Below are positions 1 to 64,000 of a DNA stretch of 64,000 nucleotides, in pieces. Made by a program: the position numbers and the translations under genes. The stretch is from a bacterium. Its GTDB lineage: Bacteria > Patescibacteriota > Minisyncoccia > Phycocordibacterales > UBA5272. The stretch covers positions 182 through 64,181 of the forward strand of contig JAHFNB010000004.1 of assembly GCA_023267595.1 (NCBI GenBank). The letters are read 5' to 3'. Position 1 is the first letter of the stretch; each line of letters begins with the position of its first letter. A model generated the notes under the pieces. That model was not told where the DNA came from and did no database searches. It saw only the letters and a list, made by a program, of their open reading frames with translations.

Positions 1-46
1 CACATTGACGTTGTGAATGTCAGAGGTTCGAATCCTCTATCGCCCA
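1..46 (+). tRNA. partial tRNA, 3' portion only (window begins inside the gene); isotype not determinable
   Basis: T-arm agagg/ttcgaat/cctct (about 22-38), acceptor 3' strand atcgccc (39-45), discriminator A46; possible long variable-arm hairpin acatt...aatgt (2-20). The 5' half lies outside the window. Confidence 0.5.
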
Positions 47-343
47 CAAGAAATAAACGAAGTGATTTTTTTATGGGCGATAAGTACGACACCTGCGTGT
101 CGTATGTGAGGATTCGAATAGGGGTCGAAGAGTCTACTGTTTTGAGTAATCACAAAACGAGACGAGGTGACCGAACATCCTCTATCGCCCACAAGAAATA
201 AACGAAGTGATTTTTTTATGGGCGATAAGTACGACACCTGCGTGTCGTATGTGAGGATTCGAATAGGGGTCGAAGAGTCTACTGTTTTGAGTAATCACAA
301 AACGAGACGAGGTGACCGAACATCCTCTATCGCCCACAAGAAA
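34..343 (+). repeat. tandem direct repeat, about 2.1 copies of a 145-bp unit (34-178, 179-323, partial 324-343); each unit starts with the tRNA 3'-end core cctctatcgcccacaagaaa
   Basis: Read directly: the core recurs at 34, 179 and 324 (period 145) and the two full units are identical. The first copy overlaps the genuine T-arm/acceptor; later copies lack the T-stem partner. Confidence 0.85.
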
Positions 344-360
344 TCTGCTTTAGCAGATTT
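341..360. terminator. perfect hairpin aaatctgc-ttta-gcagattt closing the repeat array
   Basis: 8-bp perfect inverted repeat with a 4-nt loop, seen in sequence; it lies just upstream of the next promoter. Confidence 0.35.
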
Positions 361-399
361 GTGACCAAATCTCCCTGTTGGGTCATCAATATAATATTT

Positions 400-428
400 T
401 TGTAAGGACACGGTTTTGGTGGTATAAT
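400..428 (+). promoter_or_regulatory. sigma70-type promoter TTGTAA-N17-TATAAT driving the epimerase gene; the ATG is about 9 nt after the -10, so the transcript is essentially leaderless
   Basis: ttgtaa at 400-405, tataat at 423-428, ATG at 438. Confidence 0.6.
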
Positions 429-437
429 TGCCCTCAT

Positions 438-1361
438 ATGTCTCTGCAAGAACGCGTACTTATTACAGGTGCTGGAGGAATGCTAGGGAAGGCTGTTTAC
501 GAGAAAGCCATTGAAAAATACGGTAAAGATTTCGTTACGGCTACTGATATTGATCTTAATGAAGAGTGGCTCTCTATGCTCGATGTGCGTGATATTAAGG
601 CGTATGAGAATGCATTTGAAACATGGAAGCCAACTATCGTATTTCATCTTGCAGCACATACTGATCTTGAATACTGTGAGAAGAATTCAACTGATGCATG
701 GGCAACAAATGCTCTTGGTGCAGAAAATGCAGCAATACTTGCTCGTAAACATGATGCACTTTTGATTTATATAAGTACCGCGGGGATCTTTGATGGAAAG
801 AAGGATGAGTATGCAGATTTCGATACTCCTTCTCCACTTGGATATTATGCAAAGTCAAAGTTTCATGGGGAAAAGTTTGTGGAACAACATCTAAGTAGAT
901 ATTATATTTTCCGTGCGGGATGGATGATGGGAGGAGGAGTACAGAAAGATAAAAAGTTTATTAACAAGATTTATAAGCAGATAAAAGCAGGCGCACAAGA
1001 ATTATTTGTCGTTGAAGATAAGTTAGGGACACCAACATACACTGTTGATTTTGCAGGAGCAATGATGAAAGTAATTGATAGTGGATACTATGGATTGTAT
1101 AATCAAGTATGTGAAGGGGGTGGAAGTCGTTATGATGTTGCAGTAGAATTCGTACAACAACTAGGTCTTACTGACTCTGTTAAAGTGACAAAAGTAACGT
1201 CGGACTACTTCAAAGAAGAATATTTTGCAGAACGACCTGCATCTGAAAAATTATTGAATGTAAAACTTTCAATGCGAGGCATCAACTATATGCGAGATTG
1301 GCGTGTGTGTTTAGCAGAGTACGCCGTAGAGTTTAAGAATGATTTTTATGGAACATTATGA
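438..1361 (+). CDS. NAD(P)-dependent epimerase/dehydratase (extended SDR family; dTDP-sugar reductase / UDP-sugar epimerase-like)
   Basis: Rossmann motif VLITGAGGMLGKAV and catalytic YxxxK (YAKSK). An internal ATG at 438 was chosen over the ORF-track start at 378 because 378-437 contains the promoter. Confidence 0.75.
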   Translation: MSLQERVLITGAGGMLGKAVYEKAIEKYGKDFVTATDIDLNEEWLSMLDVRDIKAYENAFETWKPTIVFHLAAHTDLEYCEKNSTDAWATNALGAENAAILARKHDALLIYISTAGIFDGKKDEYADFDTPSPLGYYAKSKFHGEKFVEQHLSRYYIFRAGWMMGGGVQKDKKFINKIYKQIKAGAQELFVVEDKLGTPTYTVDFAGAMMKVIDSGYYGLYNQVCEGGGSRYDVAVEFVQQLGLTDSVKVTKVTSDYFKEEYFAERPASEKLLNVKLSMRGINYMRDWRVCLAEYAVEFKNDFYGTL

Positions 1362-2775
1362 TTTTGTAGTTCTAGGAGGTGGAGTTTCAGGACTTGGTTT
1401 TGCCAAGCGTGTCAGTGAACATGGAAAGAAAGTTTTGATATTAGAAAAAGAGGATGTTGTTGGTGGCCTTTCTCGTTCACTTTTTTATAAAGGATTTTAT
1501 CTTGATTTTTGTGCGCATCGTTTCCATACGAATAATAAAGAGTTACTTCATGAAGTAATGACACTCCCAGGGCTTGATATGAAAAAACATATCAAGAAAA
1601 GTCGTATCTATATGTTCGGTAAGTGGCTCAAGTATCCTTTTGAAATACAACAATTACTCGTTGCCATGCCTATTCATCAGAGTTTTGTAAGCGGCATGTC
1701 ATTTGGGTGGAATCTTCTTACAAAAAAGTTTCGAAAGACAAGTAATCTCCAATCATACAAAGAATGGTTTATTCATCTCTATGGGAAACAACTTTATAAT
1801 GTAATGTGTTATCCATATACATCGAAGATTTGGCATTATGATCCAGGGGAAATATCGGCAGATTGGGCAGATCAACGATTCCAAGGGGAGAATCTCAAGA
1901 AACTCTTTAAACGTGTGATTAAAAAGATTCTGACACTTGATTTCTCTAGTTATGATTTAAAAGATGATTCTCTTGCACCAGATGGTGGTCCATTTTATTA
2001 CCCATTGCGTGGTATTCAAGAAATGTGTGATGCACTTGCTCGTGCGGCGACTACTACAGGAACACAGATAGTAACGAGTGCAACAATTACAGGTGTTCAT
2101 ACTGGAGAAAAAACAGTTACCTATAGTGTTAATGGTGAGACAAAAACGGTGACTTATGGCGGGCTTATTTCTACAATACCGATGCATCAGTACTATGCTC
2201 TTCAAGAACGAAAGGATAAAGATGTAGAAAAGGCATTACATGATATTAAATACATGGATATTATCTTCGTGTTTGTATTTCTCAAAGTCCCTCAGGTTTC
2301 AAACGATCATTGGTTATATTTCCCTGACAAAGATATTATCTTCAATCGTGCAGTAGAGTTTAGTAATTGGTCACCAGAGATGTGTCCACCTGGTAAAACA
2401 TCAATTTGTTTTGATATTACAACATTTAAAGAAAATAAAGAGTGGAATATGTCAGAAGAAGAATTAAAAAAGAAAGTGATTGATGATGCAGTACGTGTAG
2501 GATATATCAAACGTGAAGATGTAGAAGATGCTCTTGTTACAAAAATAGAGTATGCATACCCATTCTATGATCTTGATTATAAACGAAAATTAGACGTCAT
2601 TATGCATCATCTAGAACATAATGATGTCGCACTTCTTGGTCGCACAGGGATGTTTAAATACAATAATTCTGATAATTCTATTGAAATGGGATTTGCGCTA
2701 GGGGATGAATTTTTGAAAAAAGATGGAAAGCATTCGGTATACGAATATAAAGTAAAAGCACCAGTGAGTTATTAA
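1348..2775 (+). CDS. FAD-dependent oxidoreductase (amine-oxidase / UDP-galactopyranose-mutase-like)
   Basis: N-terminal FAD dinucleotide-binding motif DFVVLGGGVSGLG...LEKEDVVGG. Overlaps the upstream gene by 14 nt; the alternative start is 1339. Confidence 0.65.
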   Translation: MEHYDFVVLGGGVSGLGFAKRVSEHGKKVLILEKEDVVGGLSRSLFYKGFYLDFCAHRFHTNNKELLHEVMTLPGLDMKKHIKKSRIYMFGKWLKYPFEIQQLLVAMPIHQSFVSGMSFGWNLLTKKFRKTSNLQSYKEWFIHLYGKQLYNVMCYPYTSKIWHYDPGEISADWADQRFQGENLKKLFKRVIKKILTLDFSSYDLKDDSLAPDGGPFYYPLRGIQEMCDALARAATTTGTQIVTSATITGVHTGEKTVTYSVNGETKTVTYGGLISTIPMHQYYALQERKDKDVEKALHDIKYMDIIFVFVFLKVPQVSNDHWLYFPDKDIIFNRAVEFSNWSPEMCPPGKTSICFDITTFKENKEWNMSEEELKKKVIDDAVRVGYIKREDVEDALVTKIEYAYPFYDLDYKRKLDVIMHHLEHNDVALLGRTGMFKYNNSDNSIEMGFALGDEFLKKDGKHSVYEYKVKAPVSY

Positions 2776-2778
2776 AAA

Positions 2779-3879
2779 TTATTTTAAGAGGTCAAATAAT
2801 GACCCACCACTTGCGAGGATAAAAAGTGAGACAGAAGAAAGGACAGGTAACAGAGAAAGGAAATAAAAAGTTTTTATTTTTTCCTTATTCTCTAGTGACC
2901 ATACAACGAAACCTATTAATGCAAATGGGACAATAGCCACATATCCTATATATAACACACGAGTGAGGAACATTGGCCAAATGAGTACTGGTAATGTTGC
3001 AAGCAATAGTGAACCACCCAAGATATAATTTTCTTTTGTGATAGATGTCTTTTTACGTAGGAGAGCATAGACCAAATATAAACAATATACCCATAAAAGA
3101 TTAAATGTAGATGCCTCAGTGAAAAAGAAATAGAAGAAGGTATGGTAGGTACTTTCAAATGTTTCTTTATTATAGAAATACCAATTGATAAAAGAAATGC
3201 CAGTTCCATTTCCATGGAACAATGAATATAAAAACAATGCTTGTAGAACAATAAAAGGAATACTTATGGTTAGAATATGTTTAAGGTATTCTTTTTTCTT
3301 TGTGTATACAAACATACTAAGCATATAGACACCTGCAAAAAATAATCCTAACACTCCAGTTTCTTTACAGAGTGATCCTAAGAATCCAAGGATTGAGGAG
3401 AATACGATGAGAAATGTACTTTGTTTACGTAAACCAATGAGAAATGTAGTGATGGTTGCAAGTGTAAAAAACCACCCAGAAATATCAGTAAGAAGTACAA
3501 GTCCAAATTTAAGAAGAGGATATCCAGTAGCAATCCATGTTGTCCCAATGATAGCAGACTTTTCTTTGAATCCTAGTTCTCGTAAAAAGAAGTACGATAA
3601 TATAATAATGCCAAAATAAAAGAATATATTGATAACAAGTATTGCCTGATGTTCTGTAAATAACGGCGTGAGATATGATCCAAGTATTCCGTAGAGCGGT
3701 TTAAAAGAACGTTTTTCTATATCTGGTGTTATTGCTATCTCATGATTTGCATAACGAATTTGGTCGACATAGACAACAGTATCTGTTTGTATATTAAGAA
3801 GACCATTACGATTAAAAATAAAACCAAGAGTTGCAACTCCTACAAGAATGATAATTGATAGAGCATGCTTGGTCTTCAT
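2779..3879 (-). CDS. polytopic integral membrane protein (GT-C-like glycosyltransferase or oligosaccharide-polymerase candidate)
   Basis: About 10 predicted hydrophobic helices with no soluble domain. It sits in a glycan-synthesis neighbourhood next to a GtrA-like gene. Confidence 0.45.
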   Translation of the reverse strand: MKTKHALSIIILVGVATLGFIFNRNGLLNIQTDTVVYVDQIRYANHEIAITPDIEKRSFKPLYGILGSYLTPLFTEHQAILVINIFFYFGIIILSYFFLRELGFKEKSAIIGTTWIATGYPLLKFGLVLLTDISGWFFTLATITTFLIGLRKQSTFLIVFSSILGFLGSLCKETGVLGLFFAGVYMLSMFVYTKKKEYLKHILTISIPFIVLQALFLYSLFHGNGTGISFINWYFYNKETFESTYHTFFYFFFTEASTFNLLWVYCLYLVYALLRKKTSITKENYILGGSLLLATLPVLIWPMFLTRVLYIGYVAIVPFALIGFVVWSLENKEKIKTFYFLSLLPVLSSVSLFILASGGSLFDLLK

Positions 3880-3881
3880 AA

Positions 3882-4286
3882 TTAGTGAAAGATAAATTTT
3901 TTACGAACCCAAAAGTTGTAGATGAGTATAATACAGGTCGATATCATTTTTGAAAAAAGATAGTATACGGCAAGTTTTTCTGTAAAAAACCAGATGAGAG
4001 ATTGGTTAAGTGCGAGGCCTGTGAGACTCACAAAAACTATGAGCCAGTATTCTTTGTGAATATTTGCAATTTTTGACCCTGTAAAGACGAAATATTTTGC
4101 AAGAATGTAATTGATATTTAGCCCAATAATAAATGCAATTGCTGCAGAAGTTAAGTAGTGAATATGTGCATATTCTGTAAGAGTAAAAAGTGTACCGAAA
4201 TCAAATAAAAAAGCCGTACCACCAACGAGGAGATATTTGAAAAACTGTAGTGCTAGTTTCTCATGCTTTTTAAGCAGGGTTATCAT
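3882..4286 (-). CDS. GtrA-family small membrane protein (polysaccharide synthesis/translocation accessory)
   Basis: About 130 aa, four TM helices, N-terminal motif FFKYLLVGGTAFLFDFG typical of the GtrA family. Confidence 0.65.
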   Translation of the reverse strand: MITLLKKHEKLALQFFKYLLVGGTAFLFDFGTLFTLTEYAHIHYLTSAAIAFIIGLNINYILAKYFVFTGSKIANIHKEYWLIVFVSLTGLALNQSLIWFFTEKLAVYYLFSKMISTCIILIYNFWVRKKFIFH

Positions 4287-4305
4287 TAAGGGTCAGTATA
4301 GCATT

Positions 4306-5820
4306 TTACACTCCACGCAAAACGGTTATTTTCGCTCCAATCGCGTTTAATCTCTCGGCAATATCTGCATACCCACGTTTTATAGAATAGACGTTTCTGA
4401 GCAAGGATGTGCCTGATGCTCCAAGCATTGCAATCAGAATAATTGCCGTAGGACGAAGTGCAGGAGGGGATACAATTTGTGCACCGCGCAGTTTGGTCAC
4501 TCCTGTAACTAGTGCTCGGTGTGGGTCGAGTAATTTTATATCTGCACCGAGTCTGTTTAATTCCGTAAAATAAATAGCACGATTCTCCCATGTCCAATCA
4601 TGAATAAGTGTTTGACCAGAGGCTATGCAACTAATGGGGACAAAGAAAGGGAGATTATCATTATTAATACCGGGAAAAGGTTGTGCATGTATCTTATCTG
4701 TCGGAGCAATGATTTTTGAAGGAAATATAGTGATATCGACAAGTGAAGTTCTGCCATTTTTTGCAAAATATAATTTTGAAAGGGTAAAACGTAATCCCAT
4801 ACGTTTTAATTTTTCTAATTCGAGTGTAAGAAATGTAATTGGTGCACGTGTTATGGTGAGTTTGGATTTTGTCACGATTCCTGCGGCAATGAAGAACATA
4901 CTCTCTATTGGATCTTCACTATTGTAGTGTTCGATATTTACATCGATATCCTTTTTCCCATGTACTATAAGTGTTGTGGTACCAATACCTTCTATTACTA
5001 TACCAAAACTCTCTAGGAGGAAACATACATCTTGTACTTGATAATTTGGTGGTGCAAACATAATAGTTGTTTTCCCTTCAATACGTGATGCGGCCAGAAT
5101 TGCAGTAATCGCACCAGTGTCAGATGATTCGTAGAGTGGAATAGTCCCCGTATGTAGTTTTCTATATGAAATATCGTAGTGGTTTTCTTTTGTCTCGACA
5201 TTAATACCAAGGTATTCTAGAGCATATTTATGTGATGCAACCGTGCGTTCACCCATTTTACATCCACCAGAATGTGGAAGTGTAAAATGATTACCATAAT
5301 GAACAAATGCACCCGCAAAGGTAAATGATCTAATTTGTGTTGCAACGGCTTTGTCTATTTTTGAAAAAGAAAGTTTCTTAGGGGGTGTGATTTCAAGAGC
5401 AGTGTCATCATATATCCACTTTATCTTTACACCGACACTTTCGAGCAATTCTTTGTAGCGATGTACTTCTTCTATGTGGGGGATATCACGTAAAATAGTC
5501 GTGCCATTATTGACGAGTGCAGCAACCATCATATTGATGGCACCATTTTTTGAGGTATTTGTCTTTATACTACCTGAAAGTTTATGACCACCCTCTACTT
5601 TGAAATCAATAGCATTGTGAATACTCACTATGTTGTGTTTAAGGACGTCGCTCATCTTCATGAGTTGGTCTATAGTTACATTTTGATTTCCTGATTCTAT
5701 GCGCGCAACTGCAGACTGGGATGTTTTGAGAGACTTTGCAAATTCTCCTTGCGTCATTCCACGCTCTTCACGTAGTTTTTTTATGAAAAGTCCTATTTTT
5801 TCTTGATCATTAGGAGGCAT
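4306..5820 (-). CDS. murA: UDP-N-acetylglucosamine 1-carboxyvinyltransferase (MurA) fused in frame to an N-terminal XRE-family helix-turn-helix domain
   Basis: Residues 10-55 (IGLFIKKLREERGMTQGEFAKSLKTSQSAVARIESG) form an HTH_3 domain. The remainder aligns to MurA, including the catalytic loop GGCKMGERTV (E. coli GGCTIGARPVD) and the C-terminal RGYADIAERLNAIGAKI. Confidence 0.8.
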   Translation of the reverse strand: MPPNDQEKIGLFIKKLREERGMTQGEFAKSLKTSQSAVARIESGNQNVTIDQLMKMSDVLKHNIVSIHNAIDFKVEGGHKLSGSIKTNTSKNGAINMMVAALVNNGTTILRDIPHIEEVHRYKELLESVGVKIKWIYDDTALEITPPKKLSFSKIDKAVATQIRSFTFAGAFVHYGNHFTLPHSGGCKMGERTVASHKYALEYLGINVETKENHYDISYRKLHTGTIPLYESSDTGAITAILAASRIEGKTTIMFAPPNYQVQDVCFLLESFGIVIEGIGTTTLIVHGKKDIDVNIEHYNSEDPIESMFFIAAGIVTKSKLTITRAPITFLTLELEKLKRMGLRFTLSKLYFAKNGRTSLVDITIFPSKIIAPTDKIHAQPFPGINNDNLPFFVPISCIASGQTLIHDWTWENRAIYFTELNRLGADIKLLDPHRALVTGVTKLRGAQIVSPPALRPTAIILIAMLGASGTSLLRNVYSIKRGYADIAERLNAIGAKITVLRGV

Positions 5821-5828
5821 GAAAAAAG

Positions 5829-5846
5829 TATATCATATGTGATATA
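5829..5846. promoter_or_regulatory. 7-4-7 perfect palindrome tatatca-tatg-tgatata, 9 nt upstream of the HTH-murA start codon; operator candidate
   Basis: Seen in sequence, immediately 5' of a gene that itself encodes an XRE HTH domain. Confidence 0.5.
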
Positions 5847-5913
5847 TCATAAAATATGTGAATATAAGAGAAAACTCGGACACAGGGTCCAAGTTTTTAT
5901 AAAGAGGGAAAGT

Positions 5914-6540
5914 TTATACGGGAATCGCAGTTTTTTGTTTGAAGAGTGAAATATCAAGATTCCAGAGTTTGGCAGGGTTAAAGTAAGGATTAGGTATATC
6001 CAAAACTGATTTTTTCACAGATTTTAACCTTTCAAACTCTATATAACCCTCGACATCCGCAGAGTAGTAATCGCGGTATGCACTATATCCTTCGAGGTGA
6101 ATGGCAAATGTGCCATCTGTGTTGAGTACCATCTTGAGTGAGTGCGTTGCTTGGTTACTCATTTTATGCAGAGTAAGGAGAAGATTTCCCTTCTCACACG
6201 AGACGCCAAACTTCTGCTCATCGTAGTGGTATTCATTGATATCATGAGAACACATGTGCATTACGAGAAATGAAACAAGATATGCCATGCCATTCAGAGT
6301 TCCAAACTCGATATCTTCTGTTGGGAACAAGTAACGCACTGTATCCCCAATTAAGCGATCACAACACGTTTGCGCGAATATCGATGGGTCAAATCCGACT
6401 TTTAGACCTTCCCTTGTCGAGTTTTCAGAAAAGCCATCATTTTTTCCATTGAAGAAATTTCTAGCACCTTCGACAAACAACGGGAAAGAAAAATGTTGTA
6501 TTGTTCGCATTTTTACCAACTCATACCTTAGGTTTTTCAA
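5914..6540 (-). CDS. hypothetical protein (soluble, about 200 aa)
   Basis: ORF with no motif I can assign confidently. It lies between murA and mntH. Confidence 0.4.
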   Translation of the reverse strand: MKNLRYELVKMRTIQHFSFPLFVEGARNFFNGKNDGFSENSTREGLKVGFDPSIFAQTCCDRLIGDTVRYLFPTEDIEFGTLNGMAYLVSFLVMHMCSHDINEYHYDEQKFGVSCEKGNLLLTLHKMSNQATHSLKMVLNTDGTFAIHLEGYSAYRDYYSADVEGYIEFERLKSVKKSVLDIPNPYFNPAKLWNLDISLFKQKTAIPV

Positions 6541-6631
6541 GATTATCTCCCAAGTTCTAGGTTAGAAGAAGGACAACTTCTCTATTTCTACCATACATAG
6601 GGGTGGTAGGTAAAGCATAAGATTTTTGTGT

Positions 6632-7897
6632 TTAACGGAAGAGATTATAGAAGAAATAAATGGTAAGTGCAGACATGAGAATGGTAATAATGATTCCAAA
6701 GAAGTTTCCAAGTTTTCCGGTTGTTCTGTCACCCATAATCTTTTTGTTATTTCCTACAAGTAAAATGAGAATCATAAGTGGCGGCGCAAGTAATCCATTT
6801 AATATTGCTGCATAGTAGAGCATAGTCATTGGATTAATAGGGGAAAGATTCACAAGTATTCCTACAAGTGTTGCAACAATGATAACAAGGTAAAATCCAC
6901 GTGCTTGGGTAAATGTTTTACTCAATCCTTCACTCCAGTTTGCGGCTTCTGCTATTGCATAGGCTGCAGAACCTGCAAGGACGGGGACAGCAAGTAATCC
7001 AGTACCGACAATACCAAGCGTAAAGAGTAATGATGAGAAATCTCCTGCAAGCGGGCGTAATGATTCTGCAACTTGAGCAGCAGATGTCACTGAAGTAATG
7101 CCATTTGCACCGAGTGTGGCTGCGGCAGTGATAATAATAAAGAATGTAACGAGATTTGAAATAAACATTCCAAATGCAGTATCGGTACGCATTTGTGTAA
7201 TGTCTGCTCTGGTAATCTTTGGCACACCACGACCCATGGCGCGTATTTTGTGATGCATGAGTTCCTCTTCCACTTCTTCATCGGCTTGCCAGAAAAATAA
7301 ATAAGGAGAAATGGTTGTACCGAGCATTGCTGTTACATTCAAAATATACGCAGTATTCCATTCGAAATGAGGGATAAGCGTTGCATTTAAGATTAGCCCC
7401 CAATCTTGTTTAACGGCAAATGCTGCTATGATATATGCAAACACGGTGAGTGCAAGGTATTTTAAGAAAGAAACATATTTCGGATAGGGAATGAAAACTT
7501 CTGTAAGAATAGTGATAGCAGTAAGTATAAGAAGTGCAGGAACAAAAGAAATAGGAAGTACGAGTTGTGTTGCTGCAGCCATAGCCCCTAAGTCTGCACC
7601 GATATTTATGATATTAGTAATTGCGAGTAATGCAATCGCACCAAACAAAATAGGACGAGAATAGTGTTTCTTTAAAATACCTGCAAGACCAGTTCCTGTA
7701 ACTAATCCAATGCGTGCACACATCTCTTGAATGGAAACCATGAAAGGATATGAAAAGAGTGCAAGCCATAATTGTCCGTATCCAAACATAGCACCAGTTT
7801 GTGAGTATGTTGCAATACCTGAAGGATCGTCATCTGCAATACCAGTAATAACTCCCGGTCCTACTGCCTTTTTAAGGCGTTGTATTAATGATTTCAT
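6632..7897 (-). CDS. mntH: Nramp-family divalent metal (Mn2+/Fe2+) transporter
   Basis: Nramp signature GPGVITGIADDDPSGIATYSQTGA, about 11 TM helices. Confidence 0.9.
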   Translation of the reverse strand: MKSLIQRLKKAVGPGVITGIADDDPSGIATYSQTGAMFGYGQLWLALFSYPFMVSIQEMCARIGLVTGTGLAGILKKHYSRPILFGAIALLAITNIINIGADLGAMAAATQLVLPISFVPALLILTAITILTEVFIPYPKYVSFLKYLALTVFAYIIAAFAVKQDWGLILNATLIPHFEWNTAYILNVTAMLGTTISPYLFFWQADEEVEEELMHHKIRAMGRGVPKITRADITQMRTDTAFGMFISNLVTFFIIITAAATLGANGITSVTSAAQVAESLRPLAGDFSSLLFTLGIVGTGLLAVPVLAGSAAYAIAEAANWSEGLSKTFTQARGFYLVIIVATLVGILVNLSPINPMTMLYYAAILNGLLAPPLMILILLVGNNKKIMGDRTTGKLGNFFGIIITILMSALTIYFFYNLFR

Positions 7898-7964
7898 ATA
7901 GCCCTTAGTTTATAGTCAATAGTTATTAGTTACTAGGGGAATATAAACATATTAAATAAAAAAC

Positions 7965-7994
7965 TATATTTACTTGACTAGTCAAGTAAATATA
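7965..7994. promoter_or_regulatory. 30-bp perfect palindrome tatatttacttgact-agtcaagtaaatata; metalloregulator-type operator candidate about 70 bp upstream of mntH
   Basis: 15+15 perfect inverted repeat read directly. It overlaps the -35 of the consensus promoter listed next. Confidence 0.6.
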
Positions 7995-8003
7995 TGCTAT
8001 AAT
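7974..8003 (+). promoter_or_regulatory. consensus sigma70 promoter TTGACT-N18-TATAAT on the + strand; the -35 is embedded in the palindrome
   Basis: ttgact at 7974-7979 and tataat at 7998-8003. There is no + strand CDS downstream, only a structured 160-nt region and a terminator. Confidence 0.55.
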
Positions 8004-8009
8004 ATATTG

Positions 8010-8141
8010 ATTAGGATACATGATCAAAGTTTTAGAGATGATCATGGAAAGGGCTGAAGGAAAATCCTAGGTTGGATACCGTGCCTCCGGAGACCAACCC
8101 TATACTTTGCTGATGACAAAGTATCAGTACTCGAGTGCATC
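8010..8141 (+). ncRNA. candidate small structured RNA, or cis-leader if read from the other strand for mntH; identity unknown
   Basis: Bracketed by the consensus promoter and an intrinsic terminator. Contains an 8-bp inverted repeat catgatca...tgatcatg, stems aggttgg/ccaacct and agga-aaaa-tcct, and no ORF above 16 codons. Confidence 0.3.
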
Positions 8142-8169
8142 AAAAACCGAGATACGTCTCGGTTTTTTT
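8142..8169. terminator. bidirectional intrinsic terminator (A-run, ccgaga-tacg-tctcgg, T-run) shared by trxB (-) and the putative + strand small RNA
   Basis: Hairpin flanked by A6 on one side and T7 on the other. The trxB stop codon abuts it. Confidence 0.7.
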
Positions 8170-9109
8170 ACGCGTGAATATGAAGATAAATATCTTCTAG
8201 TGCGCGTACTGCATCTCCTGCTGCGATGTTATTTTGATGATATAACACATCTGTGCAATCTCCGGCTGCCCATATACCTTGTACAGACGTCTCTTGTGTA
8301 CGAGGGTTTATTACAATATTTTTCGTCTCAGTTACTTGTACAAGATTTTCTATAAAAGATGTGGCAGGGATTTGACCTATTTCTACAAAGACTGCAGAGG
8401 TTGGAAGAGTTATATCTTCTCCATCTTTTGTATAGGTAATTGATTCGACGAATTTACTTCCTGTAATTGATTTTGGAATTGCACCAACGATAAGTTTAAA
8501 ATGTTCCTTTATTTTTAATTTTTCTATAGTGATTGCATCTGCTCTTGGTTCACTTCGTGAAAGAAGTGTTACTGATTTACAATAGGCGAGTAATTGTGCA
8601 GCAGATTCAAATCCTGCATTTCCTCCACCAACAACTACAACATCCATTCCTGAAAAGAGTGGTCCATCACATGATGCACAATAGGTGATACCTTTATTCT
8701 CAAATTCTTCTGCACCAGTGACCTCTAATTTTCTGCGAGATGAACCTGCTGCGATGAGAATAGTTTTTGATTTCTGCTCTCCTTTATCTGTGGTTATTGT
8801 AAAATCTCCATGTGATCCAGTGATAGACGAAACAGTTGCTTCTATAATGTGTAAAATATCACCTTTGTATTCTTCGACGTGTGATTTAAGGGATTCTGCA
8901 AGTTTTGCACCACTGATATGTGGGGTTCCTATCCAGTTTTGGATATCATCAGACACGATTGATTGTCCTCCCCATTCTTTTACGATAAGAAGTGTTTTTA
9001 GTTGTTTACGCGCAGCATATACTGCAGCAGCACTTCCTGCAGGACCACCTCCTACGATTATTAAATCGTAGATAGGTGAGAGGTTAGAGGTGGTAGGTAA
9101 AAGAGACAT
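8168..9109 (-). CDS. trxB: thioredoxin-disulfide reductase
   Basis: FAD motif IVGGGPAGSAAAVYAA, redox-active CASCDG, and the NAD(P) motif GGGNAGFE. Confidence 0.9.
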   Translation of the reverse strand: MSLLPTTSNLSPIYDLIIVGGGPAGSAAAVYAARKQLKTLLIVKEWGGQSIVSDDIQNWIGTPHISGAKLAESLKSHVEEYKGDILHIIEATVSSITGSHGDFTITTDKGEQKSKTILIAAGSSRRKLEVTGAEEFENKGITYCASCDGPLFSGMDVVVVGGGNAGFESAAQLLAYCKSVTLLSRSEPRADAITIEKLKIKEHFKLIVGAIPKSITGSKFVESITYTKDGEDITLPTSAVFVEIGQIPATSFIENLVQVTETKNIVINPRTQETSVQGIWAAGDCTDVLYHQNNIAAGDAVRALEDIYLHIHA

Positions 9110-9163
9110 AGAAATCTAGTGTATCATAATTACAAAAGTGAGATTTTGAAATAAAGGAATTTA

Positions 9164-9194
9164 TTTGACAAGTGTATATTTTAATGTAGTATAA
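9164..9194 (+). promoter_or_regulatory. promoter TTGACA-N16-TAGTAT followed by an AAGGAG Shine-Dalgarno 8 nt before the ATG of the 9227 gene
   Basis: Read directly. This is one of the few clear SD sequences in the window. Confidence 0.5.
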
Positions 9195-9226
9195 AAATTG
9201 GCTATTTTGCCAAGAAAGGAGTTCTT

Positions 9227-9616
9227 TTGATGAATCAAAGTACTACATTGTCATTTGGGGAAATTTTCGATTTATATCAAAAAGGGGCCCTTACGATTGA
9301 GCGAAGAAGACCGATTTTGAGATTACGGATTGTAAATAATCACTTGTACTCTCTATCTCAAAAAGGTCTAGTCTATCGAGTCAAACATTTTTCTCGTTGG
9401 CAAAAACTTTCCTCAATTTCAGGTGCCTACCTAGTAGGAAATGAGGATCTTCGTATTAGGTTCTGTGATCACTCCGTCCGTACGATTGGTAACACTAGAA
9501 GTCAGTATTCTGTTCTTCTTGCAAAAAATATAAAGAATCCTATTTCTTATCGAGTTCCAATTCAATCAAGGTGTGATACAGAAGTTTATTATCCCCCATT
9601 GAATCCAATAGTTTAA
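9227..9616 (+). CDS. hypothetical protein (129 aa)
   Basis: Good promoter and SD but no recognisable motif. Confidence 0.5.
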   Translation: MMNQSTTLSFGEIFDLYQKGALTIERRRPILRLRIVNNHLYSLSQKGLVYRVKHFSRWQKLSSISGAYLVGNEDLRIRFCDHSVRTIGNTRSQYSVLLAKNIKNPISYRVPIQSRCDTEVYYPPLNPIV

Positions 9617-9738
9617 GTATGTATAACACCGTCTTACATATAATGTACCTATTTATATTATAGGATATATTCATTTCAGTATTGATTGAAATGAATATAT
9701 GTAAATTCTTAATTTACATATATTATAGAAAGGCGGTT

Positions 9739-11022
9739 TTATTTTTTCCTTCTAAGGAATGGTGGAAGTGCTTCCCACTCATCATCCTCTTCATCATCAT
9801 CAAACTTAAATACCGTTTTCTTAGCAGATGACTTGTCTTTCTTTGTATCAGTTTCAGGTTTCTCTTCTACTATTTCATGGTCAATACGTTTATCATCTTT
9901 TGATTCTTGTATAGCCTCGCGAATAGTTTCTGATTTCTTGATGATGGTATCTGGTACATTTCCCATTTCGATATCATTTTTTGCTTCACTTAGCATTTGT
10001 GCAGATGGTTTTCCTACACGAGTAGAAAATCCAGTAGGGAATCCCGTAGCAATCACCGTTACCTTCACTTCATCTTTCTTAAGTGTTGGATCATTCGCAA
10101 TACCAAATATTACTTTTGCATCTTTATCAACTGATTCAGTGATTATCTTCGCGGCTTCTTGTACTTCTAACATTCCAAGATCTTCTGATCCATAAATTGC
10201 AAAGAGTACTCCTTTTGCCCCGTGAATAGAGACATCAAGAAGTGGGGAATTGATTGCAGCAGAGGCTGCTTCACGTGCACGATTCTCTCCAATACCACGC
10301 CCTACACCCATAAGTGCAGTACCAGAATCTTTGAGTGTCTTTTTAATATCGGCAAAGTCCATGTTAATAGTTCCAGGAGTTCTGATAATATCAGAAATAC
10401 CTTCTACTGCTTGTTTAAGAACTTCATCACACATTTCAAATGCTTGCTTTACAGATGTATTTTTATCAATAATAGAAAGAAGTCTATCGTTTGGAATAAC
10501 AATGAGCGCATCCACTTCTTTTTCAAGTTCTTCTAACCCACGTTCTGCTAACTTCATACGTTGTGCACCTTCAAAAAAGAATGGTTTTGTGACAACGGCA
10601 ACAGTAAGTATCCCTTCATTTTTTGCAATTGATGCAACAACAGGGGCAGCACCAGTTCCTGTTCCACCACCCATACCACCGGCTATGAAAATCATGTCCG
10701 CACCTTTTATAACATCTTGAACTTCTTCACGTGTTTCTTCCACACTACGCTTTCCAATTTCTGGATCCATTCCTGCGCCGAGACCTTTTGTAAGATTTTT
10801 CCCGATATGAATTTTTTTCTCGGCGAGAGAATGATGAAGGTCTTGTGTGTCTGTATTCATCGCAATGAATTCAACTCCTTGTAATTTTGAGTTGATCATA
10901 TGATTGAGCGCACCTTTACCAGATCCTCCGATACCAATGACTTTGATACGAGCGAAACTTTCAATTTCTGGATTTACTTTTGCCATGGGTTTAGTGTTAA
11001 TTATCTTTCTGTTGTTATACAA
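9739..11022 (-). CDS. ftsZ: cell division GTPase FtsZ with an acidic, Asp/Glu-rich C-terminal tail
   Basis: Tubulin/FtsZ signature GGGTGTGAAPVVA with N-terminal GIGGSG. The last 60 or so residues are rich in D/E/K and end in a basic RRKK. Confidence 0.95.
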   Translation of the reverse strand: MYNNRKIINTKPMAKVNPEIESFARIKVIGIGGSGKGALNHMINSKLQGVEFIAMNTDTQDLHHSLAEKKIHIGKNLTKGLGAGMDPEIGKRSVEETREEVQDVIKGADMIFIAGGMGGGTGTGAAPVVASIAKNEGILTVAVVTKPFFFEGAQRMKLAERGLEELEKEVDALIVIPNDRLLSIIDKNTSVKQAFEMCDEVLKQAVEGISDIIRTPGTINMDFADIKKTLKDSGTALMGVGRGIGENRAREAASAAINSPLLDVSIHGAKGVLFAIYGSEDLGMLEVQEAAKIITESVDKDAKVIFGIANDPTLKKDEVKVTVIATGFPTGFSTRVGKPSAQMLSEAKNDIEMGNVPDTIIKKSETIREAIQESKDDKRIDHEIVEEKPETDTKKDKSSAKKTVFKFDDDEEDDEWEALPPFLRRKK

Positions 11023-11095
11023 TAACTATACCAACTTGAAAGACACTTTGCAAAGTGGTATTTCTCAGTCTTTTTTTCCAAAAAATCCTTATAAA

Positions 11096-12265
11096 TTAAG
11101 GTAAAAATTGAATAACCATCTTCTTGACACGAGTAAAAAATGATGTCAAAAGTTCTTTTAAAACATCATTTTCAGTATCGCGTGGTGCAAGAAAAGTAAG
11201 ACCATATACTCGTGCCCAACCACTATCACGTAACATATCATTTGTTAATCGAACGAGTTCATTTGATGTTATCTTAATGGGAAGTTTTAATTCTGAACGA
11301 AATATATATTCGAGACGTGGAACAATTGATGATGAACCACATACAACAATTCCTGCAGGAAGTAATTCTTTACGATGAATGCGGTCAAGTTCTTTATTTA
11401 TTTTTACACACAAGTCTTCTAATCGTGCTTCTATAATTTCTTCGATGCGGCGAGTTGCATGTGTATGTTTATTTCTCCCACATTTTATTTCTTCTGCTTC
11501 TTCAAGGGTGACCTTCAGTCCAATTGCTATGTCTTTGGTAATATCATCTCCTCCAACTGGAATTGTGGAGACAAGAAGTGGACTGTTATTTTCATATACA
11601 AGTAATGAGGTGACTCCTGCGCCGATATTGATAAGTGCTACACCTGCTACTTTTTGTTTTTTGGTAAGAAGGGGAATACTTTCTGCTATGGGGCCGGCAA
11701 CAATATCTGTCACACGTATACGTGCGGTATCTAGAACTTTCTTGAGTACATTCATACATTGAAGAGGGTAGGTAACAAATAATGTTTTTACCTCGAGTTT
11801 ATTACCTCGTACACCAATTGGATCTCCTTGAATATCATTACCATCCAATTTATATTTCATAGGAATTGTGTGAACAACTGCTTTATTGCGAATATCAGGG
11901 ACACCTCTGTTTGCATCTTTTATAGCATTATCGATATCGAGATCAGTAACTGAAGCATCTCCACGAGATACTTGTGCATGACCGTTTGCATGATGTGATG
12001 AAAGTCCAACTGCACCGAGTGAAAGTAATGTATGTAATGTTGTATGGCCAGATTCGTCTTCTAATGTATTAATAGCATCTACAAGGACACTCATTACTTC
12101 TTCGCTATCAGTAATTGTTCCACGTTCTACACCCTCGAGAGATTTTTTATAGGTTGCAATAACAACAGGGTATTTCATTCCTTCTTGGTATATCGCACCC
12201 AAAGCACGCACACTTGTGCTTCCAATATCTATACCAACTATCATGTCATGATTATTACGAGCCAC
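11096..12265 (-). CDS. ftsA: cell division protein FtsA (actin-like ATPase)
   Basis: N-terminal IVGIDIGSTSVRAL phosphate-1 motif. About 390 aa, immediately upstream of ftsZ. Confidence 0.85.
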   Translation of the reverse strand: MARNNHDMIVGIDIGSTSVRALGAIYQEGMKYPVVIATYKKSLEGVERGTITDSEEVMSVLVDAINTLEDESGHTTLHTLLSLGAVGLSSHHANGHAQVSRGDASVTDLDIDNAIKDANRGVPDIRNKAVVHTIPMKYKLDGNDIQGDPIGVRGNKLEVKTLFVTYPLQCMNVLKKVLDTARIRVTDIVAGPIAESIPLLTKKQKVAGVALINIGAGVTSLLVYENNSPLLVSTIPVGGDDITKDIAIGLKVTLEEAEEIKCGRNKHTHATRRIEEIIEARLEDLCVKINKELDRIHRKELLPAGIVVCGSSSIVPRLEYIFRSELKLPIKITSNELVRLTNDMLRDSGWARVYGLTFLAPRDTENDVLKELLTSFFTRVKKMVIQFLP

Positions 12266-12656
12266 CTTTGTAGTATTTGTTTAAGTATGAATCCTCTAAC
12301 TTCTCCATTGTACTACCATGAGCATGTCCTTTCAAATGTAAACATCCGTGAATAATAAGTAAGTGAAGAAATCTATGGTATGACATTGCAAATTTTTTTG
12401 CATCGCGTCGTGCAGTTAAGAGTGATATGTATATTTCACCTTCATTTTTTGAAAGAGGGAACGATAAGATATTAGTTGGGTAATCTTTATCTCTATATGT
12501 TTTATTTTTTAAACGTGATTCATCTGGTGAACAAAAGACGATAGTAAGAGTGTAGTTTTTTCCAAGAAGTTTTTCTTTAATAGACAAAAATGGCACGACA
12601 GGTATCGGGCCATTTTTACGTACTATGGTGAGATTGTGTAACTCACGGAATGCCAT
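12255..12656 (-). CDS. ybeY: rRNA maturation endoribonuclease YbeY
   Basis: Zinc motif HGCLHLKGHAHG (H-x3-H-x5-H); overlaps the ftsA start by 11 nt. Confidence 0.8.
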   Translation of the reverse strand: MAFRELHNLTIVRKNGPIPVVPFLSIKEKLLGKNYTLTIVFCSPDESRLKNKTYRDKDYPTNILSFPLSKNEGEIYISLLTARRDAKKFAMSYHRFLHLLIIHGCLHLKGHAHGSTMEKLEDSYLNKYYKGGS

Positions 12657-12659
12657 ATA

Positions 12660-12911
12660 TTATTTTCTTCCTCCTCGTTTACGTTCAATCACTTTTCCCA
12701 TTCTCTTATCGTGTTCGTATTTTGCAAGATTTTTGAGTTTCTTCAATCGTGCTTTCTTTGTCTTGAGGTCTGAAAGAGGTCGGTCATTATAACGGATAGA
12801 ACGAACACGAGGTAAAACTCCTGATTCTTGAACTCGCTTTTGAAAACGACGGACAAGAGAAAGGGCGTTCTCGTTTGCGTTCTTCTTTACTTCTACGTTT
12901 GTATTTGACAT
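12660..12911 (-). CDS. rpsU: 30S ribosomal protein S21
   Basis: Basic 83-aa product; SLVRRFQKRVQESGVLPRVR resembles the S21 core. An internal ATG was chosen over the longer ORF-track start. Confidence 0.75.
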   Translation of the reverse strand: MSNTNVEVKKNANENALSLVRRFQKRVQESGVLPRVRSIRYNDRPLSDLKTKKARLKKLKNLAKYEHDKRMGKVIERKRGGRK

Positions 12912-12983
12912 ATGTAGGCACAATTCTAACATAGAAAATGTTAATGAGCAAGACCTTATGGGTTGGAAAATATAAAATAAAAA

Positions 12984-13006
12984 TAAAGAGCCAGAGTGGC
13001 TCTTTA
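12984..13006. terminator. hairpin aagagcca-gag-tggctctt between the 13026 gene and the rpsU promoter region
   Basis: Inverted repeat flanked by an A-run and a T-run. Confidence 0.5.
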
Positions 13007-13025
13007 ATGTGTCAGGTTGCTATAT

Positions 13026-13457
13026 TTACTGGAGTTTTACGAATTCTAAAAGTCTCCGTTCTTGGTTCCAGTATTCACTTTTGTTTGATCTGCGAAGGTG
13101 CTGTGCAACAGCATTTGAACCTTCTGTTTTGTTTAGATACACCTTCATTCTTTTGTTCACTGTGTTTCTGTCCACAATGAAAACATTATCGCTATGTGAA
13201 TAGTGTGGCCCAAGCCCCCAAGTCATATCGTGTGCATGACGTCCGTAGTGGCAGTTACAAAACAGTATTTCTTCATCTGTGACATCACATATTCTGCCAA
13301 GAAGAAGATAGTAAGCATGCACCTCCGAGTATTCCGAACCACGTCCGAAGCTGTGCCCAACTTCTCCTCGAAAGGCGATTGTAAAACGTATAACACAAAC
13401 CATACCAATGTGTTTCTTGGAAAGATCATCTGGATGTATTTTCAAAACACCCTCCAT
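13026..13457 (-). CDS. hypothetical protein (143 aa; His-rich, possible metal-dependent hydrolase)
   Basis: ORF only. HAHDMTWGLGPHYSHSD and GHSFGRGSE are weakly reminiscent of zinc peptidase ligand patterns, which is not enough to name it. Confidence 0.4.
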   Translation of the reverse strand: MEGVLKIHPDDLSKKHIGMVCVIRFTIAFRGEVGHSFGRGSEYSEVHAYYLLLGRICDVTDEEILFCNCHYGRHAHDMTWGLGPHYSHSDNVFIVDRNTVNKRMKVYLNKTEGSNAVAQHLRRSNKSEYWNQERRLLEFVKLQ

Positions 13458-13505
13458 AAATTAAGGTTTAATTTATACTACTCTCAAAATTTGATTATGT
13501 AAAAT

Positions 13506-14828
13506 CTACTTTAGATGTTTTATGTAATCAGACAACGCATCTATTTTTACTGTATCTTGTGAATGTGTTTCCATGTTTCTAACTATAACTGTGTTATCCA
13601 TAGCTTCTTTTTGTCCGAAAATAATACAATAAGGAATCTCCATTTTTTCTGCTATAGCAAGTTGTGCACCGAGCGAATCTTTTGAAATCGACTGATGTAC
13701 AGGAATACGAGATTTGCGAAGTGTTTCCATAATGCACAAACTCTTTAACTTTGCTTCGAAACCAAGTTGTATAAAATATACTTTTGGTGGTTTCATAATT
13801 CGAGGCATAAGTGTCTTACATTCCGGGAACATCATAATACGTTCCATACTTAATCCTGAACCAACTGCAGGGACATCTTTTTTACTTCCCATCATGCGAG
13901 CCAAATTGTCATAACGCCCACCACCAGTGATTGTAATTTCTTTTTCTTTTCCATTTTCATCTGTGTCTACTTTGATTACTTCAAATACCGTGCGAGTGTA
14001 GTAACTTTGCCCACGTACGAGAGAATTATTCACGCGATAAGGGATACCCATTTCCTCTAAGTATTGTAGAACTTCTTTGAAGTGATGACGTGCATCATTT
14101 GAGAGGAATGAAAGTGATGATGGAGCATTTTCTTTAAATGGTTGGCATTCAGGAACTTTACAATCAAGTAATCGAAGAGGATTATTTTTGATACGTTCAT
14201 GACAGTCTTTACATAATCCATCAAGATGCTTCTTGTAGTAGTTAACGAGTTCTTTGATAAATGCAGGTCGTGTTTCTTTATCACCCATTGAATTAATATC
14301 AATAATCAAATCCTTAAATCCATATTCTTCCAAAATAGTGGTAAGTGTACGAATGACAAGTGCATCTGCTATTGATTTTGTTGTACCCAGTATTTCTAGG
14401 TTGAATTGTCGGAATTGTCGCCAACGTCCGCGCTGTGGTTTATCATGACGAAATGTTTGTCCATACGAATAGAGCATCACTGGTTGAGCGAGGTTCTGCA
14501 TACCATGTTCAAGGTAGGCACGCATAACTCCTGCGGTATATTCTGGTCGCATTGCCAAGTGATCACCACCTTTGGTGCGTAATGTATACATTTCTTTATC
14601 AATAATATCTGTTCCTTCACCAATTGCAGAAACAAACACTTCTTCATGTTCAAGAATTGGTGTTTCTAATGGTTTAAATCCGTAGTAAATAGCAACTTCT
14701 TGTGCTTTTTCAAATAGTCCTTGATGTGCGTAGTATGCACTATCAAATAAATCATCCATTCCTTTAAGTGATAGAGGAGTTTCTTTCTTATCTCCTTTTA
14801 CTATTTGTTTTTTTGCATCATCATTCAT
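13506..14828 (-). CDS. hisS: histidine--tRNA ligase
   Basis: Class II motif 2 region GGDHLAMRPEYTAGVMRAY. About 440 aa with a C-terminal anticodon-binding domain. Confidence 0.9.
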   Translation of the reverse strand: MNDDAKKQIVKGDKKETPLSLKGMDDLFDSAYYAHQGLFEKAQEVAIYYGFKPLETPILEHEEVFVSAIGEGTDIIDKEMYTLRTKGGDHLAMRPEYTAGVMRAYLEHGMQNLAQPVMLYSYGQTFRHDKPQRGRWRQFRQFNLEILGTTKSIADALVIRTLTTILEEYGFKDLIIDINSMGDKETRPAFIKELVNYYKKHLDGLCKDCHERIKNNPLRLLDCKVPECQPFKENAPSSLSFLSNDARHHFKEVLQYLEEMGIPYRVNNSLVRGQSYYTRTVFEVIKVDTDENGKEKEITITGGGRYDNLARMMGSKKDVPAVGSGLSMERIMMFPECKTLMPRIMKPPKVYFIQLGFEAKLKSLCIMETLRKSRIPVHQSISKDSLGAQLAIAEKMEIPYCIIFGQKEAMDNTVIVRNMETHSQDTVKIDALSDYIKHLK

Positions 14829-14858
14829 AGAAAGTATGGCGGTTATATTTATATCTCG

Positions 14859-15611
14859 TTACTTAGTATACACAAATCTACCTGGTTCGTAAGACATGGT
14901 AGAAAATGGATATACTCTGAATAATACTTGCCCTTTAACATTCGTCGCATCAAGCGGTCCCCAATCACGACTATCATAACTTTGTGCACGATTATCACCC
15001 ATCATAAAGTAATGGTGATCGTCTAATGTCACATCAACATTTTTTTGTAAATCTTTGTACATGACATAGGGCTCTTCAAGTACAAAGCCTGCAGGATTTT
15101 CAGTATTGTAAATAGTTGTAATACCATTAGTAACAACAACTCGCTCCGTTGGTAATCCAATAACTCGTTTTATCAAATGTTTTCCTTCATAAGGATTATT
15201 ATTATTTTCGTAGAGTTTAAAAATCATCACATCACCTCTATGTGGTGTGTGTAATCGATAGGAAAGTTTATCTACAAGCAAAAACTCTTGATTATGATAG
15301 GTTGGTAGCATTGATCCACCATCTACTATAAATGGTTGAATGAGAAATCCTTGAATGCATTTTACGAGAATGATAATACCGATAATCCACATTAGTAATG
15401 ATGATGGTTTCTCATCTTCTTCAAGTAACTTTATTTTTACAAGAAATAATCGCCATACAGGAAATATCATCGCAAGAATGAGTAGTATAATGAGGAGAAA
15501 TAAAATACTGAAGATAACAATAGAGATAGGATTTTGTGTTGCGTCAGAGAGCATTCCAAGAGTCGCATTAACAAAAGAAGAAATCATTATCGATTCAGTA
15601 TATAGATTCAT
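14859..15611 (-). CDS. lepB: signal peptidase I
   Basis: N-terminal TM anchor, catalytic Ser box GGSMLPT, and the C-terminal S26 box GDNRAQSYDSRDWGP. Confidence 0.9.
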   Translation of the reverse strand: MNLYTESIMISSFVNATLGMLSDATQNPISIVIFSILFLLIILLILAMIFPVWRLFLVKIKLLEEDEKPSSLLMWIIGIIILVKCIQGFLIQPFIVDGGSMLPTYHNQEFLLVDKLSYRLHTPHRGDVMIFKLYENNNNPYEGKHLIKRVIGLPTERVVVTNGITTIYNTENPAGFVLEEPYVMYKDLQKNVDVTLDDHHYFMMGDNRAQSYDSRDWGPLDATNVKGQVLFRVYPFSTMSYEPGRFVYTK

Positions 15612-15673
15612 TAGTTGTTGTGCAACAACTTAAAATACTGGTCACCACTAATTGCTTACTGTACACTAGTTGC

Positions 15674-16204
15674 ATGATATATACACTTGTACCACTAGGA
15701 AATAAAGGAGAAAAATATGCACACACTCGTCACAATGCTGCACGAATAGTTCTTGATCTTATCAAAGATGATATAGAAAAAATATCTGGCGTGGAATTAT
15801 TTGTTCCAGATACATTTATGAATGAATCAGGAAGTGCAGTCGCAGAATATCTACGTTATCACGAAGGGAGAGAAATTATTGTTATCTATGATGATAAGGA
15901 TTTGGCATTTGGCACATTTAAAATTTCTCATGATAGAGGAGATGGTGGGCATAATGGACTCAAAAGCATTATCGAATCTATGGGAACAAAAGAGTTCACA
16001 CGTATTCGTATAGGTATTGCACCGCATGATGTTGATGGCACAATTGTACTTCCTCCACATGGAGAAGAAGTACAAGATTATGTACTTGGGAGTATCCGTG
16101 ATGATGAAGAACAATCATTGCGTAGTATTGCGCCAGATGTTTTAGGTGCAATTAAAAGTATTAATGAAGAGGGGTATCACAAAGCAATGGAGAGATATAA
16201 TTAA
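15674..16204 (+). CDS. pth: peptidyl-tRNA hydrolase
   Basis: TRHNAARI, FMNESGSAV and GHNGLKSI motifs. Internal ATG chosen; the ORF-track start at 15620 adds a non-conserved 18-aa leader. Confidence 0.85.
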   Translation: MIYTLVPLGNKGEKYAHTRHNAARIVLDLIKDDIEKISGVELFVPDTFMNESGSAVAEYLRYHEGREIIVIYDDKDLAFGTFKISHDRGDGGHNGLKSIIESMGTKEFTRIRIGIAPHDVDGTIVLPPHGEEVQDYVLGSIRDDEEQSLRSIAPDVLGAIKSINEEGYHKAMERYN

Positions 16205-16245
16205 ATAGTTTAGAAGATAGATTTTTTGATGTTAAGAGAAAATGA

Positions 16246-16272
16246 AATGGCGACTGCGTAGCAGTCGCCATT
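16246..16272. terminator. bidirectional terminator atggcgactgc-gta-gcagtcgccat between convergent pth and rpsA
   Basis: 11-bp perfect stem read in sequence. Confidence 0.65.
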
Positions 16273-16295
16273 TCTATCCTCTAACTTTTAGTGTG

Positions 16296-17360
16296 TTACT
16301 TTTGTTCGTATGTAAGTGTCATTCTTTCTTCGTTTGCATCAAATAGTGTGATGGCAAACTTATAACTCTTACCAAGTGAGAGTGCATCACGTAACTTTGC
16401 TTCATCTCCAAAATCAGAAACATGAACTAGTCCTGCTACACCTTCTTCAATAGACACAAGTGCTCCATGTTTATTGAATTTGATAACAACACCATCCACG
16501 GTATCTCCTTTTTTGTATTTCTTTGCGGCTTCTTTCCAAGGATTTTCCTTGAGTGCTTTAAGTGAAAGAGAGATCTTTCCATCTTTTACTTCGATAATCT
16601 TTGCGCGAACTTTATCTCCGACACGAGCATGTGCTTTTGTATCTTCGACAAGCCCCCAATCAATTTCACTCTTGTGTACGAGTCCTTCTACACCATCTTC
16701 TAACTTGATAAAGATACCGAAATCAACAACACCTGTTACGATTCCTTCTACTTCATCACCAACCAAGTAGTTACCCATCACGATTTCTTTACTTTCTGTT
16801 GTCTTGCCACCATCTTTTTCAGAGAAGATAAGTTTTCCTTCTTTTGGAATAGCACTGATGATACTTACCGATACACGCTTTCCAATAAGTTTCTTTAATT
16901 CACGGAGGATTTTATCCTTATCACCGTCTTCGATACGAGGATAGTTTTCTTCCTTAAGTTGTGATGCAGGTAAAAATCCTGACATTCCTTGCCACTCGAT
17001 AATGAGACCTCCTTTATTTGCATCTTTAACTACTAAGTCCATAACACGCTTGTCTTTGATTGCGGCTTCTGCATCATTCCACATGAGTGCTTGGCGTGCT
17101 TCTTTGAGAGATAATTCTACATATCCATCAGTATTTTCACGAAGTACAATCTTTGCAGATATTGTATCTCCAATATTTATACGCTTGATGATATCGCGAG
17201 CATTCATAAACTCGATACCATAAATAATTCCTGTTCCTCTGTTTCCTAGGTCTACATAGAGTGCTGCTTTTTCAATAGCAACAACGACACCTTCTACGAT
17301 ATCTTCTTCTTTGAAAAATACTGCATCTTTTGCAAACTCTGCTACTTCTGTTGTTGTCAT
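16296..17360 (-). CDS. rpsA: 30S ribosomal protein S1 (four S1 RNA-binding domains; short form)
   Basis: Repeated S1-domain pattern such as GDTVDGVVIKFNKHGALVSIEEGVAGLVHVSD. Confidence 0.8.
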   Translation of the reverse strand: MTTTEVAEFAKDAVFFKEEDIVEGVVVAIEKAALYVDLGNRGTGIIYGIEFMNARDIIKRINIGDTISAKIVLRENTDGYVELSLKEARQALMWNDAEAAIKDKRVMDLVVKDANKGGLIIEWQGMSGFLPASQLKEENYPRIEDGDKDKILRELKKLIGKRVSVSIISAIPKEGKLIFSEKDGGKTTESKEIVMGNYLVGDEVEGIVTGVVDFGIFIKLEDGVEGLVHKSEIDWGLVEDTKAHARVGDKVRAKIIEVKDGKISLSLKALKENPWKEAAKKYKKGDTVDGVVIKFNKHGALVSIEEGVAGLVHVSDFGDEAKLRDALSLGKSYKFAITLFDANEERMTLTYEQK

Positions 17361-17387
17361 AATATTTTGGTAAAAAAATTCCCACAC

Positions 17388-17404
17388 GAATGTGGGGTAT
17401 CCAC
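17388..17404 (-). promoter_or_regulatory. UUCG-capped hairpin (cccaca-ttcg-tgtggg) followed by a U-run in the rpsA 5' leader; attenuator or autoregulatory structure candidate
   Basis: On the minus strand the hairpin is followed by aattttttt and then about 20 nt to the rpsA ATG. A second 9-bp stem (gacctatat...ataggtc) lies further upstream at about 17425-17455. Confidence 0.4.
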
Positions 17405-17545
17405 TTCGGTCTGGGCTCCGACCTATATGATTGGCAACACATAGGTCGGGGATTACGCCAGAACGTTATCTATTAATGAGATGTGTACATACTACAAGAG
17501 AAAGTGTAATTTAGCAAATCTATAATGTATGTTAGAATATTCTGC

Positions 17546-18208
17546 ATGATAATCACTTATTTCGGTCGCGAGCATTTTAAAGTAACGGTAGGAGATTTGG
17601 TTGTGGCTATTAATCCAGTTTCAAAAGAGGGTAGTGGAAAAGTCGCAAAGTATGGTGCAGATATCACACTTGTTACTACGAATCATCCTGACTACAATGG
17701 TGTAGAACAAACAGAACATGGAGAAAAAGTACCATTTATTGTTCGTGGTGGTGGAGAGTTTGAAGTAAAGGATGTTTTTATTAAAGGATTCAATACGGTT
17801 ACGAAATTGTCAGAAGGAAAAGACCCCACTTCGCGAGGACGCTCCGCGGGGCGAGAAAAGGAATATCAAAACACGAGTTATGTTTTAACATTAGATGGTA
17901 TTCGTATTACGTTCTTGGGTGCGCTATCAGTGATGTTACAACCAGAACATAAAGAGATAATTGATGAAACAGATGTTCTATTTATACCAGTTGGTGAAGA
18001 TGGATTCTTACTTAATCCATACGATGCATATAAATTAGCAGTATCACTAGAATCAAAGTTGGTTATTCCTATGGATTATAATGAAAAATCACTTCCAATC
18101 TTTTTGAAAGAATCAGGCAAGAAGGTAGATCCTGTAGAAAAATTGACTATTAAAAGAAAAGATATAGAAGGAAAGTTGGGTGAAGTAGTTCTCTTTGTAG
18201 AAAATTAG
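17546..18208 (+). CDS. MBL-fold metallo-hydrolase-like protein (UPF0173-like)
   Basis: N-terminus MIITYFGREHFKV resembles MKITYLGHAxF; the His motif is degenerate (TNHPDYNG). Confidence 0.45.
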   Translation: MIITYFGREHFKVTVGDLVVAINPVSKEGSGKVAKYGADITLVTTNHPDYNGVEQTEHGEKVPFIVRGGGEFEVKDVFIKGFNTVTKLSEGKDPTSRGRSAGREKEYQNTSYVLTLDGIRITFLGALSVMLQPEHKEIIDETDVLFIPVGEDGFLLNPYDAYKLAVSLESKLVIPMDYNEKSLPIFLKESGKKVDPVEKLTIKRKDIEGKLGEVVLFVEN

Positions 18209-18227
18209 TATTGTATACTAATCTCTA

Positions 18228-18545
18228 ATGAAGAAATACTCTGGTTTGAAACATTACATTAGTGTTTTACGTAGACAACCACGTCATATGCAACATATGT
18301 ACGGGTTTCTTTTTGCAGGAAGTATCACTGCACTGATTGCAGGATTTATTCTTTATACCGATTATGGATTTTGGCATGAAAGATACACAAGACAAGATGA
18401 AACTCTTGTGATCAGAGATGAGGGAGAACCAGAACCACCAAGTAAAATGCTCTCACGCTTTATAGAACAAGCCAGAACTCAATTTGGCACTATTGGTAAA
18501 ACAGGGTCATCAATTTTGGAAGGAAAAGAGACATACACAAGATGA
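18228..18545 (+). CDS. small membrane protein, hypothetical (105 aa, one TM helix)
   Basis: ORF with a single hydrophobic helix (FLFAGSITALIAGFILY). Confidence 0.4.
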   Translation: MKKYSGLKHYISVLRRQPRHMQHMYGFLFAGSITALIAGFILYTDYGFWHERYTRQDETLVIRDEGEPEPPSKMLSRFIEQARTQFGTIGKTGSSILEGKETYTR

Positions 18546-18687
18546 GGTTGATGTTGGAGGCTAGAAGTTGGGGGTTTGGAATCTGAAGCACGGTGATACA
18601 GATATATTTCTCTATCTTCTAACTTCAAACATCTAGCATTTGGCTTCATTTCGTGCTATAATAAGAGGATAATTATTTCGTATTTCT

Positions 18688-21162
18688 ATGGCAAAAAAGA
18701 CCATTCCTGAAGAAGAATCCGCAGCGCCAAAACCTATTCATACTGGACTTCGCAATGTACATATTGCAGAAGAAATGCGTACTGCATATCTTGATTATGC
18801 GATGAGTGTTATTACATCCCGCGCATTACCGGACGCACGTGATGGCCTTAAACCTGTGCATCGTCGTATCTTGTATGCGATGAATAGTATGGGACTCACT
18901 CCTGGGGCAAAGTTTCGCAAGTCTGCAACCATTGTTGGAGAAGTGCTCGGTAACTATCATCCACACGGAGATGCATCAGTGTATGATGCTATGGTAAAAA
19001 GTGCACAAGATTTCTCATATCGTTATCCGCTCGTACTTGGACAAGGAAACTTTGGTTCTATTGATGGTGATGGAGCAGCCGCGTATCGTTATACAGAAGC
19101 AAAGATGTCAAAGATCTCGATGGAACTCATGCGAGATATTGAAAAAGAAACAGTACGTATGGTACCAAACTATGATGGTACCAAAAAAGAACCCCACGTT
19201 TTACCAACTGCAGTACCAAATCTTCTTTTGAATGGAACACTTGGTATTGCGGTCGGAATGGCGACAAATATTCCCCCACATAATCTCCGTGAAGTGATAG
19301 ATGCAACAACGCATCTCATCGATAATCCTCATGCAACAACAGAAGAACTCTGTGAATATGTACAAGGTCCTGATTTTCCATTAGGTGGTGTTGCGTTTGG
19401 TCAGTCAGATATACGTGCAGCATATGCAACAGGGCGTGGTGGCGTAGTTGTGCGTGGTGAAGCAGAAATTACGGAAACAAAAAATGGAATGTTCCAGATT
19501 ATTATTACATCACTTCCATTTCGTGTTGTTAAAAGTAATTTAATCGAAAATATTGCAGACCTCGTACGTGAAAAGAAAATCGACGGTATTAAAGGGCTTC
19601 GTGATGAGTCTACAAAAGATATTCGTGTAGTGATTGATTTAAAGAGTGGTGCACAACCACAAAAGGTGCTCAACTATTTATATAAACATACTGAACTTGA
19701 AAGTACATTTCATTACAACTTAGTGGCACTCGTTGATGGAATACCACAGACACTTGCACTTAAAGGCGCACTCGAGGCATTCGTTGGGCATAGAAAAGAA
19801 GTAGTTAGACTTCGTACAGAATATGACTTGAAACGTGCGCTAGATAAAGAGCATATCTTACTTGGTCTTAAGAAAGCACTTGATCATATTGATGAAATTA
19901 TTCAGACGATTAAAAAATCTGCAAGTACAGTAGATGCGCATGCTGCCCTTGTGAAAAAGTTTTCGTTTTCAGATATTCAAGCAACGGCTATTTTGGAAAT
20001 GAAGTTGCAACGTCTCGCAGGACTAGAACGAAAGAAAATAGAAGATGAATTAAAAGCAGTTCAAGCACTTATAGCAGAATTAAAAACTATCCTCGCATCA
20101 GAAAAGAAAATGCTTTCTATTATCAAAGCAGAATTGGTTGATATCAAAGAAAAATACGGTGATGATCGTCGTACAAAGATCGTAAAACATAAAGCAAAAG
20201 AGTTTAATCCAGAAGATTTGATTGCAGATCGTGAAGAGGTACTTGTCTACACGTCAGGTGGTTATGTGAAGCGTACTGACCCTGCAGAATTTCGTACACA
20301 AAAGCGTGGTGGCGTAGGAGTGGTTGATTTAAATACCAAAGAAGAAGATTTCGTAACGATGTCACTCTCTACATCGACACACAGTGATTTACTCTTCTTT
20401 ACCGATAAAGGAAAAGCATATCAGATAAAAATGTATGACATGCCAGAAGGAAAACGTGCGACACGTGGCAAGAGCATTATGAATTTCCTTCAACTAACTG
20501 ATGGAGAGAAAGTCACATCTATCTTACCGATGCCAAAGGATGTAAAAGAAATGAAAGGAATATCACTGATGATGATTACCAAAAATGGTACGGTAAAGAA
20601 ATCTGCTGCAGATTCATTTAAAGAAGTACGTCGTAGTGGACTCATCTCTATTCGTCTTGAAGACAAAGATGAATTACTCGCAGCACTTTTTGTAACAGGA
20701 GGGGATAATGTGATCCTGACAACGCACAATGGTCAATCTATTCGTTTTGATCATAAAGATGTACGAGAAATGGGACGCACCGCAGCCGGAGTGATTGGTA
20801 TGAAATTAGACAAAGGAGATGCGATAGTTGCAGCAGATAAAATCCCAGAAGGTACAAAGGGCGCAGAATTACTCGTTGTTACTGCAAATGGGTATGGAAA
20901 GAAAACGAAATTATCTGAATACAAAACACAACACCGTGGTGGTAGTGGTATTAAAACGGTAAAAGTTACTGATAAAACTGGAAAGTTAATTGTCGCACGT
21001 GTGGTAACTGCTGAAAATGAAGAGTTACTTGCTGTTTCAAAAGAATCACAAGTGATTAGAACAGAATTATCTTCGATTCCAACTTTAGGTCGTGATACAC
21101 AGGGGGTGCGTGTTATGAAATTGCGAGAAAAAGATTCTGTCGCAAGTTTCAACTTGTTATAA
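18688..21162 (+). CDS. gyrA: DNA gyrase subunit A
   Basis: [23 protein letters not shown] with active-site Tyr, QRDR-equivalent [13 protein letters not shown], and a C-terminal beta-pinwheel repeat region. No adjacent gyrB. Confidence 0.95.
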
Positions 21163-21222
21163 AACATTAAAGAAATTGTATATCCACTGTAGTCTGTTAA
21201 CTCTAGACTGTATACTATCTAC

Positions 21223-21744
21223 ATGTTTCTTACTCCCGAACACTTGGTCAAAGAATTATATTTAAAAGCAGGTGATAGAGCAGCCGACATTGGTTGCGGT
21301 ACTGGTGTGTATACAATTGCTCTTGCACAAGAAGTAGGAGATGTAGGACAAGTATATGCAGTGGATGTACACAGAGATATATTACACACGCTTGCAGGTA
21401 CACTTGAAAAGCGTTCTATCATGAATGTAGAAATAGTTTGGGCAGATATCGAAAAAGGAATACCGATAGACGCATATTCACTAGATGCAGTCGTTATTTC
21501 GAACGTACTCTTTCAACTTGAGGATATTGATGCCATGTTGTCCTATGTAGCAAAACTCTTGAAACCAGAAGGACAACTACTGGTTGTAGAGTGGAGTGCA
21601 TCACACTCGGGTATTGGTCCACATACAGATCATGTAGTAGAGGAATCTCGTGCAGAATCTCTCGTCCAAAAACACGGGTTTAGAATTATAAAACATCTTC
21701 CCGCAGGGAATTATCATTACGCATTTATTGCTTTATCGATGTAG
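21223..21744 (+). CDS. class I SAM-dependent methyltransferase
   Basis: Motif I DIGCGTGVYT and post-II LKPEGQLLVVEW. Confidence 0.75.
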   Translation: MFLTPEHLVKELYLKAGDRAADIGCGTGVYTIALAQEVGDVGQVYAVDVHRDILHTLAGTLEKRSIMNVEIVWADIEKGIPIDAYSLDAVVISNVLFQLEDIDAMLSYVAKLLKPEGQLLVVEWSASHSGIGPHTDHVVEESRAESLVQKHGFRIIKHLPAGNYHYAFIALSM

Positions 21745-21760
21745 GAATTAGAAAATACAA

Positions 21761-21790
21761 AGAGCAACCACGAAGTGGTTGCTCTTTGTA
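21761..21790 (+). terminator. intrinsic terminator agagcaaccac-gaa-gtggttgctct followed by T-rich sequence, then a short ctaccac x3 microrepeat
   Basis: 11-bp perfect stem. Confidence 0.6.
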
Positions 21791-21832
21791 TCCACTACCA
21801 CCTACCACCTACCACCTGTATACTAGTCTTAT

Positions 21833-23134
21833 ATGTTACGTAATATTCTTCTTGGTGTTGGAGTTTTTGCTGCACTCTTTTCTGTTTTAATTTTCTCTGG
21901 AAAACTTCCTATTGGAAATAACAGTGCAAATACGCCAAAAGGTGAAGTAGTTTTGTGGGGAACATTTCCAGAAACTGCGATAAATCCAATCATTCAAGCC
22001 TTTAATCCACAAGCAAAGACGTATCGTGTTACGTATAAAGAAGTCCGTGCAGATGTTTTCTCTCAGACACTTGTTGAGGCACTCGCAAATGGGACAGGGC
22101 CAGATATGATTCTTGCTCCTCATCAAATCATCCTTTCCCAAGCATCACGACTATATCCATTTCCACTTACATCATTTTCAGAAAAGAATTTCAAAGATAC
22201 ATACGTTGATGGAGCAACACTTTTTTTTAGTCCATATGGCGCAATTGCACTTCCTGTTTCTATAGAACCAATGGTGCTGTTCTACAATCGAACACTTTTT
22301 TCAAAGCATGGTATTGCTTCACCACCTGCGTACTGGGATGAAGTACTTAAGTTTACGCCATCACTTACGGTGAAAAATAGTAAAGGGCAATTTCTAGAAG
22401 CAGCAATTGCACTCGGCGCGGGAAATGTTCCATACGCAAAAGATATTTTGATGGCAGGAGTTTCAGAACTTGGTCAAATAGCAGTACTCACACAATATAA
22501 TCAAGAAGGGACACTCGTTCCATCTGTTTATGCAAATACGGCAACAACAGAAGGAGGAGATGTGTTGCCACTTTCTACATTTGTGCGTTTTGTGACACAA
22601 TTTGCCGATCCTACAAAATCAACATATACATGGTCAGAGTTTAATGGATTAGCAGATGACCAGTTCGTTTCTGAAAAACTCGCAATGTATATCGGGTATT
22701 CTGGAGAGTTAAATATTTTACGTGCTCGTAATCCGAAAGGGGATTTTGAAATGACATATTTCCCTCAAACACGTGGGTACAATACATTTGCAACAGGTGC
22801 ACGTATGTACGGTATAGCAACATTAAAATCTAGCAAGAATCTCACTGCTGCGCTCACTGTAGAATCACAGTTTGCAGGAAGTGGTGTCTCTCCATCACTT
22901 TCACAAATAGTAGGAGGTGTACCTGCATTACGTGCATACGCAACAACACCAGGATTATCAGATGTGATTGCACGCAGTATGCTGATTGCTCGTGCGTGGT
23001 ATGATAGTTTCCCTATACAATCTACAAATCTCACAACAACGATGCTTTCTGATATTTTACATAATCGTTATGATGTGACTGATGCAGTTGCTATCTTTGT
23101 CTCACGTCTTCAAGACCTGTATACTCCACAGTAG
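21833..23134 (+). CDS. secreted/anchored extracellular solute-binding-like protein (ABC substrate-binding family 1 fold), not adjacent to any permease
   Basis: Signal/TM segment at the N-terminus, then EVVLWGTF...PDMILAPH, typical of the periplasmic SBP N-lobe. Confidence 0.5.
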   Translation: MLRNILLGVGVFAALFSVLIFSGKLPIGNNSANTPKGEVVLWGTFPETAINPIIQAFNPQAKTYRVTYKEVRADVFSQTLVEALANGTGPDMILAPHQIILSQASRLYPFPLTSFSEKNFKDTYVDGATLFFSPYGAIALPVSIEPMVLFYNRTLFSKHGIASPPAYWDEVLKFTPSLTVKNSKGQFLEAAIALGAGNVPYAKDILMAGVSELGQIAVLTQYNQEGTLVPSVYANTATTEGGDVLPLSTFVRFVTQFADPTKSTYTWSEFNGLADDQFVSEKLAMYIGYSGELNILRARNPKGDFEMTYFPQTRGYNTFATGARMYGIATLKSSKNLTAALTVESQFAGSGVSPSLSQIVGGVPALRAYATTPGLSDVIARSMLIARAWYDSFPIQSTNLTTTMLSDILHNRYDVTDAVAIFVSRLQDLYTPQ

Positions 23135-23135
23135 T

Positions 23136-23849
23136 ATGAAAAAACAATTTTTACTTATAGCACTTTTTGCATCACTTATTGCGTTTTCGTTTACCACCCC
23201 TCTATTTGCACAAACATCAGTTCCAGTCTCTGGAGATTATGTATGTGGCGGCTCTACTCCATGCCCACTTACTGATCTTAAAAAAGTTATTTCTGGTTTC
23301 AATACACAGTATTTAATTCCAGGAGCCCTTACCTTTACACTCATTTCTGTTTTTTTTATTGTATTACTTTCACTTAAAGCAAAAGCACAAGGAGATGCTA
23401 ATGCAATTAAAACTGCTCGCTCTCAAGCAGGAAATGTACTTATCGGACTTCTAGTGATTACCCTCTTTGTTGGAGGTTTCTTTACTGTTCTTATGAAATA
23501 TCTTGGTTTACAAACGTGGGTAACTCAGTTTTTTAATATATCGACGATACTTCTTAATGCGCCTCATGCCTACGCAGCAACATATCTCCCTAATCCGTAT
23601 GGTGTGAGCAATGTCTACGATCTTTTACTCCTTGTTCTTACTCTTTTTGTAAAATGGGCAGTATATCCAGGGCTTATCGTCGTATGGGTATGGTCAGGAT
23701 TTTCTTATGTCCTTGCACAAGGGAATCCAGAAAAGATCAGTAATGCTCATAGTTGGCTCTTGTGGGCAGTTGGCTCTACGATTATTGTACTTGTAGCACA
23801 AGGGTTCTTCTTCGCACTTCAAGGGACTATTTCAACTATACTCTCTTAA
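23136..23849 (+). CDS. pilin-like membrane protein with two copies of a two-helix module (T4SS-pilin/TrbC-VirB2-like); paralog 1 of 4
   Basis: Signal peptide (ALFASLIAFSFTTPLFAQT), then two helix-loop-helix units; the second carries GNPEKISNAHSWLLWAVG, matching the NPEKK...LLWG loop of the downstream paralogs. Confidence 0.6.
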   Translation: MKKQFLLIALFASLIAFSFTTPLFAQTSVPVSGDYVCGGSTPCPLTDLKKVISGFNTQYLIPGALTFTLISVFFIVLLSLKAKAQGDANAIKTARSQAGNVLIGLLVITLFVGGFFTVLMKYLGLQTWVTQFFNISTILLNAPHAYAATYLPNPYGVSNVYDLLLLVLTLFVKWAVYPGLIVVWVWSGFSYVLAQGNPEKISNAHSWLLWAVGSTIIVLVAQGFFFALQGTISTILS

Positions 23850-23902
23850 TAACTACATGGTAGACGGACAAAATATAGGGTACACTAATAATCATTAATC
23901 CT

Positions 23903-24805
23903 ATGAAACATATTTTTAACGTACGATTTCTTATTATCACTTCGTTAGTAGCCATTCCCTTAGTTGTAAGTGCTCAAGGTGTTACAGATCTCAATAATGG
24001 TATCAGTGCATTAGGAGGAGTTTTCAATACTATTACAACAACAGTATTGAAATCTCTCGCAGGACTCTTTGCAACCGCAGCAATGGCAATATTCTTCTTT
24101 GGTATTGCACAGTATATCTTTGGAGCGCGCGCCGGAGATGCAAAAAAGATAGAAGATGGAAACAGATTTATGCGTTGGGGACTAGTTGCACTCTTTGTTA
24201 TGTTCTCTGTATGGGGAATAATAACGTACGTACAGAATATATTTGGTATCAAGGGACAAAATACTATTATTATTCCAACTATTGATTTTATGAGAGGATC
24301 TGGAAATAATTCTCCATCATCTAATTCTGCAAATATTGGATTACCTAGTGCCGTAAGTAGAGTAGTCGGAGATGATTGTTATAGTAAATCTGTAGGGCAA
24401 GCATGTACTGGATCTGGCTACACAGGAACATGTGGAGTTTCTGATGCGGGAGTATTTGCTTGTTATGCAAATACAGGTAGTACTTTTAGTGGATCTTCAA
24501 TTTTCAATTCATTATTTGGTAATAGTAATCCATCTGTATCTCAACAAAATACTGCTACAAATGCTTATCAAGATTGTATGGCAAAAGGAGGGACTGGTGC
24601 ACAGTGTCAATCAGTTTATGAGAATAGTATCAATACAAAAACTTCAAGTTCTGGAACTGGAGGTATTTCTAATAGTTGTCCTAGTGGAACTGCTTATGAT
24701 CCTGGCACTGGTGGATGTGAACCTACCACTAGTTCTAACTCTAATAGTTGTACTGCCTCTGGTGGAGTTCTTGCAGGAGATGGTACATGCCAAGCAGCCC
24801 CATAA
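23903..24805 (+). CDS. pilin-like protein (paralog 2) with a long Cys-rich, Gly/Ser/Thr-rich C-terminal tail
   Basis: Signal peptide, then the helix-loop-helix core AGDAKKIEDGNRFMRWGLVALFVMFSVWGI, then about 170 aa of low-complexity sequence with 10 Cys. Confidence 0.6.
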   Translation: MKHIFNVRFLIITSLVAIPLVVSAQGVTDLNNGISALGGVFNTITTTVLKSLAGLFATAAMAIFFFGIAQYIFGARAGDAKKIEDGNRFMRWGLVALFVMFSVWGIITYVQNIFGIKGQNTIIIPTIDFMRGSGNNSPSSNSANIGLPSAVSRVVGDDCYSKSVGQACTGSGYTGTCGVSDAGVFACYANTGSTFSGSSIFNSLFGNSNPSVSQQNTATNAYQDCMAKGGTGAQCQSVYENSINTKTSSSGTGGISNSCPSGTAYDPGTGGCEPTTSSNSNSCTASGGVLAGDGTCQAAP

Positions 24806-24874
24806 TCACTGTTCACACTCTTCCTTGCAAAGAACCTTAAGGGAGATATACTAATACAATACAACTATAACATT

Positions 24875-25333
24875 ATGAAAAAAGCCTTAATCTCATTATC
24901 AATTGTGCTTGGAGGAATCATGCTCGTATCTGCTCAAGTTATTCAAGTAGGGGGAACTGTTGGTGGAACACCGGTATTAGTTGGTAGTCAAAATGGAGGA
25001 ACATTACTTATTGGTCAAAGTGCAGTACAAGGTCAAGTAAATGGTGGAGCACTCATTGCACTTATTCGTCTTGCAAATGATATCGTGGCACGTCTTGGTA
25101 TTTTTGCAGTAGGACTAGCAATTCTTTCATTCTTTTGGTTCCTTATTGAGTTTATTTGGAAAGGAAGAGCAGATCCAGAAGCAAAGAACACTTCTCTCAA
25201 AGGTATGGGATATGCAATACTCGCAATATTTGTGATGGTATCTATTTGGGGGATAGTAGGGTTACTTGGTTCAATTACAGGTGTAGGACAAGGTGGTTCA
25301 GTTCCAATTCCTTCGATTCCAGTTGCAAATTAA
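24875..25333 (+). CDS. pilin-like protein (paralog 3; candidate major subunit)
   Basis: Signal peptide, core FFWFLIEFIWKGRADPEAKNTSLKGMGYAILAIFVMVSIWGIVG. Followed by a strong terminator. Confidence 0.6.
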   Translation: MKKALISLSIVLGGIMLVSAQVIQVGGTVGGTPVLVGSQNGGTLLIGQSAVQGQVNGGALIALIRLANDIVARLGIFAVGLAILSFFWFLIEFIWKGRADPEAKNTSLKGMGYAILAIFVMVSIWGIVGLLGSITGVGQGGSVPIPSIPVAN

Positions 25334-25353
25334 TTTCTAGAGTTATAGAAAAC

Positions 25354-25384
25354 AAAACCTGCACATGTGCAGGTTTTGTTTTGG
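25354..25384 (+). terminator. strong intrinsic terminator aaaacctgcaca-tgtgcaggtttt followed by a T-run
   Basis: Perfect palindrome followed by ttttgtttt. Confidence 0.75.
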
Positions 25385-25413
25385 TATAAGAGGATGTATA
25401 CTTTGTAATATCT

Positions 25414-25680
25414 ATGAATGCAAAGATTATAAATGGCGAGGCAGTATTCCAAGGAGTTATTACTCAGATATTTAATCCACTCTATCAATTAATTACTGCA
25501 CTAGCAGTTGTTTATTTTCTTTTTGGTGTAGCAAAGTTTATCTACGATATCAACAATCCAGAGAAAAAAACAGATGGCAAGAATCATCTCTTGTGGGGAC
25601 TATTTGGATTATTTATTATTCTTTCATTAGGTGGCATACTTCCTTTTTTTATAAGTATATTTGGCGGGGCTTTTAAGTAA
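25414..25680 (+). CDS. pilin-like protein (paralog 4, 88 aa, no obvious cleavable signal)
   Basis: Core VVYFLFGVAKFIYDINNPEKKTDGKNHLLWGLFGLFIILSLGG has the same motif as paralogs 1-3. Confidence 0.55.
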   Translation: MNAKIINGEAVFQGVITQIFNPLYQLITALAVVYFLFGVAKFIYDINNPEKKTDGKNHLLWGLFGLFIILSLGGILPFFISIFGGAFK

Positions 25681-25686
25681 CATATT

Positions 25687-27003
25687 ATGAGTAATTCTAA
25701 TTCCCAGATGGAAGCAATTGTCTCATTATGTAAGCGTCGTGGATTTATATTTCCTGGGAGTGAAATATATGGAGGTCTTGCAGGGACATTTGATTATGGA
25801 CCACTTGGAGTAATGCTTAAAAAGAATATTCAAAATAGTTGGTGGAAACACTTTGTGACTAATCGTGAAGATATGTATGGGATAGATGCGGCAATTTTAA
25901 TGAATCCGCGTGCATGGGAGGCTAGTGGGCATGTGTCCGGTTTCTCTGATCCACTTGTCGAATGTAATAAATGTCATAGACGATATAGAGCAGATCATAT
26001 TGAAGAAAAAAATGGAGTAAAACATTGCCCAGAAGACAATGAGGTATTAGGAGAACCACGTCAGTTTAATATGATGTTCAAGACAAATATTGGTGCAACA
26101 GAAGACCCAACATCTATTTCATATCTTCGTCCAGAAACTGCAGGTGGGATGTTTGTTAATTTCAAAAATGTAGTGGATAGTTTCCACCCACGTCTTCCTT
26201 TTGGTCTCGCACAAATCGGGAAAGCATTTCGAAATGAAATAGCACCACGAGATTTTATTTTTCGTTTGCGAGAAATGGAACAAATGGAAATAGAATATTT
26301 CTGTAAACCAGATACATGGGAAAAAACATTTGAACATTTACGAAGTGAGTTTAACGTATGGCTTTTCTCTATTGGACTTTCAAAAGAAAAAATACATGAA
26401 GTAGAAATAGGGGATGGTGATCGCGCGCATTACAGTAAACGTACAATTGATTTTGAGTTTGATTTTCCAATTGGGCAAAAAGAACTCGCAGGTCTTGCAT
26501 ATAGAACAGATTTTGATTTAAAACAACATAGTCTATTCAGTAAAACAGATCTTTCATATTTTGACGAAGATACAAAAGAACGATTCGTACCACATTGTAT
26601 CGAGCCATCAATTGGTGTAGAGCGTGCAGTACTCGCAGTCCTCGCAAGTGCGTATAAAGAAGAACAAGTAGGGGATGAAATACGCACAGTACTTTCTTTT
26701 GTTCCATCAATTGCACCTATACAAGTTGCTATACTTCCACTTTCAAAAAAAGAGGAACTTATTAATCCTGCACGAAAGATTCTACAATCTCTTCAAAAGA
26801 TTGGGCGTGTGCAAATGGATGTTACGCAATCAATCGGTAAACGATATCGTAGACAAGATGAAATAGGTACACCGTATTGTGTGACTGTTGATTTTGAAAC
26901 ATTGGTGGATAATGAAGTAACTGTTCGTGATAGAGATACGATGAAGCAAGAACGAGTACCAATTAAGGATTTGGAGGAGTATTTTGCAAAGAAGTTAGTA
27001 TAG
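25687..27003 (+). CDS. glyQS: glycine--tRNA ligase, alpha2 (archaeal/eukaryote-like) type
   Basis: N-terminal RRGFIFPGSEIYGGLAGTFDYGPLG; class II motifs; C-terminal anticodon-binding domain. Confidence 0.9.
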   Translation: MSNSNSQMEAIVSLCKRRGFIFPGSEIYGGLAGTFDYGPLGVMLKKNIQNSWWKHFVTNREDMYGIDAAILMNPRAWEASGHVSGFSDPLVECNKCHRRYRADHIEEKNGVKHCPEDNEVLGEPRQFNMMFKTNIGATEDPTSISYLRPETAGGMFVNFKNVVDSFHPRLPFGLAQIGKAFRNEIAPRDFIFRLREMEQMEIEYFCKPDTWEKTFEHLRSEFNVWLFSIGLSKEKIHEVEIGDGDRAHYSKRTIDFEFDFPIGQKELAGLAYRTDFDLKQHSLFSKTDLSYFDEDTKERFVPHCIEPSIGVERAVLAVLASAYKEEQVGDEIRTVLSFVPSIAPIQVAILPLSKKEELINPARKILQSLQKIGRVQMDVTQSIGKRYRRQDEIGTPYCVTVDFETLVDNEVTVRDRDTMKQERVPIKDLEEYFAKKLV

Positions 27004-27013
27004 AGTGTTATCT

Positions 27014-27041
27014 TGCAAAAAGTCGTAAAATATTGTAAGAT
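27014..27041 (+). promoter_or_regulatory. promoter TTGCAA-N16-TAAGAT for rpmG
   Basis: Read directly. Confidence 0.4.
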
Positions 27042-27050
27042 AGACGGATT

Positions 27051-27212
27051 ATGGCAAAAGGACAAGATAATCTCATCCAAATAAAGAATAAGGAAACAGG
27101 CGAAGTATATTGGACTACTAAGAACAAGAAACTCGTTACTCGTAAAATTGAACTTAAGAAGTATTCAAAGAAACTTCGTAAGCATGTGATGTTTAAAGAA
27201 TCAAAAAAGTAA
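27051..27212 (+). CDS. rpmG: 50S ribosomal protein L33 (Cys-less paralog form); 53 aa and not in the ORF track
   Basis: Translation MAKGQDNLIQIKNKETGEVYWTTKNKKLVTRKIELKKYSKKLRKHVMFKESKK matches the L33 pattern (TKNK...LELKKY...KH...KE.K). Confidence 0.8.
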   Translation: MAKGQDNLIQIKNKETGEVYWTTKNKKLVTRKIELKKYSKKLRKHVMFKESKK

Positions 27213-27222
27213 TAAAATCTAC

Positions 27223-27255
27223 AAAAAATTGCTATTCAAAATAGCAATTTTTTGT
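27223..27255 (+). terminator. intrinsic terminator aattgctatt-caa-aatagcaatt plus T6
   Basis: 10-bp perfect stem followed by tttttt. Confidence 0.7.
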
Positions 27256-27348
27256 TAGTATTTACGTATCGGGGATTCTACTGTAGTGAGGAGTGTTGAA
27301 GTGCGTCCATCGCAATGACTCATCAGTAGTTCATCCCTGACCCATCTT

Positions 27349-27419
27349 GGGCCTATAGTTTAGTGGTAGAACAACGGCCTCCAAATCCGTTGGTCGAGGT
27401 TCGATTCCTCGTGGGCCCG
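27349..27419 (+). tRNA. tRNA-Trp (anticodon CCA)
   Basis: Acceptor GGGCCTA/TGGGCCC (one G-U pair), D-arm GTTT-AGTGGTA-GAAC, anticodon loop CTCCAAA, T-arm CGAGG-TTCGATT-CCTCG, discriminator G. One C-U mismatch at the base of the anticodon stem. Confidence 0.85.
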
Positions 27420-27421
27420 CA

Positions 27422-27462
27422 CAATTCAAAACACACAGATTCTTTCTGTGTGTTTTGAATTG
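27422..27462 (+). terminator. 17-bp perfect hairpin caattcaaaacacacag-attcttt-ctgtgtgttttgaattg immediately 3' of tRNA-Trp
   Basis: Perfect inverted repeat read directly. Confidence 0.6.
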
Positions 27463-27473
27463 CTTAGGTTTTA

Positions 27474-27492
27474 CACGAGGAATCGAACGAGG
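27474..27492 (-). repeat. inverted partial copy of the tRNA-Trp T-arm/3' end (ttcgattcctcgtg, 14 of 14)
   Basis: The reverse complement of 27474-27492 is cctcgttcgattcctcgtg. Confidence 0.6.
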
Positions 27493-27590
27493 AAAGGGGT
27501 CGGGAAAACGTGTTTAGTTTTCCCGTGGCGGAAGAATGGAAACCGAGGGGTTTCCAAACCGTAATGAGTGATAACGAATGGAGGTTGTTC

Positions 27591-27607
27591 ATTCCTCGTG
27601 GGCCCGC
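27591..27607 (+). repeat. direct 17-bp copy of the tRNA-Trp 3' end attcctcgtgggcccgc (att-site-like scar)
   Basis: Identical to 27404-27420, located 187 bp downstream. Confidence 0.7.
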
Positions 27608-27653
27608 TTCTTTTCCACTACTGACTGATAACTGTTCACTGTATACTACATAT

Positions 27654-28730
27654 ATGGATAAGAAACTCCGTGTAGCAATCAATGGATTTGGGCGCATTGG
27701 TCGTGCGTTTTTTAAAGTAGCGCTTGCACATCCAGACATTGAGATTGTCGCAGTGAATGACTTGGGAGACGTACATAATCTCGCATATCTTCTTCAGTAC
27801 GATACTGTATATCGCGTGTCTTCATTTGATGTGCACGCAGAGATACATGAGGAAAGTAAAGAGCAATATCTTGTTATCGAAGGTGATATAGATATGAAAG
27901 TAAAAGTGGTACAGGAAAAAGACCCTAACTTGCTTCCGTGGAAGAGTATGGAAATTGATGTCGTAGTAGAATCAACAGGACTTTTTACAACATATGATAA
28001 AGCACAGGCTCATATCACTGCAGGAGCAAAACATGTGGTAATCTCAGCGCCTGCAAAAGACGGAGTAGATACAACAGTACTTGGAGAGACCATTTTAATG
28101 GGGGTAAATGAAGAAAAGTTTGGTACATGTACTATAACATCAAATGCATCATGTACCACGAATGCCTCATCCCCACTTATTGCAATACTTGATGAGACAT
28201 TAGGTATTGAAAAAGCAATTTTAAATACAGTACACGCGTATACCGCATCTCAAAGTATTGTAGACGGACCAAATAAAAAAGATTTTCGTGAAGGTAGGGC
28301 TGCTGCACAAAATATTGTCCCATCATCAACTGGTGCAGCAATCGCAGTGACAAAAGCATTTACAAAACTAACGGGACTATTTGATGGAATATCTATGCGC
28401 GTACCAGTTCCTGCAGGTTCAATCGTGGATGTTACCTTTATTTCAAAAAAAGAAACGACTGTGGAAGAAGTAAATAAGATTCTCACAGAAGCCTCACGTA
28501 TAAATAGATGGAAAGATATTTTTACAGTTACAGAAGAAGAATTAGTATCTAGTGATATCTTAGGACTTCCGTTTGCATCTATTGCAGATCTCAAAATGAC
28601 GCGTGTAGTAGGGGGAAATTTGGTGAAAGTACTGGCGTGGTATGATAATGAAATGGGGTATACTCACACACTAGTCGCACACGTTTTAAAAGCAGGAAAG
28701 ACAATACAGACAGTAGACAGTAGACTGTAG
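27654..28730 (+). CDS. gap: glyceraldehyde-3-phosphate dehydrogenase
   Basis: NGFGRIGR NAD motif and active-site SNASCTTN. Internal ATG chosen; the ORF-track start at 27510 reads through tRNA-derived repeats. Confidence 0.9.
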   Translation: MDKKLRVAINGFGRIGRAFFKVALAHPDIEIVAVNDLGDVHNLAYLLQYDTVYRVSSFDVHAEIHEESKEQYLVIEGDIDMKVKVVQEKDPNLLPWKSMEIDVVVESTGLFTTYDKAQAHITAGAKHVVISAPAKDGVDTTVLGETILMGVNEEKFGTCTITSNASCTTNASSPLIAILDETLGIEKAILNTVHAYTASQSIVDGPNKKDFREGRAAAQNIVPSSTGAAIAVTKAFTKLTGLFDGISMRVPVPAGSIVDVTFISKKETTVEEVNKILTEASRINRWKDIFTVTEEELVSSDILGLPFASIADLKMTRVVGGNLVKVLAWYDNEMGYTHTLVAHVLKAGKTIQTVDSRL

Positions 28731-28750
28731 ACAACAGAGAATACAAGATT

Positions 28751-29107
28751 ATGTCCTCATACAAAGATTTAATTGTTTGGCAAAAATCTTATAAACTTTC
28801 GCTTTTGATTTATTCAATTACCAAAAAATTTCCTAAAGAAGAAATGTTTGGATTAGTTTCTCAAATGCGCCGAGCAAGTGTATCTATTCCAAGTAATATA
28901 GCAGAAGGTAATAATAGGTTTGGTAAAAAAGACAATGCACAATTTCTTAGAATTGCTTATGGCTCTGCATCTGAACTTGAAACACAGTTATCAATTTCTA
29001 AAGATTTGAAGTTTACTTCAGATAAGGAGTATACTGAAGCATCAGGATTACTTTCTGAAATCATGAAAATGCTCTACACATTATTAGTTCGGGTCTCTAA
29101 TGTCTAA
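28751..29107 (+). CDS. four-helix-bundle protein (TIGR02436 / 23S rRNA intervening-sequence protein family)
   Basis: DLIVWQKSYKL...FPKEEMFGLVSQMRRASVSIPSNIAEGNNR matches the family signature. Confidence 0.75.
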   Translation: MSSYKDLIVWQKSYKLSLLIYSITKKFPKEEMFGLVSQMRRASVSIPSNIAEGNNRFGKKDNAQFLRIAYGSASELETQLSISKDLKFTSDKEYTEASGLLSEIMKMLYTLLVRVSNV

Positions 29108-29113
29108 TGTCTT

Positions 29114-29575
29114 ATGTCTAAAGTCTATTTGGCTACTGATCACGCAGGATTTGAGTATAAGGAAGAAATAAAAAGTTACCTAGAAGAACACAACCATGAA
29201 GTTTATGATTGTGGAGCGCTTACCCTTGAGACAGGAGATGATTATCCAGAAATTATTGCGCGTGCTGCAGAAAAAGTACAAGATGATGCCAAGCATGATC
29301 CATCTATGGCAGTAATCTTCGGAGGGTCAGGAGTAGGAGAAGCAATTGTTGCTAATCGATTTCCACATGTACGAGCAGTTACCTTTTCTGGTGGTCCTCT
29401 TGATGTTATAAAAAAATCACGTGAAGATAATGATACGAATGTAATTTCAATTGGAGTGAGATTTGTGACAATTAATGAAGCAAAACAAGCAATTGATTTA
29501 TTTTTGGCGACACCTTTTTCACATCTTGAGCGTCATGCAGATAGAATTATTCAGATAGAAGAAGTTACACAATAA
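29114..29575 (+). CDS. rpiB: ribose-5-phosphate isomerase B (RpiB/LacA/LacB family)
   Basis: LATDHAGFEYK N-terminus, DCG, GGSGVGEAIVANR and the C-terminal ATPFS motif. Confidence 0.8.
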   Translation: MSKVYLATDHAGFEYKEEIKSYLEEHNHEVYDCGALTLETGDDYPEIIARAAEKVQDDAKHDPSMAVIFGGSGVGEAIVANRFPHVRAVTFSGGPLDVIKKSREDNDTNVISIGVRFVTINEAKQAIDLFLATPFSHLERHADRIIQIEEVTQ

Positions 29576-29577
29576 TT

Positions 29578-30237
29578 ATGCAAATTACCCCCGCAATACT
29601 TCCACATAGTTTTGAAGAAATTACAGAAAAACTTTCACGTGTTGAGGGTCTTGTATCACGTGTACAAATTGATTTATGTGATGGTGTCTTTGGTCGTGAA
29701 AAGACATGGCTCCCAACAGGTACAGAGACACTACCACAAGGATTTTCTTATGAGTTTGATATTATGATAAATCATTGGAATATATATGTTCCATATTGTA
29801 TTGCTATGGGGGCTACATGTATCGTTGCACACATGGATATGTTTTCAGATGAAGATATAGCAAGCCTGGTATCTATGGTTTCTTCACAATCAATATCTCT
29901 TGGTATTGCAGTATCAAATGATAAGAGTGTTGATTTTCATGCAGAAATGGTACGAAAAACAAAAGAATTATATCCTCATGTATTTATTCAAATTATGGGT
30001 ATTAATAAAATAGGTGAACAAGGACAATTTTTTAATGAAGAGACTCCGGAGCGTGTAAAGGAAATGAAAAAAAGATTTGGTGATATGGTAGTACAAGTAG
30101 ATGGTGGTATAAAACCGGACAACGCAAAACTTTTAAGTGATGTAGGAGTGGATGCACTCGTAGTTGGTTCATATATTTTTGGAAGAGATGATGCAGGAGC
30201 ATCACTTGAAGAACTTAATCTAGCAGTTAGTTCTTAA
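29578..30237 (+). CDS. rpe: ribulose-phosphate 3-epimerase-like TIM-barrel protein (divergent)
   Basis: Rpe-like pattern MQITPAILPHSFEEI...QIDLCDGVF...QVDGGIKPDNAKLLSDVGVDALVVGSYIF, sitting between rpiB and tkt. Confidence 0.6.
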   Translation: MQITPAILPHSFEEITEKLSRVEGLVSRVQIDLCDGVFGREKTWLPTGTETLPQGFSYEFDIMINHWNIYVPYCIAMGATCIVAHMDMFSDEDIASLVSMVSSQSISLGIAVSNDKSVDFHAEMVRKTKELYPHVFIQIMGINKIGEQGQFFNEETPERVKEMKKRFGDMVVQVDGGIKPDNAKLLSDVGVDALVVGSYIFGRDDAGASLEELNLAVSS

Positions 30238-30288
30238 TCTCTGTGTATTAACTATTTTCTACTGTCTTCTTTCTGATACACTGAGCAT

Positions 30289-31149
30289 ATGCATTCCCTC
30301 ACTGATGTAGAAGTACAAGCACTCACGTTACGTGCCGAAGATATACGTGAAAGTATTATAAAAATGCTTGTAGAAGCAGGAAGTGGTCATACTGCAGGAC
30401 CACTTGATATGACAGATATATTTACAGCACTTTATTTTCGTATTCTAAGGCATAATCCTCGTCATCCTGCATGGGCAGAACGTGATCGAGTTATTCTCTC
30501 AAATGGTCATATTGTTCCTGGATTATATGCAACACTTGCACATGCTGGATATTTTTCTGTATCTGAACTTAAGACACTTAGGAAGTTTGGTTCACGTTTA
30601 CAAGGACATCCACATCGTGAATCACTTCCTGGATTAGAGACAACATCTGGTCCTCTTGGGTGTGGGTTATCCCAAGCAATTGGGATGGCGCTTATGGATA
30701 GATTAGAAAATCATAAACCTGATAGATATTTTTATTGTCTCATGAGTGATGGAGAACTAGACGAAGGGCAGAATTGGGAATCTTTTTTATTACTTAATAA
30801 ATATAAACTTACAAAAGTGATTCCAATTATTGATAGAAATACTATTCAAATAGATGGATACACTGAAGACATTCTTCCACTTGAATCACTCAAAGATAAA
30901 TTAGAGAGTTTTAATTTTCATGTTATTGAAATAGATGGTCATAATTTTCGTGATATTGTACGTGCAGTTGGTGCAGCAAAAAGTAGTATGGATAAACCTA
31001 CAGTTATCATCGCACACACTATTCCAAGCAAAGGGGTACCTACATTTGAAGGAGATTATAGATGGCATGGTAAAGCACCGAGTGATGCAGAAGGGAAGGT
31101 AGCATTAAGAGAATTGCGTAGTATGCGAGGTAAAGTACAATATGATTAA
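30289..31149 (+). CDS. transketolase, N-terminal (TPP-binding) subunit of a split enzyme
   Basis: GSGHTAGPLDMTDIF, GHPH, and the TPP Mg-site DGELDEGQNWE. Confidence 0.85.
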   Translation: MHSLTDVEVQALTLRAEDIRESIIKMLVEAGSGHTAGPLDMTDIFTALYFRILRHNPRHPAWAERDRVILSNGHIVPGLYATLAHAGYFSVSELKTLRKFGSRLQGHPHRESLPGLETTSGPLGCGLSQAIGMALMDRLENHKPDRYFYCLMSDGELDEGQNWESFLLLNKYKLTKVIPIIDRNTIQIDGYTEDILPLESLKDKLESFNFHVIEIDGHNFRDIVRAVGAAKSSMDKPTVIIAHTIPSKGVPTFEGDYRWHGKAPSDAEGKVALRELRSMRGKVQYD

Positions 31150-31205
31150 AATAAAAATGTATAGGGTTGTATTTTCTACTACCTTTCACCTATCACCTAA
31201 TTAGT

Positions 31206-32192
31206 ATGTTAAGAGAAACATTATTTACAAGCAAAGAAGAAGAAAAGCCAACACGGGATGGATTCGGTGAGGGGCTTGTTAATGCTGGAAAGTTGGATGA
31301 TAGAGTTGTTGCATTGTGTGCAGATCTGACAGAGTCCGTACGAATGGATGCATTTCGTGTACAGTTTCCTTTACGATTTTTTGAAGTTGGTATTACTGAA
31401 CAAGCAATGTCAGGTGTTGCAAGTGGAATGTCATCTATGGGATATATTCCTTTTATGGCAAGTTACGCAATGTTTTCTCCAGGGAGAAATTGGGAACAGA
31501 TTCGTACGACAATTGCGTATAATAATCAACCAGTAAAAATAGTTGGTGCACATTCTGGTATATCAGTTGGGCCTGATGGTGCAACACATCAAGCATTAGA
31601 AGACATTGGACTTATGCGCATGATTCCAAATATGCATGTGTTTGTTCCGTGTGATGCAGTTGAAGCAAAGTTAGTTACAGAATACAGTGCAACGACCAAG
31701 TATCCAACATATATTCGTCTTACTCGTGAAAAGACTCCACTTATGTTACCTGAGTCACACAATTTTAATAATGGAAAATCCTATATCATGCATCTCGCAA
31801 AAATTAAAACAGGAGGTGAGTTTATCCATAAGGTTGGTGTGATAGCCTGTGGTCCGATTATTTATGAAGCATTAAAGGCAGCACGTGAACTTGAAAAGGA
31901 GGGGATAGGAGTAACTGTTGTGAATATGCCACAAATAAAACCGCTCGATACTGCTTTCTTACTTCGTTTTGTAAAAGATGTGAGATCAATTGTTACTGTA
32001 GAAGAACATCAAATATCCGGTGGACTTGGAAGTGCAATTACAGAATATCTCTCTCTACATCATCCAATACATATTGCACGCGTAGGAGTAGAGGATAGAT
32101 TTGGTCAAAGTGGAAAACCACAAGAACTTTATGAAGAATATGGCCTTACTTCAAAACATATAGCAGAAAAGATACGAAGTATTATTAGATAG
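31206..32192 (+). CDS. transketolase, C-terminal (pyrimidine-binding / C-terminal domain) subunit
   Basis: FGEGLVNAG...GITEQAMSGVASGMS...FSPG; internal ATG chosen. Confidence 0.85.
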   Translation: MLRETLFTSKEEEKPTRDGFGEGLVNAGKLDDRVVALCADLTESVRMDAFRVQFPLRFFEVGITEQAMSGVASGMSSMGYIPFMASYAMFSPGRNWEQIRTTIAYNNQPVKIVGAHSGISVGPDGATHQALEDIGLMRMIPNMHVFVPCDAVEAKLVTEYSATTKYPTYIRLTREKTPLMLPESHNFNNGKSYIMHLAKIKTGGEFIHKVGVIACGPIIYEALKAARELEKEGIGVTVVNMPQIKPLDTAFLLRFVKDVRSIVTVEEHQISGGLGSAITEYLSLHHPIHIARVGVEDRFGQSGKPQELYEEYGLTSKHIAEKIRSIIR

Positions 32193-33174
32193 TAGTTACT
32201 TTATAATTCTCCGGTGCTTTTTGTAAATATTCTTCTATTTTTTCTTGTGTGAGTAATCCTTCTTGTGCACCAACATGTTGTACAACATTCATACTGTTAA
32301 TAGGTGCGCGAGTAATTGCATGTTCCACATCTTTTCCTTGTGCTAGATATGCTATAAAGGTAGAAAAGAATGCATCACCGGCACCTGTACGTTCAAATGG
32401 TTTTGCAATATCTGGATAAATGGGCATATTCATATATTTATTTTCATTTTTTATAAAAGCACCATTATGACCATCTGTGATTATGGTAATTTTTGGCCCC
32501 ATATTTTGTAAGCCATCAAGTAATTCTTTTATATCTTTACCTTGTACATCAAGTAACAGTTCTGCTTCTTCTTTGTTTACACAAAGTATATCTGTTTCTT
32601 TGTATAAGGGAGCAAGTTCATCTTTTATACTAAGTTGAAATGTTCCTGGTTGAAAGGCTAGTTGTGTATCAGGATGAGAAGTCATGTAATTTGCAATTTC
32701 AAGATGTAATTCTTTGGCATGTTCACCGAGAGATGAAAGATATATCCATTTTGGAGTACCAATATTCGGTAATGATACAGTAAAATCAGTATGTTTTATA
32801 AGAATGGTTCTATCATCACCATGCCAGAGTACGTAATGGTAATTTGTACTTTTTCCTTTTTCTTGTGTAATAAATTGTGTAGATACTTTTTCTTGTTGTA
32901 ATTTATCTAGACACTCTTTTCCATGTTTATCATCTCCCAAAAAACTAACAAGTGCAGTTCTAAGCCCTAAGCGTGATGCAGATACAACAGCATTTGCACT
33001 ATTCCCAACTGCAGGAACTACAGTAACTGATTCATAAGGTACTTTTGCGCCATAAGGGAGACATAGTTGTGCGCCATTTGCAGATTCTTCGATATGACCA
33101 ATAGAAAGATGTATAAATGCATCGATAACAGTATCACCAATACCAATAAAATCAAGCGAAGAATCACTATTCAT
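32185..33174 (-). CDS. PfkB-family carbohydrate kinase (ribokinase / phosphofructokinase-B-like)
   Basis: C-terminal GAGDAFFSTFIAYL anion-hole motif and N-terminal GG dipeptide region. Confidence 0.75.
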   Translation of the reverse strand: MNSDSSLDFIGIGDTVIDAFIHLSIGHIEESANGAQLCLPYGAKVPYESVTVVPAVGNSANAVVSASRLGLRTALVSFLGDDKHGKECLDKLQQEKVSTQFITQEKGKSTNYHYVLWHGDDRTILIKHTDFTVSLPNIGTPKWIYLSSLGEHAKELHLEIANYMTSHPDTQLAFQPGTFQLSIKDELAPLYKETDILCVNKEEAELLLDVQGKDIKELLDGLQNMGPKITIITDGHNGAFIKNENKYMNMPIYPDIAKPFERTGAGDAFFSTFIAYLAQGKDVEHAITRAPINSMNVVQHVGAQEGLLTQEKIEEYLQKAPENYKVTTI

Positions 33175-33218
33175 ATAGATGGTAGTTTACCACTAATGAT
33201 TTGGTATACTGTGTTGAT

Positions 33219-34109
33219 ATGAAGTCACTTACCCCTCAAAGCGAAGTTTATTTTGAAATGATTAATGAATACAAACAAGCAGGGAAGGCTATCGCACATT
33301 TCAATATTTCTAATCTTGATCAGGCACGCGCAATCGCAGATATTGCTCAGGAATTAAAGCAACCAGTAATAATCGGAGTAAGTGAGGGTGAACGAACATA
33401 TATGGGAGTAGATATGGTACGCCATATAGTTAATGAATTAAATCAAGAATATGATATTGCTATTTTCTTAAATGCAGATCATACATATTCTTTTGAAAAG
33501 GTAGTAGAAGCAGTAGAAGCAGGATACGATAGTGTAATTATAGATGGAGCAAAACTCCCTTATGAAGAAAATGTAGAATTAGTTAAGAAATGTGTAGATT
33601 ATGTACGAAATTATGAAGCAAAGAAAGCAAAACGAGTCTTGATTGAAGCAGAACTAGGATATATTGGGCAATCATCATCATTAAATAGTAGTCTTCCAGA
33701 AGGGGTAAGTGAAGCAAATCTCACAACTGCTGATCAGGCGAAAGATTTTATTATTCGTACTGGAATAGATATGTTTGCTCCTGCAATTGGAAATGTTCAT
33801 GGAATGTTAATTGATGCACCAGAACCAAAGTTACATATTGATAGATTAGAAGAAATTAAACGTGCAGTAGATGTACCACTTGTACTTCATGGTGCAAGTG
33901 GAAATACAGATGATGATTTGAAACAATCTATTGATGCCGGAATTGTAATTGTGCACATCAATACAGAAATACGCAAAGCATTCCGTGATGGAGAGAAGGA
34001 TTTTATGGAAAAAAATCCAAATGAAGTTGCAGGATATAAGTTTGGAAAGGAGGGGCAAGATGAAATGAAAAAAGTGGTGCGTGCAAAGATGGAATTGTAT
34101 TCTTCATAA
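33219..34109 (+). CDS. fba: class II fructose-bisphosphate aldolase
   Basis: DHTYSFEKV, LHGASGNTDDDL and HINTE zinc/catalytic motifs. The alternative start is 33201. Confidence 0.85.
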   Translation: MKSLTPQSEVYFEMINEYKQAGKAIAHFNISNLDQARAIADIAQELKQPVIIGVSEGERTYMGVDMVRHIVNELNQEYDIAIFLNADHTYSFEKVVEAVEAGYDSVIIDGAKLPYEENVELVKKCVDYVRNYEAKKAKRVLIEAELGYIGQSSSLNSSLPEGVSEANLTTADQAKDFIIRTGIDMFAPAIGNVHGMLIDAPEPKLHIDRLEEIKRAVDVPLVLHGASGNTDDDLKQSIDAGIVIVHINTEIRKAFRDGEKDFMEKNPNEVAGYKFGKEGQDEMKKVVRAKMELYSS

Positions 34110-34111
34110 TC

Positions 34112-35002
34112 ATGAATAAACAAAAGTCAAAGATAGTTTTCTTTCTTGCAGCACTTCTCTGGGGAGCAAGTTATGCTTTTCAAAAACCACTACTTACTTT
34201 TATAGACCCTATTTCATTTACATTTTGGAATTTTCTTTTTTCTGGAATAGTTTTTCTTGTCTATGCACTTATTAAAAAGATTCCACTTACCTACAGATGG
34301 AGAGAGGGGATTATATTAGGTATATTTCTATCGGGAATGGAAATATTTGAAATGATAGGACTTAACCATACATCATCTGCAAATACAGTATTTCTTACAA
34401 ATCTCGGTATGCTCATTATTCCATATGTGAGTTTTTTGATATATAAAAAGAAAATAAAATTTGAAGATAACATTGCAATACTTCTTGCAATAGCGGGAAT
34501 GTACATGCTTGTTGGGGGACTCACTGGATTTAAGTATGGTGATGGTATTGTCCTTATCTCTGCACTTGCGAGTGCATTTTATTTCATTTACTCAGAACGA
34601 TTTGAAGGAGAAAAGAGTCATTATATTACAACGCTCTGTATTCAACAATTTTTTATTATCTCTATTATTTGTGCTATTTGGTGTATGTTTTCAAATATTT
34701 CGCTTACTGTTGTTCCAGAAATACGACTCACTGTGTTATGGCAAACAATAGCATTCACAACTATTCCTTTTGTAATTATTCAGTGGGCGTGTAAATGGGC
34801 AGACGAAATGATTGCAACTATTTATGATGGTGTTATCGAACCACTCACAGGTGCTATCTTTTCATGGATTATATTTCTTGAAGCAACAACAAAGATTCAA
34901 ATGTTGGGTGGTCTCATTATGATTTTCTCATTTGTATTTGCAGCAGTCTTTTCAAAGCGACATTACTTAGGACATTTTTTCCTACAAACATTTAAAAAAT
35001 AA
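34112..35002 (+). CDS. EamA/DMT-family transporter (10 TM)
   Basis: Two repeated five-helix halves, with no soluble domains. Confidence 0.6.
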   Translation: MNKQKSKIVFFLAALLWGASYAFQKPLLTFIDPISFTFWNFLFSGIVFLVYALIKKIPLTYRWREGIILGIFLSGMEIFEMIGLNHTSSANTVFLTNLGMLIIPYVSFLIYKKKIKFEDNIAILLAIAGMYMLVGGLTGFKYGDGIVLISALASAFYFIYSERFEGEKSHYITTLCIQQFFIISIICAIWCMFSNISLTVVPEIRLTVLWQTIAFTTIPFVIIQWACKWADEMIATIYDGVIEPLTGAIFSWIIFLEATTKIQMLGGLIMIFSFVFAAVFSKRHYLGHFFLQTFKK

Positions 35003-35025
35003 AGTGACCTCGCAGTTATGCGAGG

Positions 35026-35754
35026 TCAAATGTGTAGTTCTACTTCTTTCAAAAGCATCTGCATGAGGTTGCCTGCAGCAAAACGATCTGTATGTTTTCC
35101 TAGTTGCCCTTTTATTTCCAATTTTTGCAAAGTCTTTGAAAGTTCAGTTGCAAGAATCGAAAATTCACGAAGGGTTTCTTTTATTTTTCTGTCACGCTCT
35201 GGGTCTGGAAAGATGTTGAAGGTTTTTGCATTAACTATCCTGTCCCAGAATTTTATTTCAATTGCGGATGCCTTATGGCTTAAGTTCTTTTCTTCACGAA
35301 GAGTGATGAAGTAACGTGCGCGAAGTGCAGGATGTCTATGCTTTGTAATCAACTTGAGTATTTCTGCAACAGCATACCCAAAGTCTTTTCTTATTTTTTT
35401 TCTCATGATAGTGCGACGTCGCGGATTCTCTTCGTCTTCTATGTTGTCATGAAGAATTGTCGCAACAAGTTTTTTATATGTCATTCCACCACTTTCAATA
35501 CCAAAGTCTGCGACTTCAAGTGGATGAATGATATACGGTGTTGTTTTGTTCCACCGATATTGCCCTTTATGCCACTCTGCACTTAACTTGATAGCAAGGA
35601 TAACTTTTTCACCTTGCACTTTAGTGAAGTGAAGAGTAGTAAAGTCTATTACCTTTCTCACAATGTTGAAAATTTGTTCAAGTTCTTTTGCGTTTGTACA
35701 TGGTGTGAATGAGTCGATCTCACTCACGAGTAAAGCAATTTCCCTCGCATTCAT
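35026..35754 (-). CDS. HD-domain phosphohydrolase (RelA/SpoT-type (p)ppGpp hydrolase-like)
   Basis: HKGQYRWNKTTPYIIHPLEVA...ATILHDNIED matches the RelA/SpoT HD hydrolase motif. No synthetase domain. Confidence 0.65.
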   Translation of the reverse strand: MNAREIALLVSEIDSFTPCTNAKELEQIFNIVRKVIDFTTLHFTKVQGEKVILAIKLSAEWHKGQYRWNKTTPYIIHPLEVADFGIESGGMTYKKLVATILHDNIEDEENPRRRTIMRKKIRKDFGYAVAEILKLITKHRHPALRARYFITLREEKNLSHKASAIEIKFWDRIVNAKTFNIFPDPERDRKIKETLREFSILATELSKTLQKLEIKGQLGKHTDRFAAGNLMQMLLKEVELHI

Positions 35755-35854
35755 AGTGAGACCTCATGATTTAGTTGACAGGAAACGTCTATCTTTACAC
35801 TACAATAATTTTTGCACCAAGTCAATTTTAGAAAAAGTATGGTAGAGTACATAC

Positions 35855-37069
35855 ATGTTATTTTCATTTGAGATAGAAAAAAAGTCAGAGGAGTTTCCTC
35901 TTGCACGTGTTGGCATTATTCATACACCACACGGTGATATTCATACACCCGCCTTTATTCCTGTGGGGACAAAAGCAACAGTTAAAGCACTTACCGTTGA
36001 AGAAGTAAAAAAATATGTTGGTGGAGAAGCAGTACTTGCAAATACGTATCATCTCTATTTACAACCAGGAGATGAAATAGTTAAAAAACATGGTGGTTTT
36101 GCAAAGATGATGAATTGGCAAGGTCCTACATTTACTGATAGTGGAGGATTCCAAGTATTTTCACTAGGACAAGCATTAGGTCATGGAGTAAGTAAAATTG
36201 CTACGAGTGAAGAAATTTCACAACGTGAGGCAAAAGAAGAAACAACCAATCATGAAAAATTAGCAGTGATAGATGATGATGGAGTAACATTTAAATCAGT
36301 GATTGATGGGAGTACTCATAGATTTACCCCAGAGATAAGTATGCAGATACAACATAAGTTAGGTGCAGATATCTTTTTTGCATTTGATGAATGTACATCT
36401 CCGCTTGCACCTATTGAATATCAACAAGAGGCTATTGCACGCACTCACTCCTGGGCAAAAAGATCACTTGATGAACATAAACGTCTAGGGGTATCAGAAT
36501 CGACAGGAAAGCAACAAGCACTATTTGGTGTAGTGCAAGGTGGAGCATATGAAACATTACGAAAAGAATCAGCCACAGTCTTAGGGAAATTAGATTTTGA
36601 TGGATATGGAATAGGGGGAAGTTTTACCAAAGAAGATATGGGAACTGCAGTAAAATGGGTAAATGAAATATTACCAGAGAATAAACCTCGACATTTACTT
36701 GGAATAGGTGAGCCATTAGATATTTTACTTGGTATAGAAAATGGAATAGATACGTTTGATTGTGTGGCTCCTACTCGTATTGCACGTAATGGTGCGATAT
36801 ACACAAAAGATGGGCGTATTAATTTGTATAATGCAATATTTAAAAATGATATGTCACCATTATCAGATGATGAATCGTGGTATACACATGGGTATACCAA
36901 AAGTTATATGCATCACCTATTTAAAGCAGATGAAATGTTGGCAAGTACACTTGCTTCAATACATAATTTAAAATTCTTGGTAACACTATGCAATGATGCA
37001 CGAGAACATATTATCAAAGGGACATTTAAAGAGTTTAAAGAATCTTTTATTAAACAATACTATGCATAA
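35855..37069 (+). CDS. tgt: queuine tRNA-ribosyltransferase homolog lacking the zinc-binding Cys cluster
   Basis: LANTYHLYLQPG, catalytic FTDSGGFQVF and LLGIGEPLD are present. The CxCxxC...H zinc site is replaced by ESWYTHGYT. Confidence 0.8.
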   Translation: MLFSFEIEKKSEEFPLARVGIIHTPHGDIHTPAFIPVGTKATVKALTVEEVKKYVGGEAVLANTYHLYLQPGDEIVKKHGGFAKMMNWQGPTFTDSGGFQVFSLGQALGHGVSKIATSEEISQREAKEETTNHEKLAVIDDDGVTFKSVIDGSTHRFTPEISMQIQHKLGADIFFAFDECTSPLAPIEYQQEAIARTHSWAKRSLDEHKRLGVSESTGKQQALFGVVQGGAYETLRKESATVLGKLDFDGYGIGGSFTKEDMGTAVKWVNEILPENKPRHLLGIGEPLDILLGIENGIDTFDCVAPTRIARNGAIYTKDGRINLYNAIFKNDMSPLSDDESWYTHGYTKSYMHHLFKADEMLASTLASIHNLKFLVTLCNDAREHIIKGTFKEFKESFIKQYYA

Positions 37070-37074
37070 AAAAG

Positions 37075-37100
37075 AGCGGCTGTTGCCGCTCACAAAGTCC
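37075..37100. terminator. bidirectional terminator gagcggc-tgtt-gccgctc between tgt (+) and the 37110 gene (-)
   Basis: Hairpin flanked by A6 and T-rich sequence. Confidence 0.55.
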
Positions 37101-37109
37101 ATAAAAATC

Positions 37110-37508
37110 TTATGAAGGATTTATTTCTTGCTGAGGATTGCCCTTCCTTCGACTCTTTGTGTGTGTGAGATACAACATGAGGCACACAAGGAGAATTACG
37201 AAGGCAAAAAACATAAAAAGCGCAAGTGGCGGACTCACTAACTTTAGAAGTATGTATCCCACAAGAAAGATGAGGACGAGTATGGCTAGTGTTTCTGCCG
37301 ATATTGTACCTACAAGTGAGAACAAAGCAGCAAGACTATTTTTTTGGTTTTTCTTATCTTGCCCTTCTTGTTTTTTGTAGAATGATGCATAGACGTACCC
37401 CATGATAATGAGAATAAGGCCAAGTGCTCCTACTTCTCCTTCACCATGTGTAAACCATGTGTAAAAAAACACACACAGAAACAAAGAAAATATAAGAATA
37501 TCTTTCAT
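37110..37508 (-). CDS. small integral membrane protein (about 4 TM), hypothetical
   Basis: Internal ATG chosen; the longer ORF-track version adds a Cys-rich, non-membrane leader. Confidence 0.4.
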   Translation of the reverse strand: MKDILIFSLFLCVFFYTWFTHGEGEVGALGLILIIMGYVYASFYKKQEGQDKKNQKNSLAALFSLVGTISAETLAILVLIFLVGYILLKLVSPPLALFMFFAFVILLVCLMLYLTHTKSRRKGNPQQEINPS

Positions 37509-37540
37509 GGTTCCTCCGAATAATGTGTAAGAACAACATT

Positions 37541-37702
37541 TCATCCGTACGGTCTTGGCCATGTATCGCCAATCCATTCTGATATTTCGGGAAAGAAATA
37601 CAAGGCTAGTCCAATGAATACACATGCACAGATGAATGTAGATAGGGCAGGGACTCGATCTGATGCAAACCACAGAATGATTTCGTCTTCTTTAGGAAAC
37701 AT
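37541..37702 (-). CDS. small membrane protein (53 aa), hypothetical
   Basis: Short ORF with one hydrophobic helix; weak support. Confidence 0.25.
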   Translation of the reverse strand: MFPKEDEIILWFASDRVPALSTFICACVFIGLALYFFPEISEWIGDTWPRPYG

Positions 37703-37743
37703 ATGTCCTCCTATTGGTCTGTAAATTATGCTATAATTAGCAG

Positions 37744-39795
37744 TTGCATATGTCAAGTAAAGATCATAGAAAACGAGAAGGAACATTTATATTAAAGGGC
37801 TTTATTCCTGCAGGTGATCAACCAAAAGCAATCAAAAGTCTTGTGGATGGATTACAGAAAGGAATAAAGCGACAAACACTTCTTGGTGCTACAGGCACAG
37901 GGAAGACTTTTACTATTGCAAATGTAATAGAGAAGATTCAAAAACCAACACTTGTTATTGCTCATAATAAAACACTTGCAGCCCAACTTGCACAAGAGTT
38001 TCGAACATTTTTCCCAGATGCTGCAGTGCACTATTTTGTATCGTATTATGACTACTACCAACCAGAAGCCTATATGCCAGTTACGGATACCTATATTGAA
38101 AAAGATGCACAGATCAATGAAGAGATAGATAGATTACGTCATGCATCTACCCAAGCGCTTCTTACACGAAAAGATGTGATCATTGTCGCATCAGTGTCAT
38201 GTATTTATGGTCTTGGTTCACCAGTTGATTATGAAAGAGAAAATATACGATTATCTGTCGGAGATTCTGTTTCAAAAGTAGGGCTTATGCAAAAGTTTGT
38301 AGGAATTTATTATGAGAGAACAAATGCGGATTTATCTCCAGGGACATTTCGTGCCCTTGGAAACAGAATAGATATTATGCCTATTTCTGAAACAATTATG
38401 CTTCAGTTAGAAATCGCAGGTGGAAAGATCTCTCATATGCAAGTTGTAGATCCTGTATCTATGAAACTTTTAAAAGAAGTGGAGAGTTATTTTATTTTTC
38501 CCGCAAAACATTTTATTTCAGATGTACCAACACGTGAGCGCGCCGTAAAAACAATTGAGCAAGAATTAAAAGAACAACTTGCATATTTTGATAAAGAAGG
38601 AAAAATATTGGAAGCAGAAAGACTTAAGCGTCGTACACGCTATGATATTGCCATGATTAAAGAAGTGGGATTTTGTCAGGGAATTGAAAATTATTCACGA
38701 CATTTATCTGGTAAAAAAGAAGGTGTAGCACCAGATACACTTCTTGAATATTTTCCACATAATGAAAAAGGAGAACCAGAGTTTTTGACTGTGATTGATG
38801 AGTCCCACGTAACTCTCCCACAATTACACGGCATGTATGCAGGAGACCAATCACGAAAGAAAACACTTGTAGAGTATGGCTTCAGACTTCCTTCTGCAAA
38901 GGATAATAGACCATTGCGTTATGAAGAATTTGAACAACGTGTGAGTGATGTTGTATACGTAAGTGCGACACCTGGTGATTATGAAAGAAAAGAATCTGAA
39001 CAAATTATAGAGCAGATTATTCGTCCGACAGGATTATTGGATCCAGTACTGGATGTACGCCGTGTTAGTGCTTCAGGAAATTATAAAGGGCAAGTGACAG
39101 ATTTTATAGGAGAAGTAGTAAAAGATGTAAAGTCAGGTGGACGAGTACTCGTGACAACACTTACCAAAAAAATGGCAGAAAATTTGGCAGAGTATTTGAA
39201 AGAACAAGGTGTAAAAGCAGAGTATGTACATAGTGATATAAAAACAATGGAACGTATTACTATTCTGACAAAGTTTAGACGTGGAGAATTTGATTGTTTG
39301 GTTGGAGTTAACTTACTTCGAGAAGGATTGGATTTACCAGAAGTGACACTTATTGGAATACTTGATGCTGATAAAGAGGGGTTTTTACGTAGTGAAACAT
39401 CACTGATTCAAACAATTGGGCGTGCTGCACGTAATTCAAAAGGTCGTGTAATTTTGTATGCAGATGTTATGACAGGTTCAATGGACCGAGCAATTAATGA
39501 AACAAATCGTAGACGCAAAATTCAAGAAGACTATAATAAAGAGCATAATATTACTCCAACAACAATTGAAAAAAATATTAAAGATATCACTGAAGAGTTA
39601 CAAAGTACACATGCAAAAGCAGTAAATGCTGAACTTGAAATTGATAAAAAATTATTTGCAAAAAATCCTGATAAGTTAATCAAGTTGAAAGAGAAAGCAA
39701 TGAAAGAAGCCGTAAAGATTCTTGATTTTGAAACAGCAGCAATATTACGTGATGAAATAGAAGTGTTGCAAGAAAAGTTACGTACTACACAATAG
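37744..39795 (+). CDS. uvrB: excinuclease ABC subunit B
   Basis: GDQPKAI, Walker A GATGTGKT, helicase motifs and the C-terminal UVR domain. Confidence 0.95.
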   Translation: MHMSSKDHRKREGTFILKGFIPAGDQPKAIKSLVDGLQKGIKRQTLLGATGTGKTFTIANVIEKIQKPTLVIAHNKTLAAQLAQEFRTFFPDAAVHYFVSYYDYYQPEAYMPVTDTYIEKDAQINEEIDRLRHASTQALLTRKDVIIVASVSCIYGLGSPVDYERENIRLSVGDSVSKVGLMQKFVGIYYERTNADLSPGTFRALGNRIDIMPISETIMLQLEIAGGKISHMQVVDPVSMKLLKEVESYFIFPAKHFISDVPTRERAVKTIEQELKEQLAYFDKEGKILEAERLKRRTRYDIAMIKEVGFCQGIENYSRHLSGKKEGVAPDTLLEYFPHNEKGEPEFLTVIDESHVTLPQLHGMYAGDQSRKKTLVEYGFRLPSAKDNRPLRYEEFEQRVSDVVYVSATPGDYERKESEQIIEQIIRPTGLLDPVLDVRRVSASGNYKGQVTDFIGEVVKDVKSGGRVLVTTLTKKMAENLAEYLKEQGVKAEYVHSDIKTMERITILTKFRRGEFDCLVGVNLLREGLDLPEVTLIGILDADKEGFLRSETSLIQTIGRAARNSKGRVILYADVMTGSMDRAINETNRRRKIQEDYNKEHNITPTTIEKNIKDITEELQSTHAKAVNAELEIDKKLFAKNPDKLIKLKEKAMKEAVKILDFETAAILRDEIEVLQEKLRTTQ

Positions 39796-39856
39796 TTGCA
39801 AGAATATAAGGTAGATGTAGAATGTAAAAGAGATAGGTACATTTAAGGAGATTTCT

Positions 39857-40195
39857 GTGCATAAGACAGGGTTTTTTGGTGAAGAAAAACTCAAGAAGGC
39901 GGCTAGTTTTTTTGGAGAAAAGGGATTTAATTTTGAAAAAACCTTTGGGACGGTAAAGATTGATTTTAGGCAGTTGTACATTATGCTTGGTACAACGCAA
40001 GAAGAATTTTCAAAGGTGTTTGGTATTCCCATTGAAACATTAAGAATGTTTGAAGAAAAAAAGAGGGGATTTCCAGATGAATTGCATGTTCTTCTCGTTA
40101 CTGCATATAATTCGAAAGATGTGGTATTGGCACGACAAGATATAATTATATACAGAACCAAGGTAGAAATTTTTGGAGAACAGTCACATACATAA
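39857..40195 (+). CDS. hypothetical protein with a possible HTH segment
   Basis: MLGTTQEEFSKVFGIPIETLRMFE resembles an XRE-type recognition helix; weak. Confidence 0.35.
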   Translation: MHKTGFFGEEKLKKAASFFGEKGFNFEKTFGTVKIDFRQLYIMLGTTQEEFSKVFGIPIETLRMFEEKKRGFPDELHVLLVTAYNSKDVVLARQDIIIYRTKVEIFGEQSHT

Positions 40196-40283
40196 GTGAC
40201 TGTTTTGTTTTCTTATTCATCACATAGTGATAATTTCGTCAAGTTTTTGCGTGTCCCTACATAAAAGCATATACTGAGCCCAT

Positions 40284-40817
40284 ATGAAGACATACATTTC
40301 CATACTCCTTGTTGTCTTGGGTCTTGGGGTGATTGTCTCTGGTGGATATCTCTATACAAAAAATAGTTCGAAACAAATATCGTCAACGGTGAAATATGAT
40401 ACTGTTCCAATGAAATTATATACATCATCTCTTACTCGTTTTCACGATGGCGATAAGAAAATTGACTACAGTTTTACTATTCCAGAGAATGCAACGGTAA
40501 TACCTGGCATGGATGGTGCTCTCACTAAGATTACTACTGCTACATCATCGTATGCAACAGTGTATGTAAGTTATGAAGGAGGCAGAGGATTTACCCCACT
40601 TGATTATATTAATGAAATTGTCGCACCACATGTATCTGTCATAAATCCAACAGGTGTTGTTACTATTGGAGATCGTGTGTGGCAAGTAGCAGAATCAGAA
40701 GGGAGTGAATGGCATATTGCACAAGTTGGAGATAATAAGTGGCTTTTCATTGTTGAGAATAAAAAGTTTAACCATAGTTTAGTGGAAAAGACTCTTGAGA
40801 GTGTAACGGTTAAATAG
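40284..40817 (+). CDS. N-terminally anchored or secreted hypothetical protein
   Basis: Hydrophobic N-terminal helix (ISILLVVLGLGVIVSGG) followed by a soluble region. Confidence 0.45.
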   Translation: MKTYISILLVVLGLGVIVSGGYLYTKNSSKQISSTVKYDTVPMKLYTSSLTRFHDGDKKIDYSFTIPENATVIPGMDGALTKITTATSSYATVYVSYEGGRGFTPLDYINEIVAPHVSVINPTGVVTIGDRVWQVAESEGSEWHIAQVGDNKWLFIVENKKFNHSLVEKTLESVTVK

Positions 40818-40905
40818 AGGTTATAGAGAAGAGAAAATAGGGAGAATACTAGCACCTGTTGAGTCTAATATACCCTCTCTATTCTTCTTTCTTAGATGCT
40901 AATTT

Positions 40906-40916
40906 TGTGGTATAAT
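40906..40916 (+). promoter_or_regulatory. extended -10 promoter TGgTATAAT for uvrA
   Basis: tgtggtataat read directly. It lies inside the ORF-track start of uvrA, which argues for the internal start at 40938. Confidence 0.45.
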
Positions 40917-40937
40917 CCATCAGTTAAGCCGTTATTT

Positions 40938-43556
40938 ATGTCTTTAAAGAAACAAGAATCACATAATAAACATTTAGAAAGTATCATTGTTCGTGGTGCG
41001 CGAACTCATAATCTCAAAAATATTACTGTTGAGATGCCGCGTCACACAATGATAGTTTTTACTGGTCTTTCAGGATCAGGGAAGTCATCTCTTGCATTTG
41101 ATACTATTTTTGCCGAAGGACAACGTCGTTATGTAGAATCTCTATCTGCATATGCACGTCAATTTTTGAATCAAATGCAAAAGCCAGATGTTGATGAAAT
41201 AGTTGGCCTTTCTCCTGCAATTTCAATAGATCAAAAATCTGCTGGAAGAAATCCTCGATCAACAGTTGCAACGATTACAGAAATATATGATTATCTCCGT
41301 GTGCTTTATGCACGTGTAGGTAAACCATATTGTGTAGATTGTGGAGCAAAAATACAAAAACTTTCTAATGAGGAAATCATTCATTTTATTTTAGATAAAG
41401 TAAAGGCAGTTGATTTTAAGAAAATAAAGAAAGAAATGCTTGGTGTGGAGTTCTCTCATGCAGAATTACATATTATGGCGCCACTTGTGCGTGGACGAAA
41501 AGGAGAGCATTATCAAATGCTTTATGACATGTTAGGAAAAGGGTACACCGAAGCAGTTGTAGATGGTGAGAGAAAATCTCTTCGTGAACAGATAGTACTT
41601 TCAAAGACTAAGAAACATGAGATTTCTATAATCGTGGACTCTATTGCGTTGGATGATTTTCGTTTAAAAGCAAATGAAAAAGATGCAATGATTCGTCTTT
41701 CAGAAGCAATTGAACGAGCATTACATGAATCAAATGGATTACTTGAAATAGAAATTTTAGGTGAGAAGACTATTATGAGTAATAAGTTTTCATGTGCAAA
41801 TTGTGGTTTTTCTTTTCCAGAAATTGAACCTCGTCTTTTTTCTTTTAACTCACCCTATGGTGCGTGTCCTACGTGTAATGGTCTTGGTACAAAATATTTT
41901 GGGGGATTAGATGCGTGTGATGATTGTCACGGGAAGCGTCTTAGACCAGAAGCACTTCATGTATATCTTGATGATAAAGAAAAAATAAATATTGTAGATA
42001 TTACTGCACTTTCTATTAAAGATGCGCAGGCATATTTTGCACGTATCCCTCTTACAAAAAAAGAACAAGAGATTGCGTCTGTGGTGATTAAAGAAATAGA
42101 GTCTCGTCTTATATTTATGCTTGATGTTGGACTTGATTATCTTTCACTTAACCGTAAAGCAGATACATTATCTGGTGGAGAAGCACAACGTATACGCCTT
42201 GCATCACAACTGGGATCAAAACTTGTAGGAGCACTCTATGTCCTTGATGAACCAACTATTGGTCTTCATCAACGTGATAATGATAGATTAATCAAGACAC
42301 TTCTTCATCTGCGTGACATGGGAAATACTATTATCATAGTAGAGCATGATGAAGATACTATTTATGCATCAGATTATATTGTTGATATTGGTCCAAAAGC
42401 AGGAGTACATGGAGGAGAAGTTGTTGTATCTGGATATTTAGATGAATTATTAACTGCTCCAAAAAATAAATCCGGCAGTGTAACACTTTCATACCTTCGT
42501 GGAGAAAAAGAGATACCTGTTCCTGCTCGTCGTGAACAAGATAAGGGAACTATTAGAATTACTGGTGGAAATATCTTTAATATTAAGGATATGAATGTAT
42601 CACTTCCACTTGGAAAATTAACGGCAATTACAGGAGTATCAGGATCTGGTAAGAGTTCATTTATGTATGAAATTTTACACAGAAATCTTCTCGCACGTTT
42701 AGAACGTCGTCATAGAAGTGCACAGGTACACAATGTGACTTCAATTACAGGAACTGAGTATCTTTCACGTGTGGTATTGATTGATCAAGGTGCAATTGGT
42801 CGCACACCACGTAGTAATCCTGCGACATACACTGGCGCATGGACTCATATTCGAGATTTATTTGCTGAATCTGAAGAAGCACGTATTCGTGGATGGAAGG
42901 CATCACGTTTTTCTTTCAATGTAAAAGGTGGACGATGTGAAGCATGTCAGGGAAATGGTGAAATTGCAGTAGAGATGCACTTTTTACCAACAGTGTATGT
43001 GCAGTGTGATGTATGTCAGGGAAAGCGATTCATGAAAGAGACACTTGAAGTGAAGTGGAAAGGAAAAAGTATTTACGATGTGTTACGTATGACTGTCGAA
43101 GAGTCACTTACTTTTTTCCAAGACATTCCTGCCGTTTATGATCGAGTAAAAACACTTGATGATGTAGGACTTGGATATCTTGAACTGGGACAATCTGCAA
43201 CGACACTCTCTGGTGGGGAAGCACAACGTGTAAAAATTTCTTCAGAACTTTATCGTCCTCATGTAGAAAAAACAATATATCTTTTAGATGAACCGTCTAT
43301 CGGGCTTCATTATGAAGATATAGCAAAGTTAATTGAGATATTAAATAAACTTGTTGATAAAGGAAATACGGTTGTACTTATTGAACACAATCTCGATATT
43401 GTAAAAAATGCGGACTATATTATCGATATTGGTCCTGAAGGTGGTGTAGGGGGTGGAAATATTGTTGCAACAGGTACTCCAGAGACAGTTGCAGGAAATG
43501 TAAAGTCGTATACTGGTCAGTATCTCAAAAAAGTTTTAAAGAAAAGTAAGAAATAG
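40938..43556 (+). CDS. uvrA: excinuclease ABC subunit A
   Basis: Two ABC ATPase modules (GLSGSGKSSLAFDT, LSGGEAQR x2) and the zinc-finger Cys pairs. Confidence 0.95.
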   Translation: MSLKKQESHNKHLESIIVRGARTHNLKNITVEMPRHTMIVFTGLSGSGKSSLAFDTIFAEGQRRYVESLSAYARQFLNQMQKPDVDEIVGLSPAISIDQKSAGRNPRSTVATITEIYDYLRVLYARVGKPYCVDCGAKIQKLSNEEIIHFILDKVKAVDFKKIKKEMLGVEFSHAELHIMAPLVRGRKGEHYQMLYDMLGKGYTEAVVDGERKSLREQIVLSKTKKHEISIIVDSIALDDFRLKANEKDAMIRLSEAIERALHESNGLLEIEILGEKTIMSNKFSCANCGFSFPEIEPRLFSFNSPYGACPTCNGLGTKYFGGLDACDDCHGKRLRPEALHVYLDDKEKINIVDITALSIKDAQAYFARIPLTKKEQEIASVVIKEIESRLIFMLDVGLDYLSLNRKADTLSGGEAQRIRLASQLGSKLVGALYVLDEPTIGLHQRDNDRLIKTLLHLRDMGNTIIIVEHDEDTIYASDYIVDIGPKAGVHGGEVVVSGYLDELLTAPKNKSGSVTLSYLRGEKEIPVPARREQDKGTIRITGGNIFNIKDMNVSLPLGKLTAITGVSGSGKSSFMYEILHRNLLARLERRHRSAQVHNVTSITGTEYLSRVVLIDQGAIGRTPRSNPATYTGAWTHIRDLFAESEEARIRGWKASRFSFNVKGGRCEACQGNGEIAVEMHFLPTVYVQCDVCQGKRFMKETLEVKWKGKSIYDVLRMTVEESLTFFQDIPAVYDRVKTLDDVGLGYLELGQSATTLSGGEAQRVKISSELYRPHVEKTIYLLDEPSIGLHYEDIAKLIEILNKLVDKGNTVVLIEHNLDIVKNADYIIDIGPEGGVGGGNIVATGTPETVAGNVKSYTGQYLKKVLKKSKK

Positions 43557-43574
43557 TTGTTTTGGTAATAAAAA

Positions 43575-43603
43575 AGGCGATGCCGTAGCATCGCCTTTCC
43601 TGC
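43575..43603 (+). terminator. hairpin aggcgatgc-cgta-gcatcgcct after uvrA
   Basis: 9-bp perfect stem preceded by an A-run, with a weak T-tract after. Confidence 0.5.
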
Positions 43604-43609
43604 AGTCTT

Positions 43610-43930
43610 TTATAACTGAGGGTTGTTTTGTCTTTCTGTACCCTCTTGTATTGGCACATACCCCCCGTAGTGCACCCTCGAGTGGCATGCCGGACGAGTA
43701 CTCTCAACCTTAGTACCATCAGGGAGTACCCGAACTTCGGGAGGCAAGGGTTTATCCGGCCTCTCGCAGTTTTGACAGTCGTGCCTTCCGTGCTTACACG
43801 GCATGATTCTCCTCCTCCTGTATCTGTTCAATTACATGTGGTACAAGACTCTCCACCCCAAGAGGTGATGGGTCATTTCTTGTTGGCCAAGGCCAACGAA
43901 GCCTTATGCCAAATGCTTGTGCAGATGTCG
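43610..43930. ncRNA. GC-rich structured non-coding island (candidate housekeeping or other structured RNA; identity unresolved). An alternative reading is a 64-aa Cys-rich ORF with a strong SD on the minus strand, 43610-43804.
   Basis: Marked GC enrichment over the flanks. Several local hairpins (ccgtg-ctta-cacgg, cccg-aactt-cggg) and a palindrome gttggcc-aa-ggccaac. The minus strand carries aggaggaggagaatcATG. Confidence 0.3.
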
Positions 43931-44061
43931 TAATAATGTGTTGAATATTCACAGTAAAACCTTTTTCTAGAACTTTTTTAAAGAACTTCTTCCCTTTTCA
44001 CATCTAGCAATTTGGTTGCCCATAAGTTGCCAAAGTGAGTATTTATAGTACAATACATTTT

Positions 44062-45276
44062 ATGAAAAAGCAAGCCTTGTCCACACTTTCACTCCCAGAT
44101 TTTCCGGGGGTCTATTTTTTTCGTGATAAAGAAGGGAATGTTTTATATATTGGAAAAGCAACATCACTTAAGGATAGAGTCAGAAGTTATTTCAATCCTG
44201 ATTTAATGAAACAACGTGGATTACGTCTTGTAACCATGGTAACGATTGCAGATACTGTTACCTATCAAAAAACAGAAAGTGTTCTCGAGGCATTACTTCT
44301 AGAAAGTAAATTTATCAAAGAATATAATCCACCATATAATGCAAAAGAAAAAGATAATAAAAGTTTTACCTGTGTTGTGATTACCAAAGAAAAGTTTCCA
44401 CGAGTATTAACCATGCGGATACGAGATTACGAGAAACGATTTTCTAAAAAAGATGTTTTGAAGGTATATGGTCCATTTGCTTCTCTTACCCAATTGCGAG
44501 AAGCAATGAAAATTATACGTAGAATGTTTCCTTATCGAGATAGATGTGAACTACATCAACTGAAGCCTTGTTTTAATGCACAGATACGATTATGCCCAGG
44601 AGTATGTGTTGGGTTAATTTCTGAAGTGGAATATAAAAGACATATAGACAATATTAAGAAATTATTTGAAGGTAAAAGGACAGAAATAAAGAAAAGCCTG
44701 GAAAAAGAAATGCAGGATTATGCAAAAAAACATTTATTTGAAAAGGCAGGAACCGTGAGAAATACACTCTTTGCACTTGATCATATAAAAGACATAGGAT
44801 TAATTAAAGAAGAGGATATATTGTCTTTTAAGAATAATGATTTTCGTATCGAAGGCTATGACGTGGCACATATTTCAGGAAGTTCTCGGGTAGGAGTAAT
44901 GACAGTTATTGTCGGTAGGGAAAAAGAAAAGGATGAGTATAGAAAGTTTAAACTTCCAGAACATATTAATGATGACTATGCAGGATTACGAGAAATACTC
45001 ATTCGTCGCTTTTCTCATAAAGAATGGCGTTATCCAGATCTTGTTGTTATAGATGGTGGTGTGGCACACAAACAAACTGCGGAAAAGGTTCTTGCACACT
45101 TAGGACTACTTATCCCTGTTGTTTCTGTAGTGAAAGATGAACGTCATAAACCAAAGGACATACTGGGAGATAAAGTACATGTGGATTACCATAAAAAGGA
45201 AATACTTTTATCAAATTCTGAGGCACATAGATTTGCTATTGGGTATCATAAAACATTACGAAATAAGGTCGTATAA
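44062..45276 (+). CDS. uvrC: excinuclease ABC subunit C, compact form lacking the C-terminal (HhH)2 domain
   Basis: GIY-YIG (GVYFFRDKEGNVLYIGKATSLKDRVRSYF), a UVR-like segment, and the EAHRFAIGYHKTLR endonuclease motif at the extreme C-terminus. Confidence 0.8.
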   Translation: MKKQALSTLSLPDFPGVYFFRDKEGNVLYIGKATSLKDRVRSYFNPDLMKQRGLRLVTMVTIADTVTYQKTESVLEALLLESKFIKEYNPPYNAKEKDNKSFTCVVITKEKFPRVLTMRIRDYEKRFSKKDVLKVYGPFASLTQLREAMKIIRRMFPYRDRCELHQLKPCFNAQIRLCPGVCVGLISEVEYKRHIDNIKKLFEGKRTEIKKSLEKEMQDYAKKHLFEKAGTVRNTLFALDHIKDIGLIKEEDILSFKNNDFRIEGYDVAHISGSSRVGVMTVIVGREKEKDEYRKFKLPEHINDDYAGLREILIRRFSHKEWRYPDLVVIDGGVAHKQTAEKVLAHLGLLIPVVSVVKDERHKPKDILGDKVHVDYHKKEILLSNSEAHRFAIGYHKTLRNKVV

Positions 45277-45400
45277 TCGCATGCGATAAGTCATGTCAAG
45301 GTTTACTCTTGACATGGTAGTGAAAGACAAAAAAGATGGCTTTTACTTGATTTATATATACACTGGATATATTAATCAAATGTAATTTATAAGGCCTGCT

Positions 45401-48331
45401 ATGTCTATTCTACAAACTATTAAAAAGCGAAATGGTGAGATTGTTTCTTTTGACGCCGAGAAAATAGAAAGAGCAATTAAGAAAGCATTCTTGAGTGTTA
45501 CTCGGGATGAAAAGGCTCCAATTGCCAAGCATATCACCGAACTTGTAGCCAAAGAATTAGAACTAGAAGCCATTACGCGGGAGGGATATGTGCCATCTGT
45601 AGAACACACACAGGACTTAGTAGAAAAGAACATCATGAGTGCAGGATTTTTTGATGTTGCTAAGCATTACATTATTTATCGTTTTGAACACGCAAAAATT
45701 CGTGAAGAAAAGAAGCAGGAGATTCTCGAAAAGGTAGAAGAAGGAGGGCTTTATATTACGAAGAAGGATGGAACAAAGCAAAAGTTTGATCTTGAAAAAG
45801 TTCGTTTTGCTATTAACAAAGTTATTCACGGATATGAAAAAGAGATTAATGTTGAACAGATTTTAAATCAAATAAAATTGGAAGTGTACGAAGCAATGCC
45901 AACCAAAGAAATCAGTAAGGCTCTCGTGATGACGGTGCGATCACTCATTGAACAAGATCCGGCATATGCATATCTCGCATCACGATTAGTTCTCGTACAG
46001 ATTAATGAAGAATTAATCGGAAGTGATGTTCTTGATTATACAAATATTGATGAACAATATAAAAATGCATTCGTAACAGGAATACGAAAAGGTATTGAAC
46101 GTGGGATACTTGATCTTCGTATGGCTAACTTTGATTTAGGACGTCTCGCATCTTCTCTTGTACGATCACGTGATGAACTCTTTATGTATTTGGGTACTCA
46201 GACATTATATGAGCGATACCTTGCGCGTGATGTAGAAGGGGATGGACGCATTATCGAACACATTCAGGGATTCTGGATGCGTATTGCTATGGGGGTTGCA
46301 CTTGCAGAAAAAGAACTTGATCGTACAACACGAGCAATAGAGTTTTATGAGGCAATGTCGACACTACGTTTTGTACCATCATCACCAACACTTTTCCATT
46401 CAGGAACAAAACATCCACAACTATCTAGTTGTTACTTAAACACAGTAGGAGATTCACTTGAAAGTATCTTTAAGGTGTATGCAGATAATGCACAACTATC
46501 AAAATGGGCAGGAGGAATAGGGACTAATTGGTCACGTGTGCGTGCGTCAGGTGCCCTTGTGAAAAAATCAGGTATTAAATCAAATGGTCTTGTTCCATTC
46601 CTCAAGATTGCTAATGACGTAACAGTTGCTATTAATCGTTCTGGTCGTCGTCGTGGGGCAACATGTGTGTATTTGGAAAATTGGCATCTTGATGTAGAAG
46701 AGTTTCTAGATCTTCGCAAGAATACGGGCGATGATCGTCGTCGTACTCATGATATGGATACTGCATTATGGATTTCAGATCTTTTTATGAAGCGTATTCA
46801 AGCAGATGCAGATTGGACACTCTTCTCACCAGATGAAACACCGACACTCACTGAAACATACGGAGCAACATTTGAGAAAAATTATATCCAATATGAAAAA
46901 GATGCAGATGAAGGGAAGATAAAATTATTCAAACACATTAAAGCACGTGAACTATGGCGAAAAATGGTGACTATGCTTTATGAAACAGGACACCCTTGGA
47001 TTACATGGAAAGATCCATCAAACATTCGTTCTCCACAAGATCATGCCGGTATCGTTCATAACTCAAATCTCTGTACAGAAATTACTCTTAATAATAGTGA
47101 AGAAGAAACAGCAGTGTGTAATCTCGGATCATTAAACTATCAACGTCTTATGCGTGATGGAAAGTTCGATGTTGATATGGTAGCAAGTACAACGCGTACA
47201 GCAATTCGTATGCTCGATAATGTCATTGATGTAAACTTTTATCCAACAGTAGAAGCAGAGCGAAGTAATTTTCGTCATCGACCAATTGGGCTTGGTCTTA
47301 TGGGATTCCATGATGCACTCTATATGATGAATATCAATTTTGATTCTGAGGAAGCAGTAGCCTTTGCAGATGAATCAATGGAACTTATCTCGTATCATGC
47401 CATCTTGTCATCTGCTATGCTTGCACGTGAAAAAGGTGCTTACTCAAGTTATAAAGGAAGTAAATGGGATAGAGGAATATTCCCTGTTGATACCTTATCA
47501 CTTCTTGAACAAGAGCGTGGAATGGATGTTCCAATTTCAAAAGCAGGGAAATTAGACTGGACTCCAGTACGTGAAGCAGTGAAGCAATACGGTATGCGAA
47601 ATTCAAATACCATGGCCATGGCACCAACGGCAACGATTTCAAACATTGCAGGGTCTGTTCCATGTATTGAACCAACATATAAAAATATTTATGTGAAATC
47701 AAATATGAATGGTGAGTTTATTATTCTTAATCCATACCTAGTTGCAGATTTGAAAGCACTTAATCTTTGGGATTTTGAAATGATCGGTATGCTTAAGTTT
47801 CACGATGGATCATTAAAAGATATTCCGTCTATTCCACTTGCGGTAAAAAATAAATACAAGGAAGTATTTGAGATTGAACCTTCATGGATTATTCGTTCTG
47901 CTGCACATCGTGGTAAGTGGGTAGATCAATCACAGTCACTTAATATTTATTTTGCAGGGACATCAGGTCGTGAACTTGCAAGTATTTATGAATATGCATG
48001 GTCTGTAGGACTTAAGACAACATATTACTTGCGATCACTAGGTGCATCACAAGTGGAGAAGAGTACAGTAAATGCGTCAGAGTTCGGTTCTACACATAAA
48101 CGTGATGCAGGAGAATCAGTCTCATCATCTATAACTTCTGAAGTGTCTGTTCCATCACTAGTGTCTATGCCTGTATCTGCACCTGTTGCACAAGTCTCTA
48201 CAGTTGCACCGATTATGTCTATGGTTCCACCAATGATACCGAAAGAAACTGTAGAAGTACTCGCACAGAAACCAAAGATGAAATACAACATCACGGTAAT
48301 GCCAGAAGCAACATGTGATGGATGTCAGTAG
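45401..48331 (+). CDS. nrdA: class I ribonucleoside-diphosphate reductase alpha subunit with an N-terminal ATP-cone and an extended low-complexity C-terminal tail
   Basis: ATP-cone (KRNGEIVSFDAEKIERAIKKA), active-site SNLCTEI, and the terminal redox pair CDGCQ. Confidence 0.9.
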   Translation: MSILQTIKKRNGEIVSFDAEKIERAIKKAFLSVTRDEKAPIAKHITELVAKELELEAITREGYVPSVEHTQDLVEKNIMSAGFFDVAKHYIIYRFEHAKIREEKKQEILEKVEEGGLYITKKDGTKQKFDLEKVRFAINKVIHGYEKEINVEQILNQIKLEVYEAMPTKEISKALVMTVRSLIEQDPAYAYLASRLVLVQINEELIGSDVLDYTNIDEQYKNAFVTGIRKGIERGILDLRMANFDLGRLASSLVRSRDELFMYLGTQTLYERYLARDVEGDGRIIEHIQGFWMRIAMGVALAEKELDRTTRAIEFYEAMSTLRFVPSSPTLFHSGTKHPQLSSCYLNTVGDSLESIFKVYADNAQLSKWAGGIGTNWSRVRASGALVKKSGIKSNGLVPFLKIANDVTVAINRSGRRRGATCVYLENWHLDVEEFLDLRKNTGDDRRRTHDMDTALWISDLFMKRIQADADWTLFSPDETPTLTETYGATFEKNYIQYEKDADEGKIKLFKHIKARELWRKMVTMLYETGHPWITWKDPSNIRSPQDHAGIVHNSNLCTEITLNNSEEETAVCNLGSLNYQRLMRDGKFDVDMVASTTRTAIRMLDNVIDVNFYPTVEAERSNFRHRPIGLGLMGFHDALYMMNINFDSEEAVAFADESMELISYHAILSSAMLAREKGAYSSYKGSKWDRGIFPVDTLSLLEQERGMDVPISKAGKLDWTPVREAVKQYGMRNSNTMAMAPTATISNIAGSVPCIEPTYKNIYVKSNMNGEFIILNPYLVADLKALNLWDFEMIGMLKFHDGSLKDIPSIPLAVKNKYKEVFEIEPSWIIRSAAHRGKWVDQSQSLNIYFAGTSGRELASIYEYAWSVGLKTTYYLRSLGASQVEKSTVNASEFGSTHKRDAGESVSSSITSEVSVPSLVSMPVSAPVAQVSTVAPIMSMVPPMIPKETVEVLAQKPKMKYNITVMPEATCDGCQ

Positions 48332-48371
48332 ATAGTCAAAAGAAAAATAAATTATTTAAATTATAAATCCT

Positions 48372-49451
48372 ATGGAACCAATAACTTCACAACCCCAAAC
48401 AAATATTACTGCAAAACCAATCATCGATCGTAGTGCAGGGCGTGTTGATGTAAATAAACGAAAGATAATCAATGGAGAAGGTGCAGATGTTGTACAATTG
48501 TGGCCGATAAAGCATAAGTTCGCATGGGACGCCTATAATGTTGGTAATGCAAATCACTGGCTTCCTACAGAAATCAGTATGCAATTAGATATCGAGCAAT
48601 GGCGATCACAAACATTCCTCACACCAGATGAACGTCATGCACTTAAGATGGTATTAGGATTCTTTACAACCGCAGACTCAATTGCGGCGAATAATCTCGT
48701 ACTCGCGTTTTACAAACACATTACTTCACCAGAGGCACGACTCTATTTGCTTCGTCAGGCATATGAAGAGGCAATACATACCCAAGCCTATCAGTATATT
48801 GTAGAATCGCTCGGACTAGATGGTACAGAAATATTTAATATGTATCGTGAAGTGGATGCGATTTATGATAAGGAGGAGTTTATCCTTTCTTTTAATCAGG
48901 GCATCTTTGATCCAAATTTTAAGACGGGAACATTTGTCAATGATCAAAAGTTTTTGGAAAACATGTGTGTGTTCTCGCTCATCATGGAAGGCATCTTTTT
49001 CTACTCATCATTCGCGGTTATATTTGGATTTCAACGACAAAATAAATTGGTTGGGTCTGCAGAACAGATTCAATATATTATGCGTGATGAAAGTACACAT
49101 ATGAATTTCGGTATTGATATGATAAATACAATTAAGCAAGAGCAACCAGAACTTTGGACTCCTACTTTTGTAGAAAGAGTTACTAATCTTGTACGAAAAG
49201 CAGTAGAACTAGAATACAAATTTGCAGTTGATGTATTTCCAAAAGGGATATTTGGATTAAATGCAGAAGGGTTCAAGCAGTATATAGAACATATCGCCGA
49301 TAGACGTCTTTCACGTGTAGGAATAGATCCAATATATGGTACTGCGAATCCATTTCCATGGATGAGTGAGGCGGTTGATTTAAATAAGGAAAAGAATTTC
49401 TTTGAGACGAGAGTTACAGAATATAAAACCGGTGGGACATTGGCTTGGTAA
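48372..49451 (+). CDS. nrdB: class I ribonucleotide reductase beta (radical-generating, ferritin-like) subunit
   Basis: Di-iron ligand region EEAIHTQAYQYI with the conserved E/H pairs. Confidence 0.85.
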   Translation: MEPITSQPQTNITAKPIIDRSAGRVDVNKRKIINGEGADVVQLWPIKHKFAWDAYNVGNANHWLPTEISMQLDIEQWRSQTFLTPDERHALKMVLGFFTTADSIAANNLVLAFYKHITSPEARLYLLRQAYEEAIHTQAYQYIVESLGLDGTEIFNMYREVDAIYDKEEFILSFNQGIFDPNFKTGTFVNDQKFLENMCVFSLIMEGIFFYSSFAVIFGFQRQNKLVGSAEQIQYIMRDESTHMNFGIDMINTIKQEQPELWTPTFVERVTNLVRKAVELEYKFAVDVFPKGIFGLNAEGFKQYIEHIADRRLSRVGIDPIYGTANPFPWMSEAVDLNKEKNFFETRVTEYKTGGTLAW

Positions 49452-49484
49452 CTAATCAAGATATTTGAATTAGAAAATAAAATA

Positions 49485-49509
49485 CTGGGGTGGATTACTC
49501 CAGCCCCAG
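49485..49509. terminator. convergent terminator ctgggg(tgga-ttac-tcca)gccccag between nrdB and the minus-strand operon
   Basis: Nested GC stem; T-rich on the minus-strand side. Confidence 0.55.
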
Positions 49510-49523
49510 ATTTCAGGAAGTCT

Positions 49524-49907
49524 TTACTTTTTGATTTTTTTTGGATGACGTTTCGGTTGAATTGATGCTTCAGGAAGTCGAGGAATGTGTTCATGAATAC
49601 GGAGGAGAATTCCTTCCATTCGTAGAACGGCATCACCGACGATACTTCTTTCATCATAGACGCCACTCACTACGGATTCGCGAAGTTTTGCGATATGTTT
49701 CTCTATTTCTCCAATGTCATGGGAAATGAGTATGAGTGCCTCACAAGTACAACTCTTTCCATTTTTGAGGAGGCGAATTTTGAATTCTTCGGGGATAGGT
49801 TTACCAGAAGGTGGCTGCACACTTCTACTATCTCCATAAACACGTTGTAATCTTGCTTCTCTATCAAAATGCCTTTTTATGCTTCGCACACTGCTCTCCT
49901 TATTCAA
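49524..49907 (-). CDS. hypothetical protein (127 aa, basic C-terminus)
   Basis: ORF; second gene downstream of the structured leader. Confidence 0.45.
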   Translation of the reverse strand: MNKESSVRSIKRHFDREARLQRVYGDSRSVQPPSGKPIPEEFKIRLLKNGKSCTCEALILISHDIGEIEKHIAKLRESVVSGVYDERSIVGDAVLRMEGILLRIHEHIPRLPEASIQPKRHPKKIKK

Positions 49908-49916
49908 ATGTTTGAA

Positions 49917-50258
49917 TTATTGTAACGTGTGTTTGCCATAGTATGGAACAAAGTGGTCACTCTTTATTTTCTCCATGAGTGCTTCTTCTAATCTTCTTTG
50001 TTCCGCACCATCTAATTCGTCAAAGAATTTATTGATACCTTTATCATCGAGCATAGAGTTGAGTATCAGTTCTTGCAAACTGAATACTTCAGATATGACT
50101 AGTTTTTTCTTTTCGTATGCCTCAACTAGGAAAGATATCGCATTGATCTGTTCATCGAACCACTCACTTCTTGTATTGTCATAAAGAACGATACGTAACC
50201 TGTTGCCATCCTCACTTGTTTCGATATGAGCAACTGGCACATTTTTGTCTTTTTTCAC
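49917..50258 (-). CDS. hypothetical protein (113 aa, GTG start, acidic)
   Basis: ORF beginning with GTG and no SD; first gene downstream of the leader. Confidence 0.4.
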   Translation of the reverse strand: MKKDKNVPVAHIETSEDGNRLRIVLYDNTRSEWFDEQINAISFLVEAYEKKKLVISEVFSLQELILNSMLDDKGINKFFDELDGAEQRRLEEALMEKIKSDHFVPYYGKHTLQ

Positions 50259-50330
50259 GGAGGGTATCCTTTAACGAGAACAATTTATTACATCTTATAA
50301 CTACCAAAAGTCTATGTCAATTTTACCAAT

Positions 50331-50355
50331 AAAAAAGGGCAGGAAGTTCCTGCCC
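50331..50355 (-). terminator. intrinsic terminator gggcagg-aactt-cctgccc plus U6 at the 3' end of the leader, about 65 nt before the 49917-50258 gene
   Basis: 7-bp GC stem followed by tttttt on the minus strand. Confidence 0.75.
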
Positions 50356-50525
50356 TTGTCGGGGTATGACCGACTTTACAAGTGCGGTCGATTTCTAGCT
50401 GCGAGATTGTGGCGGTGACTTGCTATCCGCCGCCTCTGACTGATTTGACCAAGCCTCTTGCGAGGCAGGGCACGGAAACAGGGGTTACGTCTTCTTTTCG
50501 ACATTTTACCTCCGTGGTTGTTCTA
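50356..50525 (-). ncRNA. GC-rich structured leader / candidate riboswitch or small RNA, with an embedded 42-codon Arg-rich ORF (about 50376-50504) carrying a GGAGG SD
   Basis: Consensus promoter upstream and terminator downstream. Hairpins gaccg...cggtc and ggcgg...ccgcc. The 5' segment guuuccgugcccugcc can pair with the 5' half of the terminator, which would be an antiterminator-like arrangement. Confidence 0.4.
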
Positions 50526-50531
50526 GATAAG

Positions 50532-50561
50532 ATACTACCATAAAGAATATACTCTTGTAAA
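50532..50561 (-). promoter_or_regulatory. promoter TTTACA-N18-TAGTAT on the minus strand driving the leader
   Basis: Reverse complement of 50532-50561. Confidence 0.55.
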
Positions 50562-50603
50562 TAATCGTGTACTCACTGATAGTTTTTAGGTATACTTATA
50601 CAT

Positions 50604-51545
50604 ATGTTACACGTCTCAAAATCACTTCCTGATATTGCAGTGATTCGCGGAGGAGCAAAAGAATTTGATATTTCTCTGTCTGAAGGAAAAGAAGTATTAC
50701 AATCACTTTCAAGAATCGGATACAAACCAATTGATGTTATTATTTCTCGTGATGGAGAATGGAATGCAAATGGTGTACCAACAGATGCACATACTATTTT
50801 TACAAAATCTCATACCACAATAGACACAACACGTACTCGTGATGAATCATATCACACACTTGCAAAGAAAATGGAAATACCATTGTTACTTTCACATGGA
50901 AATAATATGTCTCTTGATAGAGAAGATGTGTACCGATTATTACGTCAACAGGGAATACGTGTACCAGATACAGTGACTATACGTGCGCAACAACCACTCA
51001 AAGACAGTATGTTTCGTGATTTATGGACGACGTATCATACACCTCTTATGGTGCGACCACTTGTGCGACGTAATGATGCGCCGACAAAACTTATAAAAAT
51101 ATTTCCAGAATTAGAAAATGTCATTCGTACCTATCATGATAAAGGAATAGATATGCACATACTTACATATCGTAAAGCACCGACATCATCTATTGCAGTG
51201 CTACCAGATTTTCAAGGGGAACGTTTGTATACCCCACTTTGGGTAGAAACATTTGCGAGTATGAGTGATGTTCCAAATAGTACTTCGCCAATGCGTGTGC
51301 ATCATAGTGCGCCAGATTTTCGAAAAGAGCAGATAAAAGATTTTGTAACCAAGGTATATGATGCTCTCGATCTTTCAGGTCCTGTTTGTATAGATATTAT
51401 TCCGCATAATAATGAATATATTGTTGTGAATGTTGATACACATCCATCGTTACGCAAAGATAGTCGCTTCTCACAATCTCTTGCCTCAACAGGTGCAACT
51501 ATTGGTCAGTACATTCATTCACGTATTTTGAAAGAGAATATATAA
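50604..51545 (+). CDS. D-alanine--D-alanine ligase-like ATP-grasp protein (divergent; the ATP-grasp motifs are degenerate)
   Basis: N-terminus IAVIRGGAKEFDISLSEGKEVLQSL resembles the Ddl N-domain. The central and C-terminal ATP-binding motifs are not clearly conserved. Confidence 0.4.
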   Translation: MLHVSKSLPDIAVIRGGAKEFDISLSEGKEVLQSLSRIGYKPIDVIISRDGEWNANGVPTDAHTIFTKSHTTIDTTRTRDESYHTLAKKMEIPLLLSHGNNMSLDREDVYRLLRQQGIRVPDTVTIRAQQPLKDSMFRDLWTTYHTPLMVRPLVRRNDAPTKLIKIFPELENVIRTYHDKGIDMHILTYRKAPTSSIAVLPDFQGERLYTPLWVETFASMSDVPNSTSPMRVHHSAPDFRKEQIKDFVTKVYDALDLSGPVCIDIIPHNNEYIVVNVDTHPSLRKDSRFSQSLASTGATIGQYIHSRILKENI

Positions 51546-51559
51546 TATAGTATTTAATT

Positions 51560-51680
51560 AATTTATTGCATTAGATGCAAGGCGTGGAGTGTTTGTGAGG
51601 AGATGTAGATAGAACTACGTTGACGAACAAACGAGGCTCCACAACACAGCAGATGATGTAATAAATTAATTAAAGAAAAA
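51560..51680. repeat. long imperfect inverted repeat (ttaattaatttattgcat ... atgtaataaattaattaa, 17 of 18) enclosing about 80 bp with internal gtggag/ctccac pairing
   Basis: Read directly; could fold into a hairpin of about 120 nt. Confidence 0.5.
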
Positions 51681-51689
51681 GAAAATACG

Positions 51690-51730
51690 CGCCTCTGGTA
51701 AGTGTCGCGTATTTTCTTTTGTTACTTTTT
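51690..51730. terminator. bidirectional terminator aaaatacgcg-cctctggtaagtgt-cgcgtatttt
   Basis: 10-bp stem flanked by an A-run and a T-run. Confidence 0.6.
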
Positions 51731-52014
51731 ATTCAAAAGTGACGTCTTTGTTTGATGCGTTACGGTTGCTTCTGGCTTCCGTTTTTTGTTAGCAGATCCT
51801 TACGAATCTACTTCCAGTTGTTTTGAAGCCGCATCTGCTTTTTTATCGGCATTGATGTAAGCAGTTTATAATCTACTCACATCTTTATAGACTTCAAGAA
51901 CCCATGTTCTTTTTTCTAGTACTAAAAGCTGATAATAATGAAACAACTGTCTACCACTAGTGTACCAACCCTGCGTGATATACTCAAGTCATACAAGGGT
52001 AGTTATTCACATAT

Positions 52015-52419
52015 ATGTCATACATAGGAAATATACAACAGTTGGTAATGAGGAACGATAATTTTCGAGAAGTCATCTTTACAGGTAAGAAATCTCAACT
52101 TGTAGTTATGTCTATTCCAGTATCAGGTGAGGTTGGGGAAGAGGTTCACACAGGCGTAGAACAAACATTATATATAGTCTCAGGTATTTGTGATGTTGTA
52201 TTAGATGGTGTAACAACACAAGTAAGTGGAGGAGATGTTGTTGTTGTGACACCACATACACGACATAATTTTATTAACAAAGGAACAGAAGTTGTAAAAA
52301 TTATTACAACCTATTCTCCGCCGAATCATGTTGATGGAAAAATTCATGTCACGATAGATGATGCACGTAATGATAGAGAAGATGAAGCATTTTCAGATGA
52401 GGCAAATAAAAATAGTTAG
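52015..52419 (+). CDS. cupin-domain protein
   Basis: Small beta-barrel pattern with G...H.H..E and G......H motifs (VHTGVEQTLYIVSG ... VVVTPHTRHNFINKG). Confidence 0.55.
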   Translation: MSYIGNIQQLVMRNDNFREVIFTGKKSQLVVMSIPVSGEVGEEVHTGVEQTLYIVSGICDVVLDGVTTQVSGGDVVVVTPHTRHNFINKGTEVVKIITTYSPPNHVDGKIHVTIDDARNDREDEAFSDEANKNS

Positions 52420-53200
52420 TAATCGCGATATTCTTTTTATAAAAAAAGTTATTTCGTACCATACAATCTATGGGAGACATACTTTACCATGGAGGAAAAA
52501 TATTTCTCCGTATAAAATTCTTGTTAGTGAGATAATGCTTCAACAAACACAAGTCTCTCGAGTACTTCCCAAGTTTTTGCTATGGATGAAGAAATATCCA
52601 AGTTTACAATCTTTACGTAGGGCATCTCTTAAGGATATCTTAGTTTTATGGCAGGGTTTGGGTTATCAGAGAAGAGCAAAAGCACTTTACACAATAGCAC
52701 AATCTCATGTGCGTATTCCGCACACATTTGAAGCATTATGTGAACTCCCGGGAATAGGGAAGTATACGGCCTCTGCAGTATGTGCTTTTGCGTATAATAC
52801 ATTTACGTACCCAATGCTTGAGACAAATATTCGTACGGCACTCATAGAAGAGTTTCATATGGAAAAAGAAAAAATCCATGATGGAATACTTTACGATACT
52901 CTTGATCGTCTTACAAAAAATAAACATGTACAAAAAATTGGTGCGCGTGCATGGTATTTTGCACTTATGGATTACGGTGCACATTTAAAAGAACAGCATA
53001 TTTCTCATAATGCAAAAAGTACACATTATGTAAAGCAATCCCCATATAAAGGTTCAATACGTGAACTTCGTGCAAAAATTCTTTTTGCTATCACACATAC
53101 ACAAGAAGTTCCAAAAGATATACGTACACAAAAAGTTCTAGAACAATTAATAAAGGAGGGATATGTTATCCAAAAAAGAAATTCTTATATTATTTCGTGA
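52397..53200 (+). CDS. HhH-GPD superfamily DNA glycosylase (MutY/Nth-like) lacking the 4Fe-4S Cys cluster
   Basis: LPWRKNISPYKILVSEIMLQQTQV, GLGYQRRAKAL, HhH LPGIGKYTASAV. No CxxxxxxCxxCxxxxxC. The start is uncertain (52358-52397). Confidence 0.7.
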   Translation: MRQIKIVSNRDILFIKKVISYHTIYGRHTLPWRKNISPYKILVSEIMLQQTQVSRVLPKFLLWMKKYPSLQSLRRASLKDILVLWQGLGYQRRAKALYTIAQSHVRIPHTFEALCELPGIGKYTASAVCAFAYNTFTYPMLETNIRTALIEEFHMEKEKIHDGILYDTLDRLTKNKHVQKIGARAWYFALMDYGAHLKEQHISHNAKSTHYVKQSPYKGSIRELRAKILFAITHTQEVPKDIRTQKVLEQLIKEGYVIQKRNSYIIS

Positions 53201-53882
53201 TATTACAATCACGAAGAAGTGTCACTATTTGTCGTGGTACAAGGATATGTACGGCTCCTGATTTTAAACCATGAAGTGTAAATGACATAATACGTACACG
53301 TTTTAATGACATAACTGTTAAATTAAGTGCATTTAACATTCTACGTATTTCATGTTTTTTACCTTCCGTTAAAACAATCCTTAGAGAATGACCTTCATTA
53401 TATATAGATACAGATTTTACAGGAGCAAATGTACCTTCTTGAGTATAGATGCCTTTTTTAAGTAACGTGATAACCCGAGGAGTTGCTTTTTCTCGTACGG
53501 TAATTTCATATTCTTTTTCTCGACCATGTTTTGGGTTAAGTAAGGCATCAGATACACGATAATCATTTGTGTAGAGGAGTAAACCTTCACTTTCTTTGTC
53601 TAGTCTTCCCATAGGTTCACAATCTTCTAATTCAGGAATTCTCCCTGTTACTTCACCACGAGGTTTATGATACAAAGCATAGATATATTCTTTGTGAGGT
53701 GATGATATAGTTACTGTATCACCTTTAACGACTTTACTTCCAAGTGTTGCGAGATGTCCATTAATAGTAATATATTTTTTGGTGATATAGTCATCAATCA
53801 CGCGACGTGAACCAACTCCTTCATCACGAAGAAAAACATTAATACGAACAGACTCTTTACTTGTAACGTGTAGTTCTCTCAT
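53190..53882 (-). CDS. RsuA/RluB-family rRNA pseudouridine synthase with an N-terminal S4 domain
   Basis: S4 domain (VRINVFLRDEGVGSRRVIDDYI) and catalytic GRLDKESEGLLLYTNDYR. Confidence 0.8.
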   Translation of the reverse strand: MRELHVTSKESVRINVFLRDEGVGSRRVIDDYITKKYITINGHLATLGSKVVKGDTVTISSPHKEYIYALYHKPRGEVTGRIPELEDCEPMGRLDKESEGLLLYTNDYRVSDALLNPKHGREKEYEITVREKATPRVITLLKKGIYTQEGTFAPVKSVSIYNEGHSLRIVLTEGKKHEIRRMLNALNLTVMSLKRVRIMSFTLHGLKSGAVHILVPRQIVTLLRDCNITK

Positions 53883-53889
53883 AATTTAA

Positions 53890-55116
53890 TTAGCGTGTAT
53901 CTCTCATCGGCAATATATAGTACACACTTACAAGAAGTGCACATCCTAAGATTACAAAAATAAGTTGTGGTCTTTCAACAACAAGTGGTGCTATAGCAAA
54001 TCCAACAGTTCCTACAATAACAGTTCCCATGACTTGTGTTCCAGTAAACAGTGCAGTGAGTGATGCATCTTCTGGACCAATTTTTTTAAAGTAATAAGTA
54101 AATGCCATTGTTTCTACACAGGCTGCTCCAATACGAGAAGCAATAAAGATAAATACCCATGTAAGCGGATTTGAACTTGTCACAATGACACATAAAAATA
54201 CAGTGATTGCAAGAATAAGTAGTCCTCCTATCATAAGTTCTTTTTCTCCAAAGCGACTATCTGCTAGATAACCAAGTTCATAAGGAAGTACAACAAGGGG
54301 GATAAGTGCAAGAGGTAATATGTAGGTAAGATATGTTGTAAGAGAAATACCTATAGTTCCTAAATACAATGGAGAATAGATGATCATAACACCATAGAAA
54401 CAATTTACGAGAAGTGATGCAATCAGTGCTGCGCGAAGATTTTTATTTTTCCACGCAAGAGATAATGATTGGAGCATATCTGTACTGTGATATGCAGGAT
54501 CTTTAATATGAGAAAGATATTTATGAAGAAAGAATAGAAAAGGTACAAGCATTACTGCGGAAGTTATGTAGAGTATTTCAAAGGAAGCATGAGAGATGAT
54601 AGTTCCTCCAATAAGTGGTGATATGAGAATAGCAACATTTAAAAGTGCAAGGAATAATCCACGAATACTCCCTGTATCTGCATATTTACTAAAACTCTCA
54701 ATAAGAACATTTAAACATACATAAAGTAGTGCTTGGAGAATGAAATGTGCAATAAACATTAATCCTAAGATATAGACGTTATGAGTGAGGGCAAAAATTA
54801 CGGTGACAATAATTTCTGCAATAGTTAGTCCAAAGGTGAATGAATAGGTATGGAACTTTCTAATATGTTTTGAGACAGAAAGTGCAGCAATCAATGCTCC
54901 TGTACTCCCAAGGAGATAAAGAACACTTACAAATGATGTGTCAAAAAATTCATGGAGATACGTTGATGATGCGTACAGTGGAATACCATAGTGAAGTGCA
55001 TACAATATGGTAAGCATATAAGTAACAACGAGAAGTTTGTTACGAGTGATGGTATGCATGGGTATAAGTATACAGTGAGCAGTGAGCAGTAGCCAGTGGA
55101 ACAAAATCGAAACCAA
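53890..55116 (-). CDS. MFS transporter (12 TM)
   Basis: Twelve hydrophobic helices with a central loop. Confidence 0.6.
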   Translation of the reverse strand: MVSILFHWLLLTAHCILIPMHTITRNKLLVVTYMLTILYALHYGIPLYASSTYLHEFFDTSFVSVLYLLGSTGALIAALSVSKHIRKFHTYSFTFGLTIAEIIVTVIFALTHNVYILGLMFIAHFILQALLYVCLNVLIESFSKYADTGSIRGLFLALLNVAILISPLIGGTIISHASFEILYITSAVMLVPFLFFLHKYLSHIKDPAYHSTDMLQSLSLAWKNKNLRAALIASLLVNCFYGVMIIYSPLYLGTIGISLTTYLTYILPLALIPLVVLPYELGYLADSRFGEKELMIGGLLILAITVFLCVIVTSSNPLTWVFIFIASRIGAACVETMAFTYYFKKIGPEDASLTALFTGTQVMGTVIVGTVGFAIAPLVVERPQLIFVILGCALLVSVYYILPMRDTR

Positions 55117-55148
55117 AGGTTTCGATTTTGTTTACAGTACTACGTATT

Positions 55149-57029
55149 CTACACACTAATAATTACGGGAATGATTACAGGACGCTTTGCTGTCTTTTGA
55201 AGCAAGAATTTTGTCGTCGCTTCGGCAACATCTTGTTTCATTTGATCAAGATTCATGTATCCACCACGAGCAAGTGCGTCATCGATTACCTTCTTTGTAA
55301 GAAGTCGTGTTTGATAGAGGAGGTCTTGGGATTCTTTAAGGTATACAAATCCTCGAGAAATGAGATCAGGGGATTTTTTAAGCGTGTGAGTATGACTATC
55401 AATCACTCCAATAACGACGAACATTCCGTCTTCGGCAAGTGTTTGACGGTCACGCATAACAACATCTTGGATCTTTCCAACAGATGTACCGTCCACAACA
55501 ATCATTTCTCCAGGAGCAGTCTCTTTTAATTTAATAATTTTATTTCCTTCTTCTTGGATTTCAATAATCATTCCGTTATCTGGAATAAGAATATTTTCTT
55601 CCATCATGCCTAGTTTTCTTTCAATATCTGCATGTACACGTAACATATAGTGATATCCGTGAACAGGGATGAAAAATTTCGGATGAATCTTTCGGTGAAT
55701 CCACATGAGTTCATCTGCATTCGCATGTCCTGAAGAATGAACATCAGATGTTTTGTAGTGAATAAGATGTGCACCCTGTCGTGATAGTTTATCTTTTAAA
55801 TTTTGTACTGCTCGTTCATTGCCTGGAACTACAGAAGATGACATAAGTATTGTGTCACGTGGAGTAAGACGTACGAATTTGTGTACTTTATTTGCAATAC
55901 GACCGAGGGCTGCAAACTCTTCGCCTTGTTGTCCTGTTGCAAGAACAATTATTTTATTCTCTGGAAAACGAACCATGTCTTCGGTTGGTATAAGTGTTTC
56001 TGGTTTTACCTTGAGCATGTTTGCAAGTTTTGCAATCTCTACGTTTGTTTTCATGCTACGACCTTCAATTACCACTTTCTTTCCATACTTTTCTGCAGTC
56101 TCAAGCATAAAGAGCATACGTTCTACTTGTGAAGCAAATGTACTAATGATGAGACGTCCTGGAGCATCTTTAATAATATTTTCTATATTTTTGTATACAA
56201 CAGTATCTGAAATAGAAAATCCTGGATTCTCACAGTTTGTAGAATCTGCCATAAGGAGAAGTACTTTACGATCTTCAAATACTTTATAACGATCAACTTC
56301 ATCATCTGTTGGGATACCATCATTATGTTCAAGACGAAGGTCTCCTGTGTGAACAATATCTCCGTATGGTGTTTCTATAATTACACCCATAGAGTCTGGA
56401 ATGGCATGTGTTACACCAAAGAATCGTACTTTTAAATCACCAAAAGTAATTGCATCACCTTTTTCCACTACATTAATCGTAAGAGGGGATAAGTGAGGGA
56501 ACTCTTCTTGACGCTTTTTAATCATAAGTGATGTAAAAAGACGCGCATAGATTTGCGGGTTACCAATTCTTGGCATGATGTAAGGAATAGAACCAATGTG
56601 ATCGAGATGACCATGTGTTACTACAACACCTTTTATTTTATGTTTATGTTCTTCTAGATATCGTGTGTTTGGTAAAATAAAATCAATACCCGGTGTATGT
56701 GTTTCAGTAAATTGAACACCACAATCAATAATGACAATTGAATCTTTATATTCCACCATACTCATATTTCTTCCGATTTCTTCTACACCTCCTAGATGAA
56801 GAACGCGAATATCTCCATCTTTAAGAGGGGGAATATGGTCAGTTTCTCGTTTTGTTGAAACTGTTGTATCAAACTTTGGTCCTACCATAGAACGTGAAGG
56901 TCTATTATTTCGCATGCGATTACTACTGCGACTCGGCGCACGACGAAATGGCGCAGGAGGTGCTGGAGGAGGAGTTGCTCCTGTGACTTCTTCTTTTACT
57001 AATGGTGTTTTTGATGTGTCTGTGTTCAT
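55149..57029 (-). CDS. rnj: ribonuclease J (beta-CASP MBL-fold RNase) with an N-terminal Pro/Arg/Ser-rich extension of about 80 aa
   Basis: LGGVEEIGRNMSMVEY, HGHLDHIGSIPY and beta-CASP motifs. The N-terminal PPPAPPAPFRRAPSRSSNRMRNNRPSR is low complexity. Confidence 0.85.
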   Translation of the reverse strand: MNTDTSKTPLVKEEVTGATPPPAPPAPFRRAPSRSSNRMRNNRPSRSMVGPKFDTTVSTKRETDHIPPLKDGDIRVLHLGGVEEIGRNMSMVEYKDSIVIIDCGVQFTETHTPGIDFILPNTRYLEEHKHKIKGVVVTHGHLDHIGSIPYIMPRIGNPQIYARLFTSLMIKKRQEEFPHLSPLTINVVEKGDAITFGDLKVRFFGVTHAIPDSMGVIIETPYGDIVHTGDLRLEHNDGIPTDDEVDRYKVFEDRKVLLLMADSTNCENPGFSISDTVVYKNIENIIKDAPGRLIISTFASQVERMLFMLETAEKYGKKVVIEGRSMKTNVEIAKLANMLKVKPETLIPTEDMVRFPENKIIVLATGQQGEEFAALGRIANKVHKFVRLTPRDTILMSSSVVPGNERAVQNLKDKLSRQGAHLIHYKTSDVHSSGHANADELMWIHRKIHPKFFIPVHGYHYMLRVHADIERKLGMMEENILIPDNGMIIEIQEEGNKIIKLKETAPGEMIVVDGTSVGKIQDVVMRDRQTLAEDGMFVVIGVIDSHTHTLKKSPDLISRGFVYLKESQDLLYQTRLLTKKVIDDALARGGYMNLDQMKQDVAEATTKFLLQKTAKRPVIIPVIISV

Positions 57030-57042
57030 AATTGTAATGTTA

Positions 57043-58758
57043 TTAATGGATACTATTTTCCAATGATTGTATTAATGTTTTGTAATATGTCTTTGGCCAT
57101 ACATGCTCGGTATATTTGTACCATTCATGGACAAGGCTAAATCGTGACGAACTATCAAAACTATAAACGGGAAGTTTTGTATGTATAGTGTCATTGGTTA
57201 TATAAATAAGAGATGGCGCAAAAAGAAATATTCCTGGAGTTTCTTCAGAGAATTCTTTTTTAACTGCTTCGTATGCAGTGATACGTGCTAGTTCGTCTTC
57301 ATCAGTACGTAGTGTTTCAAGATTGGTGTCTAACTTCTTACTCACATAATTTGAAATGTTTAATCCTGGGTATGTTCTTTGTGAAGAATGCCAAAATGCG
57401 TAAAGGTCAGATGGATTCTGAGTAATAGAACCAAATAACAATGCTTGGAAGTCTCGTTCTTTTATTACGGATTGATTAAGATCAGATACTTCATAAACAG
57501 CAATCGTTGTATGAACACCAATTATTTCCCAATTTGCTTTTATCATTTCTGCAACCTTCTTCATTTCATCAGTGTTTGCTGTAGCAAGAGTGATATCAAT
57601 AGTACTCGATGCTTTTTTAAATGCTTTATTGGTAGATAAAAGTGCACGTGCTTGTGCAACATCATATGGAGAAGGGGTGATATCTTCATCAAAAGGATAT
57701 GGGTCATTGATTACCTTTCCATATTTATGGAGTACTGTGTCAACAATTGCTTGCTTATTAATTGCAAGAGAAAGTGCTTTGCGTACTTGTTTGTCAGACA
57801 AGATGTTTGCTTTATTTGGATTAAAGAAAATAGAAAAGGTTCGAGGAAGTAATGATGTATGAATACTATTTGTTGGTAGAGAAAGAGAGTCAACTTTTTC
57901 TGGTGAGATGCCGTGTATTCTATCTACGTCTCCATTTTCAAATGCTTGAAGCAGATACTTTTCATTTTGATATGTATCAATAATAACTGTATCTACATAA
58001 GGGCGATTAAGTGTATATGTTTTATGTGCTTCTAGAGTAAAGGTAACAGGGATACCAGAATTAGTCTTTATGTCAGTAATTTTATATGGACCACTACCGA
58101 TTGCATGAATATTAAAATCACTAAGACTAAATTGTTCCTCAGAAAGATTCTTCCAAACATTTTTTGGAAGAATACCAATGCTCAATATATCCATAAAAAG
58201 AGGAAATGGTTTTTTAAGAGAAAAAGTAAACTCATTATCATTTTGTTTTTCAATACTTACTCCTTCCCACTCAATACGATGAGGACTTTTTATATTTGGA
58301 TCTTGGATAAGAGAAATAGTATAGATGACATCATCACTTGTTACTTTTGTTCCGTTATGAAAATAGGCTGAAGATTTAAGTACTACGTCGTAGTGTAATC
58401 GATCATCACTTTCAGTAATTGATTCTGCCATATCAAGAACAGTTCGCCCAAGTTCATCTTTTTTGGTGAGTCCTGCATAAATAAGTGAGGTGAGATCCTT
58501 GTCTTGTTCACTGCTTGCAAGTACTGGGTTTATGAAGCGAGGAGTTCCAATAATTCCTTCATGAATCTTACCTCCATAGGAAGGAGTAGTGATGAGGAAT
58601 CTAGTATTAAAAATAATAAGTGCTGAAAAAATAAGTACTATAGAAAGAGATATAAGAGCCCACAATGCTAAAACATACTCTGGAGAAAGAGATGTGTAGA
58701 GAACACGTATATGATCACGTAATACTTTTATTTTTGAGATATAGTTTTGAGTGTCCAT
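57043..58758 (-). CDS. family-5 extracellular solute-binding protein (peptide/nickel SBP-like), N-terminally anchored; no adjacent permease
   Basis: N-terminal TM segment, then about 520 aa with an SBP_bac_5-like pattern. Confidence 0.55.
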   Translation of the reverse strand: MDTQNYISKIKVLRDHIRVLYTSLSPEYVLALWALISLSIVLIFSALIIFNTRFLITTPSYGGKIHEGIIGTPRFINPVLASSEQDKDLTSLIYAGLTKKDELGRTVLDMAESITESDDRLHYDVVLKSSAYFHNGTKVTSDDVIYTISLIQDPNIKSPHRIEWEGVSIEKQNDNEFTFSLKKPFPLFMDILSIGILPKNVWKNLSEEQFSLSDFNIHAIGSGPYKITDIKTNSGIPVTFTLEAHKTYTLNRPYVDTVIIDTYQNEKYLLQAFENGDVDRIHGISPEKVDSLSLPTNSIHTSLLPRTFSIFFNPNKANILSDKQVRKALSLAINKQAIVDTVLHKYGKVINDPYPFDEDITPSPYDVAQARALLSTNKAFKKASSTIDITLATANTDEMKKVAEMIKANWEIIGVHTTIAVYEVSDLNQSVIKERDFQALLFGSITQNPSDLYAFWHSSQRTYPGLNISNYVSKKLDTNLETLRTDEDELARITAYEAVKKEFSEETPGIFLFAPSLIYITNDTIHTKLPVYSFDSSSRFSLVHEWYKYTEHVWPKTYYKTLIQSLENSIH

Positions 58759-58799
58759 AACCTTAACCTTCTTTCATGGACTGTCTAGTACGTCTTGAG

Positions 58800-59021
58800 T
58801 TAACGAGCAATAAGCGGGTATGCAAGAGAAAGCACAAAAACTACTGCTACTATAATAGTAAGGCGGTGTAGTGACTTTTCTGCTCCACGCTTTTCAAGCG
58901 TTGCACCTGATCCTCCATCTGCACCGAAAGCACCTGATGCATCAGTGTTTGCTCGTTGTATTAAGACAAGAGCAATGAGGAGAATGGCTAGTATTAACTG
59001 CACAATAGACAGCAAATGAAA
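58800..59021 (-). CDS. secG: preprotein translocase subunit SecG
   Basis: 73 aa, two TM helices, LVLIQR...GGSG motif. Internal ATG chosen. Confidence 0.65.
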   Translation of the reverse strand, partial: FHLLSIVQLILAILLIALVLIQRANTDASGAFGADGGSGATLEKRGAEKSLHRLTIIVAVVFVLSLAYPLIAR

Positions 59022-59076
59022 CATGGGACTAGTATACCATAGGTGAATTATCCTCTGCAAATTAAGTACGGTCTCG

Positions 59077-62000
59077 TTATTGAAGTACTTTTACCTCATC
59101 AATTGCAATAGTTTTTTCTCCATTTCTTGTAGAGACTTTACCACGCATAATAAGGGGAGTGTCGAGTTTCAAGATACTTTTATAACGTTTATATATTTCC
59201 GGGAAAATAGCCACTTCGATAACACCTGTGTAATCACGTAATTTAACAAGTGCCATCTGGTCTCCTTTTTTGGTCATGGTAGTTTTTATAGTTTCTATAA
59301 TTATTGCGAGAGATACTTCTTTACCATCAGGAGTTTCTGAATGGACTTTTTCAATATCAATACCACGACTTTCAATTTTTTCTTTCCATGGATCAAGTGG
59401 AAATCCTGAAACAAAAAGTCCGAGCAATTCTTTTTCCCATGCTAATTTTTGTTCTGCGGTAACAGGGGGTGCTTTTTTCATAACAAATGTTGAGGTCTCC
59501 ATACCACCAAATAAACTATGTTGCATGATGTTGTCTTTTACAACATGTTTATGAAAACTTAAAATGCTATCCATATTAGCAAGTATCTCTCCACGTTCAC
59601 CTAATTCATCAAGTGCTCCACACATGGTGAGTGCTTCGATAGATCGTTTATTTAAGTTTTGGTGTGTGACACGGCGAATGAAATCTTCAAATGATATGAA
59701 CTTTCCTTTTTCGTTTCGTTCTTTAATAATTGCGTCTGCAATATCGCTACCTAGATTTTTAATGGTATAGAGACCAAAACGTATTTCTTCTTTACCGTTA
59801 TCATCTTCAACAATAGAAAATTCTCCCTGACTCATATTAATATCAGGTGGTAATACTTTTATTTTCATACGTTTACATTCAGAAACGATTTCTGCAATCT
59901 TTTCTATATCACCACTTTCATTAGTCATGATGGATGTCATGTAGGCAACAGGGAAGTTTGCTTTCATGTATGCTGTTTGGTAGGCAACACGTCCATAACT
60001 AGCAGCATGTGCTTTGTTGAATCCATATGCGGCGAATGGTTCGATAAGTGACCAAAGTAACTGGCTTTTCTTAGCAGAGAGACCATGCTCAACGAAACCT
60101 TTCAAAAGGTTTTCTTTTTGTGCTTGCATTTCTGCGGGAATCTTTTTACCCATTGCTTTACGAAGTGTATCTGCTTTAAGCCATGAGTATCCTGCTAAGT
60201 GAATAGCAATGAGCATCACATCATCTTGGTAAACAATGACACCAAATGATTGATCAAGAATTGGTTCTAATCTCGGATCCACATATGAAATAAGTGAAGG
60301 GTCATGTTTACGTTTTATATATTCAGGAATCATTTCAAGAGGTCCTGGACGATACAGTGCTACCATTGCATTTATATCAAATATAGTTGTTGGCTTTAAC
60401 TCTTTTAAAAATCGCGTCATTCCAGAACCATTTAATTGAAATAGTCCCATTGTTTCACCTCGAGCAAGCATGTCAAAAGTTTTCTGATCATCAAGAGGAA
60501 TCTCTTCTATATCAATATCAACGCTGTAGCGTTTCTTTGCAATTTTAATTGCGTCTCCAAGAATTGTTAAGTTACGAATACCAAGAAAATCAAATTTAAG
60601 CAATCCCGCGTCTTCAATAGTGTACATGTCATATTGTGTAATAATTTTCCCACCTTTTGGATCTTTTTGAATTGGTGTAAAGTCCCAAAGTGGAGAAGGG
60701 GAGATAACAGTGCCTGCAGCATGAACAGAAATATGACGTGCACACCCTTCTACTTTTTGTGCCATATCTAGAATAATTTGTGTCTCACGGTCGGTGTCAT
60801 ACATTTCCTTGAGTTCTGGAATGTCATCAAGCGCGCTTTTGATAGTAACCGGAAAGCCTTGTTTTGGCATTGGAATTAACTTACTAATTCTATCGCCTAC
60901 AATATAAGGGAATTTCATTGCACGTGCTACGTCACGCACTGCACCACGTGCCATCATCGTACCGAATGTTCCAATCTGTGCAACATTATCCATACCATAT
61001 TTTGCTCGCACATAGTCAAGCACTTCATCACGTCCTGTATCTGCAAAGTCCATATCAATATCAGGTGCAGAAGGACGTTCAGGATTTAAAAATCGTTCGA
61101 AAGGGAGTTTATATTCGAGAGGGTTACATTTTGTAATACGAAGAAGATATGTAGTAAGAGACCCTGCAACTGATCCACGAATATTAGTGAGTATGTCATG
61201 TTCTCGTGCATAGCGTAGTAAATCGTATACCACCAAGAAATATGGCGAGTACCCTTTATCCTTAATTACTTTTAATTCGTAGTCGAGACGTGTTTGTATT
61301 ATTTCATTTAATTCTAATCCTCTAATCTCTATACCTTTGTATGCAAGTTCACGAAGATCTTCATCGTAACTTTTTTTATATTCAATATTTGGAAACACCC
61401 ATGCACCAAGTGGTATTTTCAAGTCACATTTCTCTGCGATTTTTTCAGTATTTTCTAGTGCATCAGGTACATCAGAAAACATACCGTGTACTTCATTTTG
61501 TGAGAGAAAAGAAAAAGAATCTTTTTGAAAGAGATGATTATATGACTCAGTTGAATGCTCATCACCGTGTACAAGATAGAGTGTCTTATGTGCAGGCTTA
61601 TCTTGTTCTTGTAAATAATGTGTATTGCATGTAGCAACAAGGGGAGTATTTGTAGTCTTTCCATATTCTATAGTTTTTGTTCGCATAGTCTCTCCATGCT
61701 CCATAGATTTTTGAGGATTTATTTCAAGATAAAAATCCTCGCCAAAGTTTTCTTTGTAAAAGGCTAACCTCTCATCTGCTTCTTTTCTATTAATTACAAG
61801 AAGGTTACTAATATCACCCCAGACACCACCAGATAAAACAATGAGCCCTTCTTTATAGGTTGTGAGAATACTATCAGTTATTACAGGGGAGAGTGGATTA
61901 GTAACGTTTACAATAGAAGTAATACGCATCAAGTTTTTGTACCCTATAGTATTTTTTGCAATAAGGATGATTTGAAATACTCTGTCATTATATTGAAGAG

Positions 62001-62199
62001 AGTATTCCACACCTATAATAGGTTTAATACCTTTATCAAGACAGGTTTTATAGAACTCTATAGTGCCATACATATTACTATAGTCAGTAATAGCAAGAGA
62101 TGTCATTTTTAGTTGGTTAGCCTTTTTTATCAGATCTCCTACCTTGGGAAGTGCTTTTAAAAGGGAATAATGAGTATGATTACGGAGATGGACGAACAT
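59077..62199 (-). CDS. dnaE: DNA polymerase III alpha subunit
   Basis: N-terminal PHP domain (FVHLRNHTHYSLL) and a DnaE-type polymerase core; 1040 aa. Confidence 0.95.
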   Translation of the reverse strand: MFVHLRNHTHYSLLKALPKVGDLIKKANQLKMTSLAITDYSNMYGTIEFYKTCLDKGIKPIIGVEYSLQYNDRVFQIILIAKNTIGYKNLMRITSIVNVTNPLSPVITDSILTTYKEGLIVLSGGVWGDISNLLVINRKEADERLAFYKENFGEDFYLEINPQKSMEHGETMRTKTIEYGKTTNTPLVATCNTHYLQEQDKPAHKTLYLVHGDEHSTESYNHLFQKDSFSFLSQNEVHGMFSDVPDALENTEKIAEKCDLKIPLGAWVFPNIEYKKSYDEDLRELAYKGIEIRGLELNEIIQTRLDYELKVIKDKGYSPYFLVVYDLLRYAREHDILTNIRGSVAGSLTTYLLRITKCNPLEYKLPFERFLNPERPSAPDIDMDFADTGRDEVLDYVRAKYGMDNVAQIGTFGTMMARGAVRDVARAMKFPYIVGDRISKLIPMPKQGFPVTIKSALDDIPELKEMYDTDRETQIILDMAQKVEGCARHISVHAAGTVISPSPLWDFTPIQKDPKGGKIITQYDMYTIEDAGLLKFDFLGIRNLTILGDAIKIAKKRYSVDIDIEEIPLDDQKTFDMLARGETMGLFQLNGSGMTRFLKELKPTTIFDINAMVALYRPGPLEMIPEYIKRKHDPSLISYVDPRLEPILDQSFGVIVYQDDVMLIAIHLAGYSWLKADTLRKAMGKKIPAEMQAQKENLLKGFVEHGLSAKKSQLLWSLIEPFAAYGFNKAHAASYGRVAYQTAYMKANFPVAYMTSIMTNESGDIEKIAEIVSECKRMKIKVLPPDINMSQGEFSIVEDDNGKEEIRFGLYTIKNLGSDIADAIIKERNEKGKFISFEDFIRRVTHQNLNKRSIEALTMCGALDELGERGEILANMDSILSFHKHVVKDNIMQHSLFGGMETSTFVMKKAPPVTAEQKLAWEKELLGLFVSGFPLDPWKEKIESRGIDIEKVHSETPDGKEVSLAIIIETIKTTMTKKGDQMALVKLRDYTGVIEVAIFPEIYKRYKSILKLDTPLIMRGKVSTRNGEKTIAIDEVKVLQ

Positions 62200-62275
62200 A
62201 GTATGATCAGTATATCAGTAAGAAGAAAACAGAAGAAAATCAGTCACTAGCCTCGTATTGATATACTTATAAGAT

Positions 62276-62920
62276 ATGAATAAAGCAAAAAAGTATAAAG
62301 GAGTAATAGGTATAGATGAAGTAGGGCGTGGTCCACTTGCAGGGCCTGTTACAGTTTGTGCTATTTATATAGAAAATACAAAACTAGTTAAAAAAGATAT
62401 ATTTGAAGATAATATTAGAGATTCCAAGAAAATAAAAAAAACTACTAGAAACAGTATATATTTAACTATTAGTAAAAACAGATATTTAAAAACAAATATA
62501 AAGTATTCAATTTCTTCAGTATCTGCTAAGTATATTGATAAATATGGTATTCAAGCATCAATAAAGAAATGTGTAGATAAATCTTTATCTGATCTTAAGG
62601 CACTAGGTATTCTTATAGAGAAAATACCTATACATATGGATGCTGGTCTTGTTTCTAGTCATAAAAATCTTAGACAAAGTAATTTCATTAGAGGGGATGA
62701 GAGTTTTACGGAGATAGCACTTGCGTCTATTATGGCGAAAGAAGAGAGAGATATCTACATGCAAAAGTTACATAAAGTGTTTTCTAAGTATAATTGGCAG
62801 AAAAATGTAGGATATGGAACAAAAAAACATAGAGAAGCAATAGACAGGTACGGTATTACAAAATACCATAGAATCTCTTATTTAAAGGCTTTTAAACAAT
62901 TCGATAAAACAGATAATTAA
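62276..62920 (+). CDS. rnhB: ribonuclease HII
   Basis: GIDEVGRGPLAGPV catalytic motif, with a Lys-rich insertion. Confidence 0.85.
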   Translation: MNKAKKYKGVIGIDEVGRGPLAGPVTVCAIYIENTKLVKKDIFEDNIRDSKKIKKTTRNSIYLTISKNRYLKTNIKYSISSVSAKYIDKYGIQASIKKCVDKSLSDLKALGILIEKIPIHMDAGLVSSHKNLRQSNFIRGDESFTEIALASIMAKEERDIYMQKLHKVFSKYNWQKNVGYGTKKHREAIDRYGITKYHRISYLKAFKQFDKTDN

Positions 62921-63164
62921 AAATATCATTAAAATTGATAAATATTAGTATATTTTTACTTGTTTTTATCATGTAATTCTCTTATTTTAGTATATTTTTT
63001 GATGATCATAATTAGGTGTAAAAATATACACATTTTTTGATATCAAAATAATGATTTTAACGTTTTAAAATAAGGGTTTTTTGATTTGTATTTTATCCAC
63101 AACTTTTACCTATTTTATCCACCTTTTTAAGTGATTTTTTATTATACTTACTATATCAAATTGC

Positions 63165-64000
63165 ATGTTCGATTCTAGTTATAAAAATTTTCGAGTTTAC
63201 TTTTTTCTTGTCTATTTGATTATTTTCTTATTCTCACCCTTTTCTACGGTATTTGCATCACAAAGAACAGTACAATTTTTCAATACTTCAAGATCACTAG
63301 TAACTGCAAAATCTATATTTACACCATCAACATTTGTATGGCGAAATGTTTCCTTGTCTACCCATACCTTTACACATACACTTCCACAAAAAATTGCTTC
63401 ACAGGTCCCATCTCATTTTTTGTTTACAACACCAGTACTCGGATATATGCCTACCAAAATGGGGGGGTACGTATCTCACAATGATGTGGGAGATCTTTTT
63501 CGAGAAGACCCTTTATCTTTCTTAAATTCACCATTAAGTAAAAAAATATACTGTTCTCTTATTGCAAAAATATCTTCACTTACCATGTATGATTGTGGAG
63601 TTAGTAGCGAAACATTTGTTATTAAGAAAACACCAGAGATAAAGGATATAGAATTATTATATACACAACCACGCAGTGTAACTGTTGTAGGATTACCACT
63701 CTCTGATATAGGTGAAAAACTTTTCATACAACATGTTCCGCATGTGCTCACCAAAGAAACATTTTCAGATACAACAATACAAGAGTATACAAAAGAATTT
63801 GCTCTCAATGTTCCCCGCATTAGTCATATTTCTCTTTTACCAATTGCTCGGTATTCGAAGTTTGCTTTTGGTGGTGATCTTACACAAGCCGCAACAACAT
63901 TACGTACAAGTAACCGCTCCCTCCCACTCTTTGATCAACTCTCACTCTCAGTATTCTGTTCTCTCGCATCTCTTTCTACTTCTGTAGATACATCACGATG
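63165..64000 (+). CDS. partial CDS (5' end only; runs off the right edge) encoding a signal-peptide protein of unknown function; absent from the ORF track because it has no in-window stop
   Basis: About 278 codons, read manually, have no stop after the ATG at about 63165. The N-terminus FRVYFFLVYLIIFLFSPFSTVFASQ looks like a signal peptide. Confidence 0.55.
   Translation, partial: MFDSSYKNFRVYFFLVYLIIFLFSPFSTVFASQRTVQFFNTSRSLVTAKSIFTPSTFVWRNVSLSTHTFTHTLPQKIASQVPSHFLFTTPVLGYMPTKMGGYVSHNDVGDLFREDPLSFLNSPLSKKIYCSLIAKISSLTMYDCGVSSETFVIKKTPEIKDIELLYTQPRSVTVVGLPLSDIGEKLFIQHVPHVLTKETFSDTTIQEYTKEFALNVPRISHISLLPIARYSKFAFGGDLTQAATTLRTSNRSLPLFDQLSLSVFCSLASLSTSVDTSR

Follow-up and report, generated by a model that had tools for sequence, protein, structure and literature searches.

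A candidate structured small-RNA gene between mntH and trxB in an uncultured groundwater Patescibacteria bacterium

In the genome of an uncultured groundwater bacterium of the CPR/Patescibacteria, the manganese-transporter gene mntH and the thioredoxin-reductase gene trxB flank, on either side, a block that holds a candidate RNA gene of about 160 nt. The stretch of DNA analysed here, referred to as the window, comprises 64 kb. An initial annotation, made by reading the sequence without database searches, proposed for this block either a small RNA on the + strand or a 5' leader of mntH on the - strand, and all the features that it listed are present, with one small correction to the length of a GC stem. 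The sole other copy found lies at locus L001 of the groundwater MAG nzgw472, both genomes deriving from groundwater sites in New Zealand, and the comparison between both copies is the basis of most of what follows.

A sigma-70-type promoter is indeed present at 7974-8003 of the + strand, with the -35 element TTGACT (7974-7979), an 18-nt spacer, a TG at 7995-7996, and the -10 element TATAAT (7998-8003). It agrees with the consensus at 11/12 positions and has, in addition, an extended -10 (TGcTATAAT). Sites of at least 11/12 occur only twice in the 64 kb, this one included, and about 0.15 with the TG would be expected by chance. The promoter is kept in L001 as TTGACT-18-TGtTATAAT, and transcription from it would start at about 8010. 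The sequence TGCTATAAT of this promoter also precedes the ORF starting at 37744.

The -35 element sits at the centre of a perfect palindrome of 30 bp, overlooked by the initial annotation, which spans 7965-7994 on both strands (TATATTTACTTGACT/AGTCAAGTAAATATA, 15+15 nt, 100% complementary) and contains the half-site TTTACTTGACT. The 18-nt core occurs just once in the window, with a chance expectation of 0.04 per window. This palindrome is a candidate operator common to the divergent promoters of the RNA and of mntH, an idea weakened by the copy in L001, where the palindrome is imperfect and its right arm carries two changes. On the side of mntH, the proximal upstream region of this gene (7898-7950, - strand) consists of TAGTNNN heptads on the + strand, that is, NNNACUA on the mntH strand. 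This region is outside the RNA and forms part of the same conserved block, and its sequence is also kept in the relative L107. The -10-like box TAAACT of mntH (7907-7912) is located 9 nt before the ATG at 7897. Boxes of the type TAnA[AC]T ending 6-9 nt before the start codon are found in 14/58 ORFs of the window, against 1.2 expected; the host genome starts translation mostly without leaders. Since this genome-typical box sits 9 nt before the ATG, the mntH mRNA would be leaderless or near-leaderless.

Between the promoter and the terminator hairpin lie three solid hairpins, P2, P4, and P5. The first one, P2 (8019-8046, + strand), pairs CAUGAUCA with UGAUCAUG around the 12-nt loop AAGUUUUAGAGA, and its stem is the 8-bp inverted repeat CATGATCA/TGATCATG (8019-8026 / 8039-8046) that had been noticed initially. 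In L001, the innermost of the eight pairs becomes A.C on the + strand, and the other seven are unchanged. It is followed by a purine-rich linker (8047-8069, + strand, GAAAGGGCUGAAGGAAAAUCCUA), within which GGAAAGGGCUGAAG is invariant in L001. The folding models allow for this linker either a weak helix P3, paired as AGGG/UCCU in the window and as AGGG/CCCU in L001, or a pairing of its GCUG with CAGU at 8125-8128. The next hairpin, P4 (8070-8099, + strand, GGUUGG-AUA-CCG-UGCCUC-CGG-AGA-CCAACC), has two stems, of 6 bp and 3 bp, separated by a 3x3 internal loop and capped by a hexaloop, and is seen in all folds of both strands. Its 9/9 pairs are invariant in L001, and the only difference is a change from AGA to ACA in the internal loop. 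The GC stem reported as aggttgg/ccaacct corresponds to the outer part of P4; the stem GGTTGG/CCAACC (8070-8075 / 8094-8099) is real, and the supposed seventh pair is actually an A opposite a C, leaving six pairs. The last hairpin, P5 (8102-8124, + strand), is formed by AUACUUUG and CAAAGUAU with the loop CUGAUGA, and its counterpart in L001 by UGAUCUUG and CAAGAUUA. The 3' linker before the terminator (8125-8141, + strand, CAGUACUCGAGUGCAUC) may pair with 8014-8019 and thereby close a multi-branch junction, the resulting helix P1 reading GGGUAC/GUAUUC in the minimum-energy fold of L001; in the window, this helix has an A.C mismatch and contributes just 0.3 kcal/mol.

The intrinsic terminator (8142-8169, + strand, AAAAACCGAGA-UACG-UCUCGGUUUUU followed by UU) has arms at 8142-8152 and 8157-8167 that form 11 bp with the loop TACG, then T7 on the + strand. 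It had been described as a clean bidirectional terminator. The hairpin and the U7 on the + strand stand, whereas the version on the - strand is poorer and is interrupted in L001. In the window, 7 U follow the stem on the + strand, versus 5 U and then GAUG on the - strand; in L001, the stem is directly followed by U7 on the + strand, whereas UAUG separates the stem from the U-run on the - strand. The better U-tract is the one on the + strand. The stop codon of trxB (8168-8170, - strand) overlaps the U-tract, and in the window, this hairpin probably also ends the trxB transcript. The automated terminator scan did not list the hairpin at 8142-8169, probably because the A/T runs were absorbed into its stem.

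The strongest evidence pointing to an RNA gene is the conservation between both copies. Between the window and L001, mntH shows 77% DNA identity, with 45% at the 4-fold sites, and identity is 60% and 44% in the two other spacers that both genomes share, whereas the block reaches 92% in the mntH upstream region (7898-7960), 88% in the promoter, 85% in the RNA body, and 82% in the terminator. The edges of this conservation are sharp: identity falls to 77% in the first 60 nt of mntH (50% at third codon positions), and it is also 77% in the 3' remnant of trxB in L001, whose 51 nt beside the terminator bear 10 differences, all of them synonymous. In this locus, the gene downstream of the terminator is an ABC transporter and trxB is reduced to that remnant, and the RNA unit is kept. 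The restriction of the high identity to the non-coding block argues against a recent transfer tract.

The body of the RNA differs by 17 substitutions, five of which fall in stems, and four of these five make up two compensatory double changes. They belong to P5, the sole helix that varies between both copies while staying paired, with 8 bp in each of them and 4/8 pairs changed on both sides when the 1-nt indel is placed in the junction. Counting for P5 only the two changes that are independent of the alignment, random placement of the same substitutions gives at least two compensatory pairs with P = 0.008, or 0.0008 when, in addition, no more than one broken pair is allowed, for a covariation seen in a single helix and in two sequences from the same aquifer community. 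A shuffle control for pair counts (131/500) is non-discriminating with two sequences, so the substitution-placement simulation was used instead. Comparative alignment, which had been proposed initially as a check, shows in this way that the block is conserved in L001 and that the pairing of P5 is kept through compensatory changes. Watson-Crick compensation does not identify the strand, and the wobble evidence is split 1:1, since one changed P5 pair of L001 is G.U on the + strand and A.C on the - strand, whereas the P2 pair next to the loop speaks for the - strand. The folding energies are less telling: the z-score is -3.3 for 8004-8169, and for the body (8010-8141) on the + strand it is an unremarkable -1.5 in the window and -1.6 in L001; on the - strand of the window, the body folds better (z = -3.2), and in L001 there is no strand difference. 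Thermodynamics by itself is therefore weak, and the convincing non-random signal comes from the conservation together with the compensatory change.

Neither further copies nor a known family were found for this RNA. The 4227 covariance models of Rfam 15 were run on both strands with the gathering score of each family as the criterion, and only tRNAs reach it in the whole window. In 7850-8250, at E<=10, there are terminator-driven or noise matches alone, the best with 19 bits against a cutoff of 54; at E<=0.5 over the whole window, nothing appears in the RNA region, and nothing was found in L001 and the other loci. This agrees with the failure to match a riboswitch class by eye in the initial annotation, and its hint at a manganese riboswitch loses its footing, as no such Rfam model, yybP-ykoY included, matches either strand at E<=10. 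When 80 mntH loci were searched with nhmmer and blastn, L001 was the only match, and the covariance model of the RNA (R1), run over 86 sources plus the loci L114 and L115, recovered only the two known copies, with other matches at E >= 0.4. The invariant 18-mer GGATACCGTGCCTCCGGA gave 23 matches in metagenome contigs, all of them unrelated, GC-rich, and with no nhmmer match to the RNA; three patterns searched in viral contigs gave none but one chance 19-mer inside an apparent coding sequence, and blastn against phages and plasmids gave nothing. Among the contigs inspected for the nearest MntH and TrxB relatives, two (L104 and L109) end 90 and 37 nt short of mntH, and the others do not carry the block.

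The spacer between trxB and mntH is itself variable among relatives. It is empty in L002, L107, and L108, and holds a divergent tfoX_N gene in six loci (L003-L006, L106, and L114). The spacer of L105 contains another structured element, oriented like the candidate RNA and with a promoter-to-terminator copy elsewhere in the window (51541-51722). This second orphan unit comprises a TATAAT, a structured RNA of about 110 nt, and a terminator-like hairpin, and has no Rfam match. Both units share the layout and the genome clade. However, their sequences are unrelated, the second one forms one long hairpin with AT-rich inverted ends instead of several short hairpins, and its homologues (those in L105 and L115) place it at three different genomic sites, whereas the RNA beside mntH is known only from there. 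The L105 element, with its copy in the window, indicates that this spacer can indeed house small, independent units of structured RNA. The spacer is, by these arrangements, a swap site for small cassettes.

The best-supported explanation for the block is a stand-alone small-RNA gene on the + strand. We assign a probability of about 60% to the reading that it is an independently transcribed and lineage-restricted gene for a structured sRNA, running from about 8010 to about 8167-8169 (some 155-160 nt). The gene layout recognised in the initial annotation is borne out by the conserved promoter and terminator, the absence of a conserved ORF, a conservation higher than that of the flanking genes, and the compensatory helix. 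Stand-alone sRNA genes are generally recognised by an intergenic promoter and a Rho-independent terminator on one strand, the absence of a conserved coding frame, and an above-neutral conservation with structure-preserving substitutions. In this case, L001 retains both sequence signals and has a frameshift in the 16-codon ORF, and conservation of that type is observed with a single relative. This RNA belongs to no known family, yet its kind, the stand-alone sRNA gene, is already known.

According to this proposal, RNA polymerase would start about 7 nt past the extended -10 box, and the transcript would form no fewer than three hairpins (P2, P4, and P5), joined via the conserved purine-rich linker, and would end at the U7-tailed hairpin abutting the stop codon of trxB. 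The gene would be divergent from mntH and probably controlled by a dimeric DNA-binding regulator at the 30-bp palindrome, which possibly would also control the neighbouring mntH promoter. The RNA itself would act in trans, as a folded particle binding to a protein or a small ligand. Such a particle is suggested by the body, 132 nt long, which has remained the same at about 85% of its positions and throughout two of its helices while the synonymous sites are nearly randomised. A classical sRNA with a short antisense seed is disfavoured, since it would not need so much conserved sequence.

An unlikely alternative is that the - strand is the functional one, and that the block, lying between trxB and mntH, serves as an intercistronic element or a leader, giving the mntH mRNA a structured 5' region that controls the expression of this gene. 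The transcript would come from trxB read-through or from a start inside the palindrome, where a promoter-like site of 9/12 is found on the - strand (TTTACT-16-TATAGT, 7990-7963). An ancestral co-transcription is plausible, because trxB and mntH are about 60 nt apart in L107 and L002, with no terminator between them. This alternative also draws on the better fold of the window body on the - strand, on the P2 innermost wobble pair, which fits this strand only, and on the fold of 7898-8169 (z = -6.7), where AGCCCUU pairs with AAGGGCU just before the AUG of mntH. However, this last z-score is inflated by the palindrome and the terminator, the AAGGGCU sequence is AGUGACU in L001 and AGAGAUU in L107, the folds of L001 show no strand preference, and the P5 G.U of L001 would become an A.C mismatch. 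Moreover, a cis-regulatory leader would be located between the promoter and the ATG and would travel with mntH, whereas relatives with a 78-80% identical MntH lack the whole block of about 215 nt, and L002, L107, and L108 keep mntH and its proximal upstream sequence without it. The -10-like box 9 nt before the ATG is that of other leaderless-type genes, the hairpin and the U-run would precede the structure on the - strand, and the near-consensus promoter of the + strand would be left unexplained. The leader of mntH considered in the initial annotation is for these reasons not upheld.

It is similarly improbable that the block contains no RNA gene at all, and consists instead of regulatory DNA for mntH plus the terminator of trxB, or of the remains of a cassette that formerly bore a gene at this variable site, with an identity derived from recent exchange between two co-resident lineages. 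The variable nature of the spacer, the appearance of both carriers in the same sequencing run (SRR14366796), and the palindrome and heptad repeats, which are typical of DNA-level control elements, would fit this explanation. Nevertheless, identity falls to the genomic background exactly at the start codon of mntH and at the trxB remnant, and such a drop at the coding borders is better accounted for by selection on the non-coding sequence than by a recombination tract. Operators need far less than 132 nt at 85% identity, and compensatory changes preserve an 8-bp hairpin. A decayed tfoX_N gene was also considered and rejected, as blastx against a database of five TfoX_N proteins of relatives gave a best E = 0.87, and nhmmer no match to their loci.

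A riboswitch-like attenuation on the + strand, where a sensor domain controls the terminator and its bypass yields an antisense RNA into the convergent trxB, lowering trxB expression, seems to us very unlikely. The order of the elements would allow it, with a promoter, a multi-hairpin domain, an intrinsic terminator, and the 3' end of a convergent gene, and the conservation of the body is far above what a seed-type sRNA needs. In addition, the 5' arm of the terminator offers CGAG(A) as a possible partner for UCGAG (8131-8135), and this short pairing survives a C-to-U change, as G.U is allowed on the + strand. However, this candidate anti-terminator has only 4 bp against the 11 bp of the terminator, no riboswitch model of Rfam matches, no ligand can be proposed, and the unit is kept in L001 even though an ABC transporter has taken the place of trxB. 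Finally, it is hardly credible that the unit encodes a very small protein, either MIKV... from the ATG at 8020 or MTKYQYSS... from the ATG at 8113: even though the first ATG and its first four codons are identical in L001 and the second frame stays open there (the terminator indel being 6 nt), a 1-nt insertion after MIKV (MIKVLEMIMERAEGKS in the window, MIKVCRDDHGKG in L001) shifts the frame of the 16-codon ORF, which does exist at 8020-8070 as described initially; translation of the second frame would have to cross the terminator hairpin and continue antisense to trxB; a -10 box 6-9 nt upstream and a Shine-Dalgarno are both lacking for either ATG; and the substitutions show no synonymous bias.

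Several more specific identities were rejected for the candidate RNA. A hammerhead ribozyme has three stems around a core in which CUGAUGA precedes stem II and GAAA, with an invariant C3; the CUGAUGA recalling it here is simply the 7-nt loop of P5, its C is U in L001, and no hammerhead model matches; the sR4 match suggesting a C/D-box-like RNA is noise (E = 9); and a CsrA-type sponge would count with five GGA motifs by eye, of which two are missing from L001 and two sit within stems. A mimicry of the start of mntH (AAGGGCU...) is kept in neither L001 nor L107, an anti-Shine-Dalgarno role for the loop CCUCC is moot, with SD-like motifs in just 10/58 ORFs, and 6S RNA agrees neither with the multi-hairpin folds nor with the model search. 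Base-pairing sRNAs carry a conserved, accessible seed complementary to the start regions of mRNAs. In an RNAduplex scan against the 58 gene starts of the window, the best interaction (-21.4 kcal/mol) is within the range of shuffled RNAs (-19 to -27), and the starts of mntH and trxB are among the weakest.

Among known systems, the closest in kind would be the metal-linked sRNAs, such as the Fur-controlled RyhB and FsrA, the E. coli rybA/mntS beside manganese genes, and the S. aureus RsaC, derived from the 3' UTR of mntABC. By analogy, the likeness lies in a short non-coding unit with its own sigma-70-type promoter and Rho-independent terminator, adjoining a metal-uptake gene, and the promoter palindrome could make the RNA metal- or stress-regulated. 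Contrary to them, the candidate has no sequence or covariance-model similarity to any of these RNAs and no antisense seed or target among the 58 starts, and nearly its whole body is conserved, rather than a seed. RsaC is much longer and mntS encodes a peptide. Occlusion of ribosome-binding sites would be unlikely, since the host genome hardly uses Shine-Dalgarno sequences. The yybP-ykoY Mn2+ riboswitch is likewise structured, about 100-130 nt long, followed by an intrinsic terminator, and close to a gene for manganese transport; its architecture comprises four helices with conserved L1/L3 loops. However, that family normally precedes exporters on the same strand, whereas the candidate, which its model does not match, is divergent from mntH and has no gene downstream on its strand. 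Housekeeping RNAs such as 6S or SRP RNA, maybe too divergent in CPR to be recognised, resemble the candidate in their size (130-180 nt), strong promoter, and conservation far above that of coding genes. However, 6S RNA is a rod with paired 5' and 3' ends and a large central bubble, not a set of short hairpins, the GNRA-capped, helix-8-like hairpin of SRP RNA is not seen by eye, and the candidate is absent at the syntenic site of close relatives, which is unexpected for an essential RNA, even if it could lie elsewhere in those genomes.

CPR bacteria have tiny genomes with few recognisable regulators, and a literature search found no characterised small RNA for CPR/Patescibacteria. Should the RNA not be expressed, the finding would come down to an ordinary conserved promoter and terminator region. 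As it stands, a non-coding block better conserved than the surrounding essential genes, with clean transcription signals and adjoining genes for manganese uptake and thiol redox control, provides a concrete candidate for RNA-based regulation or for an RNA-protein particle in these organisms. We tentatively raise the further possibility, which we hold to be doubtful, that structured regulatory RNAs form a class specific to Patescibacteria of which this is the first member, with a promoter sharing a palindromic operator with mntH, and acting as a folded protein- or ligand-binding particle. As most mRNAs of the organism would be leaderless and devoid of Shine-Dalgarno sequences, the mechanism would be unlike that of the sRNAs that occlude ribosome-binding sites. 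If this were true, it would mean, together with the second orphan unit, that portable modules of promoter, RNA, and terminator exist in these minimal genomes and settle in the same spacers.

The spacer holding the candidate RNA measures 270 nt and separates two minus-strand genes of a Patescibacteria (CPR) genome, namely the NRAMP-type transporter gene mntH (6632-7897) and a thioredoxin-reductase-like gene, trxB (8168-9109), beyond which lie ftsZ and ftsA. Nearly all of the 80 closest loci encoding this NRAMP-type transporter come from Paceibacterota, Nomurabacteria, or other Patescibacteria MAGs. All elements that the initial annotation had proposed for this spacer are present: a promoter TTGACT-18-TATAAT at 7974-8003 with a TG at 7995-7996, an 8-bp inverted repeat (8019-8026/8039-8046), a 16-codon ORF (8020-8070), and a terminator formed by an 11-bp hairpin at 8142-8167 and a T-run reaching 8169. 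The GC stem GGTTGG/CCAACC (8070-8075/8094-8099) is also found, but with six pairs instead of the seven claimed, the seventh being an A opposite a C. Only two sites in 64 kb match the promoter consensus at 11 or more of 12 positions, and about 0.15 such sites also bearing the TG would be expected by chance in that length. The terminator hairpin is missing from the terminator scan list, probably due to the absorption of the A and T runs into its stem. Not mentioned in the initial annotation is a perfect 30-bp palindrome at 7965-7994, with the -35 element at its centre and an 18-nt core expected 0.04 times per window.

The evidence that we consider decisive for a function of the non-coding block in this spacer comes from sequence comparison with the only other copy found, that in the groundwater MAG nzgw472 (locus L001), the one of 80 mntH loci that carries it (87% identity over 287 nt). 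The MntH proteins of both genomes are 88% identical, and mntH shows 77% DNA identity, falling to 45% at four-fold degenerate sites; the murA-like gene is also 77% identical, and two other shared spacers are only 60% and 44% identical. Identity reaches 92% in the mntH upstream region, 88% in the promoter, 85% in the RNA body (8010-8141), and 82% in the terminator, so that the block is more conserved than the flanking essential genes. This strong conservation is confined to non-coding sequence, and the elevated identity ends at the coding borders. On one side, identity over the first 60 nt of mntH is 77% (50% at third codon positions); on the other, 51 nt left over from the 3' end of trxB adjoin the L001 terminator and encode GDAVRALEDIYLHIHA followed by a stop, as in the window, with 10 nucleotide differences, all of them synonymous. 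A recent recombination tract would hardly be expected to stop at both gene borders; purifying selection on the non-coding block is the simpler explanation. In L001, the trxB remnant (2671-2723) now follows the stop codon of an ABC-transporter gene (931-2670) located beside the RNA terminator, and further upstream (17-811) lies a complete trxB whose 3' end differs, which indicates that the locus was rearranged recently, contains trxB twice, or is an assembly chimera.

The RNA bodies of the two genomes are distinguished by 17 substitutions and by four indels of one base each. The three solid hairpins, P2 (8019-8046), P4 (8070-8099), and P5 (8102-8124), have 46 stem positions in total, of which only five are substituted, and four of these five make up two compensatory double changes in P5. 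When the same number of substitutions is placed at random, at least two compensatory pairs arise with P = 0.008, and at least two together with at most one broken pair with P = 0.0008. Assigning the 1-nt indel to the junction gives a P5 of 8 bp in each copy (AUACUUUG/CAAAGUAU in the window versus UGAUCUUG/CAAGAUUA in L001), with four pairs exchanged between them. P2 and P4 are uninformative on compensation because both are invariant; one helix of the candidate RNA covaries.

Watson-Crick covariation is blind to the strand, which has to be assigned by other means. Wobble evidence in the L001 sequence is split, since P5 contains one G.U that is workable on the + strand only, whereas the innermost pair of P2 is workable on the minus strand only. 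Predicted folding energies give no decision either: for the window they are -33.5 kcal/mol (z = -1.5) on the + strand and -37.8 kcal/mol (z = -3.2) on the minus strand, and for L001 -35.0 (z = -1.6) and -34.1 kcal/mol (z = -1.6), respectively. A minus-strand trxB-mntH intercistronic element would be the likeliest of the four less favoured variants that we weighed. The assignment to the + strand is decided by the predicted transcription signals. L001 retains the near-consensus extended -10 promoter, and the same TGCTATAAT also precedes another gene of the window. On the + strand, seven U directly follow the terminator hairpin in both genomes; on the minus strand, there are five U in the window, and in L001 UAUG intervenes between stem and U-run.

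Relatives that lack the block and the gene starts of this genome both argue against a 5' leader of mntH, the alternative offered by the initial annotation. A TAnA[AC]T box, typically TATACT, ends 6-9 nt before the start codon in 14 of 58 long ORFs, against 1.2 expected, and a Shine-Dalgarno-like 4-mer precedes only 10 of the 58, a pattern indicating that leaderless mRNAs would be common (starts surveyed include those of 3882-4286, 18228-18545, 21223-21744, 40284-40817, 59077-62199, and 62276-62920). Since mntH has a TAAACT 9 nt before its ATG that matches this pattern and is kept in L001 and L107, its mRNA most likely arises from a promoter close to the gene and has little or no leader; the region 8004-8169 lies upstream of that proposed promoter. 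Immediately upstream of mntH, at 7898-7945, the + strand carries the 7-nt repeats TAGTTTA TAGTCAA TAGTTAT TAGTTAC TAG (NNNACUA on the mntH strand), also present in L001 (92% identical), L107, and L104 and recurring in relatives whose MntH is 80-87% identical; they may be tandem -10-like boxes or a regulator binding site.

The spacer itself is a variable site, as shown by ENA and Logan contigs that carry the nearest relatives of MntH and TrxB. In L002, L107, and L108, only about 60 nt separate the trxB stop codon from the mntH start, with nothing between; because these loci keep the same mntH-proximal sequence as the window, the block is a discrete indel of about 215 nt (7951-8167). A divergent tfoX_N gene occupies the spacer in L003-L006, L106, and L114, followed in the last two by about 345 nt that read as a small, more GC-rich ORF of some 78 aa, and L105 carries an unrelated structured element with a long hairpin. 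Searches for further copies returned only 23 chance matches to the 18-mer core in a metagenome collection, no real match to three patterns in viral contigs, no blastn match in phages and plasmids, and only the two known copies when a two-copy covariance model was run on 86 sources and then, with filters off, on five more loci. Within the relatives and collections surveyed, the block is, as far as can be seen, confined to two co-resident lineages from groundwater. Ranked second among the less favoured variants, the block may instead be regulatory DNA or what is left of a cassette.

A second promoter-to-terminator unit is found on the + strand at 51541-51722: TATAAT (51541-51546) precedes a long hairpin of about 110 nt (51555-51670), whose inverted ends are AT-rich, and a hairpin resembling a terminator extends to about 51722. 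The unit matches no Rfam family, and its sequence shows no relation to that of the candidate RNA. Homologues occur at different sites in two related genomes (L105 1436-1535 and L115 675-773, both on the minus strand), and RNAalifold on the three sequences gives 32 pairs, nine with compensatory double changes; the unit may be a new structured RNA, or else a MITE-like element. Its L105 copy fills exactly the trxB-mntH spacer, oriented as the candidate RNA, which supports the idea of this spacer as a landing site for small, independent structured-RNA units. Downstream, 51723-52014 comprises about 290 nt without an ORF of 40 aa or more, and a TGATATACT box (about 51977-51985) precedes the next gene.

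Two other features of the window were observed. The murA-like ORF (EPSP_synthase fold, 4306-5820, minus strand) carries at its N-terminus an HTH_3/Xre-type domain some 70 residues long, an unusual fusion also called in L106, L110, and L112. A 5'-truncated tRNA (1-46) is followed by a 145-nt unit in 2.2 perfect tandem copies (32-344), each starting with a copy of the tRNA 3' end (ATCCTCTATCGCCCACA...), which looks like repeated attachment-site-type duplication at a tRNA gene.

The candidate RNA is outside every described family in sequence and structure. Rfam 15 gave no match to it in the window at gathering thresholds or at E<=0.5, only terminator-driven noise on either strand of 7850-8250 at E<=10, and none in L001 or other relatives. 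A hammerhead core was rejected, as the CUGAUGA is a mere hairpin loop whose C is U in L001; so were a 6S-like rod, the predicted folds being several short hairpins, and a Mn2+ riboswitch, whose formal test the RNA fails. The layout is ordinary for stand-alone bacterial sRNA genes, and the metal-linked sRNAs RyhB/FsrA, rybA/mntS, and RsaC resemble it in neighbourhood only.

We propose that transcription of the + strand starts near 8010 and ends near 8167, and that the palindrome over the -35 element would act as an operator. This putative operator could also affect the mntH promoter some 60 bp off, and the RNA would then be co-regulated with manganese uptake. Since about 85% of its 132 nt are fixed, including two whole helices, the RNA would work as a folded particle to which a protein or ligand binds, and not by way of a short antisense seed. 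Pairing with the 58 gene starts of the window was never better than in shuffled controls, with mntH and trxB among the weakest scores, and a classical sRNA mode of action is unlikely because of the predicted leaderless gene starts of the host. A terminator-controlled antisense RNA reading into trxB, ranked third, may be considered, but its sole candidate anti-terminator has 4 bp. A tiny peptide ranks last, the promoter-to-terminator unit having no conserved ORF: by sequence, the frame at 8020-8070 is changed in L001 after MIKV by a 1-nt insertion.

The significance of this RNA is limited by its being predicted from sequence and carried by two genomes only. No characterised sRNA of CPR bacteria came up in a literature search, and the candidate is moderately notable for this lack of precedent, for the predicted leaderless gene starts of its host, and for a conservation above that of flanking essential genes.

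What the first reader, a model, noticed from the sequence alone, without database searches (positions are those of the whole stretch)
21833..25680. Cluster of four tandem paralogous pilin-like genes preceded by a secreted SBP-like protein
Four consecutive genes (23136-23849, 23903-24805, 24875-25333, 25414-25680) share a helix-loop-helix core with a conserved loop motif [GN][DN]PE[AK]K...G..L[LR]WG. The pattern is seen in AGDAKKIEDGNRFMRWG, ADPEAKNTSLKGMGYAIL, NNPEKKTDGKNHLLWG and GNPEKISNAHSWLLWAVG. Signal peptides are present on three of them. This two-helix architecture resembles TrbC/VirB2-type conjugative or T4SS pilins, the type reported in CPR and Firmicutes. The first gene carries two modules, and the third is followed by a very strong terminator, so it is a candidate major subunit. 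No VirB4-like ATPase or secretin is adjacent, so this may be a stand-alone surface-filament or adhesion locus. The upstream secreted SBP-fold protein has no permease partner and may be a co-functioning surface receptor.
Basis: partly seen in the sequence, partly recalled or inferred. Interest (0 to 1): 0.8.

Follow-up and report, generated by a model that had tools for sequence, protein, structure and literature searches.

The report
VirB2-like pilin array with conserved SBP
This is a typical array of VirB2/TrbC-like "T4SS pilin" genes from an ultra-small Patescibacteria (Paceibacteria) genome, a gene family already described and essential in a cultured relative; the modestly new point is that in this lineage the array always sits directly behind one membrane-anchored sugar-binding-type protein and far from any secretion motor.

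Summary
Four consecutive + strand genes (23136-23849, 23903-24805, 24875-25333, 25414-25680) encode five two-helix hairpin modules. All four match Pfam PF18895 T4SS_pilin; only the last is above the curated cut-off. G2, G3 and G4 are clear paralogues. G1 is a more distant two-module fusion whose second module belongs to a TrbC/VirB2-like subtype.

Tandem arrays of 2-11 such pilins are already published for Patescibacteria, and a six-gene array is essential in Southlakia epibionticum. The finding is therefore a new member of a known kind.

What I add comes from 69 related Paceibacteria species:
- 67 have a pilin-like ORF directly after the same anchored SBP_bac_1 protein, in the order gyrA, methyltransferase, SBP, array; 61 have at least three.
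- The array members are ordered, ancient, differentiated paralogues, not recent duplicates.
- The first two array positions carry hypervariable Cys-rich tails, and one relative carries a peptidoglycan-binding domain there.
- No VirB4, VirB6 or ABC permease lies within the window or in about 10 kb read beyond its start on the longer sister contig.

Best reading: a heteromeric set of exported pilin-like subunits, functionally coupled to the SBP and probably serviced by a T4SS encoded elsewhere. Filament formation and function remain untested. Interest is modest.

The parts
21223..21744 (+). Class I SAM methyltransferase (UbiE/Methyltransf_25-like). It is the conserved upstream neighbour of the SBP in all 69 related loci. 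A functional link is not shown.
   Evidence: Pfam. Synteny. Overlapping or short gaps to the SBP in distant loci.
21755..21791 (+). Strong hairpin (17 bp) after the methyltransferase, terminator-like. It separates the methyltransferase from the SBP transcription unit in this genome.
   Evidence: -26.8 kcal/mol, z -6.5.
21795..21824 (+). (CTACCAC)x3.3 heptamer repeat followed by TGTATACT, an extended -10-like box that ends 8 nt before the SBP ATG. No Shine-Dalgarno.
21833..23134 (+). Membrane-anchored solute-binding-fold protein (SBP_bac_1, 433 aa). It has an N-terminal transmembrane anchor without a lipobox. No permease or ATPase partner is present. It is the most conserved protein of the locus.
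   Evidence: Pfam 61 bits. TM 1-28. More than 300 homologues, the best 120 listed at 59-82% identity. PDB sugar SBPs match at E 5e-9 over the N-lobe only. Invariant aromatic and polar residues.
23118..23125 (+). TGTATACT -10-like box for G1, lying inside the 3' end of the SBP gene, 10 nt before the G1 ATG.
23136..23849 (+). G1: signal peptide, a short segment with two Cys, and two pilin-like hairpin modules. G1a is about residues 58-125. G1b is about residues 160-230 and is of the TrbC/VirB2-like 'AQGNPE' subtype. It is a fusion of two genes that are separate in distant Paceibacteria.
23903..24805 (+). G2: signal peptide, one T4SS_pilin module (residues about 41-114), and a roughly 180-aa tail rich in Cys (10), Ser, Gly, Thr and Asn (nt 24260-24802). 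The tail is predicted to be extracellular.
   Evidence: Pfam 21.9 bits. G4-orthologue profile E 1.9e-13. Tail composition and variability.
24875..25333 (+). G3: signal peptide, a Gly/Gln/Val-rich spacer, and one T4SS_pilin module (residues about 66-138).
   Evidence: Pfam 21.6 bits. E 7.7e-6 with the G4-orthologue profile. hhalign 99.8-99.9% to the G2 and G4 groups.
25349..25382 (+). Perfect 15-bp hairpin with a T-rich 3' arm after G3, terminator-like.
   Evidence: centroid -20.8 kcal/mol, MFE -24.7 kcal/mol, z -4.6.
25395..25402 (+). TGTATACT -10-like box 11 nt before the G4 ATG.
25414..25680 (+). G4: 88-aa T4SS_pilin with no signal peptide and a two-helix hairpin. It is the conserved last gene of the array and lies 6 nt upstream of the glyS ORF.
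   Evidence: Pfam 38.5 bits, above the 26.6 cut-off. NF045849 at 30.9 bits. AF2 helices H6-47 and H49-87, pLDDT 82.6. Its best hit is the last array gene in 54 of 64 loci.

Best explanation
The locus is the Paceibacteria version of the Patescibacterial VirB2/TrbC-like (Pfam T4SS_pilin) pilin array. It encodes five differentiated two-helix hairpin modules in four genes.

How it most likely works:
- G1, G2 and G3 are exported with Sec-type leaders that end in A-x-A followed by Q.
- Each module is inserted with both ends outside and the Lys/Arg-rich loop inside.
- This leaves the Cys-rich tail of G2 on the cell surface.
- The modules form a heteromeric surface or envelope structure: a short pilus or conduit used for contact with, or exchange with, a host cell.
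- That structure is most likely assembled by the MPF-FATA-like VirB4/VirB6 system, which most Patescibacteria encode elsewhere in the genome.
- The membrane-anchored SBP encoded immediately upstream is a conserved partner of the structure, acting as a receptor or ligand-capturing component.

Shown here: family membership, hairpin architecture, ordered orthology, SBP linkage, and the absence of the secretion motor nearby.

Inferred: topology, leader cleavage, filament formation, dependence on a T4SS, and the role of the SBP.
For: Family:
- PF18895 hits on all four genes; G4 is above the curated cut-off.
- A pilin-like ICE protein family, NF045849, also matches.
- 46 of 53 related modules match PF18895 and 8 match PF04956 TrbC.
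- 837 homologues were found by the word-indexed search; most of the 120 listed carry precomputed PF18895 and many also PF04956.
- 69,734 representative clusters match at E<=1e-3.

Fold: a confident two-helix hairpin.

Conserved, ordered set:
- 67 of 69 species have a pilin-like ORF directly after the SBP, and 61 have at least 3.
- 288 of 311 array genes are closer to a gene in another genome than to any paralogue in their own genome. G4-type is last in 54 of 64 loci and G1-type is first in 44 of 60.
- The same order holds in distant arrays.

Outside-facing C-termini: hypervariable Cys-rich repeat tails, and a bona fide PG_binding_1 domain (E 6e-20) on a position-2 pilin in L040.

Faster divergence than housekeeping neighbours, as expected for surface proteins.

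Precedent:
- Six PF18895 genes (SEML1_0014-0019) next to VirB6, PrgI and VirB4 are all essential in S. epibionticum (PMC10633639).
- Arrays of 2-11 pilins are reported in 383 assemblies (PMC12102498).
Against: - No VirB4, VirB6 or PrgI is present in the 64-kb window, in about 10 kb read beyond its start on the 77-kb sister contig, or within +-10 kb in any of the 69 relatives.
- No filament of this family has ever been visualised.
- A profile of the family also hits unrelated TM hairpins in the PDB at E about 1e-3, so the weak scores of G1-G3 alone would not be proof.
- Polyproteins with up to 11 fused modules exist. These are awkward for a classical extruded pilus.
- G4 lacks a signal peptide, unlike the classical VirB2, TrbC and TraA pilins (own knowledge).
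Confidence: 0.6

Rival explanations
1. The hairpin proteins are not pilus subunits. They oligomerise within the cytoplasmic membrane, and together with the anchored SBP they form a T4SS-independent envelope machine. One example would be an SBP-fed uptake pore or sensor for host-derived sugars or glycerophospho-compounds.
For: - Strict SBP-array adjacency, often with overlapping stop and start codons, over SBP identities down to 28%.
- No permease for the SBP and no T4SS genes anywhere near.
- The SBP's TM anchor is about as conserved as its globular part.
- Invariant Trp, Tyr, Asp, Asn, Arg and Glu residues suggest a retained ligand site.
- Multi-module polyproteins with 6-11 hairpins look like polytopic membrane proteins.
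Against: - The same family sits inside the T4SS cluster, without any SBP, in S. epibionticum.
- The B-type modules match TrbC/VirB2 profiles.
- No precedent exists for two-TM hairpins serving as an SBP-dependent permease, and no energising ATPase lies in the locus.
Confidence: 0.2
2. The array is a set of interchangeable variant pilins kept for antigenic or host-range variation, as proposed for Bartonella and Anaplasma VirB2 paralogues and suggested for Patescibacteria.
For: - Low identity between paralogues.
- Fast divergence of G1 and G2, with hypervariable repeat tails.
- The suggestion made in PMC12102498.
Against: - Members are ancient and position-specific. 288 of 311 have their closest relative in another genome, and the order B-type, then A-types, then a leaderless last gene holds across deep divergence.
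- Subtypes differ in architecture: presence of a signal peptide, tails, and fusion.
- No repeats or recombination substrates, and no DGR template/variable repeat pair, are present in the window.
Confidence: 0.08
3. The similarity is generic: unrelated small membrane proteins that merely share hydrophobic hairpins, with spurious Pfam hits.
For: - Three of the four Pfam scores are below the gathering cut-off.
- TM-hairpin profiles give E about 1e-3 against unrelated GPCR helices.
Against: - G4 is above the cut-off.
- G2 and G3 are the only window ORFs hit by an independent G4-orthologue profile.
- hhalign gives 99.5-99.9% among G2, G3 and G4.
- The loop motif and the gene order are conserved in 69 species.
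Confidence: 0.03

Closest known systems
Essential pilin array SEML1_0014-0019 of Candidatus Southlakia epibionticum ML1 (Wang et al. 2023, PMC10633639)
   Same: - Tandem array of small, sequence-divergent PF18895 proteins, some also matching PF04956.
- Found in a Patescibacterium.
- Most members carry leaders.
   Different: - That array lies inside the T4SS cluster, next to VirB6-like, PrgI and VirB4 genes, and has no SBP.
- The array here is unlinked from any T4SS gene, follows an anchored SBP_bac_1 protein, has four genes with one two-module fusion, and has a Cys-rich tail on gene 2.
- Essentiality is unknown here.
VirB2-like pilin arrays of Patescibacteria (Quinonero-Coronel et al. 2025, PMC12102498) and the TM7x 'array of 4-6 small signal-peptide proteins' (McLean et al. 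2018, bioRxiv 10.1101/258137)
   Same: It fits their definition: 2-11 pilin genes in tandem with about 25% mutual identity, detected with PF18895 and PF04956.
   Different: - They report arrays mainly in Microgenomatia and Saccharimonadia and interpret them as possible variation.
- Their text does not mention an SBP partner.
- Ordered orthology and the gyrA-methyltransferase-SBP context are not described there.
Conjugative VirB2/TrbC/TraA pilins of Gram-negative T4SSs (Pfam PF04956) and archaeal Ced/Ted pilins (for example PDB 8dfu)
   Same: - Small two-helix hairpin with a short polar or basic loop.
- A cleavable A-x-A-type leader on three of the four genes.
- The B-type module family gives direct PF04956 hits.
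   Different: - The host is a monoderm.
- There are no adjacent VirB genes.
- The set is heteromeric with five modules, includes gene fusions, has large C-terminal tails, and has one member without a leader.
- Cyclisation or acetylation is unknown.
- The structural match is not specific.
Mbov_0395 / MMCAP2_0565 pilin-like conjugal transfer protein of Mycoplasma ICEs (NCBIfam NF045849)
   Same: G4 (E 1.7e-7) and G2 (E 2.5e-5) match this roughly 80-aa family from another wall-less or monoderm lineage with MPF-FATA-type systems.
   Different: Scores are below the family cut-off (30.9 against 40 bits). The family is encoded on ICEs, not on the chromosome as here.
Orphan or recruited solute-binding proteins in conjugation, for example PrgZ of pCF10 (recalled from my own knowledge, not tested here)
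   Same: An SBP-fold protein working with a mating or secretion apparatus rather than being defined by its own permease.
   Different: PrgZ is an OppA-type (family 5) pheromone binder that uses the host Opp permease. The protein here is a divergent family-1 (sugar/UgpB-type) SBP with a TM anchor, and no ligand is known.

Membership tests
Pfam PF18895 T4SS_pilin (clan with PF04956 TrbC/VirB2) | Profile match at or above the curated gathering score (26.6 bits) | tested here: met
   G4 scores 38.5 bits, E 1.2e-9. The precomputed Pfam label on the public record agrees.
Pfam PF18895 T4SS_pilin (clan with PF04956 TrbC/VirB2) | The same criterion applied to G1, G2 and G3 | tested here: inconclusive
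   Scores are 25.8, 21.9 and 21.6 bits (E 1e-5 to 2e-4), all below the cut-off. G2 and G3 are rescued by paralogy to G4. G1 is supported only by hhalign at 67-94%, and by its G1b-type orthologues, which hit PF18895 and PF04956.
VirB2/TrbC-type conjugative pilin | Small protein with two hydrophobic helices joined by a short polar or basic loop | tested here: met
   Hydropathy. AF2 model of G4 with helices 6-47 and 49-87, pLDDT 82.6. Loops are rich in Lys and Arg (read from the sequence).
VirB2/TrbC-type conjugative pilin | N-terminal leader removed by signal peptidase I | tested here: inconclusive
   G1, G2 and G3 have hydrophobic leaders ending FAQ, SAQ and SAQ. G4 and its orthologues have no leader. 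No signal-peptide predictor or experiment was available.
VirB2/TrbC-type conjugative pilin | Encoded with VirB4, VirB6 and other T4SS genes | tested here: not met
   None is present in the 64-kb window, in about 10 kb read beyond its start on the 77-kb sister contig, or within +-10 kb in 69 relatives. The rest of the genome could not be searched. In Patescibacteria, pilin genes lie near virB4 in only 1,135 of 1,948 assemblies (PMC12102498).
VirB2/TrbC-type conjugative pilin | Structural similarity to solved pilins | tested here: inconclusive
VirB2/TrbC-type conjugative pilin | Polymerises into an extracellular filament | not testable with these tools
   This needs cryo-ET, shearing or proteomics. 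It has not been shown for any PF18895 protein in the papers read.
Patescibacterial VirB2-like pilin array (PMC12102498) | 2-11 pilin genes in tandem, or separated by one gene, with low mutual identity | tested here: met
   Four adjacent genes, each passing that paper's thresholds (i-E<0.001, coverage above 50%). Alignment identities of the other window modules to G4 are 14-31%.
ABC-transporter substrate-binding protein, family 1 | SBP_bac_1 profile match | tested here: met
   61.2 bits against a cut-off of 26. The PDB sugar SBPs 4qrz and 5u2p match at E 5e-9 to 7e-9, over the N-lobe only.
ABC-transporter substrate-binding protein, family 1 | Cognate permease and ATPase genes in the same operon | tested here: not met
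   No BPD_transp or ABC_tran gene is in the window or in any of the 69 related loci. The pilin array always follows instead.
Type IV pilus (T4P) pilins | Class III leader with a G/F-x-x-x-E prepilin peptidase site | tested here: not met
   None of the four N-termini contains such a motif (sequences). No T4P Pfam family was hit.

The most novel reading that the evidence does not exclude
In Paceibacteria the VirB2-like hairpin proteins have been exapted, together with a dedicated membrane-anchored SBP and possibly the adjacent methyltransferase, into a conserved machine that does not depend on a T4SS. It would be an ordered five-module membrane or surface assembly that captures and conducts a host-derived small molecule. 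That would amount to a new kind of SBP-dependent uptake or contact apparatus built from pilin folds.
Probability: 0.15. Interest if true: 0.75.

Novelty: new member of a known kind. Interest (0 to 1): 0.35.

Why it matters
How Patescibacteria obtain what they need from their hosts is an open question. The VirB2-like pilin arrays are among the few gene sets shown to be essential for epibiotic growth, yet their function is described as completely unknown (PMC11665869).

This locus adds three things:
- A lineage-wide, testable partner for the array: the anchored sugar-type SBP.
- Evidence that array members are fixed, differentiated subunits rather than interchangeable variants.
- Evidence that their C-termini face the wall or exterior.

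These points narrow the hypotheses for what the structures do. The locus does not reveal a new class of system.

Tried and rejected
1. Profile search of the module alignment against PDB sequences returned only spurious TM hairpins (viral GPCRs at E about 1e-3) and no VirB2 or TraA.
3. The AlphaFold model of the SBP from a 19-sequence alignment was poor (pLDDT 56), so I did not run a fold search on it.
4. I looked for T4SS machinery in every large or unannotated ORF of the window and on the longer sister contig and found none.
5. I looked for T4SS genes downstream of the array in distant relatives. I found two membrane proteins that I did not profile (they look SPFH-like to me), then rbfA and infB, and no counterpart of those two proteins in the window.
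6. I considered a diversity-generating retroelement, because a bAvd-like gene lies at 28751-29107. No reverse transcriptase or template/variable repeat pair was found.
7. I considered recent tandem duplication or antigenic variation and rejected it on positional orthology.
8. The supplementary tables of PMC12102498 held as text did not contain the accessions of the related genomes, so VirB4 presence in those genomes could not be read off.
9. Pfam scans of the Cys-rich tails gave no family for the window's G2 tail.

Full report
**What is there.** The window is a low-GC (about 37%) stretch of housekeeping genes from a Patescibacteria/Paceibacteria-type MAG. It corresponds to public contig ENA ERZ27279942 k141_7566441. 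Relatives are named Paceibacterota, Nomurabacteria or Kaiserbacteria.

- SBP: 433 aa, with a TM anchor and an SBP_bac_1 match of 61 bits.
- G1: 237 aa, with a leader and two hairpin modules.
- G2: 300 aa, with a leader, one module and a roughly 180-aa tail containing 10 Cys and rich in Ser, Gly, Thr and Asn.
- G3: 152 aa, with a leader, a Gly-rich spacer and one module.
- G4: 88 aa, with no leader and one module.

**Is the paralogy real?** G2, G3 and G4 are unambiguous paralogues:
- phmmer gives 40 and 27 bits.
- hhalign of orthologue groups gives 99.5-99.9%.
- A profile built only from G4 orthologues, run against 348 window ORFs, finds only G2 (E 1.9e-13) and G3 (E 7.7e-6).

G1 is more remote. 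That profile does not find it. hhalign gives 67-94% to the others, and Pfam gives 25.8 bits.

Caution is needed with weak scores on TM hairpins. The family profile also hits GPCR helices in the PDB at E about 1e-3.

**Family.**
- All four genes hit Pfam PF18895 T4SS_pilin, with G4 above the gathering score.
- G4 and G2 also hit the Mycoplasma-ICE pilin-like family NF045849.
- Of 53 related modules, 46 hit PF18895 and 8 hit PF04956 TrbC/VirB2, best E 6e-8.
- Many database homologues carry both precomputed labels, and NCBI calls some 'pilin' or 'TrbC/VirB2 family protein'.
- The family is very large: 69,734 representative clusters at E<=1e-3. It includes polyproteins with up to 11 modules.
- AlphaFold gives G4 a confident two-helix hairpin.
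- Fold searches cannot discriminate this simple fold.

**Already known.**
- An array of 4-6 small signal-peptide proteins related to VirB2 was noted in Saccharibacteria in 2018 (bioRxiv 10.1101/258137).
- Six PF18895 genes, SEML1_0014-0019, lie next to VirB6-like, PrgI and VirB4 genes and are essential in S. epibionticum (PMC10633639).
- A survey of 3,035 genomes reported 441 arrays of 2-11 pilin genes with about 25% mutual identity. In 1,135 of 1,948 assemblies the pilin gene lies near virB4 (PMC12102498).

The locus therefore belongs to a described kind.

**What the comparison adds.**
- *SBP conservation.* The SBP is far more conserved than the pilins. It has more than 300 homologues, and the best 120 listed are 59-82% identical.
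- *Fixed context.* An SBP-based scan of species-representative genomes gave 69 loci with SBP identity 28-82%. In 67 of them a pilin-like ORF follows the SBP directly. One contig ends too soon and one (L074) is negative. 61 have at least 3 pilin genes. The context is always gyrA, methyltransferase, SBP, array. Stop and start codons often overlap. Three pilin-first look-ups landed in the same arrangement, though the query profile came from this lineage.
- *Ordered members.* 288 of 311 array genes have a closer relative in another genome than in their own. G4-type is the last gene in 54 of 64 loci, and G1-type is the first in 44 of 60. In distant arrays the order is an optional G1a-type gene, then a G1b (TrbC-like) type, then G2/G3-type genes, then a leaderless G4-type gene. 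G1 is thus a fusion of two genes that are separate elsewhere.
- *Exposed tails.* Positions 1 and 2 carry hypervariable, repetitive Cys/Gly/Ser/Thr/Asn-rich C-terminal tails. In L040 the tail is a bona fide PG_binding_1 domain (E 6e-20), which places the C-terminus outside the membrane.
- *Divergence gradient.* Identities to the window's proteins are gyrA 83-87%, glyS 67-83%, methyltransferase 62-96%, SBP 53-76%, G3 and G4 39-77%, G2 36-58% and G1 32-47%.

**Signals.** Strong hairpins follow the methyltransferase and G3. TGTATACT boxes end 8-11 nt before the start codons of the SBP, G1 and G4, and there is no Shine-Dalgarno. This pattern is shared by many genes in the window, which suggests leaderless mRNAs. 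The likely transcription units are SBP-G1-G2-G3 and G4-glyS. The terminator does not by itself identify G3 as the major subunit.

**No motor nearby.** No VirB4, VirB6, PrgI or ABC permease is found in the window, in about 10 kb read beyond its start on the 77-kb sister contig, or within +-10 kb in relatives. Whether the genome encodes a T4SS elsewhere could not be tested. The literature says most Patescibacteria do, often near dnaA.

**Mechanism.**
- *Best reading (about 0.6):* exported, differentiated VirB2-like subunits form a heteromeric surface or envelope structure, assembled by a T4SS encoded elsewhere. The anchored SBP acts as a conserved receptor-like partner.
- *Main rival (about 0.2):* a T4SS-independent membrane assembly that works with the SBP.
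- *Antigenic variation:* disfavoured by positional orthology.
- *Generic membrane proteins:* rejected.

**Verdict.** The pilin interpretation is supported, but the 'stand-alone' and 'major subunit' claims are not. The locus is a new member of a known kind with a modestly new context (the SBP linkage and the ordered set). Interest is about 0.35.

Noticed in passing
window-wide, e.g. 18212, 21209, 21817, 23118, 25395, 27640; genes at 3882-4286(-), 4306-5820(-), 30289, 40284, 50604, 59077-62199(-), 62276: Most genes lack a Shine-Dalgarno sequence. Instead a -10-like TA(T/C/A)ACT box, often the extended form TGTATACT, ends 6-11 nt before the ATG. TGTATACT occurs 9 times against 3.1 expected. This suggests leaderless mRNAs are the default in this genome.
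   Followed up: partly
window 21795-21817: A perfect (CTACCAC)x3.3 heptamer repeat sits immediately upstream of the SBP's -10-like box. It could be an operator or regulatory site for the SBP-pilin unit.
   Followed up: no
window 21183-21225 and 27614-27656: The 43-nt upstream regions of the methyltransferase and of the GAPDH gene are 74% identical (TCCACT...CTGTATACTA...ATG). This suggests a shared promoter architecture.
   Followed up: no
window 32-321: Two perfect tandem copies of a 145-nt unit lie at the very start of the contig. This could be an assembly artefact at a contig end or a real duplication.
   Followed up: no
window 57043-58758 (-): A second orphan solute-binding protein (SBP_bac_5, E 8e-64) lies between secG and RNase J, again with no permease or ATPase adjacent.
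   Followed up: partly
window 28751-29107 (+): A bAvd / 23S_rRNA_IVP-type four-helix-bundle gene lies between GAPDH and rpiB and is also present in relative L004. There is no reverse transcriptase or template/variable repeat pair in the window, so it is probably not an active DGR.
   Followed up: partly
window 4306-5820 (-): A MurA/EPSP_synthase-family enzyme carries an N-terminal XRE-type HTH_3 DNA-binding domain. This is an unusual fusion.
   Followed up: no
L040:12258-13331 (+): A position-2 pilin in a related array carries a C-terminal PG_binding_1 domain (E 6.4e-20), so a VirB2-like hairpin is fused to a peptidoglycan-binding module. Other tails contain 3-4 tandem Cys-knot-like repeats (L009, L028).
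   Followed up: partly
P0278 (1147 aa, 11 modules), P0249 (820 aa, 8), P0250 (555 aa, 6): Database relatives include polyproteins made of 6-11 consecutive T4SS_pilin hairpin modules behind a single signal peptide. This is hard to reconcile with a classical pilin extracted subunit by subunit.
   Followed up: partly
L072:12671-14187 (-), L044:13569-15152 (-), L066:13303-14732 (-): In distant Paceibacteria the array is followed on the opposite strand by a conserved pair of membrane proteins of about 150 aa and about 300-370 aa (SPFH-like by eye; not profiled), then rbfA and infB. No counterpart is present in the window.
   Followed up: partly

Follow-up and report, generated by a model that had tools for sequence, protein, structure and literature searches.

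Repeats downstream of a patescibacterial tRNA-Trp gene and a candidate class of folded, tRNA-linked elements

In the stretch of DNA analysed here (the window, 64 kb), the tRNA-Trp(CCA) gene is followed by a perfect hairpin and then by an inverted and a direct copy of its own 3' end (Table 1). Are these repeats the trace of an island that once integrated at the tRNA gene, as proposed in the initial annotation, which read the locus as an excision or integration scar at a tRNA att site, or do they belong to a different kind of genetic element? The genes of the window, whose G+C content is 36.6%, are all of the housekeeping kind expected in Patescibacteria (among them T4SS-pilin paralogues, a split transketolase and the genes for GlyRS, L33, GAPDH, RpiB and Rpe), and its closest public relatives are Paceibacteria/Nomurabacteria MAGs. 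The window corresponds to contig k141_7566441 of ENA ERZ27279942; an exact-match query with its GAPDH retrieved no record. A Pfam scan of the ~60 ORFs of the 64-kb window detected no integrase, tyrosine or serine recombinase, transposase or reverse transcriptase and no NusG-like protein; a search for tyrosine-integrase genes, suggested in the initial annotation, thus came back empty.

The tRNA-Trp locus and its relatives

Exactly two copies of the direct repeat, ATTCCTCGTGGGCCCGC, are present within the 64 kb: 27404-27420 and, as originally described, 27591-27607. There are no further copies even with up to three mismatches allowed, and shuffled versions of the sequence contain none (0 in 100 shuffles). 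The first copy consists of the 3' half of the T-loop, the 3' strands of the T-stem and of the acceptor stem, the discriminator G and one additional nucleotide, the 3' boundary of the tRNA being placed at 27420 by ARAGORN and at 27419 by Rfam. If one missing base is allowed, the second copy grows by 4 nt in the 5' direction (GTTC, 27587-27590). The inverted copy is a perfect 15-mer, CACGAGGAATCGAAC, that starts at 27474, as first reported, and ends at 27488 rather than at 27492; it is complementary to positions 27399-27413 of tRNA-Trp and also pairs with 27587-27600. Neither the inverted nor the direct copy is expected by chance, and the same holds for the hairpin. The hairpin (arms 27422-27439 and 27445-27462) is perfect, as initially noted, and comprises 18 bp, not 17, with 100% complementarity and a 5-nt loop. 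The order of the locus is thus tRNA-Trp, the hairpin, 11 nt and an element of ~135 nt. An imperfect 14-nt direct repeat (27562-27575, TAATGAGTGATAAC; 27619-27632, TACTGACTGATAAC) straddles the end of this element and the upstream region of gap.

Table 1. Features of the tRNA-Trp locus and of the tRNA-Val array in the window
Feature	Position	Strand	Basis or remark
tRNA truncated by the start of the window (3' part only); anticodon Val GAC by reading of the sequence	1-46	+	Rfam tRNA, 5'-truncated
Two identical 145-bp element units, with the tRNA-Val 3' end (23 nt) copied at the end of each	32-344	+	TRF
tRNA-Trp(CCA) gene, CCA not encoded	27349-27420	+	ARAGORN; Rfam tRNA, 66.5 bits
Direct repeat, copy 1	27404-27420	+	exact 17-mer, 2 copies, 0 expected
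Perfect 18-bp hairpin, A-tract before and T-tract after, intrinsic-terminator-like	27422-27462	+	
Element 5' arm: inverted T-arm copy (complement of T-loop and T-stem 3' strand)	27474-27488	+	
Element core with two inner hairpins	27489-27586	+	fold z=-2.9
Element 3' arm and tail: GTTC, followed by direct repeat copy 2 (17 nt of the tRNA 3' end, exact)	27587-27607	+	
Conserved gap upstream region, alignable with relatives, beginning directly after repeat copy 2	27608-27653	+	
gap (GAPDH), context	27654-28730	+	Pfam Gp_dh_N/Gp_dh_C

The hairpin is most plausibly the intrinsic terminator of tRNA-Trp and not a component of the inserted element because a homologous hairpin (AAAACACACGA...TCGTGTGTTTT) is found 3' of tRNA-Trp in the related locus L213, where the element is absent. 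A terminator scan reported it as a terminator-like site, with a G+C-containing stem and a T-run after it. In its preceding A-tract and following T-tract, the hairpin fits a Rho-independent terminator, and related tRNA genes carry comparable hairpins; however, this likeness covers the hairpin only and leaves the inverted and direct tRNA copies unaccounted for. In several other loci (L003, 5143-5190; L209, 4780-4840; the linkers after the tRNA in L170, L184 and L190), the stem of the terminator hairpin often uses the acceptor 3' strand of the tRNA, and the complement after the loop also supplies the 'acceptor 5' strand' of the adjacent element.

We compared ten related loci with the window at the DNA level (L001, L003, L005, L206, L209, L210, L211, L213, L214 and L215). 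Most of them share the order glyS, rpmG, tRNA-Trp, no or one unrelated gene, gap and rpiB, with rpe next where the locus extends that far. In two additional loci, for which gene calls alone were compared, rpmG is directly followed by gap in one, and genes are added between glyS and rpmG in the other. There is, then, no synteny break of the kind that had been suspected: the presence of gap instead of secE-nusG at this place is normal for the clade. In L211, which comes from the same sample as the window, and in L215, tRNA-Trp is directly followed by gap, with 59 and 85 nt, respectively, to the ATG; these are empty sites. The comparison of the junction proposed at the outset accordingly revealed presence and absence of the element at the exact place (L211 and L215 empty, L005 filled) and, in most of the loci, the same gene order.

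The interval between tRNA-Trp and gap varies among the relatives; its occupants are an Exo_endo_phos gene in L206, a DUF5667 gene in L209 and other small ORFs in L001, L003 and L210. The entire interval between rpmG and gap is a rearrangement hot spot. In three loci, tRNA-Trp is inverted relative to glyS and gap, with differing small ORFs nearby (L001, 3549-3622; L210, 4545-4618; L213, 4228-4299). Between gap and rpiB, the window encodes a 23S_rRNA_IVP/bAvd-like four-helix-bundle protein (28751-29107); its gene is missing at this position in L206 and L211 and is thus another small variable insertion in the operon.

The region upstream of tRNA-Trp has features of its own. A structured leader lies directly 5' of the tRNA in the window (27260-27348; fold z=-3.0) and in L003 (~4840-4999), L206 (~4720-4848) and L215 (~5560-5721). 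In the relatives, the leader is longer and carries GTAGGATAGGTGGGAGG.TTT.AAG ... GGA.CCGACGTTGAAATA; we take this longer version to be closely similar to the L1-stalk region of 23S rRNA, and the leader could be an L1-binding or tRNA-elbow-binding mimic. A search of the leader against Rfam yielded no match. Several relatives additionally contain, between rpmG and the leader, a conserved segment of ~120-190 bp bounded by long inverted repeats (L206, ~4540-4660; L209, ~4510-4630; L211, ~4550-4680; L213, on the reverse strand), which is absent in the window.

The inverted copy and its partner form the predicted closing helix of the Trp element, CACGAGGAAU-C-GAAC paired with GUUC-AUUCCUCGUG, which encloses a domain of ~135 nt (fold z=-2.9) with inner hairpins at 27501-27509/27517-27525 and 27537-27544/27549-27556; the rest of the tRNA copy, GGCCCGC, is the 3' tail. 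No ORF was found in the 170 bp between the repeats. Local alignment against shuffled sequences detected no significant similarity between the interior and tRNA-Trp (p=0.2 for the same strand, p=0.8 for the reverse complement), so that the element is not a decayed tRNA copy.

The element is homologous to the region 3' of tRNA-Trp in L005 (3216-3520). The two are alignable throughout and have the 16-mer GCGGAAGAATGGAAAC in common, and the local score for L005 (z=13.2) compares with at most 3.2 in the 9 other tRNA-Trp loci. The gene downstream of the L005 element is not the same as in the window; because of this different gene context, we associate the element with the tRNA and not with gap. We also considered, and rejected, a T-box-like tRNA sensor or a regulatory leader of gap: the conserved gap upstream region begins after the element, and the downstream genes differ between elements. 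The arms of the L005 element, ACGAAGAGUCGAAC and GUUCAUUCUUCAU, still pair, the acceptor part of the copy having drifted. These arms fit a T-stem with the strands CGAAG/CTTCG, as in the L209 tRNA, and not the CAAGG/CCTTG of the tRNA that they follow in L005.

Copies behind other tRNA genes

The second tRNA-3'-end repeat structure mentioned in the initial annotation is indeed present: the window starts with a tRNA-Val array (1-344) that contains 2.2 copies of a 145-bp unit with 100% identity, and copies of the 23-nt tRNA 3' end are located at 32-54, 177-199 and 322-344. The parts of each unit are a copied acceptor 5' strand, a hairpin whose loop is CTGC, a complement of the T-arm, a core and the 23-nt copy; as delimited by a covariance model (see below), the units span 83-193 and 228-338. 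A hairpin at ~345-362, which follows the last unit only, looks terminator-like by eye and was not flagged by the terminator scan.

A script that scanned the surroundings of each of the 26 tRNAs of the window and the first 80 loci for copies of the tRNA's 3' end revealed the same plan behind tRNA-Gly(CCC) in L041 (two 157-bp units), tRNA-Leu(TAA) in L019 and tRNA-Phe in L038. The design recurs behind ~25 other tRNAs with many anticodons in Patescibacteria contigs. In a full unit, a linker comes after the tRNA, and ACGAAGTGA or a terminator-like hairpin is frequent in this linker. Next in order are a copied acceptor 5' strand; the CTGC-loop hairpin, denoted P2, which is placed 2-3 nt before the T-stem copy; GT; a T-stem part made up of the T-stem 5' strand and the complement of the T-loop; the core; and the copy of the tRNA 3' end.

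A scan of metagenomes with the P2 motif returned mostly chance matches in high-GC DNA, plus 17 true copies. The upstream tRNA of these copies, called in most cases, was always on the same strand (Arg in four cases, Asp, Leu, Phe, Glu, His and Tyr). Tandem arrangements occur among the copies, and two different unit types are arranged in series behind a single tRNA in L170 and in L200. A phage origin was rejected: all matches to the P2 motif in IMG/VR were chance occurrences in coding DNA with 63-66% GC.

For ten units, denoted type B, RNAalifold produced a consensus of 36 pairs, 21 of these with compensatory changes, and the covariance model R1 was built from the same ten. R1 detected units outside its training set; they include both Val units, which score 40.3 bits (E=4e-8), and tRNA-trailing units in L009, L014, L019, L038 (three tRNAs) and L041. 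Across the 20 matches aligned with R1, 19 of which were outside training, 93.4% of the cells were paired, compared to 58.4% in shuffles (0/500) and 34-49% with slid partners; all 36 of the 36 pairs had changes on both sides in this alignment, which was fitted to the model. A second model, R2, was built from these 20 matches, for which its scores are not independent; this applies to the 66.9 bits of the two Val units, both of which are among the training rows. In a search of 912 kb from loci whose selection had nothing to do with the element, R2 gave 10 matches, all 10 directly 3' of a tRNA on the same strand, and nothing beyond the known units. In the sampled loci, 8 of roughly 34 tRNAs are occupied. 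Within the paired columns, the counts of G-U (20) versus A-C (12) decide neither which strand folds nor between RNA and single-stranded DNA.

In most members, the repeat copies cease to be identical at the discriminator or 1-3 nt past it. Behind tRNA-Met in L106, by contrast with this rule, a 33-nt duplication runs ~20 nt into the trailer and so looks like a duplication at the DNA level, not like the outcome of selection for mimicry. The members behind tRNA-Arg in L038 and tRNA-Phe in L014 have kept the core and have no tRNA-derived arms. L038 also contains three adjacent tRNAs, Glu, Arg and Phe, on alternating strands, each followed by a model-defined element (3660-4825). In L100 (~1256-1300, minus strand) and L197 (3430-3471), an extra short hairpin interrupts the copy of the tRNA 3' end, within or beside the T-stem 3' strand. 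In L156 (oriented with the element on the plus strand), ~395 nt flanked by a direct repeat of ~30 nt lie behind tRNA-Asn, and a canonical element comes next, ~400 nt after the tRNA. This repeat spans the whole T-arm and the 3' end of tRNA-Asn, and the ~395 nt could represent a longer insertion of a different type; in this region, Rfam matched only the tRNA.

In Rfam 15, no family other than tRNA matched, and none overlapped any element even at E values up to 5-10. A full-text search of the literature retrieved no description of a family of elements trailing tRNAs. As judged by the covariance models, the copies define a strongly covarying structured family linked to tRNA 3' ends, and this family appears to be undescribed.

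How does the Trp element relate to this family? Two family traits are present, namely, the position 3' of a tRNA on the same strand (27474-27607, after the tRNA at 27349-27420) and the closing helix. The core contains AGGGGTCG and GGCGGAAG, motifs common to other members, and AAUCGAAC, CGAGG and GGGGUCG (the last in the Val unit of the same genome) are further short motifs that it has in common with the family; the 8-mer AGGGGTCG, common to the Trp and Val elements, is a post-hoc motif that is not significant alone. The copy of the acceptor 5' strand is absent, as is the P2 hairpin with its CUGC tetraloop, which is also lacking in the L005 homologue and present in the Val units. The Trp element has the T-like helix only, with a single-stranded acceptor tail, whereas the Val, Gly and many other elements contain both strands of the acceptor-like and T-like helices. 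With filters off, R1 and R2 gave it only 0.2-6.7 bits, and for this reason we do not file it as a model-defined member; an HMM of related 'type D' cores missed both elements of the window, Trp and Val, so that sequence similarity alone is too weak a guide. We regard the Trp element as a version of this design that has been reduced or has diverged. This copy may be decaying, given that it has neither P2 nor the acceptor 5' strand and sits behind a terminator.

Possible origin and function

The Trp repeats are very probably not the remains of an integrated island. We give about even credence to the reading that they belong to a small, ORF-less, folded element that is linked to the tRNA, ends in a helix mimicking the tRNA and is gained and lost via direct repeats. 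The traits with direct support are the conserved fold, the strict linkage to tRNA 3' ends, the arms that copy the tRNA, the tandem units and the presence/absence polymorphism. In the full version of such an element, P2 would form a three-way junction together with the copied acceptor 5' strand and T-stem, imitating the acceptor/T-arm minihelix of the neighbouring tRNA, the conserved covarying core taking the place of the T-loop. The plus strand would be transcribed together with the tRNA or by read-through, and the transcript would fold such that its tRNA-like end could be recognised or trimmed in the manner of that tRNA; candidate recognisers include RNase P, RNase Z, the CCA-adding enzyme or a factor specific for the given acceptor stem. 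In the Val array, the terminator-like hairpin comes after the last unit and, in the Trp locus, a terminator lies between the tRNA and the element. At the DNA level, the direct repeats of 17-23 nt might drive tandem amplification (Val, Gly) and precise loss, which would explain the patchy distribution and the empty sites.

The low covariance-model scores of the Trp element and its place behind a terminator-like hairpin speak against this explanation, as do the members without tRNA-derived arms (L038 Arg, L014 Phe) and the Met duplication of L106, for which it has no account. Nor does it account for how the arms come to match each different tRNA, and it is on this point that a mobile or guide-type mechanism stays its main rival. 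In that case, the unit would be a non-autonomous mobile element inserting specifically at tRNA 3' ends, with the direct repeat as a target duplication or a carried tRNA end and the enzyme encoded elsewhere. This enzyme would be guided by, or recognise, a helix provided by the inverted copy or by the 3' tail; EBS/IBS pairing of introns, bridge RNAs and TnpB omega RNA are possible analogies. We consider such an element rather unlikely, even though much of its expected behaviour is observed: patchy presence at orthologous tRNA-Trp loci with clean empty sites, occupation of about a quarter of the tRNAs in the sampled loci with any anticodon eligible, the series of different unit types in L170 and L200, and arms that exactly match each target tRNA. 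The extension of the Met repeat in L106 into the trailer and the fit of the L005 arms to another tRNA-Trp T-stem variant would follow as well. However, there is no candidate enzyme in the 64-kb window or consistently beside the elements, the duplications of 17-33 nt match no known transposase, and no identical dispersed copies were seen. Also against it, the second repeat copy is itself the right arm instead of lying outside terminal repeats and, at the Trp locus, the terminator of the tRNA, conserved in the element-free L213, stands between the first copy and the element.

Far less probable is an attL/attR-type scar, left at the T-loop sublocation of tRNA-Trp by an integrase island or prophage that decayed or was imprecisely excised. 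As a description, the original proposal is partly supported, by the duplication at the tRNA 3' end and by the existence of empty sites; as a mechanism it is not, in view of the lack of an integrase, of cargo and of a synteny break. The direct repeat does run from the T-loop to the end of the tRNA, as at T-loop attB sites, and the interval up to gap is variable in the relatives, with different single genes and with the tRNA inverted in L001, L210 and L213. Against this, no integrase is encoded anywhere in the window, just 170 bp without an ORF separate the repeats, the core is conserved with L005 and folds, and the IMG/VR scan with the P2 hairpin motif gave no true copy. Moreover, the same architecture and the conserved covarying core recur behind many tRNAs with the arms matched to each, a pattern that a decayed island would not produce. 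We therefore regard the scar as already largely refuted.

The least credible alternative, a decayed tandem or inverted tRNA-Trp duplicate (pseudo-tRNA fragments) or a chance repeat, can draw on the tRNA origin of both arms and on a weak resemblance of TCCAAA-CCGT to the anticodon loop but is at odds with exact arms around an unrelated interior that lacks significant tRNA similarity, with a 17-mer not expected by chance and with the recurrence of the design at other tRNAs; we consider it refuted. A hammerhead ribozyme was also rejected: the Rfam match, on the minus strand, was weak (20.8 bits versus a gathering score of 75), and the core motifs are absent.

Going beyond the tRNA-linked folded element at this locus, we consider it possible, if somewhat short of probable, that the window holds two members of an undescribed, widespread class of tRNA-cognate elements of Patescibacteria, each with a conserved structured scaffold of 110-190 nt and with a terminal helix and a 3' tail that are rewritten for each tRNA. 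Such elements could be programmable acceptor/T-arm mimics (a decoy, a processing handle or a chargeable minihelix), or else they could, as RNA or as folded single-stranded DNA, direct their own insertion to tRNA 3' ends. If so, roughly one-fourth to one-third of the sampled tRNA genes in some of the smallest bacterial genomes known would come with a conserved folded appendage in which the identity-bearing end of the tRNA is copied. Genomes subject to strong reduction seldom maintain stretches of 150-300 bp of non-coding DNA at many loci unless there is a reason. The first option would amount to a new kind of tRNA mimic, with a bearing on tRNA processing, on toxin or phage defence directed at tRNA ends and on non-ribosomal uses of aminoacylation; the second, to a new kind of site-specific selfish element in which the targeting information is readable in the element's own sequence. 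In practical terms, such repeats will pass as integration scars when islands in MAGs are called from tRNA 3'-end duplications.

Comparison with known systems

Integration sites in tRNA genes at the T-loop sublocation, together with their integrase-less remnants (CIMEs), resemble the loci described here in that a tRNA 3'-end repeat starting in the T-loop flanks extra DNA and that empty sites exist. The attB site of mycobacteriophage Ms6 at the T-loop of tRNA-Ala is an example (PMC1762012). Unlike att sites and CIMEs, the elements have neither integrase nor cargo; the extra DNA is a conserved folded unit of 135-190 nt, its inverted copy pairs with the repeat, and the same core is found behind many different tRNAs. 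Small mobile repeats of the MITE or REPIN type, like the elements, are short, ORF-less, bounded by inverted arms, sometimes tandem and patchy between relatives. In the elements, by contrast, the arms are specific to the adjacent tRNA and not common to the family, a short target duplication apart from the arms is lacking, all copies are confined to tRNA 3' ends, and the interior is strongly covarying; three hallmarks of MITEs, namely, family-wide terminal inverted repeats, a target duplication outside them and dispersed copies, were not observed.

Modules with tRNA-like processing include mascRNA/MALAT1, the dicistronic tRNA-snoRNA genes of plants, the tRNA-like domain of tmRNA and bacterial YrlA. 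By analogy with these, the acceptor/T-arm-like helix beside or within a non-tRNA RNA could plausibly be gripped by RNase P, RNase Z or the CCA-adding enzyme. However, the helix of the elements is a literal copy of the 3' end of the neighbouring tRNA that changes with the tRNA, a large core replaces the T-loop, and the Rfam models of these modules did not match the elements. References on the tRNA-snoRNA genes are given in PMC12045711.

The elements can finally be set against mobile systems with a guide. Guide-bearing mobile RNAs include group II introns with their EBS/IBS pairing, the IS110 bridge RNA and the TnpB omega RNA with its 3' guide. The elements differ from these in having no intron domains and no recombinase or TnpB gene, and their would-be guide segments pair with each other. 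What the elements may share with such RNAs is the general plan, a structured scaffold that carries segments complementary or identical to the adjoining DNA.

Follow-up and report, generated by a model that had tools for sequence, protein, structure and literature searches.

Small Cys4 zinc-finger proteins are generally expected to bind nucleic acid or partner proteins. Two described examples come from haloarchaea: the C(P)XCG µ-proteins of Haloferax volcanii, which are small zinc-finger proteins with two CxxC-type knuckles (PMC11241148), and the Halobacterium salinarum regulator Brz, likewise a small zinc-finger protein, whose intergenic gene adjoins the one it controls (PMC2253796); the fold of both depends on four cysteines. 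The stretch of DNA analyzed here, 64 kb in length and referred to throughout as the window, carries between uvrA and uvrC a gene, ORF-B, whose product resembles the haloarchaeal proteins in being shorter than about 70 aa and having four cysteines, and which, like the gene for Brz, is encoded intergenically. Unlike the haloarchaeal proteins, with their 2+2 arrangement of CxxC knuckles, ORF-B has its cysteines arranged 3+1, displays no sequence similarity to them, and belongs to another domain of life.

Other families with four cysteines offer partial parallels as well. As in zinc-ribbon and rubredoxin-like Cys4 proteins, the four conserved cysteines of ORF-B flank a predicted beta-hairpin, but its knuckles are again 3+1 rather than the 2+2 of a zinc ribbon, and no match was found among Pfam models or PDB sequences. 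WhiB-like [4Fe-4S] proteins, which occur in Actinobacteria, carry the pattern C-Xn-C-X2-C-X5-C. ORF-B shares with these the character of a small four-cysteine protein, and a subgroup of its family (e.g., L010, L005, L006, and L036) even contains C-x2-C-x5-C; in contrast to WhiB, its lone cysteine is C-terminal instead of N-terminal, the G[VI]WGG turn is missing, and the phylum is a different one. The Pfam Whib model matched none of the 17 ORF-B members.

The arrangement of the locus also recalls two kinds of mobile or conflict-related units. It resembles type II toxin-antitoxin operons in consisting of small, overlapping, fast-evolving genes, an acidic product followed by a basic one, but it shows no homology to toxin-antitoxin or defense models, its two genes are separable, and it occupies a fixed single-copy locus. 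Phage morons are autonomous promoter-gene-terminator units of atypical composition situated between conserved genes. The cassette described here is comparable in having its own terminator, an atypical GC content, and a position that splits genes adjacent to each other in outgroups; unlike morons, it is chromosomal and vertically inherited within its clade, and no viral relatives of it were found.

A preliminary description of the window had singled out this interval as a GC-rich structured island and proposed that it could be a divergent housekeeping RNA or other RNA element, a horizontally acquired fragment, or a small zinc-ribbon protein gene. The best explanation of the whole, to which we assign a probability of roughly 0.85, is an independent minus-strand unit encoding two small proteins between uvrA and uvrC.

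Anatomy of the predicted minus-strand unit

The island had been placed between uvrA and uvrC, and Pfam confirmed the identity of both neighbors (Table 1). The closest relatives are metagenome-assembled genomes (MAGs) that bear the labels Candidatus Paceibacterota, Nomurabacteria, or Parcubacteria (Patescibacteria/CPR). The window sequence also occurs as the ENA metagenome contig ERZ27279942, k141_7566441.

Table 1. Features of the uvrA-uvrC interval and its two neighbors; positions are those of the window.
Feature	Position	Strand	Remarks
uvrA	40896-43556	+	Identity by Pfam
Canonical intrinsic terminator, AAAGGCGAUGC-UACG-GCAUCGCCUUU then UUUAUU	43567..43598	-	11-12-bp hairpin in folds; begins 12 nt past the ORF-B stop and occupies 11-42 nt past the uvrA stop
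ORF-B	43610..43804	-	64 aa; four cysteines (C3, C10, C13, C40); mildly basic; sequence starts MPCKHGRHDCQNCERPDKP
ATG of ORF-B	43804-43802	-	
Plus-strand ORF (alternative reading)	43628-43933	+	101 aa; TTG start
5-bp hairpin CCGUG-UAAG-CACGG	43788..43801	-	In MFE folds; immediately follows the AUG of ORF-B, its loop containing the UAA stop of ORF-A (predicted fold)
ORF-A	43794..43952	-	52 aa; GTG start; acidic (net charge -3, pI 5.4); sequence MNIQHIITTSAQAFGIRLRWPWPTRNDPSPLGVESLVPHVIEQIQEEENHAV
ORF-A/ORF-B overlap, ATGCCGTGTAA	43794..43804	-	11 nt; ORF-A ends ...AAT CAT GCC GTG TAA
Shine-Dalgarno of ORF-B, AGGAGGAGGAG	43809..43819	-	Inside ORF-A, codons Q-E-E-E
Palindrome gttggcc-aa-ggccaac	about 43884-43899		
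Weak Shine-Dalgarno of ORF-A, AAAGG	43960..43964	-	7 nt upstream of the ORF-A GTG
Motif AAGTTCTTTAAAAA	43975..43988	-	Candidate control or 5'-UTR element upstream of ORF-A
uvrC (short)	44062-45276	+	GIY-YIG and RNase-H-like domains; identity by Pfam

Judged from its sequence features, the island is very likely a protein-coding, bicistronic operon on the minus strand, composed of ORF-A followed by ORF-B. The strong Shine-Dalgarno (SD) sequence and ATG (aggaggaggagaatcATG) that had been reported to open a 64-aa frame on this strand were indeed found, and ORF-B is also predicted by gene callers (P0001). A tandem AGGAGGAGG directly before a start codon occurs only this once in the 64-kb window. 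Since both the SD and the ATG of ORF-B lie inside the last codons of ORF-A, ORF-B is predicted to be translationally coupled: ORF-A would be translated from its GTG, and ribosomes would then be coupled onto ORF-B via the SD in the ORF-A end.

The SD preceding ORF-A is weak in the window, and clearer ones occupy the equivalent position in relatives. The motif AAGTTCTTTAAAAA recurs in L002, L007, L008, and L019, 20-45 nt before the first cassette gene, and variants of it are found in L006, L012, L015, and L029; its occurrence is independent of the type of cassette that follows. The 110 nt that separate ORF-A from uvrC contain, besides this motif, a candidate -10 element, ATTGTAC(A/T)AT. At the opposite end, the transcript would be ended by the hairpin and U-run next to the uvrA stop. 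Because this hairpin begins just past the uvrA stop, it is able to end both convergent transcripts, and the terminator is probably common to uvrA and ORF-A/ORF-B. In relatives, a comparable hairpin with a U-run lies 3' of the cassette at no fewer than 13 of 28 loci. A promoter/terminator consensus scanner reported no minus-strand promoter and did not call the 43567-43598 hairpin as a terminator. The partner gene ORF-A and the terminator are both absent from the preliminary description.

Base composition, folding, and the RNA reading

The GC content of the island, described as far above that of its flanks, reaches 0.515-0.535 in 200-nt segments at 43601-43900, against 0.31-0.40 on either side. 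At 52-53% GC, no other part of the 64 kb, whose overall GC is 36.6%, is as GC-rich as the island; among segments of 270 nt (mean 0.366, sd 0.037, about 0.04), just 0.06% across the window attain a GC of 0.52 or more. Structural RNAs typically stand out by high GC when the genome is AT-rich, and this favors reading the island as a structured non-coding RNA, whether a housekeeping species (RNase P, SRP, 6S, tmRNA, or 5S) or a new one, in which the ORFs are incidental. Folding appears at first to agree with such a view, with z-scores against shuffles of -4.6 (minus strand) and -4.3 (plus strand) for a 396-nt stretch; this stretch includes the 11-12-bp terminator hairpin adjoining uvrA. Once the terminator is left out, the coding part (43610-43952, minus strand) has a z-score of -1.56, with 4 of 100 shuffles equally stable. 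The characterization of the island as structured and dense in hairpins is therefore not sustained beyond chance for the coding part.

The strings on which that characterization drew are all present: ccgtg-ctta-cacgg and gttggcc-aa-ggccaac (Table 1), as well as gcatgc and ctcgag. The palindrome gttggccaaggccaac (GTTGGCCTTGGCCAAC) consists of the codons for R-W-P-W-P, and relative L002 keeps this peptide motif. The loop-E-like strings that had been pointed out are backed by no Rfam model.

Searches for known RNAs were negative within the scope covered. With Rfam 15, the covariance-model scan that had been suggested returned only tRNAs at the gathering threshold over the whole window, and no RNase P, tmRNA, SRP, 6S, or 5S. 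Over the 561-nt region at E<=10, Rfam gave sub-threshold terminator look-alikes only, scoring 10-21 bits against gathering scores of 38-84, and ARAGORN found no tmRNA. At the nucleotide level, blastn against 37 syntenic loci produced no match except at the uvrC-proximal end, and the gap DNA is unalignable among relatives save for about 40-90 nt adjoining uvrC; yet the frame, start, SD, and four cysteines of the protein are kept, and substitutions concentrate at synonymous sites of the minus-strand frame. Conservation of a protein together with synonymous variation had been named in advance as an outcome that would speak against RNA, and this is the pattern observed. The structured-RNA reading is largely refuted, and we consider it very improbable.

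Codon choice and amino-acid content together make the island GC-rich. The comparison of codon usage that had been proposed yielded a GC content at third codon positions (GC3) of 0.52 for ORF-B and 0.34 for ORF-A, versus 0.18-0.25 for uvrA, uvrC, and nrd. The GC3 excess appears in nearly all relatives and in both of the gene sets found at this site (ORF-A/ORF-B and the class-2 gene described below). RNA structure does not account for this excess. A GC3 of 0.52 is odd in a weakly constrained resident gene such as ORF-B. No donor turned up among phages, plasmids, or viral contigs; one conceivable source of the excess is biased gene conversion, if the site is prone to recombination.

Homologues of the two proteins and selection on their reading frames

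Syntenic loci were fetched via uvrC, 37 from GTDB genomes and 26 from metagenomes. The order uvrA-gap-uvrC is kept in about 50 related Paceibacterota/Nomurabacteria contigs. In every relative with a uvrC 70-88% identical to that of the window, the gap measures 430-900 nt (1.7 kb in one), and relatives' gaps contain a local GC peak of 0.42-0.68. Outgroups, whose uvrC is about 50% identical, have no insert: just 33-82 nt lie between the two genes there, and uvrC has a normal SD.

Conservation of the 64-aa frame in relatives, another point raised in the preliminary description, was found: an ORF-B homologue with ATG and SD lies on the same strand of the gap in 28 loci, some of which represent the same contig twice. 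Alignment A1, built from 17 syntenic homologues with 15-40% identity, shows C10, C13, and C40 to be invariant and C3 to be kept in at least 90% of the members as aligned. The family pattern is C-x2-6-C-x2-5-C ... P-x-C-[HFY], a 3+1 arrangement in which the first three cysteines fall within the first 13 or so residues and the fourth follows about 25 residues later. When a hidden Markov model (HMM) of A1 was run on the ORFs of all six frames of the 64-kb window and of all loci, its matches were confined to the uvrA-uvrC gap, on the strand of ORF-B, with no paralogues elsewhere in the sampled contigs. Hold-out sequences were detected by the same HMM (L044, 2e-13; L052, 3e-7; L053, 1e-5; L056, 1e-3).

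Beyond the syntenic loci, the family is sparsely represented. A single-sequence search with ORF-B against 5.8 billion clustered proteins recovered only itself, and the 17-sequence profile found four members in a collection of about 15 billion proteins, where one of the four bears the name 'hypothetical protein'. Exhaustive HMMER searching of 1.84 billion representatives gave the same four and one spurious repeat protein, and a metagenome scan with ORF-B peptides gave no relatives. Pfam, NCBIfam, PADLOC, PHROGs, and PDB sequences contained no match for ORF-A, ORF-B, or class 2, and the literature search returned nothing on the uvrA-uvrC gap locus. On these comparisons of sequences, ORF-A and the Cys4 protein ORF-B represent two previously unannotated small-protein families, with ORF-B restricted to one Paceibacterota/Nomurabacteria clade.

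The standing of ORF-A as a gene deserves separate consideration. An alternative is that ORF-B is the sole gene and that the 150 nt upstream of it are a 5' leader or a cis-regulatory RNA. ORF-A has a GTG start and a weak SD; it is poorly conserved, with a single invariant residue, the Gly of [FYL]-G-[VIMLA]-[GE] in alignment A2 (19 ORF-A members); and several relatives have ORF-B by itself (L005/L039, L021, L022, L033, and L052). Against this alternative, most loci have upstream of ORF-B an ATG-initiated ORF, 44-80 aa long and preceded by an SD, that overlaps the ORF-B start in a conserved manner, with overlaps of 4-14 nt recurring in L002, L006, L010, L016, L018, and L036. Most relatives have a His near the ORF-A C-terminus, which corresponds to the CAT of C-ATG-N. 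The ORF-A of the window is 49% identical to its positional counterpart in L002, an ORF beginning with ATG, with which it shares RWPWP and GVES..PH, and dN/dS among its homologues is 0.19 (L006/L041) and 0.51 (L026/L053). No Rfam cis-regulatory family matched the upstream segment either. A lone ORF-B with an untranslated leader is thus improbable, and ORF-A is best regarded as the first gene of the proposed bicistronic operon.

The searches yielded no relative close enough to the window's own copy, so selection was evaluated by the Nei-Gojobori method on alignable homologous pairs elsewhere, and the dN/dS values concern these pairs. In addition to the ORF-A values above, ORF-B gave 0.28 (L026/L053), and the class-2 gene gave 0.29-0.39 in four pairs. 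In homologous pairs, the annotated frame has the lowest pN/pS of the six and zero stops, and this low value is mimicked solely by the antisense frame sharing third codon positions, as expected. The annotated frame of ORF-A and ORF-B homologues is under purifying selection.

These frame comparisons also bear on the notion that the real gene is the plus-strand ORF of Table 1, which runs in the same direction as uvrA and uvrC. This ORF spans the island, and several relatives have long plus-strand ORFs too. Its TTG start lacks an SD, however, and over ORF-B it is a codon-aligned reverse complement that is open because ORF-B contains no TTA, CTA, or TCA. In the five pairs tested, stops interrupt every antisense frame except frame 1 of L013/L014, low pN/pS is confined to the antisense frame sharing third positions, and neither Pfam nor NCBIfam provides a match. 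A plus-strand gene is scarcely credible next to the minus-strand pair ORF-A and ORF-B.

History of the site and possible function

The outgroup arrangement suggests a sequence of events in which the unit was inserted into an ancestral uvrA-uvrC pair, splitting them, after which uvrC gained its own, apparently leaderless, promoter. In some lineages, an unrelated basic protein, termed class 2, takes the place of ORF-A/ORF-B. Class 2 comprises proteins of 92-167 aa encoded at the same site and on the same strand in about a third of relatives; despite their divergence they make up a single family, marked by a helix ...R-x-x-L-x-x-A-[LF]-x-x-L at the C-terminus. According to hhalign, class 2 is unrelated to ORF-A and ORF-B, and an N-terminal module common to class 2 and ORF-A was ruled out by the same comparison. 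On a neighbor-joining tree of uvrC, loci with one gene set are interspersed among those with the other, which indicates that replacements have occurred at deeper nodes. Other combinations also exist: ORF-A occurs without ORF-B in L024 and together with a class-2 gene in L027.

Divergence between the window and L002, its nearest relative, illustrates how differently the cassette and its flanks evolve. uvrA (97% aa identity) has a dS of 1.27 and a dN of 0.033, and uvrC a dS of 1.61 and a dN of 0.078; for the cassette, dS is saturated and dN reaches 0.54 in ORF-A and 0.98 in ORF-B. Evolution of the cassette proteins runs at a large fraction, about 0.2-0.5, of the neutral rate. A recent wholesale swap of the cassette between the window and L002 was considered and is not required, given that flanking dS is itself saturated (1.3-1.6) and cassette dN is lower. 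In close pairs, the dS of the cassette and that of uvrC are 0.78/0.61, 0.45/0.52, and 0.82/1.29; values of the same order point to inheritance in place.

These observations frame the question of whether the unit is a conflict or selfish cassette (toxin-antitoxin, addiction, defense, or moron-like) located at a recombination hotspot and exchanged between lineages, a question of function and origin that is compatible with the coding anatomy described above. Several features are suggestive of it: the two genes are small and overlap, the product of the first being acidic and that of the second basic, and they lie with their own SD and terminator on the opposite strand between conserved genes; GC3 is atypical in nearly all relatives; the cassette evolves far faster than its neighbors; and two unrelated gene sets alternate across the uvrC tree. 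Weighing against it, no PADLOC, Pfam, NCBIfam, or PHROG model matched, and the sampled contigs hold no paralogues. Searches of phage collections (blastn), plasmids (tblastn), and IMG/VR revealed no cassette relatives. ORF-A and ORF-B are each found alone, unlike an obligate toxin-antitoxin pair; cassette dS roughly equals uvrC dS in close pairs, so the cassette is inherited in place; and the divergence from L002 (dN 0.5-1.0) stays below the flanking dS, so that replacement is not needed. On balance, a conflict cassette exchanged between lineages is rather unlikely. The related proposal of a horizontally acquired fragment was not borne out: atypical GC3 and alternating gene sets are present, but no relative was found in phages, plasmids, or viruses, and in close pairs the cassette diverges in step with its flanking genes.

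A broader reading, which we hold with similarly low confidence, takes the gap as a long-lived polymorphic cassette site at which small-protein gene sets are swapped via conserved flanks under diversifying selection, with the high GC3 arising from biased gene conversion. At least two unrelated sets would share such a site, the acidic ORF-A with the Cys4 protein ORF-B or the basic protein of 92-167 aa, and their role could be, for example, in defense, addiction, or host interaction in these episymbiotic bacteria.

Structural prediction adds limited detail to the two-protein unit. An AlphaFold2 (AF2) model of ORF-B from a four-sequence alignment is of low confidence (pLDDT 53) and contains a beta-hairpin alone, at residues 23-35, between the cysteine groups. 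The model of a class-2 protein has a pLDDT of 61, and Foldseek against the PDB gave only matches with E>0.1, weakly PH-like, which we regard as uninformative. Median pI values are 5.1 for ORF-A, 8.4 for ORF-B, and 9.8 for class 2. The four cysteines of ORF-B probably form a Cys4 metal site, in which Zn2+ is the most likely metal and an Fe-S cluster is possible. The earlier suggestion of a small zinc-ribbon gene thus stands as far as a conserved gene for a small four-cysteine protein is concerned, whereas the 3+1 cysteines are not those of a classical zinc ribbon.

A single metal centre could fold the minimal, mildly basic ORF-B into a small finger, and this finger might bind a nucleic acid or protein partner; an accessory or regulatory role of ORF-B through such binding is proposed tentatively. 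ORF-A could act as an acidic partner, with translational coupling fixing the A:B ratio. Since ORF-B and ORF-A each occur alone in relatives, an obligate A-B complex is unsupported.

The general kind of protein to which ORF-B belongs is a familiar one, but its family is new and restricted to one clade; the finding is a modest one. The analysis removes a candidate unknown structured RNA from consideration and illustrates that a GC-rich intergenic island in an AT-rich CPR genome need not be an RNA but can instead be an operon for small proteins. It also documents a lineage-specific insertion that split uvrA from uvrC, after which uvrC had a promoter to itself. If the site were truly a polymorphic hotspot with a conflict function, it would offer a small, tractable example in organisms whose systems of this type are almost entirely uncharacterized.

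A motif upstream of the cassette and features of uvrC

The motif AAGTTCTTTA(A/C)AAA lies 20–45 nt 5' of the first gene of the cassette, the minus-strand unit occupying the uvrA-uvrC gap, both in the window and in relatives. It is found in loci that differ in cassette type and may be an operator or 5'-UTR element common to these types. The uvrC gene appears to be leaderless in the window and at the equivalent position of about 30 loci. The promoter TTGC(A/C)A...TA(T/G)TACAATA is conserved across the whole cassette-bearing clade, and its 3' end is placed 7–8 nt upstream of the uvrC ATG; in the cassette-free outgroups, uvrC immediately follows uvrA and has an SD. In most relatives, the uvrC -10 element belongs to the palindrome ATTGTACAAT, which could function on both strands.

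The uvrC protein of the window is short (404 aa), with Pfam domains comprising GIY-YIG, a weak UVR motif, and an RNase-H-like endonuclease domain; the C-terminal helix-hairpin-helix region is absent from its Pfam matches.

A GC-rich island preceding the ddl-like gene

Another GC-rich island (GC ~0.50) is located inside the 345-nt gap preceding a ddl-like gene. It contains a small Arg-rich ORF (MSKRRRNPCFRALPRKRLGQISQRRRIASHRHNLAARNRPHL) followed by a terminator, has a fold z-score of -3.9, and matched nothing in Rfam or Pfam. This island may encode either a small RNA or a further small, basic protein that lacks annotation.

Coordinates of the features described in the window and, for the last row, in relative locus L020
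Feature	Position	Strand	Details
AAGTTCTTTA(A/C)AAA motif	43975-43988	minus	
Putative leaderless uvrC start region	44027-44064		
uvrC	44062-45276		
GC-rich island	50330-50530		
Terminator	50335-50358		hairpin + T-run
Arg-rich ORF	50376-50504	minus	42 aa; start context GGAGGT-AAA-ATG
Additional ORF (L020)	3384-4205	minus	273 aa

Alternative occupants of the uvrA-uvrC gap

In some relatives, the minus strand of the gap encodes, as an alternative to the acidic ORF-A and four-cysteine ORF-B, a divergent family of basic proteins of 92–167 aa, termed class 2 (L004, L007, L008, L013-L015, L017, L020, L025, L027, L029, L037, L042, L048, L049, L051, L054, L055, and L060). These proteins combine a beta-rich core with a C-terminal R-x-x-L-x-x-A-[LF] helix, and their dN/dS is 0.29–0.39. 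Comparison by hhalign detected no relation to ORF-A or ORF-B, Pfam returned no match, and an AF2 model (pLDDT 61) had no significant neighbour in the PDB.

In L020, the gap extends to 1.7 kb and harbours, besides the class-2 gene, an ORF with a hydrophobic segment at its N-terminus. This arrangement suggests that the uvrA-uvrC site is open to further insertions.
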